A stretch of 64,000 nt of DNA from Cladosporium halotolerans (taxonomy: Eukaryota). The translations under genes and the position numbers were made by a program. The notes beneath the pieces are model-generated. The model worked only from the letters and a program-made list of their open reading frames with translations, made no database searches and was not told the DNA's origin. Shown one piece after another: positions 1 through 64,000 of this stretch (positions are counted from its first letter, which is position 1; each line of letters begins with the position of its first letter). The stretch is taken from contig NW_027191452.1 in NCBI RefSeq assembly GCF_011745625.1, forward strand, positions 1,240,001 to 1,304,000, read 5' to 3'.

Positions 1-559
1 CTGCAGGATCTGGGGACCAAAGCGGTCGTATGCGAACCGTTTGGTAGGATCAATCAGAGTGTCTTTAGCCAGCAGCAAGCGTACATAAATCGATTCGACG
101 GTCGAGCGATCTGGGCCGGAAGCTTTGTCTGGGTGAAATTGAACGGTCCTGTGGTCTGGTCAGATGGTATTGACTGATGAACGGTGCCGTTTTACACTTA
201 CAATCGCCTAAACCGACTCTGGACCGCCCTCTCTGAAACATCATGAGCGACCCCCAGGTCTTGGTAGAAATCGCCCGCTACCTGCAGCTGATAGTCTGCC
301 TCATATACGGTGTACAGAAGATAAGAGAGAATCACACAGATGTGGATCCGTCTTCTGTCGCGAACGAAGCGTGGCGACCCAGGTGCCGGTTTGGGGTCCC
401 CAGCACGAATCAATATTGCGTACAACGCAGTTTGCACGTAGCCTGTTACAAGCTGCGAGCTTGTCAGTGTCTAGTCGTCTCGAATGATGTTAAAGTGTGA
501 GACAATACCCCAGGCAAGAAATACCATCCCGCCAGCGAGAGCAGGCCGCTCGCCGACAT
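1..559 (-). CDS. Membrane-associated DnaJ (J-domain) protein, 3' end runs off the window
   Basis: Exons 559-509, 452-202 and 148-<1 with GT..AG introns give MSASGLLSLAGWYFLPGLVTGYVQTALYAI...FYQDLGVAHDVSERAVQSRFRRLTVQFHPDKASG...DPTKRFAYDRFG. The HPD motif and J-domain helices follow a hydrophobic N-terminus. Confidence 0.9.
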
Positions 560-817
560 TTTCCTGAATCGGTCTCTATGGAAAGCTATTCGTAACTTCC
601 ATCGACGTTCTTTGGCCGATGAAAGCTAAACCGCTGGTCAATTGTTTACGTGCGCTTGCTGCTACAATGAACAGAGGCAATGCAAGGGACCAGGTGTCGT
701 GCGTCGTGTCAGAAGTCGTGGTCGGGTGGACTTTTTCGCCGGCTTCTCCAAGTTGCAGCTCTCGCTTTTGGCTTCGGCAACTTTTTGCGACGAGCTTGCG
801 ACAAGCAGCTTGCGAAC

Positions 818-1987
818 ATGTCCACTGAGAACATGTCGCCCGCCTCAAAAGACAGTGCGGAAAAGATGTCGAAGAAACGAAGAAGAGAAGAAGAGCTGGC
901 TCAAAGCAAAGACGCGAAGCCCGCGCCCGAAACCGAGTCTACCCCGGCGAAAAAGCAGAAGAAATCGAAGAAGGATCGTGATGCCGCTGTCAAGAAGGAG
1001 CCCACAGAAGAGTCAGTCGAAGTAGCGACACCGGCCAAGGAAAAGAAAAAGAAGAAGAGAAAGGGCACGGAAACGCAGGCCGACGAAGCAGATGCGAAGC
1101 CAGCAGCATCTGGAGAGAATTCCGACAACGGCCAGGAACCGCCTGCGAATGTGGAAGACGAGACGTCGAAGAAATCGAGAAAGAGACAGAAGGACAGTCA
1201 GAACGATGTCGCAGAAAGCAATGGCACCGAGGAGAGCAAACTCATCGTTTCCGAGACCGCAACTACCATCACTGCTATCGACAACAAGCAATTACAGTCT
1301 AGTCCGCCTTTTGTGCAACAGACGACATCGTTCTATCTGGCCCTGTCACCAATTGCTCATGACTTTCCACTGGATGGACTTTGCGCTGAGCACATATCGC
1401 CTCTCCTTCTCACATACTACCCTCCTATGAAGGGCATCGTACTGTCTTACAGCGACCCGCGACTTTCTGAGGCGCCGGAGAAGCGTGGAGTCCAGATAAA
1501 GAAGGAAAAGCGATCAAAAACGGTGCTCGGTCGAAGTGTTGACGAGTATGCTGTCACCTACGTCTGGCTTACTGTGGAATTCCTACTTTTCAAGCCGCAG
1601 CGAGGCACTGTGCTGGAGGGCTATGTCAACCTGCAGAACGAAAGTATTCTCGGTTTGATTTGCTACAACTACTTTAATGCCGGCATTGAGCGTTCGCGGA
1701 TACCAAAGGATTGGCAGTGGGTGGAAGACGAGGCTGCAGAGGTGGATGGGGAGATGACAAGGAAGGGTCGCCGTGAGGCAGCCGGACATTATGTGAACGC
1801 AGACGGCAACAAGGTCGAAGGCAAGATTGTCTTCAAAGTCAAGGATTTCGAAGCCACGGCTGGCGCAGAGACCGGAAGTGGAAGTATCAACATTTACGGC
1901 ACACTGCTGACCGAAAGTGATGACACGAAGGTCGATGAGGAAGTTAAGCAAAAGAGCGCGGCAAGAGGAAGGCCGTCGCGAAGATAA
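818..1987 (+). CDS. RPA43: RNA polymerase I subunit A43
   Basis: A Lys-rich low-complexity N-terminus is followed by the Rpa43 core: HISPLLLTYYPPMKGIVLSY, WLTVEFLLFKPQRGTVLEGYVNLQNESILGLICYNYFNAGI. ATG 818 is preferred over 680. Divergent from the DnaJ gene across about 260 bp. Confidence 0.88.
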   Translation: MSTENMSPASKDSAEKMSKKRRREEELAQSKDAKPAPETESTPAKKQKKSKKDRDAAVKKEPTEESVEVATPAKEKKKKKRKGTETQADEADAKPAASGENSDNGQEPPANVEDETSKKSRKRQKDSQNDVAESNGTEESKLIVSETATTITAIDNKQLQSSPPFVQQTTSFYLALSPIAHDFPLDGLCAEHISPLLLTYYPPMKGIVLSYSDPRLSEAPEKRGVQIKKEKRSKTVLGRSVDEYAVTYVWLTVEFLLFKPQRGTVLEGYVNLQNESILGLICYNYFNAGIERSRIPKDWQWVEDEAAEVDGEMTRKGRREAAGHYVNADGNKVEGKIVFKVKDFEATAGAETGSGSINIYGTLLTESDDTKVDEEVKQKSAARGRPSRR

Positions 1988-2381
1988 GAGGGGCGCATTG
2001 CCTGCCTCTATTTGTGTGCTCTTTATTGCGAGCGCTGTCTGTACCATTTAGCGGTTCAAAGTGTAATGATTTCTCCGGCCAATCTCACCGTCATCTTAAA
2101 CTGACTTATGGCTTCCCTACAACGATGGATTGTGCATCCCTAAGGTCGGAGTTGTGGTCGTGCTGTCGCTAATTGATGATGCCGGTTATTCTTCGGCCCG
2201 ACGTCTGAGATCTAATCGATAAGCCACGCGCCCAATTTTTTGCCGATCGCTGGCGCGCTTTCACATGAACTTCGAGCTTCGGCGATCCAAACATTACCAA
2301 CCGCAACTGTGCCCCGACAGCAAGAAAACAATGACCACTCCGCTGCCACACGAGAGAGTCTTGCGTCACTTGTAGTACAAG

Positions 2382-4895
2382 ATGCGTCTCCGTCTCCGCA
2401 TTGAGCGCAACGGGCTGCCCACTGTCAGCACGCTCTGGCCGGTCACCGATCCACCGCAAAAGAAAACTATCGCCCAGTTCATCGAAGCTGTCAACCAAGC
2501 CTTTCCGCTAGAAGGCGACAGATGGGGTCTTGAGGACTATATTGTCACTGTTGCTGATTTTGAGTGTCTCCATTACCACTACGTCAGCGATGTTTGCAAA
2601 GACGACGAGGAGGTAGTCGTGCGACCGCTCACATATGCGGAGGTCAGGTCGAGGACTTTGACAGGGAGAAGCCAGATCAGCAGCGATGGGAAGAAGCTCA
2701 CAGACGGCATAGCTTTCGGGAAGCCACTCTTGAAAGCGCCCGTCAGGCCTGAGGTCATGATTCCGCCGAGAAAGAGGAAGCGAGCCACCGCAGATGAAGA
2801 TGACGGAGGGAAAAAGAAAGTGAGGTTCATCACAAACGGAGATGCTGAAGTGCACATTGAGTGCATACCTCCTGGAGGCCACAAGATGACCATGGCGCCT
2901 GAGCGCGATGAACATCAGGAAGATGAAGACGGAGGTTTCGAGCTTGGCGATGATGGCAAGTGCCACTGCCACACATCGTCCGATGCAGAGAATGGATTTG
3001 CCGGTGTTGCCTGGCATCCTGCCGACTCTGAACCCAGCGACTCTGATTCAAGCGACTCTTGTTCAGGCGACCCTGATTCAAGCGACTCTGATTCAAGCGA
3101 CTCCGATTCAAGCGACTCTGATTCAAGCGAAAGTACGGACAGTTCGAGTGACTCCTCTAGTGACGAGTCCAGCCACAACTCAAGTCACGTGTCAATGCCA
3201 AGGCCAACGAGCGCCGCCCTCAGTACAGGCGCGACAGCCAATGCAGTGGGTGGAGGTGAGGCGGGGAGCGCGCTTCCGGCGTCGCATTGTCAACAATCAG
3301 CGGTTGCCACGCCTCTTCCCTCCCTCCCACACGCAGGCAAAATGAAGACGCAAAAGCGAAACGCAAGACGACGCGAATCCAAGAAACTCGCTTACCTCAA
3401 AGGCCAAGGCATTCTTGCACAAGACGCAGATTTCACTACTCTACGTGAATGGGAAGAGGCGCAATATTCGACCGAGTATCTTCTTCCAAACCACGAACGC
3501 GGTGACTCTGACCCTACTTCCACCGCGACATTGGACGACGCCGACGAAAACGGCAGCCCAGAGAACGAAACAGAATCTGGTTTTGAAGCAACAGGGCAAA
3601 ATCTACAGCAATCAGCTCGGTCTGACGACATCATGCTCAACAGTAGGGGCGAGTGGATTCCGGAAGAGGATTTCGACGAAGGCCCCGAAGTACAGAGCAA
3701 CAAACTCGAAGCCCGCAAGGCAGCCTTGATGGGTCGTCTCCACCAGCAGAACATGGAAGGCATGGCCGCTAACGAACGCGGCCAAGGGCCTGTGGCTGGT
3801 CGCCGTGGAGTGAACGTGGCCGGCGCAGAGCGTCTCCTCTACGGCTCTCTAGGTGTGCGTACCCCTCAATCCCAGGAGCAGAGGGAAGCCGTGCAGAGGA
3901 CACTCGCTGCGCGTCTGGGTACCGCAGCCCCGAAACGCAAGTCTGATTCCCAGGACGAGGAATTGGCTGTCCCAGAAGAAGAAGAAGAAGCCGAAGACAT
4001 TGACTGGCATGAGCATATCGAACTTCTTGCCATCGAGTGCTGCGACGAAGGCGTTCAGCTCGCCACGCCTCCTTTCCCATTCCATCAGCACTGGGACCCT
4101 CAGTACCCCAAAAAGGAAAACCAGAACACGCGCGCCTACACAAACGCTCCACGCAAGCGCAGAAGAAGAAATAGACGTGCGATCGAGAGTGCGAATGCGC
4201 AGACATACGACAACAACAATGAAGGGTACGGCGATGCGCTCGATTACGACGATGACGGTGCGGACGAGGGCGCGTACATGGTTTCATACGACATGTATGA
4301 CGATGAAGACTACGACGATGCGCTCGATTACGACGATGACGGCGCGGTCGAAGGCGCGTACACGGAGACATACGACACGTACAACAAGGACGGCTACGGC
4401 GATGCGCTCGATTGGGACGGTGACGGCACCGCATACGATCACGGATACTGGGAAGGTTTCGGAGACGAAGAGGACCCCGCCGCGCAACAGCTCCTTGATG
4501 AAGCAACCGCGGCAGCACCAGTCGACGACTTCCCCGCTCTGCCGCAAGACTTTTCCAGCCTCAAAGCCATGACTAGCGAAGACGCGCAAGTCGGCGATTT
4601 CGTGACATTCACGGAACTCGTACTCTCTACTGCAACCAATTGGCAGCCCGAAATGCTGAGGCGGACTGTGCAGCTTCTGGAGAAGGAAGGCGACGTCTGG
4701 ACGATGAAGCTCGCTTTGAGGGACTTGGCGCCAAAGGAGTATGACGACCAAGGAGACAGGGTCTACGGGAAATTTGACATGGCGCCGTTGAATGGCGAAG
4801 AGGAACTCTCGGAGGAGGAAGAGAGGCTCAAAGTGGCTTCCTTCGCTGAACTCAACGACGCCAGACTGCTGCAAAGGGCAGAAATCAAGGAATGA
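2382..4895 (+). CDS. Acidic, largely disordered protein; candidate coilin homologue with an N-terminal folded domain and a C-terminal Tudor-like domain
   Basis: 837-aa intronless ORF. It has an N-terminal MRLRLRIER domain, basic NLS-like patches (PPRKRKR, KTQKRNARRR), Ser/Asp repeats and a C-terminus with DFSSL..QVGDFVTF..L.L..GKFD..FAELNDARLL. The confidence applies to the gene; the coilin identity is inferred. Confidence 0.8.
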   Translation: MRLRLRIERNGLPTVSTLWPVTDPPQKKTIAQFIEAVNQAFPLEGDRWGLEDYIVTVADFECLHYHYVSDVCKDDEEVVVRPLTYAEVRSRTLTGRSQISSDGKKLTDGIAFGKPLLKAPVRPEVMIPPRKRKRATADEDDGGKKKVRFITNGDAEVHIECIPPGGHKMTMAPERDEHQEDEDGGFELGDDGKCHCHTSSDAENGFAGVAWHPADSEPSDSDSSDSCSGDPDSSDSDSSDSDSSDSDSSESTDSSSDSSSDESSHNSSHVSMPRPTSAALSTGATANAVGGGEAGSALPASHCQQSAVATPLPSLPHAGKMKTQKRNARRRESKKLAYLKGQGILAQDADFTTLREWEEAQYSTEYLLPNHERGDSDPTSTATLDDADENGSPENETESGFEATGQNLQQSARSDDIMLNSRGEWIPEEDFDEGPEVQSNKLEARKAALMGRLHQQNMEGMAANERGQGPVAGRRGVNVAGAERLLYGSLGVRTPQSQEQREAVQRTLAARLGTAAPKRKSDSQDEELAVPEEEEEAEDIDWHEHIELLAIECCDEGVQLATPPFPFHQHWDPQYPKKENQNTRAYTNAPRKRRRRNRRAIESANAQTYDNNNEGYGDALDYDDDGADEGAYMVSYDMYDDEDYDDALDYDDDGAVEGAYTETYDTYNKDGYGDALDWDGDGTAYDHGYWEGFGDEEDPAAQQLLDEATAAAPVDDFPALPQDFSSLKAMTSEDAQVGDFVTFTELVLSTATNWQPEMLRRTVQLLEKEGDVWTMKLALRDLAPKEYDDQGDRVYGKFDMAPLNGEEELSEEEERLKVASFAELNDARLLQRAEIKE
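3036..3130 (+). repeat. 15-bp tandem repeat (AGCGACTCTGATTCA), about 6 copies, encoding (SDSDS)n
   Basis: Directly visible repeated AGCGACTC(T/C)GATTCA units inside the 2382-4895 CDS. Confidence 0.9.
4203..4430 (+). repeat. 84-bp (28-aa) tandem repeat, about 2.7 copies, Asp/Tyr-rich
   Basis: GATGCGCTCGATT starts at 4233, 4317 and 4401 (84-nt period) and encodes DALDYDDDG..EGAY...YD units. Confidence 0.9.
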
Positions 4896-5165
4896 TGAGC
4901 GTTGCTGCGCTTCGGAACATCAGCTTTCCGCTGACCTGAATCACACCAAATTGGTAAAGGGCAGAAGAAGGCGAGGAACAACGATTGCTTTGCTTTGGGA
5001 AATTAGCTGATCGTTGACACGAATGCCGCCAAACTGCTGGAAAGGGGCAGAAGAGGGCGAGGAACAATGATTGCTTTGCTTTGGAAAATTAGCTGACCGT
5101 TGACACGAATGCCGCCAAACTGCTGAAAAGGGCAGAAGAAGGCGAGAAACAATGAGCGTTGCTCT
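4840..5165 (+). repeat. About 85-bp degenerate tandem repeat, about 4 copies, spanning the stop codon and 3' flank
   Basis: GGGCAGAA anchors at 4876, 4959, 5045 and 5130. The later copies are nearly identical (GATTGCTTTGCTTTGG.AAATTAGCTGA.CGTTGACACGAATGCCGCCAAACTGCTG). Confidence 0.85.
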
Positions 5166-5703
5166 TACTTTCTTTTCTTTGGAAGGCTGGCGGTTCATAC
5201 CTTCAGGACTGAGGTTACCCTTAATTGGCTCTGTGAATAAGTCCGTAGGCAGAAAATGAGGTGATGAAAACATTGGCACAGCTTTCGTGATCTGATACTT
5301 TACAGTGTACTAGCTATTCTAAACGTCTGCGTAGGCTTCGTGAGACTCGTGCCCGGGGACGTCTCGTCGGAAGCGAGGCCAAGCATGGTGACAAGAGCTC
5401 GGTCGTGTAGTTGCCTGTCTTTGCCTCCCCTGTGCGCGAGCTGGCCGACGGCGTTTGGGAACGCCGGGAAAGCGATCGAGAAGTCACCGCATGGTTGTGG
5501 TCAGATCACTCGGACGCGTTCATTCTATGGGCGTAAACTTGCGGCCTTGCAGCGCGCAATGGTCCTAAGCCCATCGCCCTGGGAAGGCCTCCTTCTCTCA
5601 AACGCGGCCTTGCCGGGATCCAGCTTGCCGGGATTCAACAATTACCACCACAAACTTACATCGACGACGATGACTGTATCGGTGGAATGAGACTCGATGC
5701 CTC

Positions 5704-6474
5704 TCAAACGGGTACCAAGTGACAGCCGAGCATGCCTCTTCCACCCCAGTCCCGCCTGGGTGTCAGCTGCAGCTGAACGGTTTGCGAATCGCGTAGAACC
5801 TTCACTATGATCGTGTGGTTCTCGTTCTGTTGTACCACCTGAGCGACCCTGCTCAACCGCTCGTGGTTCGTCCAGTCCACATAGCCGAACCTGGTCACCT
5901 TGTCCCCTGCTTTCATGCCTGCCGTATCCGCCGGGCTGTCTTGTACCACAGTATTCACCCTCGCGAAAGGAGGCTCAATTGCAGATGATGCGGACTGAGT
6001 AGCAGCTGAAGCTGGCCCCGGAACTCCAACACCCACCGATGCGACTCGGGTCGGATTCGCAGCTGGCAACGACTCCGCGCTTTTTCCCGCCGCAAAATGC
6101 TCGTGAACCGCCTTTTCCACCTTCGTCATGAGCGACTTATGATCGTTCCGGAGCCGAATGATCCTTGCCCTGGTCGTGCGTATTTGGGCGACGTCAATAT
6201 CGGCGCGCGGGAAGCCGTCGAAGGTCGTCAGGCCGGTGTTCATGTTTACGCCATGCTACAGGGGTTGTCAGCCCATGATTGCGTATGCCCGCCGATTTGA
6301 AGGACTCACGGAGTCGAGGACCGAGCCCAGAGCCGAAAGCTCAGCTTCCAGGTTGTCTTTCCGAGCGATCAGCTCTTGCAGTGATTGCTTTCCATGGGTG
6401 CCATTTGTGGTTTGTTGCGAACTTGGTCCAGCAGCTACTGTCGGGGCGTGAAGGTCATCCATTCTGAGGCCCAT
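5704..6474 (-). CDS. NAS2: 26S proteasome regulatory particle assembly chaperone Nas2/PSMD9 (N-terminal helical domain plus PDZ)
   Basis: Exons 6474-6310 and 6255-5704 (intron GTGAGT..CTGAC..TAG). Motifs DGFPRADIDVAQIRTTRARIIRLRNDHK, PFARVNTV..SPA..AG and LTPRRDWGGRGMLGCHL. Confidence 0.95.
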
Positions 6475-6899
6475 GTAATCGATTCCCTTTGGATCGCAAG
6501 TGCGAATGAGGTATGGTGTCCAGCTTATGTGACGCAGAGCCAGACCCCAGGCATCGAGAACAGGCGCAATGCGCTGATGCTCGGAGTTGCCTCAGGCGCG
6601 AGTGTTAGCGGGGCGGGGTGGCGAGGTTGTTGAAACAAGGTGCGGCTCTCGCCTCTCGCCCCGCAAAGCCTGAGGCTGTTTGCAGGTCTTCTCCCTTCGT
6701 CAGACAGCTGCTGGATTCCGAACATCATGCTGTCTTTCCAGAGCTGCTGCGTGGGTGCCGAGGCCACCGTTTCCGCGTGGTCCGCGGAGACTCGACGGAT
6801 GTAGTTCATCAATCACCAGGGGAAGGATACCACAACTACCGCCAACCCCTCCCCGGCAACGGCACGTACATCTCGTCGCTGCGTTGCCTGATCCAGCTT

Positions 6900-7292
6900 A
6901 CCCGCGTCACGCTCATGACGAAGTGTGACGTGAATTGTCAACCGCTCCGCGATGTCCGCCACTCCTCCTGCACCACGCCGCCAAATACGATCGCCATCAT
7001 TGGCTGCTTGGTACTCGATCGGAAGATTTCATTTCTGGGTCGTGCTGCAAGGCCCCGCAAACGGTGGTTTTGCGCTCGAATGCACGAGCTATGCCGGCTT
7101 GCCACGCGAAACAAGCCCATGTCGAGTGGTGCTTCTGGCAAGCTTTGTCGATGGCAGAAGTCATCGGCTCTCATGCAATTGGCTGTTGCCCGTGTCGGCA
7201 CTGCATCGTAGAGCACTCCACCTTGTCATCGCTGGTGGCGGTCACCACTGACCGCGCTCTGACGCTAACGCGGTAGGTTCACATATATACTA
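6900..7292 (+). promoter_or_regulatory. Putative catalase promoter with CRE-like elements and a TATA-like box
   Basis: CGTCAC, ATGACG and GTGACGTG cluster at 6905-6932. TATATA lies at about 7283-7288, upstream of a CT-rich leader and ATG 7353. Confidence 0.4.
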
Positions 7293-7352
7293 TGTAGGTG
7301 GGACTCTCACGTCTTCTTACGCTTTCCCATCTCTCTTGCATACTCTACCAAC

Positions 7353-9648
7353 ATGTCTTTGTCAAACGGTCTGGAGAAGCTTGGCCTCAATGGCGCCTCC
7401 GGCGACAAGAAGGCTGCCGACCTTCAGAAGAACACTGTCGATTACCATGCACCCGAGAACAGGATCACTACCGACTTTGGCGTGAAGCAGGCCAACACGG
7501 ATGACTGGCTCAAGGTCGCTACGGAAGATCATACCGGCCCGCAGCTGCTGGAAGATCACATGGGTCGTGAGAAGATCCATCGCTTCGACCACGAACGTAT
7601 CCCAGAGCGTGTCGTCCACGCCCGTGGCGCGGGTGCATTCGGTAACTTCAAGATGCACAAGAGCTTGGAGAAGTACACATGCGCGAAGGTTCTCACGGAC
7701 ACATCTCGTTCCACCCCGGTCTTCGAGCGATTCTCGACTGTACTTGGTAGCCGTGGCAGTGCCGACACCGTTCGTGACACCCGCGGTTTCGCCCTGAAGT
7801 TCTACACGGAGGAGGGCAACTGGGATATTGTTGGCAACAACATTCCTGTGTTCTTCATTCAGGATGCCATCAAGTTCCCTGATGTCATCCACGCAGGCAA
7901 GCCTGAGCCGCACAACGAGGTGCCCCAGGCGCAGACAGGTCAGTATTATACTTTCGCAACCACAATTCACGTGGAAAGTCGAGCCTTTCAACATACTGAC
8001 AATGTCAATAGCACACAACAACTTTTGGGACTTCCAGTACCTACACACCGAGGCTACGCACATGTTCATGTGGACGAACTCCGACCGCGGCATCCCGCGA
8101 TCATACCGCATGATGCAGGGATTCGGTGTGAACACTTATACGCTGTACAATGCCAACAAGGAGCGCTTCCTTGTCAAGTTCCATTTCAAGCCTCAGCTTG
8201 GCGTTCACAGCTTTGTCTGGGACGAGGCCCTGAAGCTTGCTGGCCAGGACCCCGACTTCCACCGTAAGGATCTGTACGAGGCCATTGACAACGGCCTGTT
8301 CCCCAAGTGGGACTTCGGTGTCCAAGTCATCCCTGAGGGCGACCAGGACAAGTTCGAATTCGACCCTCTGGATGCCACCAAGGTTTGGCCCGAGGAGCTC
8401 ATTCCTATCGAGTACGTTGGTGAGCTCGAGCTGAACAGGAACGTCGACGAGTACTTCACCGAGACTGAGCAAGTGGCTTTCTGTACCGGCCACATCGTTC
8501 CTGGCATTGGCTTCTCCGACGACCCTCTGCTGCAAGGCCGCAACTTCTCCTACTCCGACACGCAGCTGAGCCGTCTTGGAACCAACTGGCAGGAGCTGCC
8601 CATCAATAGACCCGTCTGCCCGGTCATGAACCAGAACCGTGACGGTGCCATGCGTCACAGAATTACAAAGGGTCAAGTCAACTACTGGCCCAACCGCTTC
8701 GAGGCGACTCCGCCTGCTAAGGTCGAAGAGGGTGCCTACGAGGACATCCCCACCAAGGTCGAAGGCATGAAGACCCGTCTGCGTTCCAAGAAGTTCAGAG
8801 AGCACTACAACCAGGCGCAGCTCTTCTACAACTCCCTGGCGCCGCATGAGAAGGCCCACTTGGCTGCCTCTCTCGCTTTCGAGCTTGACCACTGCGACGA
8901 CCCCTGGGTCTACAACAAGATGTCTGAGCGCCTCACAGACATCGATCTCGGCCTCGCGCAGCAGGTGGCTGAGCTTGTCGGCGCTGACGAGATCCCTCAG
9001 AAGGAAGGCCGTCCCAACCACGGCAAGAAGGCCAAGGGTCTCAGCCAGGCCGACTTCATGCCCGAGAACCCTACCATCGAGTCCCGCCGTGTCGCCATCA
9101 TCATCGCCGACGGCTACGACCCCGTTGCCTACAACGCCATTCTCGGAGCTCTCAAGGGTGCAAAGGCACTCCCGTACACCATTGGCCCCCGCCGCACGGC
9201 CATCTACGCCGCCGGAGAGGACAAGAACAGCGGTGCCAAGGGCGTCAAGCCCGACCACCACCTCGAGGGCATGCGCAGCACCATGTTCGACTCCGTCTTT
9301 ATCCCTGGCGGCCAGCAGTCGATCGAGACGCTGCGCAAGATGGGCCGCGCCGTCCAGTGGGTTCGCGAGGCGTACGGCCACCTCAAGGCCATCGGCGCCA
9401 CCGGCGAGGCCGTCGACCTCGTCAAGTACGCCTGCGAGATCCCCGGCATGGACTTCTCGACCTCGGCCGACGTTGTCAACAGCTACGGCGTCGTCACGGT
9501 CGGCAAGGTGCAGCCCGAGAGCTTCAAGGAGGGCCTGCAGATGGTCAAGGGCGCGAAGGACTTCCTCGACAACTACACCTACGAAATCTCGCAGCACAAG
9601 AACTGGCAGCGCGAGCTCGACGGGCTGTCTATCCAGGTTGCTTACTAG
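7353..9648 (+). CDS. catA: Large-subunit (clade 2) monofunctional catalase, non-secreted CatA type
   Basis: Exons 7353-7938 and 8012-9648. Distal His motif [36 protein letters not shown], proximal ligand RNFSYSDTQ and a C-terminal DJ-1/PfpI-like domain. No signal peptide. Confidence 0.97.
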
Positions 9649-9995
9649 ATAATGCGTTTGCTCGCTGCGAGTGCTTTGTCGCGTAGATGTATTTCGCTTG
9701 TGATACCAAGAATGAATGAATGTTACGATCTTAGAAATCTTTGAACTCGGTCCGCGTGAATCATGCCATTTATCTGTCGTTTCTTCGTGGGTAATATCAT
9801 CCTTCAAATCCCATCGTGCGAGATCGTACAAGCTTCAACTCCCAACACATCCAAGCCCATCACAGCAACAGTCCATATCAAGGCCTTTGCACGTTTGTCT
9901 GCTTTCCTCCCGCATCACACATCTCCCTGGCCAACCTTCCATGCGAACGCATCGGCTACTCAGACCCGATCCGCTGCGATGCTGGCTCTTTCCAT

Positions 9996-10217
9996 TCAAT
10001 CGGCGCTTAACTTTAGATACGAGTTCGTAGAAGCCGAAGAAGCGTCACTGTCGGCTCGGGGTCTGTTGAACGGTACCTCGATCCCGGTCGCCGACGGAGC
10101 ATTGGTCAAAGTTGGCGATGATGGAGACTGGGCGGACGCGTCGGAAGGCACTTGGCTGGGTCGGGGAGGAGACAGCGGGAGAAAGTTTGATGGCTTCTCG
10201 CTCGTCGGGGAAGACAT
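9996..10217 (-). CDS. Small Ser/Pro-rich hypothetical protein (73 aa)
   Basis: ACCATG context at 10217. MSSPTSEKPSNFLPLSPPRP...RPRADSDASSASTNSYLKLSAD. Convergent with the catalase gene. Confidence 0.55.
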   Translation of the reverse strand: MSSPTSEKPSNFLPLSPPRPSQVPSDASAQSPSSPTLTNAPSATGIEVPFNRPRADSDASSASTNSYLKLSAD

Positions 10218-12921
10218 GGTAGTTGTGTATCTGGCGACACTACGCGATTCGCTACGGTTCAATGCGCGGAGGCAGCTTTGGTGGATAGGCTTTCTGGAGT
10301 ACTATGGAGGTCGAAGCGAAGGCGGCATCTGTCCTGTCTTCTGACGGCTGCTTTCGACGGACGCAGACATCTTTTTGTAAGCGCTCCCTTCCGGCCGTCC
10401 GCGTACTTACCGTAGGGAATAAGGCGAGTAGGGAATAAATCTGGCGTTGGATGTGTTGTCCGTCACGCGCTGTGCGCGCTGCTGCTTCTGAGCTGCGAAC
10501 CAGCGCCCAATGGAGTGATCACAGCTCGCGATGCGTGTAGAAGTGACGAGAATCGATCGGGCGGGCGTCTATATGTCGGTGATGTCGCCCAATCGGCGCC
10601 GAGGGCAGTGGAGCTCCAGAGCAAAGCTGTCCAGCAAGCGCCACACCCGCTCGCCCTCACGTGGACTGCTCCTTTACACCTAGCTCCATGTGTGAATCGG
10701 GGCTTGTGGGTCTGCGCTCACTACCTACTCTACTGCTCGTGGTGGGCGCCCAGTCGAGGCCTAGAGAGCATGTTGTGATCGACACGCACTTCACTTGATA
10801 CCTATGCTCAAAACGGCGTATTGGCAATGAGTCGAGGGCAGCAGACGGAACCCGGTGCGATGCGCTGGCGAACCGGATTCGCTTGATCGTCTGCAAGTTC
10901 TCCTTGTGGCATGGCTTGCGTTCAGTTTTGCTAGGCTCGTGATAAACGCGTCTAGTTCTGTTCATTTACCATGATGTCGGTGTCAACTCCGGACAAGCGG
11001 CCGAGGTGGGCCGGCACCAGGCACAGTAGCGGCGGTAGCTTCAGTTCGCGCTCATGGTGTGTTTACTGTCGCGATTACGTTCGCGATCGCTGCCATCCGT
11101 CCGGATTCACGGATCGTGGGCCGTGTGGAAGTCTGCCGCTTCACTGTCACACCATGTCTTTGCGTTGTTCTGCCAGCTTGACGGACGATGTGAACACCCT
11201 CGTGACTTCCACCTGACGCGTGCGCCCTTCCACGATGGCCGGCGCCGCGCTGTCTTTTCAATATGGAAGTTCACGTGACAGTGGCACGGATGATCCCATG
11301 GATGTCACGGCCCGGGTGTGTGTGTGTAAACGCTACACCTTGAGCGGCGTGGGCAGCGGCTCGCGACGACAGGGAAGATCGCGTCGACTTACCTGGTCAC
11401 CGCGGCCGACCCTGCGAACCACGCGAGACGCCATGGCCACGAAGCCCTCGTTCCTGTCAAGCTCCAGTGGGATGCGAGCGGATGTGGCACTAGCGGGAGT
11501 TGGAGTTCCTCCCTGACCAGGGCTCGCAGATCGGTGCACTTGTCAGAGTGCTCGTCTTCGGCCGTCTTCATGACTGCGTGTCTTCCATGCGCACGCCTAC
11601 ATACGCATGCCACAGTTGCCGGGCGATCCTGACAACGCGCAGCACCGCGCCGCTGTGCAACGGTCCGATATGGCAGGAGTTGCGGTCAACGAGCAGTGCT
11701 TTACCCGCAAGCAGCAGACCGCCTCCTGAACCATTTCGCCTGGCTGGTCACCCACCGGCCACCGCATGCTCTTTTGACAGCTGGACACAGACGCGCGCGA
11801 CACGTTTTTTGCAGGCGTCAGGGTCCGGGGTGGCAGGATGCGCTGCCAGGGCCTGCCCCACCTCTTCCGGGGCCTGCATCCTTGATTAGAGCACCGAAGT
11901 TTGCATGTCGGCCATCATGGCAATGCGCGCCCTGCGACTGGCGCAGACGATAGCCTCGACTTGCCACGCCGTGTGCTCTCGCGCACTAGACTCATGTGAT
12001 GCTCGCATTTCCCTCGGAGCCGCAGTGCTTGGCCTAGCCCTCCAGCACGGATGGATAACGGCCTTCGCCTTGCATGCTTTCCTCCGTCTGCAGAGTGGGC
12101 TGCCACGCCGTCGAGTGCCGACGTACGTTGCTGGGATATGCCGCGATTGGCTGGTCGGCTACCGCCTAAGGGCCTCCCACGGCCGTAGCCCGCAGGCAGG
12201 ACGGCGAATAGGCGCTGTACTGTACGGCTCGCCGTGAGCTCGACGTTTCACTTCCAGCGCACGGCGATGGCTGCACGGACGGCAAACGTCACGCCGTAAT
12301 CAGCGGCCCTCGAATCAGTGGAGGATCTGCGCATACCACAGCCTTACCGCACCCCACTGCATATTTGCCCTCCAAGAGCACGCGACGTCGACCCCTAACG
12401 GTCGCTAACCCCAGCGGCCCATCATCGTCAGTAGTCACCCGGGAGCAAACACGTCCCGCATCGGAAGCGGATCCCCGGCGTCAGGCATGTAGTGTTATAT
12501 TGCACCGGCTCCACTGGCATCAGGCCCAGTCTTGGTGGTCTTGCACGGTATCGGCGCTCGCTTGCTCACTTGCCGGTCCGGCATGTGTCCAGGAGAGCCT
12601 GCTCCCTTGCGTGCCCCTGCTTGTACTCTATCGTGCTGCCCTCTAACGCAAGAATGAGAGCAGCGTAGCCGCTGAGCGCGAACACAGCAGCAGCTCACAT
12701 TCAACGTCCCGTTGTACAGCAGTGCCCTACGCGGCCGTGAGGGAGCCCAAGCAAGAGCTCATATAAACCCTCCGTGGTAGTCTACTGACTACTATCCTCC
12801 CTCCCATCGTATCCGCTCAGACTCCAACCGGCACCACCACACCACTATCAAACTGGCTAAGCCTCGCCTACATCAGCAACCTCGAGTCTGTCTCCGGAAT
12901 TTTCTCCAACCGCCTCACACA

Positions 12922-13153
12922 ATGGTTCGATCACAATCATGGAATTCACGTATTAACATCGCTAACTCGCTCTAAGGTTAACGAAGTCATCCCGGAGCCC
13001 GTTGTTCACTGCACAATGGTTGTGCACAAATACACTTGTGGCCATACGAAAACAGAGATTGCAGCATGTGCTGTCTCCAAGAGAACCAAATGTGGCGTTA
13101 TGACTCCTCGGAGTGTCTCTCACGCCAGTCTTTGCCTTTCATGTGGTGGTTAA
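12922..13153 (+). CDS. 59-aa Cys/His-rich microprotein, putative zinc-binding
   Basis: TATAAA at 12762, then CACAATG with an ATG-only first coding exon, intron 12925-12976 (GT..GCTAAC..AAG) and exon 12977-13153. Product MVNEVIPEPVVHCTMVVHKYTCGHTKTEIAACAVSKRTKCGVMTPRSVSHASLCLSCGG. Confidence 0.75.
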
Positions 13154-13986
13154 ACGGTATGCTTGAATTGAGTTCGGAGTCTAGTTAATACCTACTGATC
13201 ATGGCGATTAGGCTCGAGCGTTACCTGTACTCTACGCGACTAAAACGTTCTTTTTCTTTGGCAACGGGGTTTCATTCGACGTTTTTTCCCTCTGTCTGTT
13301 CGAACAGATTCATCGAGCTCGGTGTTGCGGCGCTACGCGAGAGCCCGGAGAAAAGGGGGGGTCGTCTCACGACACTGGGTGTGGAAGACGTCCAGTCCAA
13401 GCCTCTGGGTGGCCTGTTGAATGACAGAACGTAAGGGATTTGCTTCAACGCACACGTTTTGGGACGCATCTCATATAACCCTGGTCTGCAATCGGCAGCA
13501 TCGTAATAAATTTCACTTCGACCGCGCATGTCTCAGGAATGTGTCGTTACGGCTGGACCTTGCTTGTGCGACCAGGGGTCTGACAGCTCGCCACATCGGC
13601 GTGGCAGCCTGCATTTTGACAGCGGATGCGCGCATTGTAATACGTTTCACGGCAGGGGGGCGCGGATGAAACACATTGCATTGTCTAAGTGTGACAGCTT
13701 GGCCTGATGGAAGACGCACAATGACCGGGAAGACGCGCGGAAGGATAGAAGCCATGGTCGAAGGTTTGACATGGGAGTCTGGCGTAAAATTGACAGTGAT
13801 GTACTCATCGCAAGGATAAGAGAATGTTGTTTATGTTGTTGACTGCAAAGAGTAAGGTTCGCTCGTCAGGCTCTCAACCCTCGCTCCTAGTGCCAAGCCC
13901 AGCCAGCGTCAGCTCCCTGCACGCCTGCATTTATCGAATAGACGTGTACTCGTATCCCTGCGCCCAATTCCAATACATCACCTCCC

Positions 13987-15198
13987 ATGTCGGTCGATAT
14001 TAATTGGGATACCTTGACCTCTGGCCCCGATGGCGAGGCACTGGCAGAGAAGATTCGGGACTTCGTGCACGAGCGCTTCCAAAACATCAACCTCCCCAAA
14101 TTGATTCGGTCGGTCAAAGTACACGGCTTCGACTTTGGCAAGACGGCGCCGGAAATCGTACTGAAAGACATTTGCGAGCCGCTGCCTGATTTCTACGACA
14201 ATGATGCCGATGAAAGCGACGACGGCGCGGACGATGCTGCAAACACGCAGTCTGCGAAACTGGCGGAAGATAGGCCTGCTGACCGACTGCAGGCTGCCAG
14301 GGAGCGAATGATGCGAGCGGATGCACACAGTCGCCGGACTTCTGATTTATCCGCCCTAGAACACGCGTCAAATCCCCAGCTATCCCGCGGCACGACTCCA
14401 GGCTTTCTCCACCACGGCACGTCGAACCTTGGTTATTTCAATCTCCCGGGAGGCGGGCTGTCCGGCACGAATACGCCGCTCGCAGCTGTGGCAGGCGCAC
14501 ATTTTGGACAAGGCAGTCAGCAGCCTGTGCCGGAGACTCCTCATCAGACAGCGGACTCCTTCAGCTCTATCTCACCGCCACCTTCAGTAACTCCGCCTTC
14601 ACGACCAATTTCGCGCGACGACGTCTCTTTCGAACACCACTCAAGCTCCGCGCTCCTCGACGACGACGATGAGGGCGCCGAAACTCAGACCTTCACCCCG
14701 GAGCCGGAACGCAGCCCCGAAGACATGCAGGTCGTCTTCCACGTGACCTACTCCGGCGACGTGAAATTGGCTATGACCGCTGAGGTCTTCCTGGACTACC
14801 CCATGCCCAGCTTCGTCGGCATCCCGCTGAAGCTCAACATCACGGGTCTCACGTTCGACGGCGTCGGAATCCTAGCCTACATCAAGAGGAAGGCGCACGT
14901 CTGCTTCCTGGCTCCCGAGGACGCCGAGGCGCTCGTCGCCACGGGCACGGATCTCGGCTCGCCAGAGGAGCACCCAGGCGAGACGAAGATCCCGGACCCG
15001 CGAGGCGCGCCGCCCAAGGACCACAAGGTCGGCGGGCTCATCGAGGACATCCGGATCGAGAGCGAGATGGGTGGCGCGGAGAGCGGGCGGCAGGTGCTGA
15101 AGAACGTGGACAAGATCGAGAAGTTCATCCTCGAGCAGGTCCAGCGCATCTTCGACGACGAGTTTGTCTATCCGAGCTTCTGGACCTTCCTCGTCTGA
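13987..15198 (+). CDS. MDM12: ERMES complex subunit Mdm12 (SMP domain)
   Basis: MSVDINWDTLTSGPDG..LAEKIRDF, LDYPMPSFVGIPLKLNITGLTFDG, VLKNVDKIEKF and FVYPSFWTFLV are characteristic of Mdm12. Confidence 0.95.
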   Translation: MSVDINWDTLTSGPDGEALAEKIRDFVHERFQNINLPKLIRSVKVHGFDFGKTAPEIVLKDICEPLPDFYDNDADESDDGADDAANTQSAKLAEDRPADRLQAARERMMRADAHSRRTSDLSALEHASNPQLSRGTTPGFLHHGTSNLGYFNLPGGGLSGTNTPLAAVAGAHFGQGSQQPVPETPHQTADSFSSISPPPSVTPPSRPISRDDVSFEHHSSSALLDDDDEGAETQTFTPEPERSPEDMQVVFHVTYSGDVKLAMTAEVFLDYPMPSFVGIPLKLNITGLTFDGVGILAYIKRKAHVCFLAPEDAEALVATGTDLGSPEEHPGETKIPDPRGAPPKDHKVGGLIEDIRIESEMGGAESGRQVLKNVDKIEKFILEQVQRIFDDEFVYPSFWTFLV

Positions 15199-16116
15199 TC
15201 TCATCCATCACCTCCAGTCCTACCAAACACGACCCAGCCCAAACACATCAATCGCAAAGCCCGCACATCCACCACCAACCCCTCCCATCGGCTCCTCCCC
15301 GACCGACCCCCAGCACACCACCGACGCCCACCAGCTTCCGTGACACAGACCCCTCCCCGCTCGCATAACGCAGCGCAAGGCAAGAAACCAAAACCAAGCA
15401 GCGGCTGCCCGCCGCAGGCAAAGCGCAACCTGCGCGCCCTCGCACGGAACGCAATCGCGGCGCGAACAAGACTCGCCGGCGCACGGCAGCTGTCAAAAGC
15501 GCGGCTGCCCGCGCGCGCCGTGCGACGCTGGACTGGGAGCGGGTTAGGGCAGGGCGCGGTCATCTGGCGACGCGGGCAGCCGCTGTCAGATGGCTGCTGT
15601 CTTCTGCCGGGATTCGGCGGGTCTTGTGCTCTGCTGCGGGCTGGGGGAGGGACTTCATGTGCGTGAAGTGCGCCATGAGTGGTGGTGCTATGCAGAGTGG
15701 TGGACATGGCTCACGGAGTCTTTTTCAAGTCAATCATGCATTCAAAAGAATGAGAGAGGGAACACTGAGTGCAGCGCTCTGAGCAGACACGAGATCGTGT
15801 TGGTAGAGACGGGATCCACCTTAGTTTTGTTTCGGGGTATATATTGGCCTCCGCAGCTCGAGCGAAAAAGCAAGCGAAGATGAACGACGATATGGACAAA
15901 GTTTTCGAAAATCCTCCCAGTCTCGCGATGCCGCTTCGAAAAAGAGACAGAAAACGCAAATAACCCACAACGCCTTCGCTAAATGTTGTCCGTTCCTTTT
16001 CCCAAGAATCATAATCGTGACATCCAGGCCCCCAGTCTGCCCATGTCCTCCTCAAACGAGGTTGCTGTGCTGTCGCTCCTTCTGCCGCTTTGAAGACCGC
16101 CTGCCGAGTCTCATGG

Positions 16117-17953
16117 TCATCGCCCACCTACGCCAGGGAAAATGGTCGAAACGACCTTCCGCCACCTCGGCGTGCGCGCCGCTTCTTCGGCGTCCGGGTC
16201 GGCAGGCGCGGCTCTTCGGCCCAGCATTGCGACCGCTCTCTGCCGCGCCCATTCCCGTCGTCGCGTAGTGTCGGCTGGCGGGTTTACATTGGGTCCGCCG
16301 GCGGTAGTGGCTGAGCGACGCGGCGTGGATGAGAGGTCGGCCATTTGCTGGCTGCTGCCAGCTGCGGTCGAGGGAGCAGGAGCAGACGTGATGCGGCGGG
16401 CGATGCGCTGACCGAGCGAGCTGGGAGGGTGGGATGGCTGTGGGCGAGGGATCGTGTCCATGTCCAGGGGGTCTGCGCCGGCCTCGGTGATTGGATGGAG
16501 GGTTTGGTCGCCTCCGTTCCGCTCGCGGTTGCGCCGCATGATCCTCTCGCGGCGCACCATGGCATTTGTCACGTTCTTGGGGCAGTAGCCTGCTGGGAGG
16601 CATGTTTTCTTGCAGATCGGACACAGGCTGGAGTTATCGCGGAGGAAGGTGTCGACACATTCAGGGTGGAAGATGTGACGGCATGGGAGTTCTCGGACGG
16701 TAGTGCCAGCTTCTGAGGCGGAAGGTGCATCGAAATCGTCCAGACAGATCGGGCAAGTTGGCTGATCCAGTGCGGTAGGTCGGTAAGAGCTCATGCGGGC
16801 GGGCGTTGGTTGGATGTCCGGCGATGGAGAAGATGAGCGACTGTTCGGCGTGTTGGACGATCCAAACTTTTCTGCGTCCACTACTGGCGACTCCTGAGGC
16901 CGCGAAGTTCCGTAAACGTACAGCGGCATCTGATTCAGCAATTCTTGAGGCACGGTAAGGCGCTTTATGCCCAGAGCCTCGAGATCGACTTCGCCGTTGA
17001 CAACACGCTGTCGCAGCTGCAGCCTTCTGCGCCGCTGAATCCAGTGCATCAAGATCGAAGTAGAGCCAATGATCACGAGCAAGATCGCCAAGACGACCAA
17101 AAGAAACACCCATAGGCTCGGCAATCGACTTCCAGAGCCTGTGCAATCTCGTTAGCACAACGTCTACGCCGCGAATGGATTGTGGCGGCGAACTTGTCCC
17201 GGAGGTGCCTGAAGAGATATTCCACTTACCAGTGTCAACATCAACAACCAGGCGCAGCGAATCGCCCACTCGGTAGGTCTCGAGTAGTTCTTGTGCATGC
17301 GGCACAGTGGAGATGTTACCGCCGTACTGAGCCGTAGCATTGATGAGTGTGTACCCCGTCACTCCATCCAGCGCATAGACCGGATATAGGTTTGCGCTCT
17401 TCCAATTGCCGCCATCTCCCAGGCTCCATTCAACCTCATTCGCAGGTGGTGGCTCGGCGGAGCTGTTGTCCGGTTTGAAGAACAGAAATCCTTGCGTATT
17501 GGCATTGCGGGCTGCGGTCAAATAGGCCAACGTGCAGTCGGGTCTCAGCCATGGCGCGATTGCTACCAAGGCATACTCGGTATCCGGCAGGTCTACTCGC
17601 CTGACAGCATTCTCTGGGACGTATGGGCGAGTGAGATTGAAGCATTGGTCGTCTGGGTCTAGCTCCGGGGTGTAGAGGAGCCCGGTAATATCGGCGCCTC
17701 CGCTTGCGCCGTTGGTGCTCAAGGTCCTGATGTTTCCCGAAGATTCAAAGGTGTACGACAAGGCAGGATCGACATGGTAGTAATGGTTGGCTTCGGTTAC
17801 GTTGGCAGGATCAGGGAAGGCGAGGGTAGCGACGCGGAGAGACTGGGCGCCTGGACATTGAAGTCAGCAAGAGATCGCTGAGGTACGCGCGATACCGTGC
17901 AAGCCTGAACGGGCCCGGCTTGCTCGCGAAAGAGAAAACAGAAACATACTCAT
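16117..17953 (-). CDS. Single-pass membrane RING-H2 E3 ubiquitin ligase with a PA-like luminal domain
   Basis: Exons 17953-17950 (ATGA), 17850-17230 and 17138-16117. Luminal GLLYTP..ALVAIAPW..C region, TM segment LWVFLLVVLAILLVII and RING-H2 CPICLDDF..LPCRHIFHPECVDTFL..CPICK. Confidence 0.88.
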
Positions 17954-18795
17954 GGCCGGGCTTCAGCTGGCGAATGCAGCGATCGCGGGCGTGGAGAGGA
18001 CGGCGCCGGATGACGGTGGATTGCGCCGAAGAGCGGCTCAGCTCGCAGTCAGTCGCGACGCGGACATTAGACGTCGAGCTATGCGTGACGGCGGCAGGAG
18101 GTCGCAGGCGAGAGAGGAGTGAGGCCGAGGCTGCGGGAGTAGGAGGATGGCGAGGATGGCCACCCACCCTCCGGGCGGCGTGGGCGGCAGGGAGGGCAGC
18201 GCATGGCAGGGCGTGGCGTGGAGAGCTTATCCAGCCACCGCCGTGTCCAGGCGCCACCCCCGGCACCGGGCGGCGCGGAGCATGGGCATATCAATCAATA
18301 ATGTCGCGGTGGCCGCGAGTCTGCCGCACGCGTACGTGTGCATTTGACGCGGCGATCAATCAATACGAACGTCTTGATTAATCCCCCTGTGCGCGTGCAA
18401 CCCCAACCGCTCCAGGTGCAGTGGAGAGCGGCGGCTAATCAGCCCTACGTCAGGCGCATCGCAGCGGGCGAGCCAACGATCGGCTTGCGGGGTGTCAGCC
18501 ATGGCGTGGCCGTGCGTGGCCCGTGATGCGTGAAAGGGCACGGCCGAAGTCGTCGTGTGAATGCGCGACATCAGTTGCATGTCTGCAACGAGCCGACCAT
18601 AGCCTACGCCATCAACGCAACTGGTAATCTCGCGACACAAGAATCGCTCGCTACAGCTCCTCAATCCGACCACGTATCCGCCGTTTCACGAGTGCGAACG
18701 CGCCTGCGATCGCGCCCGGCGATGCTGCCTCAATAAATTGCGACCACCACGATCCTCCCACCGTTTGCGCAGCAAGAGCCCTGGATCTGTCGAAA

Positions 18796-21073
18796 ATGGC
18801 GCCAGCATCCAAGAAGGGCACCGGCAAGGCCAGCGCGCGCGACCGCAGGTCCTCCAGCAGACACACCACCCCCATATCCACCTTGACCGACACGACGCCC
18901 GGCACTCCCGTGGCCGCAACTCCCTCGAATCCCACGGCGGCCCTTCCTAGAGAAACCCCGTACCTCCACACATCCACAGCGAATCTCATATCCAGCGATC
19001 TGGATTTGAAGTATTTCATCGAAAAGTCGCATCCTCCATCTCTCAAGCCACACGACCCTCCAACTGCTCGAGAGCTCCACACACTCCACGACAAAATCCG
19101 GGATAATGTGCTAAAGTCGCTGGAGAAACGAGGTGAGACTTGCGAGCGGAATTTGAGGGTTGTCGTGCAAAAGCGCAAGGAAAGCTCACAGGCGGAGCGC
19201 GAACGCGAGGCCGCCGAGCAGCATGCTGCAGACCGCATAAAGAAGGAGCGAGATGACGGTGGAGGGAAATCAAAGAAGGCTGGACAGAAGAGAAGTCATG
19301 CCGAGGCCGAGGGTGCAGAGGAAAAGAGGCAGAGCGTGCCTAGCGTAGGAGAACACATGGTCGCGAGGCAGGATGGGGTTGGTGTCCACGAAGGTAAGTC
19401 AAAAATACGTTTCCGCGCTTCTTGAGGCAGTGTCGGTCGAGATGAACCCCTGCCGTTCATGTTTACTTGAACGAGTTCTGAGCCATCGTGCTTGCTGCTG
19501 CCTTCATTCGTGCCCAGTGGCTTTTGCCTGCATCCTGTCATCCAGGTCTGCTTCGCACTGCTTTCTAGTCATCGATTTCCCAGTAGCTTCATTTTGTCTA
19601 CTAGCATTCGCACGATCGGTTACAATGGAAACCAGATCAAAGCGGAGGATAAATCCGGGCATCAAGCTAACGAAAACTCCTACATCAGGTGCCGCACCGC
19701 CTCCCTCGCCTCCCATAGAACCTGGAGGAATGCCCACCGAGCTCATGGATACCGCTCCCTCACCATCAGACTCCAGTGATTCACGAGACGAGCAACAACC
19801 TGCGATGCCCCTCTACAAACGAGCATTCGGCGACGATCCTATGGCTGTCGACGACCCAACAGTATATGACATCCGTCCCATAATCGAAGGAATGACGGAA
19901 GACGAATTACGAGATATCTACAGTGTCGCAAAGTGGCCCGAGTCTGATCTACACGATCTTACAGCTGGCGACCCCCCTGACATGGACTTTTCGAATGCGA
20001 AACCGGCGAACCAAGTCAGCTATTCCACGTTTCAGACATATCTTGAGCCTTTCATACGGCCTCTGACGGAGGAAGATGTTGCCTTTCTGAAAGAACGTGG
20101 CGACAGGCTGACGCCTTACACCATCCCTCAGAGAGGGTCACGGACATATAAAGAAGTTTGGGCCGCAGAAGATGGGTTGACGGGCGCGGAGGCACCACGG
20201 AAAGAGGAAGCCGATCCGAATGTGGCGCGAGGTGGTATGGAGGACATGAACGATGAGGTTGCAGAAACCGACGAAGTATCAATGGGTCCCGTCATGAATC
20301 GCCTCCTCTCTATCCTTCGACCTCAGCCAAACGCATCCGCGAACAACCGCTCGACGGATGATAATACTCAGGACGCACAAGGCGATACAACAATGACGAA
20401 CGCTGACAACGCCGACTCACAACAAGCCGACACCCTACCCGGCGCTGCAGCCCCGGAAGAACACCGCCCCATCACCGCTCTCCCGTCAGACGCTCCCCGC
20501 CCAACAAACTTACCACCACCAGACTACGACAACTTCGAAGCCCGCGCCATCCAAGAACTGAAGTACATCGGCTTCCTCGCCCCCACCGACACGCCAGACT
20601 TCACCTCGCACCTCGACGACGAAGTCGCCGCCCGCTTGCGCACCCTCCAAGCCGAGCTGCGCACCGTCGCCGCCCGCAACAACGCCCGTAAGGCGCGCAT
20701 CCTCGAGCTGACGGAGGAGCGCATGGCCATGCAGGAGTACGCCAACATCGCCGACGACCTCGACAACCAGGTCAACGCCGCCTACCTCAAACGCAACCGC
20801 AGCCTGGCCAAGCCGTCCAACAAGAAGGGCTCCTCGCACCAGCGGCCGGGCCAAAAGGGCGTCGCGGGCGCGGCGAGCAGTAGGGGTGTCAGCGAGGGCG
20901 TCAAGGCGCTGATGCAGAAGAGGAAGGACTGGATTGAGATGGTCGGTCCGGTCGTTGGGTTTGGACGACCGGGCATTCCGGGCGATGAGGAGACGGTCTT
21001 TGACGATGAGTCTATGAAACGACTAGAGCGGGCGGAGAAGGAGGCTGAGGCGGGAGAAGGCGACGGGGAGTGA
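18796..21073 (+). CDS. NGG1: SAGA/ADA histone acetyltransferase module subunit Ngg1/Ada3
   Basis: Exons 18796-19393 and 19689-21073 (intron GTAAGT..GCTAAC..CAG). Motifs PPDMDFSNAKPANQV..TFQTYLEPFIRPLTEEDVAFLKERGD, ELKYIGFL and DDEVAARLRTLQAEL. Confidence 0.93.
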
Positions 21074-22169
21074 GGCAACGGTAGGAGCGGATTCTGACGA
21101 GTCACGTTGACGATCTCAGAAATCCATTCCCCTTGGTAGAAGTTGCCGATCTGGTCGCAGGCAACGTCGGGCTGGAGCAAGGGAGAACATGCTTCAAATA
21201 ATGTGCTGGTTATATCCCTGACTAGTCATACTTTATGCATCGCAGTTTCCGACGACGTGCCGCAGTCCACATCCCCTACTTCGCTTGCGTGGTCGCTTGC
21301 GGCATGGCTTCGAGTCAGGAGGATCGAAGCTTGTGAAACTGTTGGCGCTTCCGCTCTCGCAATGATGGAATTTGACTCTGATCGAGATCTGTGGATTCCT
21401 GTCCTGGCGGCGCGGGCGAGTACTAGAGCCGCTTTGCCGTCTAGCCAGCGCCCGCATGAAGCCCTAGCGCCCGCAAGCCGCGTCGGAGACGATGACCACG
21501 TCCGCGTCCGCCGACGCAACCAACCCCCGGTGCCTGCTCATCGGGCGCCCACCCTGAACGCTTGCGCCCGCCCGTGCCGCAAAATACCTACGCTTGGCCG
21601 TTCACGTGTTGCTCGGTGGTGGACGCACAGATGCTGCGCTGTTCTCATGGCCATGGCCATGAGCGCTTAGCCGCAGGATCTGCCTCCCAAGATCTATTGA
21701 AGCCGTGAAACCCGCACGGTGCATTGCACACTCTTCCTCAGTTCCAAACACACAGCACTTCCGCCGGCAGAGGAGTGTGATCAGTACTCTCGAGAATGGC
21801 AACGACCCGTCTCAATGTACGCGGAGGCCGATGGGCGCCGCAAAGTCTTGCCAGAGAAGCTCTGGAGTTGAGCGCCTCTCATCACCGATTTGTGCTGAAT
21901 CGGCGCGGTGGCTCCGGCGGCTTGCACGCCCCCAGACCTATGTTGGTACATCGCCGATTTGTGAAGGCCTCCGTCCTGCCAGCCTCACATACATATAAGT
22001 CAGCCATGCGCAGTTTCGTGTCTTACCGGTGCATCATTGTTCCTACGATGCATGCCATTGGACCGTGATCTGTCCTGCCACCACTCTACCTGAATCAGAC
22101 CGACAAGCCAAACATAAAGCCGCGCTTGAAGTTCACAAGAACATTGACACCCTGCACCTCGCTGCCAAC

Positions 22170-22490
22170 ATGGACCGCCAGACAACGCCGAAGAAGCCAT
22201 CGTCACCCGCAGAGTCGACGTCGTCTACGAGTCCCAATTCCCAGACAACCCCCGTGCGCCGCGTTGACAGCGACGGGTGCACCTACATCTGTCCCGCGCG
22301 GTCCAATGCTGCTGCCCTCGGCTTCGAAGACGGCGATGTCATTCGTCTCCCGCGGAGAAGGCGCAACTCGCTCGCCGCCAATGGCTCCTCGCCTTTCCCT
22401 CTCGGCAATTCGAACAGCACGTTCTTCAATGGACTGGAATGGCTGCTGGACGCCAGCAAGCCAGTCAAGCCCGCCTCCAAGCCCGCCTGA
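22170..22490 (+). CDS. Hypothetical protein (106 aa)
   Basis: AACATGG start context, TATAA at about 21994 and C-ending codon bias. No recognisable domain. Confidence 0.35.
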   Translation: MDRQTTPKKPSSPAESTSSTSPNSQTTPVRRVDSDGCTYICPARSNAAALGFEDGDVIRLPRRRRNSLAANGSSPFPLGNSNSTFFNGLEWLLDASKPVKPASKPA

Positions 22491-22858
22491 ATTCTTCGCA
22501 TGGTCTCTTACAACAAATCAACGAACTCTCCTCGAGTAATGGCGCAGGATTCTATGGAAGATCACCAAGCTGCACTCACTGGCCCTTTGCCCTCCACGTC
22601 TCGAGCGAGCGTGACCGCAAAATCATTGATTGGGTCGTTACTTCGCACCTCCTGCGAGCCAGACTGCACCAGCTATGGATGAAGGATCTGCCACGAGATC
22701 AATATGCTTGGTGAACGAAACTGTTCAGAGTGTTTCAGCAAACAGCGTCAGGCGGTCGCAAGCCCGTGCTCCTGTCGGACTTCTCGCCACAAAATGGTCT
22801 CCTGAAGGACACAACCCCATATACCCCATACAAGTTGTCCACCATTCCCTCCGCCAGT

Positions 22859-24104
22859 TTATGTAGCCAAGTAATCGATCCGACCGCCTCTCCGAGAGGA
22901 CTGTGCAGCCAGCGTCGCATTCCGCGGCTGCAGCAGCACTCCCACGGCCCACCGCCTTCCCCCTCTTGTGTTCTGTGACGCCATGCGCCGGAAGTCCTCG
23001 TTGTACAGCGCGACGGCCAGCGGCGCCGCCTCGTCGGGCTGGACGCGGAGCCCGCAGTGCTCGGACACCGCGAGGCTCGCGGCGCACATGGCTTCGTGCT
23101 CGACGTCGTAGACCGCCGTCAGGTCGTGCGGCGCCGTGAACGTCGTCCATGGCACCGCGCCGATGGGGATCTCCAGGTCGTCCCAGTACCTCGACCTGGA
23201 CGGGTCCGGAGCCGACTGCTGGGCGTGCAGGTAGCGGCCCAGCGCTTGCTCCCAGAAGCCCGAGGACGGCGCCGCGCCGAAGACCTGCGTGCTCTTGCCG
23301 GAGAAGGCCATGCAGACGCCGCTGAGCGTCACGCCGTTGGCGAAGTCGCATATCACCGCGCCGAACGCTGGTATCTCGGCCGGTCGCGTGCCAAGAGTCG
23401 CGAAGGCAGACACTGGGAGCGTGTCGCGCTCCAGCTGTAGCGACACGGTGCCCTGGCCATGGACGATTTCGGCGTGGTGGTGCAACGGGAATGGCACAGG
23501 CTCTGGTCGCGCTTCGGAGTCTGGTGTGGGAACGTGGTCGCGCAGCTTCTGCTGGTCGCCAATGGCCATGCCCTCGACGGATAGAACCATCTTGTCCATA
23601 TGAGATTCCAATTGCCCGTCCCTTCCACCCTGGCGGTGATCCTCCGTGAACGCAGGTATATCGTATGTACTCGCGGCAATCGTCATTTCATTCACATGCG
23701 GGCCTGCGGGCCAAAGTCAGCGACATATACATCTGGCGTCGTCGTTGTCATCGCCATCGCGAGGAGGCCATACTTTCCCGCGGGCAGACCACGCCGCGAC
23801 TCCGCAGCTGCTCGACGCCGTGTCGGTCGACGAGGCACTCGACGGCATTGATCGCTCCACGAAGGTACGGGAGCTCTTCCGACCGGACCCAGAGGCTCAC
23901 GCCCGGCAGCCCGACCTCGTGCTCACCCAGCACGAACACCTTGCTCGCGCTGGTCCGGTCCGGCAATCGACTGAGGTCGGCCAGCAATCCATCCAGGCTG
24001 CTCTGCGCGTCGTCGCGGACAGCATCGGCAGAGGAGCGGCAGCGCTGCCTCGCCTGGCAGTGTCGCTTGATCCTCGCGTGGGCTGCCCGGATCTCGTCGC
24101 TCAT
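22859..24104 (-). CDS. Hypothetical protein (about 390 aa, two exons)
   Basis: Two ORF-track frames join through intron 23773-23704 (GTATGG..GCTGAC..CAG) to give MSDEIRAAHARIK...PRESPHVNEMTIAAS... Strong GC3 bias in the 3' part. The start is uncertain. Confidence 0.6.
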
Positions 24105-25465
24105 CGTTCGCCCATCAATGGTGAGGGTTCGGTGGGCGCGGTGCTCGACGCAGCAGCCCCTGGGAAGGCCTCCAGTCCCATTTCTCAGTAGGCGGTGGAA
24201 GAGCAGGGCGGCCGTGGTCTTGGCGGCGTCCGCTCCGATCGCTTGCTCCGGCGTCGAGATCGTGGACTGGGAGCCATATCGCAGTAGTAGAGGGAGACCC
24301 ACCGAGTCTGGCCCTGCCCGTAGTATTAGATCCTTTTAGGCGAGCCAAGGGTCTGCGATCTCCGTCCTGGAGGCCGATTCGCTTCGGCCATTATTTGAGG
24401 CCATCTAGGCACGGCACCCGTGATCAATGTTCGCGCGCAGGACCAGGAGCCGGCGCTTGTGCCTCTGCTCAGCCTCCGGTGGGAGGAAGCAGGTGAGATT
24501 TGGGTTCAGCGTCTACCTCGTCTTGTATGTAAATTAACTTGCGCAGGTCGCTCAGGGTGTTCGAGTAGCGGGCTATGTGAGCTTCCTCGGCACGCTGTTG
24601 AACTACTACAATCGTTGGTTAGGTGCTCAGCACACATCTACAGAGGGGTTTCGGAGCTACTTTCCAACAATAACGGGGCGATCGTGAGACATAGCCCTTG
24701 ATGTCGTGCAGATCGGGAAAGGCTCCGCTCCGGCTTGCGGGCATACTGCGATCGATGGCGGCGCGCGTTGCCGTTTCCTGCCTTGCGGCTGGCTCTCCGG
24801 GGCTTGAGTTATTGCATTCTGGAGCCCAAGTAGTCCTGAGGTCGGGATCTGACCGTGGAAGCTCTTGTGCTACAGATTGGCTTCGCTGTGGCACCACAGC
24901 TCGAGCAATCGGCGCGATCTGATTGGCCATGGCTGAGGAAACTAGTTTACTCTTAGCGCGTGAAGGTAGGCAAGTGATTTATGTTTTCGTTGCTGTCTTG
25001 GTCGATTCCAATTGTTGATTTCGAGGCCCCTCATTTGCAGTGATACTACCGCCCAAGCATTCTCAGCCTACATCGATTCTCTGGCCATGGTGTAGCCCGG
25101 GTTGGTGGACATGCGAGCAACTTCCTTCCAATCAGTACACTCTCTGAGTGAGCGACAACGTCGAATGGGTCGACTTGTAATCAAGACGAGGAACGTATGC
25201 CATCTAGCAACAACATGTATATTTTGGACACCGAGTTGTCCAAGAGTGATTCCAAGGCCAAACGTGGCTTGACCGTCAGATGCATCAGAATTCGCGTTGG
25301 TTAATCAAGGACCTTTTTATTGACCGCAGTATCTGAGCTCACCCAAGCCCATAGTGTGCAAAGCAGGCCGCGAGACGACGCCTCCTCCCTGAATCGGATG
25401 CCGCAGTGCTCCACCTTCTGGCTTCAAAGCGCGATCGAAGCGTTGGCAAGGCGGTCCCCGGCCCA

Positions 25466-26280
25466 TCAAGAGATCTCCCCGGCCGCTCTGCGTATCACAC
25501 CAGCCGTCTCGACCGGCATCCTGAGCATCGGACTGTGTGACGACTGCAGAGTAACATCTTCCACTGATGCAGCACCGCCCGTTCTGCCTGCACATTTGCG
25601 GCAAGTCTCGACCATTTCCAGTTGATCCGCGACGGGGATGGCGTTGTCCTTAGCGCACACGAGGTATGTGACTGGAAACTCAGCCCATCCTTCGTGCTGC
25701 GCAGGAGACGTGAACGCTTCCACGGGCATTGACAACAGGGTCGAAGCCGCTCTTGCGGCGAGCTCGGGCGCTACGTCGTTGTAGAAGACTGGAATCGGGT
25801 CTGGGATCGTGGCGTGGTCACCCTGCAAGAGTGAAAGATGTTAGCAAGGTGTTTCAAGAAGAGAGCAATGCATACACCGACCTCCGCTTGCGCGTATGTC
25901 GGCGGTGCTTTCGCTTGAAAGTCGACAAGGGAGACGCCTTGCGGAACGATGAAGGCGGAGATGCAGACCACTCGAGGGATCTTCGCTTTCTGATAGGGGC
26001 TGAGCGACGCGAGCGCATCGAACCCAGGGATTCCAGCATATGAGTGGAAGACCGGGACGATGGAAATAGCGCCATCGTCGATGGCTTTTACAATTGCGTC
26101 CTTGATGGCCACGGTATCTTTCGCCATTGGATCTGAGAGCGAACGGGAGCCTACAGAAGGCAAGCGCGGGACTGAAACAGGATAGCCTGCCGACTCGAGG
26201 ACCTTGACAAGAGGGTCCCAGTGGTGAGGCTGGTGGTAAGCCCCAGGGACAAGGATGATGTGGGCTTTAGTATTGGCCAT
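25466..26280 (-). CDS. Alpha/beta hydrolase (Abhydrolase_6, methylesterase-like)
   Basis: Exons 26280-25882 and 25822-25466. Motifs IILVPGAYH, nucleophile elbow FHSYAG, YLVCAKDNAIP (acid) and SSHSPML (His). Confidence 0.9.
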
Positions 26281-27329
26281 GATTGTTGAGCACTCGATTG
26301 TGCAATCTTGTAACGAAACGAGAAGGCGCTGTGAAGGTAAAATTCGGCCCATTGACCTGCTACCTACTTTATATCAGGTAGATTAATTGAGCATTGCTTG
26401 TTGTCGAGGATCGATTACAAAGGATACTACCTTGCTTGCATTGCAGCTACGTTGGTGCCGCGACCGACAATCTGAAGGATCGTGCTTGGAGTTCCACCAT
26501 TCAATGACAGTCCCGCAAGAGGTTACAAAGCATGCTGTGATCAGTCAACTGCACGCCTGTGCAGTGCTCGCTGACAAAGCCACCGTTGATCTTGGCTGTA
26601 AGATACGTGTACTTGGCCCTGGTGCCGAATGACGTGAGTGCGACTTGCACCTTCGGCAGCATCAAGTCTAGGAACCAGCTCAGTCGAAGCACCTTGGAAC
26701 GCAGCAGCGTGCGTGTCATCGTTTTTGACATGGACGGGGAGGGTCGGGATATCGAGGTTCACGTGGTCGTTGAAACACAGCGGAGACTTCGGCTGTTTCG
26801 GGCAATGCGGCAGGATTCTGGGGAAGGCCGAGGAGGGCTGCAGCAGTGAAAGGGTGCGGCGCGCGGTGCTGTGGGACGATGGCCGGCGAGGCGAGCTTCC
26901 TGCGGTTGGGGCACAACGACTGCTGCCTTTGTTGCGGCAACACTCGCCGACGCACCCTCTTGGCCCCCAACCTGCACTCATTGCCCATCCACCGACCGCC
27001 AGTATACTTACCACCCTTGGGCTGCCTCCCTCCACGTGCAACGCGACTTTCGCGCCAACCGAGCGTCTTGCGGCCGTATGACGTCCGACTTCTGCTCAGC
27101 CGGCCCATAACCGTGACCAGCCTCAGACTCTTCCCCATCGCGTCCTGACTCGACCCTTTACCAACACCTCGCCCACCGGCATCCATATTCTGCATGATTT
27201 GATCACTCGCTTGCCCTCTGCTCGACAAGGCATTTCGCGCGCCCGCGCTTTGCTTGCTGCTCTGCTTGCTGCGCTGCTCCAGCCATCGCTCCTCTGTCCG
27301 CGCAGCTTTCTCCAACGCCGCGAAACACA

Positions 27330-29834
27330 ATGAACTACGTACGCGGCCTCGGCTCCAGCGTTTCCACCGCCTGGAACAGCATCAACCCAGCGACGCTCAG
27401 CGGCGCCATCGATGTCATCGTGGTCGAGCAGGAGGATGGCTCGCTCGCCTGTTCCCCGTTTCACATTCGCTTTGGCAAGTTCAGTCTGTTGAGGCCGTCC
27501 GATAAAAAAGTGGAATTCCAGATAAATGGAGAGAAGCAAGATTTTCCGATGAAGCTGGGCGAGGGAGGAGAGGCTTTCTTCGTGTTCGAAACGAAAGAGA
27601 GCATTCCCGAGGCTCTGCAGACAAGTCCGCTTGTAAGCCCAGCAGCGAGCCCGGAGCTACAACCCAGCGCGCCTAATGCGCCTTCATTGCAAGAGCCAGA
27701 TTCGTTCGCGCTCGAGGGCTCAGGGCAAGGGAACCTCGAAGATGGTGTTGGGCTCAAAAACCAATCTGACGGTCAGGAACTCACTCGCAGCACCACTGAG
27801 GGTCTGACATTACCAACAATTTCAAAAGCTAGGAGCGAGGGCGACATACCGCCTTTGGCTGGAGCGGGTGACCAGTCGAGTCGTCGACCTTTGTCAGGTG
27901 AAATCACAAAAACGAACCAGGCGCCCCCAGCCCCGAGGCTCGATCGGACTGCCACCGATGGCGACTTGCCTTCCGCAAAAGCCGCAATAGCGCAGTCGTT
28001 GGATAACTCTGAGCTCTTGCCTCCGGTCACAGCACCGCGACCGAGTTCGTCGACACGAGCCCCTACAGATCGTTCTGCAAGCCCCCCGCCTTGGTCGAAA
28101 GATGAGGCAGTCTCGCGAGCGATCAATCTGTCGAAGAAGCTGTGGACCTCAAACATTGCTACTCAGGTGACTGACTCGGGAGATCTCATGCTCGACATGA
28201 CGGGCTACAAAAGCGACACCAGCGAAGCCCTTCAAGCTGAAGGCATCGCACGCAAACTGCTATCTGAAGAGTTGGAAGGTCCATATGACATCGGCGCGTT
28301 GATTGGAGCAGACGAGAAAGGAAACCTCTGGATTTACAGCAGCGAAGAGGCTAAGCACGCGGCAAGTAAAAAGGCCGCGGCCGACGGACTGGGGGCTCTG
28401 CAGGCCGGTTTCCAATCTTCAGATGCACTCTCAGACCCTGGCTACCACAGTGACGACGCGCGTAGCGATACTACCGCCGAATTTGTAGGGACGCATTTCA
28501 GACGAGACAGCGACAGCGCAGTCGGTATGGCATCTCAGCCATCTTCTCCTGGACCTGCAACCACTGCTGGCGACCCGAATCGCAATTATGCGAAGACCCT
28601 CCGCTTGACCTCCGATCAGCTGAAAGCCATGAATTTGAAGTCGGGAGGAAACCCCATGTCCTTCTCGGTCAACCGCGCGACCTGTAGCGCGACTTTGTGG
28701 TATTGGAAGCATGATGTGCCAATTGTCATTTCGGACATTGATGGCACAATCACCAAAAGTGATGTCTTGGGCCATGTGCTCACGACCATCGGCCGCGACT
28801 GGACCCATCAGGGTGTGGCGAAGCTTTATACCGAGATCTCAGCCAACGGATACAATTTCCTATACCTGACATCTCGTAGTGTAGGCCAAGCGGACACGAC
28901 GCGCGGCTACATTGACGGTGTCGCGCAGGACGGGTTCAAACTCCCCAAGGGTCCCATCATTCTCAGCCCTGATCGGACCATCGCTGCACTTCGTCGCGAA
29001 GTGTACCTCCGCAAGCCGGAGATCTTCAAGATGGCGTGTCTCCGCGACATCATGGCGTTGTTTGCCGGCCACGGTGGAACCAACGACACTTCGGCTTCGG
29101 CTGCTGAGGGCTTGTCCCAGCTTCCCATCGGCATGGCTCCTGGTCGCGGCAAAGGAGGGAGTCCATTCTACGCAGGATTCGGCAACCGTCTCACAGACGC
29201 TCTGAGCTATCGAAGTGTCAACATCCCCTCGACGAGAATCTTCACCATCAATTCGAACTCCGAGGTCAGCCTTGACCTACTCAGTCTCAACAAATACAAG
29301 ACCGGATACGCCAGCATGCGTGAGATCGTAGACCACTACTTTCCGCCCATCGGCCTGCGCATGCTGGTAGAGGGCGGTGCCGAGGATTTTACCGATTTCA
29401 ACTATTGGCGAGACAAACCCCTGGACATCGTAGACTTCACAGACTCCGAGAGCGACTCCGGCGACATCGATGAAGAGCTGGCTGCTGGCGCCAACTCTCT
29501 CGATCTCGACAGGGCGCAGACAAATCGCACGTCCGCCAGCATCATGTCAGGTGGCAGCGCTATCTTGAGCGAAGACGAGGCGGGGAGCGAGATGCTGGAT
29601 TCGTATCTGAGCGAGGCGAGGCCCAGCATGGACGAGTCCATCTACGAGAGTATTGAGGAAGACGATGAGGACGACGAAGACGGTGACGAAGATCTCACGA
29701 GTTCCATGCTTGAAGACGAAGAGTACGAGGGCGACGAGGAGGAAGTCGCCGGCAGGACAACGCCGCCTCGGGATACAAGCGCCGAGACCCAGCAGGGTAG
29801 TAGAACGCCGAAGAGGCAGAATGCTCGACGGTGA
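27330..29834 (+). CDS. PAH1: Lipin / Mg2+-dependent phosphatidate phosphatase
   Basis: N-LIP domain (NPATLSGAIDVIVVEQ..CSPFHIRFGKF) and C-LIP HAD domain with ISDIDGTITKSD and FYAGFGNRLTD. Confidence 0.97.
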   Translation: MNYVRGLGSSVSTAWNSINPATLSGAIDVIVVEQEDGSLACSPFHIRFGKFSLLRPSDKKVEFQINGEKQDFPMKLGEGGEAFFVFETKESIPEALQTSPLVSPAASPELQPSAPNAPSLQEPDSFALEGSGQGNLEDGVGLKNQSDGQELTRSTTEGLTLPTISKARSEGDIPPLAGAGDQSSRRPLSGEITKTNQAPPAPRLDRTATDGDLPSAKAAIAQSLDNSELLPPVTAPRPSSSTRAPTDRSASPPPWSKDEAVSRAINLSKKLWTSNIATQVTDSGDLMLDMTGYKSDTSEALQAEGIARKLLSEELEGPYDIGALIGADEKGNLWIYSSEEAKHAASKKAAADGLGALQAGFQSSDALSDPGYHSDDARSDTTAEFVGTHFRRDSDSAVGMASQPSSPGPATTAGDPNRNYAKTLRLTSDQLKAMNLKSGGNPMSFSVNRATCSATLWYWKHDVPIVISDIDGTITKSDVLGHVLTTIGRDWTHQGVAKLYTEISANGYNFLYLTSRSVGQADTTRGYIDGVAQDGFKLPKGPIILSPDRTIAALRREVYLRKPEIFKMACLRDIMALFAGHGGTNDTSASAAEGLSQLPIGMAPGRGKGGSPFYAGFGNRLTDALSYRSVNIPSTRIFTINSNSEVSLDLLSLNKYKTGYASMREIVDHYFPPIGLRMLVEGGAEDFTDFNYWRDKPLDIVDFTDSESDSGDIDEELAAGANSLDLDRAQTNRTSASIMSGGSAILSEDEAGSEMLDSYLSEARPSMDESIYESIEEDDEDDEDGDEDLTSSMLEDEEYEGDEEEVAGRTTPPRDTSAETQQGSRTPKRQNARR

Positions 29835-30658
29835 GCTCTGCATGTTCGAGCCTAATTAGCGAGCGCGCGATTTACATGCGCGGGGTTTAAGCGAGCGTTC
29901 ATTCGATAAATTAAATAATACAGACGGCGACTAGCCTGTACGATTAAAGCGTTGCGGTGCGCTAGACCTCATCATCTTGACGCTTTCTTGTTGTCATTTC
30001 TCCGGAAGTGTGACGCCGCGCGATGGCTCGCCTGTGACGCAGTCACTGTTCGCAATCGCAGGCATTGTTCTTCACGAGAACGCCAAAACGTATTCCTCAG
30101 CGACCGTGCAAATAGTTGACTGCTTCGTCTCTGGTGATGACCCGAGAGATTTCGGCATCGCATTGCATTGCGCAGGTATGTAAGCGTGCATAAAATTGAC
30201 TTCCCGTGAACTGTCACATGTCAACGTCAGACTCGGCCTTTGCCTCCAGCTGGGTCGAGGCCCCGAGCCGGAAGGCATTGGCGACGTCATGCACTAAGAA
30301 ACGGCCCAAGGTTTGCCGCCAGCAGAAACGCCATTCTAGTTCGGCATCCGCGCACACGACCTCTTTCTACTTCCTGATTTTTCCCTGCCCGCCCTGTTTC
30401 ACAGCCTTCTCCTTTTCCACACCTCTCTTCCTCCGGCAGGAATCAGCACTGTCTCTTCAGCAGCCACGCCTTGTACATAGCCACAATCTTATCAGCACCA
30501 CATCTTACTTTCACTTACGGCTGCGAAAACTCGCCTCACTCGACGATTCCTGGCCTTCCGAGAGCTCCGTCGTGAGCACGCGACACCGCTGCCGATCGTT
30601 TCTCAGCGTTTGGCGAAATTTTGGGCCCATTGCACCGCCACGCGAGGGAAAAAGTACA

Positions 30659-32275
30659 ATGGCTTCGTACCTGCCCTCCATGGGCAGCTTCAGCCCAATC
30701 AACAGTTTTCCGGGCTACCACGGCCCCTACGAAGTCGGCACCGTCGACGTCGAAATTCCTGTCGCCGATCTGCCTGCCGTCAGCGAGCTGCCCGAGGGCG
30801 CTGTAGACACCATCGCTTTTCGCATTTTCTACCCTTGTAAGAGCCCTGGGAAGGGCGAGCACAGCAGGCCCGTACGATGGATCCCGCAGCCTCAGCGCGA
30901 GACGATCCACTCTTTTGCGAAATTCCTGGGCGCGGGAAATAAGCTGGCGAGTTTGATTTCGTGGATGCCGCAGCAGCTGTTCTGGATCAAGTTGCCTGCG
31001 CACAGAAATGCCGCGATGCTCGACCCGCCTACGGACAGCGAGAGGTGGCCGGTGACGATGTTTTCTCACGGCTTGGCCGGCAGCCGCAACACCTACTCGT
31101 ACATCTGCGGAGACATGGCCAGCCACGGCATGGTGGTCATCGCGATGGACCACCGAGACGGCAGCAGCCCTATCCAGCACGTCCGCGCCACTGCCGATAC
31201 GCCTGCGCGGTCAATTCCGACGAAGAAGATTCCTCACACGCCGACGCCGGAGACTTACGAGGCGAGAGACGCGCAGCTCCGAATCAGACTGTGGGAGATC
31301 AGCATGGCGTTCGAAGCGCTCATGAAGATCGACGCTGGGCAAAAGGTGGAAAACCTAGACGACAACACAAGCTGGTCGCGGAAAGAGCGGACTGAGGTCC
31401 TGGCACAATTCGAAGGACTCCTGGACATCCACACGCCCGGCAAAGTCAGCTGGGCCGGCCACTCCTTCGGCGCCGCGACCACCGTCCAGCTGCTCAAGAG
31501 CATCTTTTACCACCCCGAGAAACCCGCCTCCGCCTCCAACCCGCTCATAACCCCCAACTCCGACGCCGCCATCGTGCAGCAAATCCTCCCCGAATCCCCC
31601 GCCCTCCTCCTCGACATGTGGTGCCTGCCCTTCCGCTCGCCCGCCCAGCGCTGGCTCCTCGACCGCCCCATGCCCTCCTACAGCCCCGCCGGCCCGCACG
31701 GCGCCAACATCCTCTCCGTCCTCTCCGAAGGCTTCTACAAGTGGGCCGACAACTGCGCCGCGACGAAGCAGATCGTCTCCGGCCCCGCCCATGCGCAACA
31801 ACCCGCCCCCAGCCCTCTAGCAGCAGCTTCCAACCCCGCCCTCGCGCACCTCCGCGACGACTCGCCCGCGCGCGACTCCGGCTATGCCTCGTCCTCGACC
31901 TCCTCTTCCGCTCCGCCCGAGCGCAAACCCGCGACGCCAGGCCCGCACGTCTTCTACCCGCCGCGCAGCCAGCACTTCAACCAGAGCGACTTCGGCGTGC
32001 TGTTCCCGTGGGTCACGCGGCGGTTCGCGAAAGCCGAGGAGCCGGAGCGGATCGTCGAGCTGAACGTCAGGGCCATGGTGCAGGTGATGCGCGAGGCGGG
32101 GGTGGAGGTCGCTGGGGAGGCGGACGGGGGGATTTTGGCGAAGGAAGGGGGTGGAGTGAGGGGCTGGGTTTGCGTGCCTGTTGGGGAGGACTTGGAGGCG
32201 GAGGGCGCTGTGGAGAGGAGGCTGAGTGCGGGGGATCAGAGTCCGAGGGATGGGGGGGAGGAGGTGGAGATGTAG
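30659..32275 (+). CDS. Platelet-activating factor acetylhydrolase (PAF-AH II-like phospholipase A2)
   Basis: GPYEVGTVDVE, FRIFYP, FSHGLAGSRNTYS, DHRDGS, nucleophile GHSFG, LDMW and HFNQSDF. Start ACAATG at 30659. Confidence 0.93.
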   Translation: MASYLPSMGSFSPINSFPGYHGPYEVGTVDVEIPVADLPAVSELPEGAVDTIAFRIFYPCKSPGKGEHSRPVRWIPQPQRETIHSFAKFLGAGNKLASLISWMPQQLFWIKLPAHRNAAMLDPPTDSERWPVTMFSHGLAGSRNTYSYICGDMASHGMVVIAMDHRDGSSPIQHVRATADTPARSIPTKKIPHTPTPETYEARDAQLRIRLWEISMAFEALMKIDAGQKVENLDDNTSWSRKERTEVLAQFEGLLDIHTPGKVSWAGHSFGAATTVQLLKSIFYHPEKPASASNPLITPNSDAAIVQQILPESPALLLDMWCLPFRSPAQRWLLDRPMPSYSPAGPHGANILSVLSEGFYKWADNCAATKQIVSGPAHAQQPAPSPLAAASNPALAHLRDDSPARDSGYASSSTSSSAPPERKPATPGPHVFYPPRSQHFNQSDFGVLFPWVTRRFAKAEEPERIVELNVRAMVQVMREAGVEVAGEADGGILAKEGGGVRGWVCVPVGEDLEAEGAVERRLSAGDQSPRDGGEEVEM

Positions 32276-32710
32276 GGGGTAGTTCCGTGTGGTTCCGTGT
32301 ATGGAAGATGGGAGGGGTGTTGGGTTGGCCTTTTTTTTTTTTTTTCTTGCTTTTGGCTGGTGGTGGCATTTGCATGGCGTTTGTGTTCGGTTGCGTCGGC
32401 GCTGGGATTTTGTTTCTTGGTTTTTTGGATTTTTTGGATACCCACACGCTGATTTCGAGCGAAAGTAAGCACAGCATACAGGAGCAACTAGAGGGACAAG
32501 TTTTCCTCGACCAGTAGTCACACCCACGCTCAGCATCTGTTTGTCATCCACGAAGTCGCCAGTGGAAGCCTTTCTCGAGCCGGAAGTGGACACTTAGGTA
32601 TCGCATACACGAAAAGCGGCCGTCCGACGCATGTTGATACACGGCTCGCACTGCAGGTAGTGAGGCGGGTAGGGAGTGACACATGTTGACTTGCTGACCT
32701 TAATGTTGCA

Positions 32711-32799
32711 CTAACCCTAACCCTAGAGGGAGCTGTGGAAGGTGACAACCGCCAGCGGACTTTTGTTCGATCTTCCCACGCTGCCCTAACCCTAACCCT
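32711..32799 (+). repeat. Two short interstitial telomeric repeat tracts (CCCTAA)
   Basis: CTAACCCTAACCCTA at 32711-32725 and CCCTAACCCTAACCCT at about 32784-32799. Confidence 0.75.
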
Positions 32800-35262
32800 C
32801 GCAACATCTCGCTTGGGGTGTTTATGTGGGTATCTCTATGACATCGATGGTGAAAGATGTTGGATATGGTAGGTATATCGTTAGACGGTGAGCATTTGGG
32901 AATTGGTGAGGTGAGGGAATTATGACTGCTTTTTTCGTTCGCAATTTTACGATGAGTTGTTGGCCAGACGTTCTGCCATGGCTCCATCTATATCGATTTC
33001 GCTACGTTGAATCACTAGGAGTCGTCGAAGATTTTCAAGTGTCATTGATCACAAAGAGCTTCCTTTTGCTCAAGAAAACCTCGAGAGACAGCAAAGCATG
33101 CTCTCATTCCTTCACCGCGATTCCCGCACCTAGATTGAGCTTGGGAGAGTGGGCTCGCTGATCCCGGACGCGCTATATCAGTTACGTGACGGCCCTGCCC
33201 GTTTCCGCACAGATTCGGAGGCCTGACCGTGGCGCTGTACAGACGCTTGCTTGGGTACGTGACTGTGGCTTCGGAGTCGGGGAGCGGTGAGCGGGTTCAA
33301 GGCCGTGGACATGGACACGATACGACTGTGGCAAAGTGGCAGGAGCGAAACGCCTTTCCTCTCGATGCCTCGTCCGGATCCATCTCTATCGCCTCATTTC
33401 CAGACACGAGTCCTCGCAGCCGGCTGTCCGGAACCCAAGCCACAGGCTGACCGACGAAGCATCACAGCAACGCGGTCTCAACCTGCGACAAGGCGTGGTT
33501 TTGATGCCCGTACGACCCTTGACGCCGTGTCACGGCCTCGGAGATTTTTCTAAATTCTCGCGCTGGGATGATGAGGCCGGAGGCATCGTCAATCGGCCAG
33601 GTGGCGCTTCGATCTGGCATTCCGGCTTGCGACGTCGGAGGGTCGGGAAGGCATGCTGTGTCGCCTGGAGGCGTGACGCGGCGGGAGGAGCTTTGGGCTG
33701 GTCGTGCGACGCGCGTTTGGTGCGACGATGAGGTATGAGTGGATGGATAGGAAGCGCACGGCGACGGGAGGGTAGGGTAGGCGTGCGAGTGCTGTTGTGG
33801 CAGGGGAGGATGGGGAGGGTACGAGGTTGTTTTCGACGGTTCGCGGGATGCGTTACGTATTTGCTCTTGGAATCGATTCTGAACCTGAAGAGGGAGTGTG
33901 GTCCTTTACTACTCTGATGGTGGATTCTGAGGATAGTGAGCTCGGCCAATTGTGCTCGGGACGTCAACCTCCAAAGTCGACTGTCAAAGCTGATAGTTGA
34001 CAAACCTATCATTCGAACGAAGGCTAGTATGAACAACCAAAGGGTCGCATTGATCGGCAGTTGCCGCTAGCACGCACTACATGCTAGGTAGCGAGGCTGC
34101 GTGTCTCGTCTCACAAACCCAGGGTAAAAATATTCCGAGGCACTGGTTGGCTGGCCAGCATGAAGCTTGGCGCGGGTCTTTCTTTGTGGCGGAGGGGCAA
34201 GCGTATACCCCATGGGTCATGTAGAGACACCATCCACGGGTCCGCCTGCATGCATGGCTGTCACAGGTCCTGCGGCGCGTTGACCGCTCACTGCGAGAGG
34301 ACGCTGGCTGGACGGGCTTTGTTTCGGTGCACGGGGAGGAGGCCGCGCGGGCTCGGGGCTGTGTTTTGGTGGTGACGAGGGTGGTGTATGGCGCATCTCA
34401 CTCAAGAAATCTCCTGATCGACTGGCGATAGTCCCTTGCGTCGGAGCAAGCGACAGAAGCAGCGTGTCTGCTGCCCTCGGTGAACACTTTCCGGACGTCA
34501 GCGGTTGATTGAGGAAGTCATATCCGGTGGGTGTTTCTCGCCGAGTCGCGGCGGGATGCTAGCGTGCCACAGCGCCGGGCTGGCAGATAGTTTCGGGGGG
34601 ATCGCAAGCGTCTCAGCAAGCGGCGCGATCGAGTGGGCGGCAGCGACGCGCCCCGTGGATAGTGTGTTTATTTGAGTTGCACACAGCAGACACAGGAGCC
34701 AGGAGGGCTCGAGGGCGACTAAGGGCAGGGAGCGAGTGGAGCTGGCGACCCGGGCTAACCTCGCGGCGTCGTCGCGCTGGAGCTGGAGCTGGCCAGCGAG
34801 GCCAGCAGGCTGGGTACCGGCGGGGCGGTACCTCAACATGGGGCCTCGATCAGGGCCCTTGGCCAAGGGTGCAGCAGGCTAAGGTTACTAGGGTAAGGTT
34901 ACTACCTTAGAGTAGCTCGCAGCCTGCGGGACCCGTGACGGCAGGCGGGAGCGGGACGGGACCGCGGAGTCGCTGACACTCGAGAGACAGGCGGGCGGCG
35001 TGGCGTCGCCTGCTGAGGGTGAAGAGCCCGGCGCGGCGGCGTGCGTAGCCATGTACATACACCGCGGTGTGTACTGTACCTAGCAACTCTGTACTTTGCC
35101 GTGCGCACTCACCTGCTGGCCGGTGGCGGGCGACGGGGCGCGGACGCACGAGGCCTGCTAGCGAGCACACGCGAGCGCGGCGGCATCTCCGGGTCGCGCT
35201 GCGCTGCCTCCCAAGGCCGTGGTATGGGACCCGCTAGGGCTCGAAGGGGCCTCGCTGGCCGA

Positions 35263-35410
35263 TGCTGGTGCTGGTGCTGGTGCTGCTGGTGCTGCTGCGT
35301 GGCGCCACGGCGAGCATACGCCCTGCTGGCGTGCTGGCTGTGTTCCACGCGGCGTGCGCGCCGGCCGAGGATATACACCCTGCCCTGCCTGCCTGCCTGC
35401 CTGCCCGCCT
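35263..35410. repeat. Microsatellites (TGCTGG)n and (GCCT)n upstream of laeA
   Basis: Visible at 35263-35298 and 35381-35410. Confidence 0.8.
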
Positions 35411-36119
35411 TCCTGCGTATGTATGTACCGATGAGCCCTGCGCCCTCGCACATGCCGCCGTGGCCGCCTCGGCTGACCGTCGCCGCGGTGCACCTGGGAC
35501 GGTGCAACGCAACGCGCGCGCGCTCCAGTCCAGCACGCCGTGACCGCCGGCCAACGGCACAGCACGCACGCACAATCGTCGGCGGACAGGCTCGATGTCG
35601 ACACAGTACAGTACGGTATCTACCCTGGGCAGCCTCCACCCTCGCCGTCTCCACGCGCCGCCCGCCGCCCGCCGGCAGCCCGCCAGCCCGCCAGCCCGCC
35701 AGCGCTCCATCCGGCACCAGCACCAGCGCACGCCAACCGCAATCTCGGCGGACGACCCGGCCGGGCGGGTTCAGATCGCTGCCATCCTCCCTCCGTTTGG
35801 TAGCTCGCGGCCCTCGCGCCCTCCCGCCTGTGGGGACGTCGGGTGTGATTCGCTGCGCCGCGCTTTTGGCATTTAAACATCGCCCTCACCCCACCGCCAG
35901 CGCTTGCTTGTCGCGCCGCCTCGCCGCTCCCACCACTCCCAAAAGGCCGTTCTTTCGTTGCGCGTGCGGGAGGTGCTTTGTGTCTTCGCCCGCCTTGTAT
36001 ACAATTGTGCCGTCTTTCCTCGCCCGCGCCTTGCATTCCCTCTGTCCCCGCCCGCCTGTTTGGAGCGCCGCCTGAGCGTGAGCTGCCGTCCGTCTGGCTC
36101 GCCCGCTGCGTGAGAAACC

Positions 36120-37604
36120 ATGGGGTATGCGTGTCCCTGCCTCAAACTCTGTGCATGACCACCGCGCTCACGCCGCTCCCAGCGAACCCCGAGGCCTCAG
36201 CCATATCCTCAACCCCTCGCGGCCCAGTGGCGAGGTGCAGCAATTGAAAGTCTGCGACTGTTTCTTCATCGACGCATACGAGGAAAACGGCAGATACTAC
36301 CATGCCTGGAAACGGGGCACATATCCATTCCCTACCGACGACGTATGTCCACCAGTAAGACACGCACCCAGAACTCAACATGCTGACATCCAGCATAGCG
36401 GGAGCGAAGCCGATATGACATGGTGCACCACCTGGTGTATCGCGTCCTGCTGAACCATTTCAGCGACCCGAGGACCGGCGAGGTCCACAGAGACGAACAC
36501 GGCCGCATCATTCCGGTGGCATGTGCGAAGCCGATCGTCGCTTCCCAGACACCGTACAGCATTCTAGACCTGGGCTGTGGGAGCGGCATCTGGGCGTGCG
36601 ATATGGGATCGTAAGCCGAAAAATACACGAGATCACCGCCGCAACTATGTTGCTAACTTGCACCCGCAGGAGATTCCCTGACGCCGAGGTGCGTGCGATG
36701 GTCGTGTGCGGTATTCACATTTCAATTAACAATGTTGCAGATTACCGGTGTGGATATTGTTGGCGGTCAGCCACAGTAAGTCTGGACGAGCTGGTCACAC
36801 GGTCTCTGGCTGACAAAATCTCCAGGGGCGAAAACCTCACCTGGAGAACACCCGATTCCGATGCGCAATCAGGAATCGACTTTGAATCGGCACATTGGGG
36901 GCTTACTGGGAACTCATTCGATTTGATTCATGCTGCCCACCTCTGCGGTAGCGTTTCCGACTGGCCACGATTCTTCGAGAAGTGCAAGAAGTATGCAATT
37001 TTGACACAGTTTTCGACAGACAGCACGAACTAATCTTCTGCCAGACACTTGCGGCCCAAGACGGGCCAAATAGAGCTGCTCGAGATTGACATGACTCCAC
37101 GTTGCGACGACGGCTCTCTGTCCCCCGATGCGCCCATACATCAATGGTGGCGATTGATGCAAGACGCAACGCCCGAAAAACCTATAGCCTACCAGGCCGA
37201 CACAGGGGGAATGTTACATCGCGCTGGCTTCGTCGACATCGCCCACACCGAATTCCGATTACCTTTCTCGCGCACATGGTCGTCGGACAGGCGCGAGCAG
37301 GCAGCAGGGCAGTGGTACAGGAATCTCCTGCTCGAACAAGGCGACCGCTTCGACTCCGTAGCCATGTTCAACGGCCTCTCCATGGGCCCTCTGACCCGCA
37401 ACCTGGGCTGGACCAAATGGCAGGTCGACCAACTGGTCGCGGACGTCCTGCGCTGCATCGAAGACGACCGCGTCCACGCCTACCACACCCTGTAAGCGCT
37501 AGCCTCATCCGTGCTGAGCACACCCAAGTCTTCACAAACGCTAACCCCCGATGCGCAGCCATATCTGGACCGCCCGCCGCCCCGGCTCAGACGAGAACCT
37601 GTGA
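36120..37604 (+). CDS. laeA: LaeA-type SAM-dependent methyltransferase (secondary metabolism/development regulator)
   Basis: Eight exons: 36120-36124, 36183-36342, 36399-36610, 36670-36688, 36741-36775, 36826-36990, 37045-37491, 37559-37604. Motifs ENGRYYH..RGTYPFPTDD, LDLGCGSGIW, FDLIH...LCGSVSDW, EIDMTPRCDDGSL and HIWTARRP. True orthologue versus LaeA-like paralogue is not resolved. Confidence 0.85.
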
Positions 37605-37891
37605 CTCGCCTCGGATCCTCCCCGAACCGGCCGGCCTTGACCTGACCGCATGATCCTTCCCGCTGGTTCGACGGCTTACGGCGCCTTCAACCTCCCACCC
37701 TCCTCAAGCAAGGCTAGGCACAACCTACGGCATTGAATCCTCGCTTGGACCCGTCAGTTATCGATCCAGGGAAAAGCTTGGATGGAACAGCAGTGGCACG
37801 CCGCGCTTGTCGCGCGCGCGCTCTTGAGTGCCAAAATGCGACAAGCCGGCGGCGTTGCGTGCGATCTCGGCTATCGCCGCTGCAGCCCAGT

Positions 37892-39452
37892 CCAGCCAGC
37901 CAGCCAGCCAGTCAGTCAGCCAGCAGGGCCGAACTATTTTCGGACGAGATCGCGCGCGCGTGTGTGTGGCCACGATACATACACAGATCTTGAAGCGCAG
38001 CAAATCACCGCTTTCGAATCGACCACGATCAACATCATTTCGCAACTTCCGGGCCACCTCGTTCTCCTCCCGCTCCAAGCATTCCGGCCACCAATCCTCT
38101 CGACTCCAGCCATCTCATCAGTCTTCTCCGCGCATTTTTGATATCAAAGTCACTTTTCGGCATCAGCAGCAGCCACAGCTCGGGCTTCCATATTCTCTTC
38201 CATTTTCGGTTTCATTTTCCTTTTATTGCACGACAGCGTCGACGACACGGGCCAGTCTGTCACATGTTGCAGTTGCACGGATGCGATTTCTCCGCTCCAA
38301 ATTGAAAAGTTTCAGGGCTCGGTCGTGTTTTTGAGCGTGAGACGGGGAAGGCCGAGGCAAAGAATGCCGTGATTTAGGTACAGTGCAGGACAGGTCGGGT
38401 TTTGATTTTCAGGACGAAACGAAACCCTCGCCCTTCCACTCCACCCGCTGCCATTTTCTTCAGTTTACTACACAGCTCGCTTGCGCGCCACGCTGCACGA
38501 ACGGCTTGCGGCGAGAGAAGAGAGCATACGTGTACAGTTCCGACCATGAACAGCACGCTTCCATCTCCTACTGAGTTTGCCCCCGTCTCCGTCTCCTTCG
38601 CAAAACAGACGCCTTCTTCCGTCCAGCTCGCCCCAGACCCCGCCGTCAAGCTCGCTCCCAGCGCCGCGGCCGCGGCTTTGAACTCGGCCCTGCGCGAGAA
38701 CTCATCAGTCGGTGGAAGCGGACGGCGTCCCTGCTTTTCGGCGCCCGTCCGGCGCAGGATCGCGGCGGCGGGCACGTGGGTGCTTGCTTGCTTGCTGTGC
38801 CGTGACATTCTCGTGTGCAGAGTGCAGTGCAGGGCGCGAGGGTTATAGCGGGCAGAGGCGGGATCTGTGTGCTTAAGCGAGCAGCGAGTCGGGGGCGGGC
38901 ATGCTGTACTGTACAGTATCGTGCATCCCCCGGCGTCCTGGGCCGAGTCTTGGGGCGTCGAGGGCTGTGGCTGTATGTATGTCTGTTTGTTTGTTCGTTT
39001 GTTTGGACTCGTTGGAGGCAAGGAGGATGTTAGCTTCTACTTTGCTTTGCTGAGTGCATCGTTCCATTGTGCTATCTACCTGCGGGCCCGGGCTAGCCAC
39101 CGGCCCCGGGGCGGTTACAACACAACGTCCGGCAACGACTGACTGTGTGGCGTCTGCCTTGATCGCTCGCCCATGCGTGCTGCGAGGACCTGAAACGGCC
39201 CCAAGACTCGTCTCGTCTCGTCTCCCCAATCAATCAAGGAACCGAACAGCGAACGCACTGTACTGTAGGTACATACAGTAGAACGCCCCTCTGCCTCGGC
39301 AGGCACCAAGCGTTCCAACCCCCCGGGTCGCCAATCAAACCCCCCAGCCCTGCCCGGGCTCATCTATCCCGTTGCAACATGGTGCGGGCGAGGGCACGCA
39401 TGCGGGAGCGATCCATATGTCTATCTATCTACCTGCCTATCTACCTATCTAT
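37892..39452. repeat. Scattered microsatellites downstream of laeA: (CCAG)n, (GTTT)n, (CTAT/CTAC)n
   Basis: Visible at 37892-37924, about 38985-39004 and 39421-39452. Confidence 0.75.
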
Positions 39453-42247
39453 ATACACGCACAGGACATCACAGTGCAGGACGTGTGTCCCAGCCGCGCG
39501 GGTCAACATGAGTACAGTATGTGCAGGGCACGAGTCAAGACGAGCGCGTTTCACACCCTGTGTTATTGTCCTGCAGACCGATGGCTTGGGTTTCGCGGCC
39601 GGCTTGCCATACCTATCCGGCGGCTTGCAGGGCGTGGCTTGCTCGGTGGTTGTCGGCCGGCGGCAGCGGCGCGTAAGGGGTGGGATTTCCGGGCTGGCGG
39701 GTCGAGGTGCCGTCGGAGGGGGCGTTGATGGTGTGGGCTGGAATTTTGAGGATGGGCGGGTGAGGGTGGGGAGAGCGTGGTATTGCGGTTGTTGAGGTCG
39801 GGCGGCTGATGGTGGACCGTGGTGTTGGATTACGATTGTGGGCGATGCAAATGGTGAGGCGGCGCCGTTTGTGACAGGTCGAAAGGTGAGTGATACTCTT
39901 GGACGGTGGTGGCGTGGGGGATTGGGTGGTTCAGAGCAGATATTGTTTGTCTGGATTTCACCTTTGAAGGATCAATGAGCACGCACGACTGTTTTCGTCG
40001 ATTCTCGTTTCGTCGATTCTCGAGAGTAGTCGATCATGCGAGGATTGATGCCGGATCAGCGCGTTGACGATGCTGGTCAGGGGAATCGTTGCTGAACAAG
40101 CTGAGATCGATTTGATATCGAATCATCACTTTTGCGTCGCCCAGGACCTGGCCATCGACTGATCGAATACTGCCTCATGTCTCAGTGCCTCCTTGCACAA
40201 ACTTTCCAGAAGTTTGGCTGGTTGTGGTTCAGCTTCGAATCGGGCCCAGCTATCGATCAATCGATCGAGTTTTGCCCTTTCTCCAGGTTTTGTCTTGATT
40301 CGATGAATCAGGTAACGGCATTAGCATTTGGTAACGCGACACAGGCACTTTGCTGCATGGCCAAAGCTGGAACGATTGGAAGATCGCAGAACTGGCGAAT
40401 GAAGGAAGCAATCCGACTCGGCAAGCAATGTACTGACGCGCCTGGTGACGATTCGCATTGCTCTCAGTCCACATTGGTGACAGGAATCATCGTGCTTTTC
40501 GTGCTCATCACCAGACAATCATCCAACACTCGGGTAGCGATGGACTAAGGTTGCACACCAAGACCAGTGCATCTCAACGCTATCGTTCACAGCTAGCAGT
40601 CAGCACGATGCGTCTTAAAGCAGGCGGATTGCCCAAGGAGCTCCTCATGACAAGATCTGGACTACTCCAAGCAAAGACCATGAAGAGCCACCAGAGGACG
40701 TATCTGCTGCGGATCAAACTCCTGCATTCATACTTGGAGGCCTCGAAGGTATCGCAGACATCGCCAATAAAGCATCCGGTATCCGAGCGACGATAAGATA
40801 AAGTTGGTGGAAAGTGCTTACACATGACGGGAGCGCGTCTCCAACCTTTCACTCTGCCTCGCTCATGGAAACAGCCAGCAGAGCGTCTCGCGGGGCTGAA
40901 AGAAGCTTGTCAAGACCTCATCATTGCCTCACCGGATATCACGATCGGCAGGCCGGCAAAGTAATAACCGCACGCGAAGTATGCCAATGAGAACCCCGCA
41001 GCTTGGACTGTGGAGTCTTCCCTCGCCTCTCCAGGCTCGTCGGCCCGCTATCGCGAGATCTAGAAGCCGGTTTCACGTCGACCCTGCCGAGGTCACGGGG
41101 TTAAATGCGACCTGAGTGGGTCGCGCGGAGAATCTCTCGAGGTTAATCGCGCTCAAGCCTGCCGCCTCACAGCCACGCCGAAGTAAAAAAGTCGGTCTCC
41201 CAGCAACATACCACGCCACCAAGCCCGCGCGGTCAATGACTTCCAGCTCGAATGCTACCGTAGCTCTGCGCACGAAATCCGGCTTGGCAGCGATGTGAGT
41301 CCCGGTGGAGCTCCATCTCCTTGCAGTGGGATCACCGCCGGATGCTGACGCTGCGCCGCGGCTCGCCAGCAGTGCAACCTGCTCGCGCCTTTTTCTCTCG
41401 CCCCGCACCAAGGAGCGCCGGGATGCAGGGCAGGCCCAAGGCACCGCAGCCACAGCGGTCATCCGTACGCGGGCCGAAATCTGATCGCGTCACGCCGGCT
41501 CACAGCAGCACCCGTGCCCCGGTGTAGAGACACGGCAAACGGAGGCGTGCAATAATGAGTGACAGCAAATGCCAAATTAATCAAGGGTGAAGATGGCGTG
41601 GACGGGTGTTTGGGCTTGAGGGCTGCTCCGCGATCGGCAAGTCTGGGGATCCTGGGGCGCACGTGGAGACGGTGCAAGGCGGAATCGATGGCTTCGCAGC
41701 TCATCATCGTCTACAACCGAGGAGGGGTAAACAACAGTCCTGCCTGGCCAACCCGCATCCTCCATGATGCCCATGAACTCCACTCACCACAGGCCAACGG
41801 CTTTCCTCGTGCTGCCCTTGCGCGGAGATGGCGGAGTATCATTGCACCGGCCTTCCTCTCTACAGCCTAGCGGCCGTGGTTTCCCATGACGAACGACACC
41901 TCTCTTGCCTCATTCAGTTACTACCACGAGCTTTCACTCTGCCCAAATGCACTAAAGCAGGTGCGGGGAGCGGCGCCTGCAGGTAACACGCCAGCCGGCG
42001 GGAGCTGTGAGCTAGCGAGGTGAAATTAATTCTTGAGCAGTCAGTACCTTAGTGAATGAACCACCGCATGCACCGGGGAAGTACAAATAAGTTGCATCCC
42101 TCCTTGTAGAGCACCACACTCTCCACCTCGCCTTTCTACAGTAAACCGCCTCATTGGGAGCTCTTCATCCCGGCGGCTGTATCTTCAGCACCTCTTACCC
42201 AGCAGCTTCAACTGCGTTGTCGTCGACGATCACTCGTCCTCGTCAAG

Positions 42248-45171
42248 ATGGGCTTCCTACGTTCGACTGCACTCCTCGCGGCCCTGCCGCTCGCTCTCGC
42301 TCAGAACGGCACAAACTCAAGCACTCCCAACCCTTTCAACAACCCTGGCGCAGTCTCGGGCCAAACCTCTCCTCCCAAGTACCCAACTCCCTGGGGTGAA
42401 GGCCTGGGTGACTGGGACGATGCCTACGCTCAGGCCAGGGAGTTCGTCTCCCAGCTCACTCTCCTCGAGAAGGTCAACCTCACCACCGGTGTCGGCTGGG
42501 AAGGCGAGAAGTGCGTCGGCAACACTGGCGCCATCCCGAGACTCGGCTTCAAAGCCCTCTGTCTGCAAGACTCGCCTCTGGGCGTCCGCTTCGCCGACTT
42601 CGTCTCTGCCTTTCCCGCCGGTATTACCGTCGGTGCCACGTGGGACCGCGAATTGTTCTACCAACGTGGCTACGAAATGGGCACAGAGCACCGCGAGAAG
42701 GGCATTGACGTCCAGCTCGGTCCCGCCATTGGACCGATCGGCAGGCACGCTGCTGGTGGCCGCAACTGGGAGGGCTTCTCGCCTGACCCTGTCCTGTCTG
42801 CTGTTGCGGTGCACGGAACAGTGAAGGGTATCCAAGATGCTGGTGTCATTGCTTGCACCAAGCACTACATTGGAAACGAGCAGGAGCACTTCCGCCAGGG
42901 CGGACCCAACCTCACCTCTGCCATCTCATCGAACATCGACGACGTGACTATGGTACGTTGAAACGTGACGAACACGCTGCTAGCTCTCACTAACATGTCA
43001 CAGCACGAGCTCTACGTATGGCCCTTCGCCGAGGCCGTGCGCGCGGGAACCGGCTCAATCATGTGTGCGTACAACCAGGTCAACAACAGCTACGCCTGCC
43101 AGAACTCGTACCTGCAGAACTACATCCTCAAGAACGAGCTCGGCTTTCAGGGCTTCATCGTCAGTGACTGGGCTGCCCAGCACGCCGGTGTCGCTAGCGC
43201 CCTGGCCGGTCTCGACATGACTATGCCCGGAGACGTTGCATTCGACAGCGCGACATCGTACTGGGTGAGCAAATGAAGTTTGGAAGTTGCCAAATCGATT
43301 GCAAAGCAAGCTAACGGGACACAGGGACCCAATCTGACCGTTGCTGTGCTCAACGGCACTGTGCCACAGTGGCGCCTGGACGACATGGCGGTCCGCATTG
43401 TCGCCAGCTGGTACTACGTCGACCGTGACACCAATCAGCTCGAAGAAGGCCCGAACTTCTCTTCCTGGTCGCAGGACACCTTCGGCTTCCAGCACGCCTA
43501 CGCTGAGGAGGGTTACACCCGGATCAACGACCACGTTGACGTCCGCAACGAGCACAGGGATGCGATCCGCAAGGTCGCCGCCGATGGCACTGTCCTGCTG
43601 AAGAACAATGGCGCTCTCCCGCTCAGCGGTAAGGAGAAGTTGACGACCGTTTTCGGCTCCGACTCCAGCGAGAACCCTTGGGGTCCCAATGGATGCGTTG
43701 ACCGTGGCTGCAACAATGGTACCTTCGCGATGGGCTGGGGTAGTGGAACTGGTAAGTCCCTTGCAGCTTTGTTTGTCTTCTTGTGACACGGATACTAACT
43801 GGTAACAGCCAACTTCCCCTACCTGGTCACTCCTCTCGAGGCGATCAAGTACGAGGTTCTCAGCAACGGAGGCTCCGTTGAGAGCGTCATCGACAACTAC
43901 GCCTACTCCCAGCAGGCAGCCCTCGCTCACCGCGTCTCCCAAGTTGGAGGTGCATGCATCGTTTTCGCCAACGCCGCGGCCGGTGAGGGCTACATCATCT
44001 TCGATGGAAACGAGGGTGACCGCAACAACCTCACTCTCTGGGATGATGGTGACGCTCTCATTAACAATGTTGCCTCGGAGTGCAACAACACTATTGTCGT
44101 CATGCACACTGTCGGTGCCGTCCTGGTTGAGCCATGGTACGAGCACGAGAACGTCACTGCCATCATCTGGGCTGGTGTCCCTGGCCAAGAGTCCGGCAAT
44201 GCTATTACCGACGTTCTTTACGGCAAGGTCAACCCTGGTGGAAAGACTCCGTTCACTTGGGGACTCACCCGCGACTCTTACGGTCCTTCTGATGTGATCT
44301 ACGAGCCGAACAACGGTAACGGTCCTCCTCAGGACAACTTCGTCGAGGGCATCTTCATCGACTACCGCTACTTCGACCGTTTCAACGAGACTCCCGTCTA
44401 CGAATTCGGCTACGGTCTTTCATACACTACCTTCTCTTACTCCAACCTGCAGATCACCGCACGCGAGGCTCCTTCGTACCAGCCTACCACCGGCGAGACC
44501 CCAGAGGCGCCCACTTACGGCACCATCAGCAATAGGACTGCCGACTACCTCTGCCCCGAGGGCTTCGAGTTCATCTTTGCATACATCTACCCTTGCCTCA
44601 ACAGCACCGACCTCCGCACCGCCAGCAACGACCCCGAGTACGCCCTCAACTACACCTGGCCAGTCGGCAGCTCTGACGGCAGCCCCCAGCCGCGTGTCCC
44701 GGCTGGCTCTGCTGACAGCCTCGGCGGCAACGCTGGTCTGTACGAGGTCCTCTTCACCGTCACTGTCGACGTCACCAACGACGGCGAGATTGCCGGCGAC
44801 GAGGTCGCGCAGCTGTACATCAGCCTCGGTGGCCCCAACGACGCCGTCCGTGTCCTGAGGAACTTCGACCGCAAGGGCATCGAGGCCGGCGCTACCGAGA
44901 CATATTCCTTCGACGTCACCTACAAGGATCTCAGCAACTGGGACACCGCTGCCCAGGATTGGTAAGTTTCTCTCTGATCCCGTCATCGATTTGTGAGCTT
45001 CTCTAACAACACGCTTCCAGGCTTATCTCTAGCTACCCCAAGACCGCCTACGTCGGCAGCTCGAGTCGCAAGCTGCCGCTCAGCGGTCCGCTCAACATCG
45101 CAGGCTCGCCCGGCGGTTACTCCCCGCCCGGCAAATATGGCCCGCCTAAGCAGCGTTACGTGAGGCATTAG
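42248..45171 (+). CDS. Secreted GH3 beta-glucosidase (BglA/Cel3A-like)
   Basis: Signal peptide [18 protein letters not shown]. Exons 42248-42952, 43004-43264, 43325-43751, 43809-44961, 45021-45171. Motifs [21 protein letters not shown], nucleophile SDW, PGQESGN and a C-terminal FnIII domain. Confidence 0.96.
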
Positions 45172-45351
45172 ATTACGATGGTATAGCGTGCCGAGGACTC
45201 GGCTTTGGCGGGGAACACTCGCTAGGTCTGACCTTCATTTGCACTAACGAAGAAGTCCCAAAGGCGGACTAGATATAATTACGAGCGCAATACAAAAAGC
45301 CTTTGCGCCAACCTTTCCCTTCCCCTGACTTCATTTCTCATCACACCTCCA

Positions 45352-45933
45352 TCAGCCCCTCTTCAAATCCCCATACGCCGGCGGCGCCCCCTCCGCCATC
45401 CTCTCCCCTCTCTCCCTCCGCCCAGCCCCATCCGGCACCCCCCTCAACAACTCCCCCAACCTCACCTCCACATCCCTCTTGAACGCCTGGAACGCTTCCG
45501 CCACGCTCGCCCCGTCCGCGCTCGGCTCGAGTTTAACGCTTATCACGCCCCTCTCATCGATCGCAACGAGCGTCGCCACGAGCCGGTCGGGCTCGTCGGA
45601 GCCAGACGCGTCTGCGCCGGGCGAAGCGCGGCGCGAGAAGAGCAGCTTGAAGTCGTGCGCTGAGAGGTCGAGCGTGCCATTCGAGGTCGTCAGGGAGATG
45701 AGGGCTTCTGTTCGTTCGAATCGCTGCTGTTAGTGATGGTAGTGCTGTCTGTGGAATTGTGGGACGTTGGGGCTGCGCGCACGGATGAATTGCTCGCGGT
45801 CGGCGGCGCTGGCGAAGGCTTTGCTGCCTTTGTCGACCCAGTCGCTGTTCGCGTGGATGCCGTAGGGGTCGGCGGGGGGCAGGGCTTTGGAGATGTTGTG
45901 GTAGAGGGCGGGTTTGGAGGCGTCGGCGCCCAT
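45352..45933 (-). CDS. Hypothetical protein (about 168 aa) with an N-myristoylation signal and a C-terminal PPxY motif
   Basis: Exons 45933-45783 and 45707-45352 (intron GTGCGC..CACTAAC..CAG). Begins MGADASKP and ends APPAYGDLKRG. Confidence 0.65.
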
Positions 45934-46660
45934 TTCTGGCAATGTGGTTCTGACGTTTGGTTGATTGGTGGTATGAAGGGATTGGGCTTCTTGGGTGGAA
46001 TCGATTTTGGATCGATTGATTGTTGAAACTGATCGGTTTGATTGAGAAGCTATCAAGATGCAAGCTACCTTACACTGGTTGGATTATATGTGGTAAGCGA
46101 ACGCTCACGTCGACTTCAGCTGCTCTTCGCAGCCCTTCCCTGTTGCGGGTTTGGCGCGAGGCTGTGGGGACTTCAGCTCCAGCAGGCGAGCTGTCGTCGC
46201 GGTCATGCCGCATGGTCGAATCCTTTGTGGCGCATCTGCGCCACGCGGCTAGCGAATACGAAAGCTTTGATAGATTAATAGCGACTCAGCGATAAGTGTC
46301 GACTGCTCGGCGTGGCTGATAGCAGATCGCAGTTCGCAGAAATGATACAAGTATAGTTGCAACACCTAAAGAGTCCAGCAGTGGTGCAATCCCCAGAGAC
46401 GAGAGTATTTCGTAGCTTTGGAGCCGACGACGGTATTGCCTCTTGCGTGATATACCTTCACACGCTCCCAACTCTGCAGCTTGCGCCACATGCACTAGGC
46501 CATGCATGATGATCAGAGCTGAAGCTTGCCGCCTTACGAGGATGAAGACACCAAGACTTCTTTATAAAGTCAAAAATCAGGCATCGTCCATGTCAACGCT
46601 CGCTAGATACACCACAGCTCCAAGCCAATGATCTCTTCTCATTCGACGAAGCGTATCCGG

Positions 46661-48679
46661 TCACCATAGCGCAGCGAAGGAGGTTCCGGGAAGTCCGCCT
46701 GTGCTCTTAAACATTGCCGCCTGTCCCTCTCGATACATCTCTGAGATCCCACTCATTGTTGCAATGTCCTCCGCAGTCGCATTTTCGTTTCCGAATGGCA
46801 GCTCATCAGTCTCGCACACGGTCCCTTCCTCAGGCAAATAGCCGGAATGGAAATATCTCCTTATGTGGCTGACGGTACACGACGAATATACACTGTTCGA
46901 AGTGTGTCCAGGCGAGTTCTGCGTCAGGACCACAGAGCCGGGATACCCCTTGCTCATCTTGAACGCGTTGTGAAGCGGTGTGACTGGGTCCGCCGTGTTG
47001 CCTATCATCAGGATAGGGTGTGAGGTTTTCGCTTTGAATGGCGCCGTGAAGCGATACGCTGGGCGGACGGAATAGTGGATGCAGTACATGCGGAACATTG
47101 ACCACATCGGCCCTATCGTTGGTGACTTTTTCGCCAGCTTGTGCCAGTATTCGGCGTATTGGGACTTGGTCATCCAGCTTTGGTCGTCGCCGTCGGCACA
47201 TGCGATGGCCATGGTGGCGTCTGGTGCTAGGATTCCAGCTGCCATATTGTAAGAAGATCTAGTAACATCGAGTGAAGCGGGTTCCGCAGAGCATGTGAGC
47301 CCGTGGTAAGGGCGAAGCAACTCTGCGAAAAGGGTGCCATCGCCCTGCTCGACGCCTGCCAAGAGGTTGGCAATCCGAGGGAACGAAATCATGGGGCTGT
47401 AGAGGCCGGCAAAAACCAAGTGTTTGGCATCGGAGTAGGTGATGACCTCGGGATTTGGGCCTAAGACTGGCAGTGGATTGTGGATGAGACTGTCGGTCGC
47501 ATTCTTGACTCTTGCTTCCACGCTGTCAATGGTCGTGTAGCCGGACTGATTTGCGAGCGAGCAAGCAGGAAACCCAGCTCGGGCGCAGTGCCTGTAGAAT
47601 TCATGCATCTCTTTCTCCGTATCGCGCAGATTGTCGGTCCATTTCACCTTACGATAATCGTCAGCGTCGACAAGCTCATCTACGCGGAGACGGTGTATCC
47701 GATCTGGGAACATGGAAGCGAATGTCAGACCGAGATAGGTACCATATGATCCGCCACTGTAGATGATCTTCTCTTTGCCCGGTTCATATCTGAGTTCTGC
47801 CGGGACGGAAGACTGGCGCGCGAATCTGAAGGATATCGATGAGAAACATGGCGTTCTTGATGCAAGGAGTCTCCTCGATTCGAGCTCGCGCCATTGCCCA
47901 TGTCTCTCAACTAGTTCCAGCATATCTCTCGCCGTATGAGCTGTCGTAACATATGGTTTGATGTCCTTACCGTCCCCTAAGGGCAGAGAGCAAGACTTAG
48001 CGCGTGCGATAGCCATGGACCACAATCGACCAAAGGCAGCATCGGAGGATCCAAGGATGCCCTCCTCCATGACACGTAGCTGCCACCCTTGGTCAAGAGA
48101 CGGGCTCTCAAAGCAATGCACGTTCGGCGTTGAGAATCCCACACCTCTGGGGTCAAATCCAAGGATGTCGAAATATTTGCCCTCTGGATCATCTGGTGAC
48201 GGCGAGTCTACACCATGCCGGATCATCTTCCAGGCACCGACTGCGAATTCCACACCGCTCCCGCCCGGGCCCCCTGGATTCACTATCAGGGCGCCGGCGT
48301 ATCTGGGATCGGTGACTGGGACGATGGCTGGTTTCCTGACCACCGCCAGAGACATGGTCTTGTTCGTGGTTCCATTCCAGTAATCCAAGGGTAGTTCCAG
48401 TCGAGCACACTGAAAGTCGCCTAGGCTTGTGTAACAAGGCGAGTATTGAAGACTGCCATGGGCAGGCGAGGTGTTCCAATCGAACTCTGGCTCGGAAGGG
48501 CTGCCTCCAACTCTAGCGACTCGCCCTAAAGACCGCAGTATCTCGAAAAGCGCAGGCCGTACCCACAGTATGCTTAGCAGGCCACAGAGGGCCAAGAAGA
48601 TCCATTTTACTCGTTGGTGGCCGCTTTGTCGATATGCTGGCGAAGTAAATGGCCTTGATTGTCCGACGTCCTTCTCCAT
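46661..48679 (-). CDS. TAP-like alpha/beta hydrolase (peptidase S33-like), N-terminally membrane anchored
   Basis: 672-aa ORF with CARLELPLDY, NPGGPGGSG, FDPRGVG, nucleophile GSYGT, GNTADPVTP and PGH. Confidence 0.92.
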   Translation of the reverse strand: MEKDVGQSRPFTSPAYRQSGHQRVKWIFLALCGLLSILWVRPALFEILRSLGRVARVGGSPSEPEFDWNTSPAHGSLQYSPCYTSLGDFQCARLELPLDYWNGTTNKTMSLAVVRKPAIVPVTDPRYAGALIVNPGGPGGSGVEFAVGAWKMIRHGVDSPSPDDPEGKYFDILGFDPRGVGFSTPNVHCFESPSLDQGWQLRVMEEGILGSSDAAFGRLWSMAIARAKSCSLPLGDGKDIKPYVTTAHTARDMLELVERHGQWRELESRRLLASRTPCFSSISFRFARQSSVPAELRYEPGKEKIIYSGGSYGTYLGLTFASMFPDRIHRLRVDELVDADDYRKVKWTDNLRDTEKEMHEFYRHCARAGFPACSLANQSGYTTIDSVEARVKNATDSLIHNPLPVLGPNPEVITYSDAKHLVFAGLYSPMISFPRIANLLAGVEQGDGTLFAELLRPYHGLTCSAEPASLDVTRSSYNMAAGILAPDATMAIACADGDDQSWMTKSQYAEYWHKLAKKSPTIGPMWSMFRMYCIHYSVRPAYRFTAPFKAKTSHPILMIGNTADPVTPLHNAFKMSKGYPGSVVLTQNSPGHTSNSVYSSCTVSHIRRYFHSGYLPEEGTVCETDELPFGNENATAEDIATMSGISEMYREGQAAMFKSTGGLPGTSFAALW

Positions 48680-49365
48680 GCTGGCTGCAAACAGGCGAGG
48701 TGGGCTTCTCTTGTTACCTCCTCCCTTGACGCAAGATACAAAAATGCCTGGTCGAAGTGCCCAGCTGTAGGATGAACCCTAATGATAAAGCCACCAGATA
48801 CCGATACCACTCGCGGTGTGGAGATGCAGCCAAGCTGGGTGACACAGCCATTCACTACCGAAGAATCGATGATCGCCAAGTGTGATAGCGAACGATTGTC
48901 GCATTGAATCTCGGATGCTTTCGATCTATCTTATCATTCCATGGGTTCAAATATCACAGTGATTTGTAGAACCTGAGATACATTAATGACTGACTGGCTG
49001 TGGTCGCATGTCCGCGGCGGGATCGTCGAGCAAAAGCGCCACATACCGACCCGGTGCGAGCTCGAATTGACCAGAAGCCATGGCAACTACGATCTGTCTT
49101 CTAAAGACATCAGTGTGATTTCTACCCTCAATCATGCATCTGGTGTGATTTTGTGTTTATTTTGTTCCGCCTTCCACACGAGATCCAGCCGCTTCAGGTC
49201 ACCAACCAATCGGCTCATGCAACCCGACTTCCCAAGCAGCGGGAGGGTCCCGATCGGTCGGCTTTAGAAAATGTCTCCACCTCCTCCAACTTTCCGGGGC
49301 GCCTTGCGACTTTTATTCTGCACGGCGCCCTGGTGATATCTCGTTACACGCGCGACAGAATCACC

Positions 49366-50109
49366 ATGGACGCCCAACATTACCTCAAAAAGCACGGCTG
49401 GAGAGGCTCTGGTCATTCGCTTGACCAGAGCAATCGCGGACTCAAGAAACCCCTCCTCGTCAGCAAGAAAGTGGACGTCCTTGGTGTCGGCGTGAACAAA
49501 CATGCCGCTGTGTCGGACCAGTGGTGGCTGCGCGCCTTCGACCAGAGCTTGCAGACGCTGGGAACTGGGCAGGAGACTGCGCTTTCGCAGGCACAAAAGC
49601 ATGGTGTGAACAGAGGAGGATTGTATGGGCGATTCGTGAAGGGAGAGGGTGTGCCAGGGACGATCGGCCAGACAATCTTGCCTTCGAACAAGCCTAGCGA
49701 CCAGCCATCTTCGAAGGAACAGAAGAAGACAATTTCCGACAATGGCATGCTGCCTACACCCCAAGACTCGGATGCGCAAGACGAAAAAGCCGACCGAAAG
49801 CGCAAGCGCTCAGAAAAATCCGACGAGAAGCGATCGAAGCGGAAGAAGGAGGTAGGCGAGGACAAGAAGGATATGAGCTCAGAGTCGGAGGCTGCAAAAG
49901 ACAAGGCCTCGAAGAAAGCCAAAAAGGACGCAAAGAAGGCGAAGAAGGACAAAAAGAGCACTTCAGGCTCCAACGCGGAAGACGATCTTGACCCCGAAAA
50001 GCAGGCGCTATACGCCAAACGTGCCGCTGAAAAGGGCGTTTCACTCGAGACCTACATCAAACGACGACAAGAGAAATACGCTGCGAAGAAGGACGAGAAG
50101 AGGAAATGA
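49366..50109 (+). CDS. TMA23: Tma23-like Lys-rich protein with a G-patch-like N-terminus
   Basis: ACCATG start. MDAQHYLKKHGWRG..GLKKPLLV..LGVG..QWW.RAFD..L..LYGRFVKGE followed by a Lys/Glu-rich tail. Confidence 0.7.
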   Translation: MDAQHYLKKHGWRGSGHSLDQSNRGLKKPLLVSKKVDVLGVGVNKHAAVSDQWWLRAFDQSLQTLGTGQETALSQAQKHGVNRGGLYGRFVKGEGVPGTIGQTILPSNKPSDQPSSKEQKKTISDNGMLPTPQDSDAQDEKADRKRKRSEKSDEKRSKRKKEVGEDKKDMSSESEAAKDKASKKAKKDAKKAKKDKKSTSGSNAEDDLDPEKQALYAKRAAEKGVSLETYIKRRQEKYAAKKDEKRK

Positions 50110-50611
50110 GGGGATGGGGACAGAAAAAGAAGAATAAGGATCTTGATCGAAAGAGAGCGAAGAAGCAAGTGCTCTGCAGGCTTCTGCTCTCAAACGAAGT
50201 TAGACCCAGAGCCTGACTTCGTAAAGGATAATTACGCCTGGCAATAGCTTCTGGGTGCAGCAAAGACGAGCCACGGCCCGCCCTTGGTATGCCTCAATCG
50301 CAGATGAGCTGTTGCACACGAACAGCAGCTCTTGGGTTCTGGCAGCTTATCAGCCACGGAAAAAGGCACTGGGCATAATAGAATCGTATCGACTCGATTT
50401 CGATGGCTCAAGACAGGTGTCTATGGAAGGCATCTGCTGTATCTACGAAGGGCCATGATGTACATATTAGCGGTTTCGACGCTCCGATGACCCGCGCTTT
50501 GATACAGAGTGCGAAGGGAGGCCTCCGGAAGAGTCAAATCAAGGCGATAGCAATCTGAGACAGATGAATGTAAAAGCCAATGGAGCTCTAGACTACCAAC
50601 AGCTAGTTTAC

Positions 50612-51733
50612 CTAGTTTTGCTCCAGCAGCCATTTCACACCCTTGACGGACTCTTCCACAAACCGCTTGCTCGACTCGATCTTAGGGAAGACCGACCAGA
50701 AACCGTGCGGCAGGCCGGGGTAGACGTCAACTTTCGTCTTGAGACCTTCATCCTCACGCAGTAATCGCTCGTATATCAGTGCTTCATCTCGGAGCGGGTC
50801 CTGGCCGCAGATCTGGAAATAGCTCGGCGGCAGACAAGCGTGCCCAGTCTTGAATAGAAGCGGACTGAACAGCTCGCTGCCACGATCTGCTACAGGAAGA
50901 TAGCAATCGTAGAACAGATCGCAAGCCTTGCGGGAGAGAATAGCGGCATTCTTGTTCTGCTCCCACGAGTGCTGGTCCTTCTTATACTTCTCTGGCAGAG
51001 CGTCAACAGCGCAGATGGCTGGGATCATCATGTGGCAGCCAGTCAAAGGCGGGCTAAACTTTTCGTCACGGGCCAGGTGAGAGATCGTGGCGGCGATGTT
51101 TCCACCAGCTGAAGTGCCACCGATAATGAAGCCTTTGCTCGGGTCTGCGCTCAATTGCGAGGCGTTTTCAGCAGCCTAGTGTTCTGTTAGCGGGCGCCCT
51201 GATCGCAGTATTTAATTGAGTATTATCCCTACCCATTTTGTAGCATCCCAGCAGTCATTGTGTGCTGTTGGGAACTTGTGCTCCGGCGCAAGCCTGTAAT
51301 CCACGTTCACCGCGACAAATCCGAGTTGCCCACACAGCAGCCGGCAGAGGAGCTCCTCATTTTCCAGACCACCAATAGAGAAGCCGCCGCCATGGTACAT
51401 CACATAGAGCGGTCCGGCAGCCTTCTCGGGTGTATATGTCCGCACGGTGATCTTCCCGCCATCTCTCATGGTAACTTGATGGTCCTTCTCTTCTTTTACT
51501 CCAGGCACAGGGCTGTGGCTGGCGGTCATATTCTTCTTGGTCGCTGATATGAAGCCACGGAGCGTTTGAATGTCCTCGAACATGCCAATGTCGAAGGCCT
51601 GCCCGCCCATCGATTCGAGCACCTGTGTTTAACGTCAGCGCGAGTTGCAGAGGGCGAACGATAGCGCTAGTCGTACCGCGTCCCATTCTGGGGTGGTGTC
51701 GCTTAACGATCGCCAATCCTTGATGTCAGCCAT
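50612..51733 (-). CDS. HSL-family esterase/lipase (Abhydrolase_3)
   Basis: Exons 51733-51677, 51622-51233 and 51175-50612. Motifs HGGG, DYRLAPEHKFP, GTSAG, DPLRDE and HGF. Confidence 0.94.
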
Positions 51734-53468
51734 GTTCGGTGCTTTGTAGGTTTGGTCTAGAAACGCCGGAAGAGGTGCACACGAGGGGAGATGTTAGCAC
51801 GCGGCTGTACTTATCCATGGCCCCACCACTCGTCGGCAATATCGATGGATATACATCATCGGCCTTTAGCTTACTCCATGGAGCAAGTAATCGACTAGGA
51901 CATAGATTGATTCAATACTTCTCAGAAGTGCCTCGGTGACCAATGCACGCGCCAGCCTCGGTATTGTGTACGAGGGTCGAGTCGACGCAGTAGACCTGGC
52001 GTGCCTGGCGGTTGCATGTCGTAACTGGTCCTCGGCATGGTTGGAGGCTTGCGGGGAAAGATGGCAAACGGAATTTCGGCTTCAATCCTCATCCGGAAGT
52101 CGGTGGCATGGTAAACCCAACGCCTAGCATTTCTCAGGGAAAGAGAAGCATCTCTCCCGCCACAAGACGTCGAGGTGATGTGCTATCGAGAGACATCAAC
52201 GATCGTTTCTCTATGCCCTCAGGGTCGCGGCTTGTGCGCCACCAGCTTTCGGATCGGCTGTGGTTTGCCGGCTTCCGGTGACAGAGTCTCAGGAGGCTTG
52301 TTGATCTATCTGATGGCCAGAACACGTCCTCTCACCCTCGCCCCCTTTTGAAACTTCAATGGTTGTGTCTCAAGGTTTCGGTACTTACCAGTAATTGGCC
52401 TGACGACAAGTATCTCGTACAGGCTCAGCCATAGCCTGTCCACCTGCGACCATGGCAACTCAGCCTTTCTTGAGATTGACCGTCTCTTGTTGAAGGATGT
52501 CATATCCAGCTGGACGGTGCGGCGGTTCCGTTTGATACGGGGATATTGACTATCTACACACAGACCCTGGTCTACTGTCGGCTCCTGTGATCGACCCATG
52601 GCTCCTGCGCCTGGCAGGCGGAGCTTATTCACCGTCAAGGACACGCGGCTTGACATTTTCTTGTTGCACATGTACGAGGATGCTTATAGCATCGATGCCT
52701 TGCAATCCAGCCTCGCATGGCTTCATCGGTTGATACACTTACATCTTTGAGAGGCTGGAGTGAGGTTTCCACGAGTTCCATCTGAGACCACTCTGCATAA
52801 TAATGCTGTCCGGTCATCGAGTAGTCTCTGATGATTGCCTCCTCGTAATTGCTGTCGCACGCAATGCGGCTGTACGCGCATCAATAATGTAGATCTTAAA
52901 GCCAGCGCCAACCAAGCATCACCAAGAATCTTTAGCACGCCACCTTAAAAGCATCAAGCATCGTCCCGACCGTTGCGATGTCTCGGTCGGAGCACTTCCC
53001 ATGCTTCCGCTCTCCACCCTGACTACCGTGAGCGAATGGTGTGCGGTTCACACTTGTATCAGTCGTGTCAGATGGAGGCAGCTGAATCGACTGGCGCCAC
53101 TTCCATCCTGCCCCCTACTGTAAGAACTGACGTGCAACTCGAGTTGCAGTGGCCCAAGCATCATCCGCACGTTCTCCGACTGAATGCATCACTGGTCATC
53201 CCCGTGAAGTTGTTCCATAGACATGTCACCGCGGCCGTGGGTCCCCTTGTGCCATTGCCCTGGGTCAGACACACATGTATAGTACACGGTAACTCGGCTC
53301 TTCAGTTCCAGCCTCAACGATCATACCTACGACCAAAACTCCCCCGTCATCCTCACTCGAAGCTACGACCAACTCTATAACCTCGACAGTGCCCTTGCAC
53401 AAACGATATTGCAATCGCTTGACTGGCTTCATTGCGTCCTGGCTTCTCAAGCTGGTTCCGGCTATAGC

Positions 53469-54974
53469 ATGGCCAACCCCTCAGACTCTCTACGACTATG
53501 GCCGAAACCCGACTCACACTCAGGCCTATCTGGAATACAGTATCATTACGAGACACGATGGGTTGAATGCCGCGAATTACCACGAGTACACGAAGATTAC
53601 GATGTTGAGCTGCAAGATACGTCTGGTGGCTCCGACACAAGCAGGCTGAACAATGATTATCACCACAATGAATACGATGCACACGTAAAGACCAGCAAAG
53701 CCTTCATACGACCGTGGACATTCCTTTCCATCTGCTGGAAGTCTTCCTCAAGAGGCAGCATGATGACAAACTCCTTGTGGCCTTTCACCATCGCCGCCAT
53801 AGTACTACACTACTATTTCGATGAACACCAGCTGTGGATCTTCGTCACGGCATATATCGGCATGGTGCCAGCAGCAAACCTCGTGGGATTCTCTGGCCAT
53901 CAACTCGCAAGGAAACTAAATCCAACACTCGGTATCCTGGTTGAGACTGCGATCGGTTCCTGCGTGGAATTGATTCTGCTCTGTGTACTAATCATTCAAC
54001 CGGGAAACATGAGCATACGAGTCATTCGGGCAGTCATCCTTGGATCTATACTGGCAAACCTTTTGCTCTGTTTAGGGCTTTGCTTCTTCGTCGGCGGCAT
54101 CTTCTATCCGAACCAATCGTTTCATGTGGCTATCAGCGAAGTCGCTTGCAACCTCATGCTCGTGGCTGGCATGGGTCTGATCATACCATCTGTCTTCTAT
54201 AACTCTCTATCCTTAAGCTCGACCCGCTCAATCAATTACTTGGATGAGCGAGCGCTGAGATTGTCACGCGTTGTTGCGGTCGTTCTGCTGGCCGCGTTCT
54301 TCGCCTATCTGTGGTTTCAGACTCGGTCGCATTCTGGGATTTACCAAGACCTCCTTCAAACAGAGGACACTCCGGAGGAAAGACGGAGAAACAAGCATAA
54401 GGCGCAGCTCACCCTGGTTGAGTCTATACTGGCAGTTATGGCTGGCATCACATTCGTGTCGTTCATGGCGGTCTTCCTTGTGCAACAGATTGAGGTATGT
54501 CTCGGCCCTCTTTTCAGCCCGCGATTCAGTGCACTAACAAGCGTACAGTACATCGTTATCGATCGGCATCTCAGCGAAGAATTTAAAGGCCTGATTCTCG
54601 TCCCTGTGGTGGAAAAGATCTCCGAGCACCTCACAGCAATGCACAAAGCCCACCAAAACCAAATGAACTACGCTCTTGCCCAAGTGCTAGGCTCGTCGAT
54701 CCAGACAGCGCTTCTCAATACACCTCTTATTGTGTTGATTGGGTGGGCGCTGGACAAGAACATGAGCCTCAACTTCGAGATCTTCGACGCTGCCATGCTT
54801 CTCCTGGCGATCATCGTGGTCGGAAGCTTCTTGCGGGACGAGAAGAGCGATTACTTGGAGGGGATGCTGAGCGTCTTCGTTTATCTCCTAATAGCGGTGG
54901 GTGCGTACTATTATCCGAATCCGGAATCAGGGGAGTCAGGGCATAGGGAAGGGGCGCACAGTTCTGATAGATGA
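53469..54974 (+). CDS. Ca2+/H+ exchanger (CAX/Vcx1 family)
   Basis: Multi-TM protein with alpha-repeats GSCVELI..ILGSILANLLL and GLILVPVVEKISEH..LGSSIQTAL, plus KSDYLEG. Intron 54495-54548. The 5' end is uncertain because the frame is open back to about 53283. Confidence 0.88.
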   Translation: MANPSDSLRLWPKPDSHSGLSGIQYHYETRWVECRELPRVHEDYDVELQDTSGGSDTSRLNNDYHHNEYDAHVKTSKAFIRPWTFLSICWKSSSRGSMMTNSLWPFTIAAIVLHYYFDEHQLWIFVTAYIGMVPAANLVGFSGHQLARKLNPTLGILVETAIGSCVELILLCVLIIQPGNMSIRVIRAVILGSILANLLLCLGLCFFVGGIFYPNQSFHVAISEVACNLMLVAGMGLIIPSVFYNSLSLSSTRSINYLDERALRLSRVVAVVLLAAFFAYLWFQTRSHSGIYQDLLQTEDTPEERRRNKHKAQLTLVESILAVMAGITFVSFMAVFLVQQIEVCLGPLFSPRFSALTSVQYIVIDRHLSEEFKGLILVPVVEKISEHLTAMHKAHQNQMNYALAQVLGSSIQTALLNTPLIVLIGWALDKNMSLNFEIFDAAMLLLAIIVVGSFLRDEKSDYLEGMLSVFVYLLIAVGAYYYPNPESGESGHREGAHSSDR

Positions 54975-55321
54975 TTTGGAAAATGGAAAACAATGATACA
55001 AAATTCGATATGTTGCGAGACATTCTTCGTAGAGATTTACCCGACTGAGTTCCATCTGTCCAAAAGGTTGGAGCGTGTCGTCAAACGCCAGCTCTGGAGG
55101 AAACGAAGCCACTCAAAATGCCCGCAGAAGATAGCGTGCTATTGACGTTTCGCATACCGAACAACGATTCTTCATACTTTTGAACTAGGGCCAACGCATT
55201 TGATGGCCTTGAAGATTGTAGCATACAATGGGAGACGGATGAGAAAATGTTTTGCTTTATAACATACAGACCAGTGCTTGACGTCATGGTTCCACACCAT
55301 TGGATGCATCAAACATCCAAA

Positions 55322-55416
55322 TCCTCAATGGTCTAGTGGCTATGATTTCCGCTTGTCATTCAGGTTTACCCGATGATAAGCCGCGGGAGACCAGGGTTCG
55401 ATTCCCTGTTGGGGAG
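55322..55416 (+). tRNA. tRNA-Asp(GTC) with an intron of about 23 nt
   Basis: Acceptor stem TCCTCAA/TTGGGGA, D arm GTCTAGTGGCTATGAT, anticodon stem TCCGC/GCGGG with GTC at 55355-55357, intron at about 55359-55381, and T arm CAGGG-TTCGATT-CCCTG. Confidence 0.95.
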
Positions 55417-55702
55417 ATTTCAGAAATGGCATCTCTTACAGATATCAAGTCTTCCGGTGCTGGCTCACCAGCATCGTCCATTCTTTTTCGTGAATTTTTT
55501 ACGGAATGGACATCCACGCAAGTTCGGTCAGTTATGGACGGCACGAAGTCCTTCCTAGATGCACCCGTGGCTTTGATATCGGGACTAGACACATAAGAGT
55601 GTCAATATCTGTCAAAAGGGTCATGGCCAATCGAGCGCTATTTTGACATGTCATGCGGCTGCGTACAAGAGATATAAGTTCTTATTCAAATTTCATGGGC
55701 AT

Positions 55703-57660
55703 CTAGTACGACCATGGCCTTATCTGCAACGCCTCCTTTTTCTCTGGCTCTCCCTCCAACGGCGGATCCTGAAACTCCGGCAAGAGATAGAAACTCAGAT
55801 CCTCCGTCCTCACGGGATCCCTCATCTGCGTTGCACCCCACCCATTTCCCAGCCACGCCATTTCATTGACCTCCGCCCGATTCTCCTCCGGCAAATACTC
55901 ATACTCATAGTCCTCCCACCTCGGACTCCTCAAGGCCTCGATACAGTGCAGCGTCGACCCAGGCCAAAGCCCTGTAACCGTAGCGCCAGACTGGCCCTGC
56001 CCGTTTTTCTTATACCAGCTCTGGCAGTCGTCCATGAATACCGTGCCGCGGAAGTAGCTGTCGACGTAGCGCAGGAAATCCCGCACGCGCGCGCGCTTCA
56101 CGACCATGGACTTCAGGTTGTCCTTTTGCAATTTGCGAATCGCCTTGCAGATGTAGTCGCCCGTGCTCTCGATCATCATCGTCAGCGAGCCCTCGCCGAT
56201 GGCGCCGTTCGGGCCCAGCATCATGAAGTGGTTCGGGAAGCCGTCGGTCGCGAGCGAGAGGTAGTTCGTTGCGCGCTGCTGCCAGTGGTCCGTGAGTTTT
56301 GTGCCGTCGAGGCCGGCCACGGGAAAGGGGGGCGCGGAGGAGGAGTAGAATCCCGTTGCGCAGACGAGCGCGTCGATCTCGTGCAATTCGCCGTCGGTCG
56401 TGACGACGCCGCGAGGCTCGATGCGGTCGATCGTGTCTTTGACGTACTCGACGTTGTCTTCGACGAGGGCTTCGAGGAAGCCTGGGCCGGGCGTCAGGCG
56501 CCTGCAGCCGGGGGAGAAGGAGGGTTTGAGCGAGTCCATGTAGTGCGGCTTCTTGGCCAAGCGGTCTTTCATGCCTTGCTCGAACATCGCCTGCGCGCCC
56601 TTTTGCATCTCGGTGCCTTTGAGAGTGATGCTGTGCACGTTGTTGGCATCCGCTTCGATTTTCATCCGGAACTTAAGCCAGGCTTCTGGGTCGGCGTTGA
56701 ACCGCTCGATTTGGTCTTTGTTGAAGTATATGCTCTCTAGGCCGAGCTCGTCTTGCGATTTCTGACCCAGGGGTGGTGAAATCCATGTTCGGCCGCGGAT
56801 GAAGCAGCTCAGCTGAGCACCGGGAGCCTGCTGCAGCTTGGGGATAATCTGTATGGCACTGCTGCCAAGCCCGATGATGCCGACCTTCTTGTCCTTGAAG
56901 TCATAGTCCTCGTTCCATCCAGCTGAATGCATGATCTCTCCTTTGAAGTCCCAGAGCCCGTCTATACTCGGCCATTGCTTGTTGTTCAACAGACCTCGAG
57001 CGCTGATGAGCATGTCCGATGTGTCCTCCAATACACTGCCGTCCGGCTGCCTGACGGTCACATGCCATTTTCCCTCATCTTCATCCCACCGGCAGCCGGT
57101 GACCTCATGCTCGAGCTTCGTAAAGCGATTGACGCCGTACTTCTCCGCCGTTGACTCCAGATATCCACGGATCTCGTTCGAAGGCGCATAGAGCGCTGAC
57201 CAGTCATGTTTGGGGTTGAAAGAGAACTGGTACGAATGTGAAGGCACGTCACAGGCTGCGCCTGGGTAGCGATTCTCATGCCTATTGCTCAGTCAGCCTA
57301 ATGTGACGTTGCTATTGCACGATTGCATCAGACATACCATGCGCCGCCGACACCCTTGTTCTTCTCGTAAATGACCAGCTCACAGTTGCGCAACCTCTCC
57401 GGTATCCTGATACCAAGATAAATGCCACTGTACCCGGCTCCAATGACAATGACGCGGATGGGCCTCTGGTTCTCTATCGGTGTATCGTGTATGGTCCATT
57501 GGTCCGTCGTACCGTTCACACCGTTCGCGACTTTCGAGTCAACTCGCTGAAGCTTATCCGCGGTCATCTGCTTGTTCCTCAACAAGTGCTTCAGCGCAGC
57601 GTCCGCCGTCGACTCTTCCCGAGCTTGGACGGACTCTGGCACGTTAGGAATGGCGGACAT
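55703..57660 (-). CDS. Baeyer-Villiger / flavin-containing monooxygenase
   Basis: Exons 57660-57338 and 57281-55703. Rossmann motifs GAGYSG and GLGSSA, GGAWHENRYPGAACD, fingerprint FKGEIMHSAGW and CATGF. Confidence 0.94.
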
Positions 57661-58497
57661 GGTGAGATGCAAAGCGTCAGATGCGAATCAAAGAAACGAG
57701 ACGACAAGAGAAAGGAAAGAGACCCTCACAGTAGGAGACGCATCCTGTACCCACCAGCGGGGGGCATTCTGCCGGCTACCGTGCCTCCCATCGAGACTCC
57801 TTCGGCAGTTACACGAGTAACGAAAGTGAGGCGGTCCTCGGGCGATCGTCCCGCACTCTGCTGCCCCTCCACGAGATGGACCCGCTCTTTGCCCCACGTG
57901 AAGGTGCCTGATTGCGGAGAAACGGACAAGGGCCTGCCGGCTCGGTCGGCCTGCGCTCAAGAGTTGGGTTTAGGGCTCATGCATACGGGGTCACGTTTGG
58001 TCAGGAATCGAGACTCGTAGTCAGTGGAGAGCAAGCTGAGTTTCGCGGACGCTTACGCACAGCATGTCGATCAATGGCAGTGGACACGCGCTGACTCGTG
58101 CCGATGAACGATATCATGACTCCGCAACGGTGGAGCTCAGCGGCGGGGCACGTCGACCTCATCCTTATGCCGCTGCTGTCACTGCCCGTATGTGAGCCGT
58201 GAGAAGTACCGGCCTCGTCGGCAGCATATGCAGCGCGTGGCTCATGCAAGCCATCTGCAAGATGGCAAGGTTCCGTGAAGTGCGGGGATGGCTGGGAACC
58301 AAGACTGGGGAAAACAGCCGATGCTGTAAGCTGCTGAGGCTGTTCGAAAGCAGACATGACTGCCGGCGAATTCTTGAGGCCGGTGTCACGAGCAAAACAA
58401 GGCTTATCAAGGGGCGAATTTTCAAGGCAGTATAGGTACATATGATTCCAAAGGGGTATCTCTTCAATTCATATCCAAATAAGCTACAACAGGAAGC

Positions 58498-60527
58498 CTA
58501 AGGGCTCATGGCACCGTTGGCGTGGACTTCATCGCCCGCGGACAAGGGCGGCCTGAAAGAGATGACGGCAATCTGGGCATGTAATTAGCATGGCAATAGA
58601 TATCAAGCGCGCAGAAAGAACGACGTACCTGCTTTTCGACAGCGAAGCCCAACCTCTCGCCGTCCGAGCTCCAGCTTAAGCTGGGCTCACTGAGAGCCTC
58701 GGTCTCATCTTGGTGATCTCCGTTGGTCGAGCCGTTGACCTCAGCCGGTTGCCTCCAAGTGACTAAAGCCCGCGTATCGACTGCGTTGAGATTCTCGTTG
58801 TCGATGCGCCATATGCGAACTGTGTCCGCACCTCCGAGAGCCAGGTGGTTTCCATCCGGTGACCATGAGAGAGCAAGTGCTGGATTTTGTCCAAGTTCCA
58901 GGGTCACCAGTCGCTCAAAGGCGACAGTACCTTCTGAAAGCGACAGTGCGTACAGAATGGCGGTCCCATCCTCAAAGGACGCAGCCAAGATGCTCTTGCC
59001 TGCTGTCGGCTCATCCTCTGAAGAGTCCTTCCGTGGCTGCAAAGCCAAAGCGAACAGTTTCTCCGGAATCTCAAGTTCGACTGTATGAGATGCCTTGCCT
59101 GTTGCAGAGTTGGGGCCGACGTAGGCAGCCAACTTCTTTTCAGTCGTAGAGGCGAAGATGTGAAGTCCAAGCTGCGCGTCGAACCTGACCTTGTCCCACT
59201 TGGTAACATTAGGCGCGATCTCCAGAGATTGCTCTGCAAGATTATGTATCGCGACGGATTCCGGCGTGAAGCCATTCGTGAGAGGCTCCTCTGACTTCAG
59301 GAGTTTGTACAGCTTGGTGATTCCTTGATCACCGCACACCAGAAATGAGCTCTCGTTCGTCCAAGTCGCATCCGTCACCTGGTGCTCAAAGATTCGCCAA
59401 GCAACAGGCTCCTTCCTCAAGTGTGCCTTTTCTGCATCTGTCGGCGTCTCATATACTTGGACAAGGCCGCGCTTAAGGTTTGTCCGTGCCACAAGAATGT
59501 GATCGCCCGATGCACTGTAGCGGATACATGTGACGAGTCCAGGAGGGTCCAGCAAGGGAAGGCTAGAGGGGTAAACGACAGTTCCAAAATCCCGGCCTAT
59601 GTCCATGAGCGTCTGAGTAGACGGCTGCTTGTCGCCCGGCAGGTCTCGCAAGGTATCCACTGCGCAAGTTGCCATGCGCCCGTTGGGGTGCCACGCTGAC
59701 GCAGTGATTATCGAATTTGGTGAAATTGAAGGTTCGTCCACGTGCTCAATGGTTTTAAGGTCGCCGTCTTCCAAGTTTGGAACGCGATAGTACCGGCAAA
59801 GACCTTCCCCAACAGCGAACAAAGTCGAGAACCCTTTCGAGTCTTCACTGGGGCTCCAGCTCGAATGGAAAACTTTCGCCTCTGGTTTAGAAACACGGAA
59901 CGAAATGGTGCTGGTCTTAGGACCCCGGCGCACTTCGGTCTGCGTTGCTACGTCCAGGCTGTCGTAACGCTCAGCAGGAGCTTCAGTGGCATCATCTGAG
60001 CCTGCTTCTGGAGAAGCAGCTTCAGCATCCTCGTCTCCCTCGCCGACTGATGGCGATGCAGCGTCAACGTCCATTGCGTCTCTGTCCCCATTGACATGCA
60101 CCGCTTCGGGCCGAGGGCTGAACCTCTGCCTTTTTGCGGCCGGTGTGGGGAACTCGTCCGGTGCTCTCATTCCGCCGGGTGGTAGTAGTCTGCCCTTCCT
60201 TTTGCCGCTGCTAGGCGGGCGGCTGCCGTTTTCCCCGCCTTCTTCCATGTTCTCGCTGGTCGCGTCCATCGTCCAGCGGAAGCGGCGCTCGTTGCGCCCA
60301 ACGCGCGCTTGCAATTCATCGTGCGCAAGCCCGTCCTGAATCACTGACACAAGCTCGTAGTGACGGACAGTGGGAGTGAATGGAAGGTCTTCTGGGTCGC
60401 GATACTCGCGCGGACGGTGCCAGTCTTTGTAGAACGCACGTGCTGTCGTTTCATGGCCGGATTCCTGCAGGTATCGGAGAATGAGATAGTTGATGTGGTC
60501 GGAAGAGAGGGCGCCGGGCTGCGCCAT
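58498..60527 (-). CDS. SIF2: LisH + WD40 protein, Sif2/TBL1-like (Set3 complex)
   Basis: N-terminal LisH motif LSSDHINYLILRYLQESGHETTARAF..L...IQDGL followed by degenerate WD40 repeats (LSWSPDGNHLALGG). Exons 60527-58629 and 58572-58498. Confidence 0.78.
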
Positions 60528-61330
60528 GGCTGGTCGATGCGGTCGTCGAGTGCGACGTGCTCATGCGGATGCAGTGGTTGCCTGTCCGTCAGGAGTCTTC
60601 GACACGGAATTGTCAGCAAGCAATCTGGACGCGGAAGTCAATGCGCGCACTGTATGCCGGTCAGCAGGCGACGCAATGCAGTGGATGTTGCAGTAGTGGA
60701 AGTCGGCGAAGACACGCGCGAGTCGGCGCCGCGGAGTTGGGCTGGGCTTGGCACATGCTTCGTGGAGAAGATTAGCGCCTGGAGAGTGACGAGCAGATCG
60801 GGGGTTGCAACGGCAAAGATTTGCAGTCATGCGGCGAATGCATCACGTTGAGCTCGAATGAATGTGAAGTCGCGATACTTAACATTATCCATCTACAGGG
60901 CGAAGTAAGTGGCTGGCAGTCAAGGTACCTCGGTGTAATGCCATTCAACAAGTCATGTACCACGAAAGCTTCATCTCGAGTTCATGGTAGGACAAGACGA
61001 GCAGAGCGCATTGTCTTCGTCTCAATCGCATTATGAAGTGAGGTGGCTACAGAAGATCTGAGCATGGTTGTTGCCTGCTGACTGAATGGCTGACCTCGTC
61101 GTGCTGAGGTGTGGACACGCGCTCACCCTCCATCAAACGTGCCGGCTTCAACAGGGCTGCGCATCCACGTTGCGTTAGCGCGAAGGATCTCCCCAAAGCC
61201 CTGCGCGTCGCCGGCCAATCGTGCTGCGACCCTGATTCGCCAGCTCTCACTACTTCTCTAGGCAAGCCAGCCATCACGCCGACATCGTTTCTCTGTGCTG
61301 GTTCAAGACTTACAACAAGTACTATTTATC

Positions 61331-62513
61331 ATGCCGCCTCGGATCAATCTTCCGCCTCTGACCCGCGCTCTTCTGCTCACGCTTCTCGTTTTGTCTTCTC
61401 TGAATTCCTATCTCCGATTCCGTTCTTGGTCTTCCAGCACACCTGACAACGACTCGACGGCCCCGTCGATATATCTAACTTCGCCACGATGGGCGATACC
61501 ATATCTGGTGCTGATCCCAGCTCAGTCGATTAAATACCCCTGGACATTTCTCACCAGTGCGATAATCGAGAACAACATCGTGTCTCTCGTCATCTCATCT
61601 GCCGTGGTGTACTTCGGCGGTAAATACCTCGAGCGAGCATGGGGCGGTCAGGAGTTTGCGAAATTTGTCTTATTCGTAACGATGATTCCGAACATTGTCA
61701 CTTTCATCCTCTATGTCCTGTGGCACGGCGTGACATCTCACACGCCTGAGTAGTAAGTTTGAAAAACATATCGCCTTGACCGCCCGCGTGCTAACCGCGA
61801 TATCTAGCCCTACTCCAATCAATGGTCTCCTGGCTCTAAGCGCAGCATTCCTCGTCTCACTCAAGCAGCTTGTACCAGAACATACCGTCAGCCTTTTCAA
61901 CTCCCTCGTGCGCATCCGCATCAAGCATTTCCCCGCCCTCTTCGTGCTGGCGAACATGCTTTCCGGGCCTTTACTCGGAACTGACACTGCAACCTGGCTC
62001 TCGCTTTTCGGTTTCCTAACTGGCTGGCTATACTTACGCTTCTACCGCATCTCGGACATCGGCGCGACGGAATCCGCAACTGGTGGCGAGGGGAGCATCA
62101 TGAAAGGCGACCCGAGCGAGACCTTCGCCTTCGTCTCATTCTTCCCGGATATCTTCCATCCAATTTTGGCCCCGATCTGCGACTCGGTCTACGATGCACT
62201 GGTGCAGCTGAAGCTCTGCACTCCCTTCTCGGACTCTGCGATCGAAGCTGCTACAGAAAGCGCTGCTTCGAGGTCTGAGGGAGGCCTGCCAAGTGTTATG
62301 AGACAGGGCGGTGGCGGTGGTGGCGGAAAGAGAGCTGAGGCTGAGCGGAGAAGGGCGCTGGCTCTTAAGGCTTTGGATCAGAGGCTGAACGCTGCCGCTG
62401 CGAGTCGCAGTGCCAACGAGCCAGCCGCCGGGACGTCCGATGTAGCGCCGGAAGCTGTGCCTAATTCTGCGGAAGTCAAGAACTCCAAAGCGGCGGGTGG
62501 AGTGCAGGCGTGA
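61331..62513 (+). CDS. TMEM115/DUF1751 rhomboid-like membrane protein
   Basis: Exons 61331-61752 and 61808-62513. Motifs YPWTFLT, GKYLERAWG..EF.KF, LKQLVPEH, WLYLRFY, GDPSETFAF..FFP and AERRRALALKALDQRL. Confidence 0.92.
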
Positions 62514-62892
62514 GTAGCAGCTTTTGGCTGAAGATTGCTGCGTTTCCAGCGATATATCTAGCGTATAATCCTACATTTTCCGCATGCATGCGTTTCCGAC
62601 TCTAATGTACATTTATATTGGTCTGATAGACAAGCACAGCCTCTCGGGTTATGTGTTTGACCGGCGAGGTTGGCTCTCTCATTCAGCTCTTGCCTCTTCA
62701 GCCACAAGAGATACAGCGGTCCCGTAGTCTCTTTGAGGTTGCCGTCTTCACTCCACTTCAAACCTCCCCACACCTTCCCTCCCCAAATCACCACCTCCCA
62801 TCTTCCCGCAACAAAAAACTCCCAGCGCCATTGCCATGCATTAAAGTATCAATACTCACATCCAGTCTCCCATCCAATCGCATCTCCCACGC

Positions 62893-63162
62893 TCATCTCC
62901 TCATCTCCGCCGCCCTCCTCTCAACCCAAAACCCGCTCTCCGGCCTCCGCAGCTCCTTCATCTCCTGCTTGCTCAGCCGCTGATCCACCTCCTGCACATC
63001 CACAAGCTCCTTGACGGCGAAAATTTGGCCCGCGATGTCCGGCGACACGGGGTGGTAGACGGTGCGCAGCCGCTTGTGCAGGCCCAGCGCTTTCAGCACG
63101 CCGCTGGTCTTCGCGGGCAGGCCGATGGCGCTGCGCATGAGGGTGACGCGGAAGAAGGACAT
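62893..63162 (-). CDS. MRPL33: Mitochondrial ribosomal protein uL30m
   Basis: [42 protein letters not shown]. Confidence 0.95.
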
Positions 63163-63625
63163 GTTGGGCGGTATGTTGGGTTGTTTGAAGGAGGCTTGGT
63201 CTGGCGGTTGGTGTTAGTTTCCTGATGGTAGTTTTGAGATGGGCGAGGGATGGGCGGACTTTTTGGCTGGGGGGTTTCCGGGGCGAGAAGTTATTTCGGG
63301 GCTAGTTTAGGTTCCGAACGAGCAGTGCGGTCGTAGAGGCGAGTTTGACCGGTATTTAGGTATTATGTCAAGCGGTTGATCTCTTGTCGCATGCCATTCC
63401 CGCTCCTTCTCCGCTCGCAAGTCTTCGAATCCGGCGCAAGCAAGCTTTGCGGAACGTGCCGAGCGAGGGCCGTTTGGCGGAGAGACGATCTGGGGAGAGC
63501 GACACCTGCAGCTCGTGCCTGATCTCAAGAACACATTGAAGCTAGGTAGACATTGCGTTTGCGACACTAAACCGACCTTCCCCTCGCAAACCCAGGCGCC
63601 GGCCGCCTCTCACCCCGCCGCAACC

Positions 63626-64000
63626 ATGAACGACCCCATCCTGGAAGACACGACGTCGCGGCTGGCGGAGCTGCTCAAGCACCCGGACGACCTGGACAAG
63701 CTCCCCTCATTACGCTCCGAGTTCACGCGCAAGAAAGCCGCGATCGACGGGCAACTGAAAGTGGGACTCAAAGACCAGCTCGAGGTAACGCAGAACGGCA
63801 TGTCGAGCATCGTCGAGGGCCAGAAGATAGTGGGCTCGATCAAGGACGAGATGATGAAGATCGACAAGCTGTGCGCCGAGGCGCAGGGCATGATCCGCGA
63901 CTTCCCCGAGATCAATCGCATGAGCGTCATGCAGCGCAACTTCGCGGCCGTCGAGAGCATGAAGGACGCGATTGGGGGGTTCGGGGCGCGGTTGGCGGAG
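63626..64000 (+). CDS. SEC6: Exocyst subunit Sec6, 5' part (runs off the window)
   Basis: ACCATG at 63626. RLAELLKHPDDLDKLPSLRSEFTRKKAAIDGQLKVGLKDQLE matches the fungal Sec6 N-terminus. Confidence 0.9.
   Translation, partial: MNDPILEDTTSRLAELLKHPDDLDKLPSLRSEFTRKKAAIDGQLKVGLKDQLEVTQNGMSSIVEGQKIVGSIKDEMMKIDKLCAEAQGMIRDFPEINRMSVMQRNFAAVESMKDAIGGFGARLAE

Follow-up and report, generated by a model that had tools for sequence, protein, structure and literature searches.

A candidate coilin-family protein of filamentous ascomycetes, encoded by a single-exon gene of Cladosporium halotolerans

Results

The window analysed here is a stretch of 64,000 nucleotides from Cladosporium halotolerans (contig NW_027191452.1, positions 1,240,001 to 1,304,000, forward strand; coordinates below are those of the window). 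Positions 2382..4895 of the + strand form a single-exon open reading frame that runs from ATG to stop, with the stop included in the coordinates, and encodes 837 amino acids; this is our coilin-family candidate. The frame lies exactly where the initial annotation had placed it, and its product begins with MRLRLRIER as quoted there. Both the start and the end of the frame are consistent with those of related proteins. That annotation had also called the protein an orphan, which is wrong, as at least 200 relatives were found. Strain variants carry four indels within the frame, of 6, 9, 3 and 15 nt, all of them multiples of three, whereas the three indels located 3′ of the stop are of 2, 1 and 1 nt. 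This pattern indicates that the reading frame is under selection. A public contig of 2.76 kb (run X1, record 1) brackets the frame collinearly and without a joint at 2301..5029 of the + strand, and has adapter letters at its 5′ end. It is possible that this contig represents an unspliced transcript, although the RNA status of the run is a guess and the contig is to be taken as a hint only. The gene for RNA polymerase I subunit RPA43 adjoins the frame; in two other lineages this adjacency is implied by gene models that are fused.

The N-terminal residues 1–130 (2382..2771, + strand) match the Pfam family DUF7357 (PF24054) with 175 bits and an E-value of 8.5e-52, on positions 1–131 of a profile of 131; the Pfam gathering score is 27 bits, a cut-off used here for both DUF7357 and Tudor_Coilin. 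DUF7357 is likewise present in all 120 of the relatives listed. By these profile matches the protein is a full-length member of a Pezizomycotina family, and its relatives span Dothideomycetes, Eurotiomycetes, Sordariomycetes and Lecanoromycetes. Those of the Eurotiomycetes and Lecanoromycetes continue for 350–450 residues beyond the C-terminal Tudor-like domain described below. DUF7357 is not named in the literature searched and is a family without described function. One relative, P0110, is annotated by its source as "nucleolar and coiled-body phosphoprotein 1"; we rejected the Nopp140-like and zinc-finger names attached to some relatives as low-complexity artefacts.

Within the N-terminal domain, a ubiquitin-like β-grasp core (about residues 1–95) is followed by a conserved extension (96–130), and 17 columns are invariant in an alignment of 21 relatives. 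The AF2 model of the domain has a pLDDT of 79.9 and a pTM of 0.70. Its best Foldseek matches are ubiquitin, SUMO, ISG15, and UBL domains or UBL-carrying fusions (prob 1.0, TMt up to 0.77), and the VIA matches, with Z up to 8.6, are almost all ubiquitin-like β-grasp domains. The N-terminus, which the initial annotation had described as folded-looking, is thus modelled as ubiquitin-like, a fold that is very common. Coilin_N (PF15862), the Pfam profile of the self-association domain at the N-terminus of coilin, matched none of the 21 N-termini at E≤10, and no Coilin_N match appeared in full-length Pfam scans of the protein and its relatives. When its own family is excluded from an ESM Atlas search, the nearest named clusters for the N-terminal part are of Coilin_N, at ranks 2 and 3 (0.80 and 0.78), which we treat as a lead only. 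A two-copy complex prediction for the domain, run without controls and with the alignment unused, gave a score of 0.01, which speaks neither for nor against self-association.

The middle of the protein (residues 136–711) consists of 22% D+E and 15% S+T, and only 16% of its residues are hydrophobic, whereas the end domains have 31% and 29%. Three basic patches lie at residues 127–137, 324–336 and 588–601. Patch 1, IPPRKRKRATA (2760..2792, + strand), is NLS-like and sits at the end of the N-terminal domain, and its IPPRKR is kept in the family consensus; patch 3, NAPRKRRRRNRRAI (4143..4184, + strand), is also NLS-like. Judging from the amino-acid composition, the middle is likely to be disordered, and the patches may act as nuclear localization signals. 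The initial annotation had proposed a disordered middle of acidic and basic character with NLS-like patches; the composition and the patches are borne out, and the disorder is what the composition suggests.

Across 38 full-length relatives, conservation of the middle is low except in three blocks. One of these is a basic block, residues 316–350 (KTQKRNARRRESKKLAYLKGQGIL; 3327..3431, + strand), which holds basic patch 2, has a conservation of 0.56–0.63 and aligns with Aspergillus and Agyrium relatives. The highest conservation of the whole protein, 0.59–0.78, is reached in a central module, residues 481–575 (LLYGSLGVRTP ... WHEHIELLAIECCDEGVQLATPPFPFHQHWD; 3822..4106, + strand), which bears a PPFPFxQxWD motif. 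This module has no Pfam match in the full-length scan, and a search against PDB sequences gave a single match at chance level (E 0.2). Two acidic repeats also occur in the middle. An acidic Ser/Asp tract of SDSDSS repeats covers residues ~215–250 (3023..3130, + strand) and is encoded by a 15-nt tandem repeat of 7.2 copies. A Tyr/Asp-rich repeat of 28 aa (84 nt, 2.7 copies) lies at 4201..4427 of the + strand; column occupancy over residues ~601–655 is 0.03 in the 38 relatives, and a variant contig has a 15-nt in-frame insertion at 4298. Residues ~601–655 are therefore an insertion of this lineage, the length of which differs between strains. The protein has no RG box; its seven RG/GR dipeptides are isolated and unclustered.

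The C-terminal residues 712–837 (4515..4892, + strand) are assigned as a coilin-type Tudor-like barrel from the AF2 model, an alignment of 38 domain copies (A1) and the Pfam matches of relatives. A lead-in of the form DDFPxLPxDxSxL precedes predicted strands at residues 740–747, 757–769, 772–777, 816–820 and 825–831, with a long, acidic and conserved insert (YDxxGNRVYxKFEM ...) between strands 3 and 4. F87 is invariant in A1, Y84 is nearly so, and several aromatic positions are conserved. The block that first drew attention to coilin, DFSSL ... QVGDFVTFTELVLS ... WQP ... GKFDM ... FAELNDARLL, is present as described, from D723 of DFSSL (nt 4548) to L830 of FAELNDARLL (ending at nt 4871). Searching with the last 137 residues, phmmer recovers the domain from 120 of 121 family proteins, query included, the exception being P0104, so that by sequence comparison the block stands far above chance.

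The connection of this domain to coilin runs through its relatives. Pfam Tudor_Coilin (PF23086) matches 12 of the 38 domain copies in A1 at E≤0.01 (best 7.1e-11). Among full-length relatives, 15 of 48 match at E≤0.05, three sub-threshold Dothideomycetes included, and 9 of 48 score at or above 27 bits. None of the other Tudor families of Pfam, SMN and TUDOR included, matched any of the 38 copies. With phmmer, the C-terminal domain of our protein matches the relatives that carry Tudor_Coilin at E-values of 1e-12 to 1e-19 (in the set of 121), and in BLASTP its residues ~720–835 fall on the Tudor_Coilin stretch of the collinear relatives P0103 and P0097. The domain itself (712–837) has no Pfam match even at E≤10, and in the nearest group of relatives (17 plus P0011 and P0040) 0 of 19 match Tudor_Coilin. 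The link is for this reason transitive: sequence comparison points to homology with Pfam's coilin Tudor by way of collinear relatives, not directly.

Structural comparison agrees with a barrel and is less specific. The AF2 model of the C-terminus is a confident β-barrel (pLDDT 89.1, pTM 0.79). VIA places it near the Tudor and chromo barrels of Spindlin, Tip60/Esa1, RDM15, BAHCC1, FMRP and SMN at Z 5.1–6.3, with the SMN Tudor at Z 5.1 (54 residues superposed, rmsd 2.4) and the other Tudor barrels at 5.4–6.3. Canonical Tudor domains of the SMN type, which read methyl-arginine or methyl-lysine, are barrels of five strands with an aromatic cage. The best Z values are 6.5–6.8, shared by bL19, Spindlin and Tip60, and values up to 6.8 are in VIA's unspecific range, where KOW, LSm and bL19 barrels do equally well. 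Foldseek returned nothing at E≤0.001. No coilin chain is among the listed Foldseek and VIA matches of the C-terminal model; a solved structure of the human coilin Tudor is cited in the portion of PMC9556525 consulted. A PDB sequence search with the full 837-aa protein gave 0 matches. With the C-terminal family profile, the PDB search gave no coilin chain and only leucine-rich-repeat matches, which we rejected as spurious, caused by the LPxLPxDLxxL lead-in. The corresponding ESM Atlas search for the C-terminal part, likewise run with its own family left out, places Tudor_Coilin clusters closest among those with a name (0.84 and 0.75), again a lead only.

Discussion

Coilin scaffolds the Cajal bodies of animal and plant nuclei, where it localizes, and members of its family bind Sm snRNPs, Tgs1 and snRNAs. 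In metazoan and plant coilin, which Pfam describes by Coilin_N and Tudor_Coilin, the parts follow the same order as in the 837-aa protein: first an N-terminal domain with a predicted ubiquitin-like fold, then a middle of low conservation that carries NLS-like patches, and at the C-terminus a Tudor-like domain, as set out in the available text of PMC9556525. There are differences as well. The fungal protein has neither a Coilin_N profile match nor an RG box; some of its relatives exceed the curated Tudor_Coilin threshold, whereas its own Tudor lies below Pfam detection; and it adds the central module, for which the coilin descriptions in the parts of the literature consulted offer no counterpart, together with lineage-specific acidic repeats. 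According to the available part of PMC9556525, the RG box is the SMN-binding site of vertebrate coilin. It is probably not a defining feature of the coilin family as a whole.

A further comparison is offered by Mug174, named in the initial annotation as a reported coilin orthologue and, in the accessible sections of PMC11347179 and PMC13473130, the characterized coilin of fission yeast. As described in the published excerpts at hand, Mug174 belongs to the Tgs1–Eas1–Mug174 "TEaM" assembly of Schizosaccharomyces pombe, has "two distal subdomains", and was tied to coilin by structure rather than by BLAST (PMC9666668, PMC11347179). Mug174 needs its N-terminal part to bind Tgs1, and it co-purifies with Sm proteins (PMC11347179, PMC13473130). 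Going by these partial descriptions, Mug174 and our protein share two folded ends and, between them, a disordered, NLS-bearing region, which in our protein is predicted from the composition; the family described here differs in that Pfam gives its N-terminus a separate family, DUF7357, and in the strongly conserved central module 481–575.

Both halves of the protein point to coilin, in that the Atlas leads are Coilin_N at the N-terminus and Tudor_Coilin at the C-terminus. Together with the Tudor_Coilin matches of collinear relatives, the barrel model, the ubiquitin-like fold and the order of parts, this supports the initial proposal of a filamentous-fungal coilin-like protein, and we consider it fairly probable that the product of this gene is coilin as it occurs in the Pezizomycotina, represented in fission yeast by Mug174. 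The analogy to human coilin and to Mug174 would then suggest a Cajal-body-like function. The protein would be a nuclear scaffold, with two folded ends on a long, probably disordered linker. Its N-terminal domain may self-associate and recruit the cap hypermethylase Tgs1, the linker may serve nuclear import and condensate formation, and the Tudor-like barrel may bind the Sm ring of snRNPs. Acting together, these parts would gather the maturation of snRNAs and snRNPs into nuclear foci that resemble Cajal bodies. The central module would be an addition of the fungal family, probably a further site of partner binding.

It is also conceivable, if rather unlikely, that this is a lineage-specific nuclear protein of the Pezizomycotina that shares only the coilin-type Tudor barrel, by old domain shuffling or deep divergence, and that works in another pathway, for example in nucleolar or rRNA biology. 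In that case it would not be the equivalent of coilin, and Cajal-body-like foci would not be expected. The N-terminus does have its own Pfam family with no profile link to Coilin_N; yet the N-terminal Atlas leads are Coilin_N too, and the likeness to coilin and Mug174 goes beyond one domain, extending to the whole architecture of UBL, acidic linker with basic patches and coilin-type Tudor. The best-conserved block of the protein is a module undescribed for coilin in the partial sources consulted, and the Eurotiomycete and Lecanoromycete relatives have their long extensions past the Tudor. The adjacent RPA43 gene, with the adjacency implied in two other lineages, would suit a nucleolar role, but in fungi the neighbourhood of a gene says little about its function. 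The foci of Mug174, too, are often nucleolus-associated (PMC11347179, available text). In Aspergillus nidulans canonical Cajal bodies are reportedly absent, according to the part of PMC11964246 seen, which also favours a lineage-specific protein.

Two further readings start from single features of the protein. As a UBL-plus-Tudor chromatin reader, similar to UHRF1 or with a barrel like those of Spindlin and Tip60, it would bind methylated histone tails. Spindlin-4, Tip60, RDM15 and BAHCC1 are indeed among the best VIA matches (Z 5.6–6.3), but such Z scores are unspecific, with ribosomal bL19 equally high; and while the conserved aromatics of the barrel, notably F87 and Y84, would be in keeping with such binding, Tudor_Coilin is the sole Tudor-type Pfam family that matches any member, and the Pfam scan shows no PHD, SRA, RING or other chromatin domain. 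We regard this reading as very improbable. Hardly credible is a Nopp140/Srp40-like acidic nucleolar phosphoprotein, a reading suggested by the acidic Ser/Asp tract and by the name given to P0110. That name most likely arose from low-complexity similarity. Where Nopp140 alternates acidic with basic repeats, this protein has one Ser/Asp tract only; no Nopp140 or SRP40 Pfam match is found, and the two folded end domains are without counterpart in Nopp140.

The identification of the protein as a coilin can be extended to a wider proposal, which we offer tentatively and hold to be somewhat less than an even bet: that in filamentous ascomycetes Coilin_N has diverged into DUF7357, that all Pezizomycotina, fungi described as being without canonical Cajal bodies, have a true coilin orthologue building Tgs1/snRNP Cajal-body-like condensates, and that the central PPFPFxQxWD module is a fungal-specific docking site replacing the RG-box/SMN link. 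Coilin was long thought to be missing from fungi; in the words of one 2022 paper, seen in part, "no fungal orthologue ... has so far been identified" (PMC9666668). In the sources consulted, again in part, fission-yeast Mug174 is the sole fungal coilin characterized since (PMC11347179, 2024; PMC13473130, 2026). If the present identification holds, it would become directly testable in genetically tractable moulds whether filamentous fungi use nuclear condensates to organize Tgs1 capping and the maturation of snRNPs, and Pfam DUF7357 would gain a function and the coilin linker a new conserved module. No study in the literature searched makes the coilin link of the DUF7357 family, but half of it is recorded in databases, which tempers its novelty: Tudor_Coilin matches are already entered for Aspergillus and Penicillium relatives, and a database entry from Talaromyces marneffei is named "Coilin" in the available part of a 2026 omics paper (PMC13689312).

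The reading frame and its family

An open reading frame of 837 codons runs from ATG to stop on the + strand, at exactly 2382–4895, and its product begins MRLRLRIER, as the initial annotation had read it. The C-terminal block quoted there is also exact, running from DFSSL (from nt 4548) through QVGDFVTFTELVLS, WQP and GKFDM to FAELNDARLL. A 2761-letter public contig spans 2301–5029 collinearly with no segment skipped, which at the sequence level fits a single-exon gene; the contig is possibly a transcript, the RNA nature of its source run being a guess. We also compared strains by aligning contigs from four public runs on 2200–5100. All four indels within the ORF are divisible by three (6, 9, 3 and 15 nt), and the three past the stop are of 2, 1 and 1 nt, which argues that the reading frame is under selection.

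The protein had been taken for an orphan, which it is not. In a collection of 5.8 billion proteins (8000 candidates scored), at least 200 relatives are found at E ≤ 0.001, and the N-terminal family DUF7357 (PF24054) is present in 120 of 120 among the matches listed. In the window protein, DUF7357 covers residues 1–130 (E 8.5e-52), and a full-length scan at E ≤ 10 is otherwise without a Pfam match. The closest named relatives among the matches listed are Cladosporium proteins with 46–47% identity; BLASTP identities of 47% and 44% were obtained for relatives P0011 and P0020. Other sources are Hortaea, Zasmidium, Cercospora, Pleosporales, Aspergillus, Penicillium, Colletotrichum, Ophiocordyceps and the lichen-forming Agyrium and Chrysothrix; with these, several Pezizomycotina classes are represented in the family, and the source of the window falls among the dothideomycetes, close to Cladosporium. 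The term "DUF7357" is absent from the literature searched. In several database gene models the family is joined to an adjacent gene (GTP cyclohydrolase II, BRCT), and other entries are misleadingly named ("Zinc finger CCHC", "nucleolar and coiled-body phosphoprotein 1", "Solute carrier family 40"); the relatives so affected are P0105, P0119 (Ophiocordyceps), P0033, P0053, P0110 and P0112.

The C-terminal domain

With the last 137 residues as query, phmmer found the domain in 120 of the 121 proteins compared, query included. Several relatives have a precomputed match to Tudor_Coilin (PF23086, "Coilin, C-terminal Tudor domain"; cut-off 27 bits). In a fresh scan, P0103 (39.9 bits), P0107 (34.1), P0097 (31.5) and P0121 (28.7) lie above the cut-off and P0118 (26.8) just under it. 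BLASTP aligns window residues ~720–835 onto the PF23086 stretches of relatives, inside full-length collinear alignments. In our 38-sequence alignment of the domain, 12 members individually match Tudor_Coilin at E ≤ 0.01 (best 7.1e-11); no other Tudor family matches any of the 38, and the remaining Pfam matches are two unrelated singletons. Among 41 further full-length relatives, Tudor_Coilin is found in 10 at E ≤ 0.05, five of them at or above the cut-off. Three Dothideomycetes fall short of the threshold, namely Lasiodiplodia (23.7 bits), Patellaria (21.5) and Mytilinidion (18.7). Pfam scans give no direct Tudor_Coilin match for the window's own copy or its nearest group, while phmmer ties the window domain to the Pfam-positive relatives within the set of 121 at E 1e-12 to 1e-19. 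The coilin link of this C-terminus, drawn from sequence, is thus transitive.

The AlphaFold2 model built from this alignment (mean pLDDT 89.1, pTM 0.79) has strands at residues 740–747, 757–769, 772–777, 816–820 and 825–831, with a long insert separating the third and fourth. Foldseek returned nothing from the PDB at E ≤ 0.001. A second, wide fold aligner, for which Z < 8 counts as unspecific, returned numerous Tudor-type barrels, among them Spindlin-4 (Z 6.3), Tip60 (6.2), the RDM15 Tudor (6.0), BAHCC1 (5.6), the Esa1 knotted Tudor (5.4), FMRP (5.3) and the SMN Tudor (5.1), with bL19, KOW and LSm barrels scoring level with these. Neither sequence profile nor fold searches matched a coilin chain in the PDB, and the model therefore supports a Tudor/SH3-like barrel, not coilin specifically.

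In Eurotiomycete and Lecanoromycete gene models (1168–1413 aa), Tudor_Coilin is non-terminal, with 350–450 residues beyond it (P0097, P0101, P0103, P0107, P0113–P0118, P0120); in Dothideomycetes the protein stops a few residues past the barrel. The lead-in DDFPxLPxDxSxL (4515–4580, residues 712–733) resembles a leucine-rich-repeat unit, and caused spurious matches to Leptospira LRR proteins in a PDB profile search.

The N-terminal domain

An alignment of 21 N-terminal domains has 17 invariant columns and yields a model with pLDDT 79.9 and pTM 0.70. Foldseek matches it best to ubiquitin, SUMO, ISG15 and UBL domains, or to fusions that include one (prob 1.0, target TM ≤ 0.77, E from 1.3e-3), and nearly all rows of the wide fold search are ubiquitin-like beta-grasp domains (Z up to 8.6). 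What had been described as a folded-looking N-terminus is thus modelled as ubiquitin-like, a very common fold. Likewise, the available part of one paper gives the N-terminal domain of coilin a predicted ubiquitin-like fold, mediating self-association and Nopp140 binding (PMC9556525).

The middle region

Residues 136–711 contain 22% Asp+Glu, with 16% hydrophobic residues versus 31% and 29% in the two end domains, and this composition suggests disorder. Three basic patches (residues 127–137, 324–336, 588–601) bear out the acidic middle with NLS-like patches of the initial annotation. Two tandem repeats lie within it, a Ser/Asp repeat of 15-nt unit (3023–3130) and an acidic Tyr/Asp repeat of 84-nt unit (28 aa; YGDALDYDDDGA.EGAY...) at 4201–4427, the latter specific to the lineage of the window and of differing length between strains. 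A sequence scan of the protein found no RG box. In the window's lineage, residues ~601–655 form an insertion (occupancy 0.03 in the relatives mapped) whose length varies by strain; strain length changes comprise a 15-nt in-frame insertion at 4298 and insertions of 9 and 3 nt at 3973 and 4211.

Across 38 full-length relatives, conserved blocks of the middle occur at residues 316–350 (basic), 481–510 and 541–575, the last containing, around LATPPFPFHQHWD, the 15 consecutive residues with the highest conservation anywhere in the protein (0.78). Residues 481–575 (3822–4106), ending PPFPFxQxWD, form the most conserved stretch of the family. Searches of Pfam and of PDB sequences gave no match for this central module, a candidate new short domain or docking motif. 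In contrast, the middle of coilin is termed poorly conserved, and no such module is described, in the available parts of two papers (PMC9556525, PMC11347179).

Relationship to coilin

Sequence and modelling support the window protein as a probable coilin homologue, by descent of its parts and by their arrangement, the N-terminal relationship being tentative. Of the coilin likeness first proposed for both ends, the C-terminal part is supported, transitively, through the relatives' Tudor_Coilin matches; at the N-terminus, Pfam Coilin_N (PF15862) matches 0 of 21 sequences at E ≤ 10. It is possible, if unlikely, that this is a lineage-specific nuclear or nucleolar protein having only the Tudor barrel in common with coilin; the Coilin_N result would suit it. 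When DUF7357 clusters are left out of the ESM Atlas search, Coilin_N clusters take ranks 2 and 3 for the N-terminal half (0.80, 0.78), and two Tudor_Coilin clusters come up for the C-terminal one (0.84, 0.75); each score by itself is only a lead, but the halves point to coilin independently of each other. A chromatin reader of the UBL-plus-Tudor kind would share the two modelled folds, and is very improbable given Pfam Tudor matches confined to Tudor_Coilin. A Nopp140-like phosphoprotein, to which the acidic Ser/Asp tract might be suited and the folded ends less so, is the least probable.

On the coilin homologue reading, and by analogy with coilin and Mug174, its fission-yeast counterpart, the ubiquitin-like domain would self-associate and recruit Tgs1, the acidic/basic linker would provide nuclear import and multivalent condensate-forming contacts, the barrel would bind the Sm core of snRNPs, and the central module may be an extra docking site. 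As far as the available text of these sources goes, a 2022 structure-based study, noting that a coilin orthologue had yet to be identified in fungi, put forward Mug174, "composed of two distal subdomains" (PMC9666668). Mug174 forms condensates, binds Tgs1 through its N-terminal part, is needed for snRNA maturation and quiescence, and was not tied to animal coilin by BLAST (PMC11347179); with Tgs1 and Eas1 it makes up the TEaM assembly, and Sm proteins co-purify with it (PMC13473130). A T. marneffei database entry called "Coilin" appears as an omics marker, uncharacterised there (PMC13689312). In the literature searched, no work on the function of a coilin from Pezizomycotina came up.

Neighbouring genes

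Downstream, on the − strand (5704–6243), lies an ORF for a proteasome assembly chaperone of the Nas2 type, with a Nas2_N domain (E 1.3e-19) and a PDZ domain; the ORF as called probably lacks a 5′ exon. Upstream of the coilin-like ORF, on the + strand (680–1987), is an ORF with the OB domain of the RNA polymerase I subunit RPA43 (E 2.6e-23). Since fused gene models join RPA43_OB to DUF7357 in Friedmanniomyces (P0070) and Chrysothrix (P0121), this same-strand neighbourhood seems to be conserved across classes.
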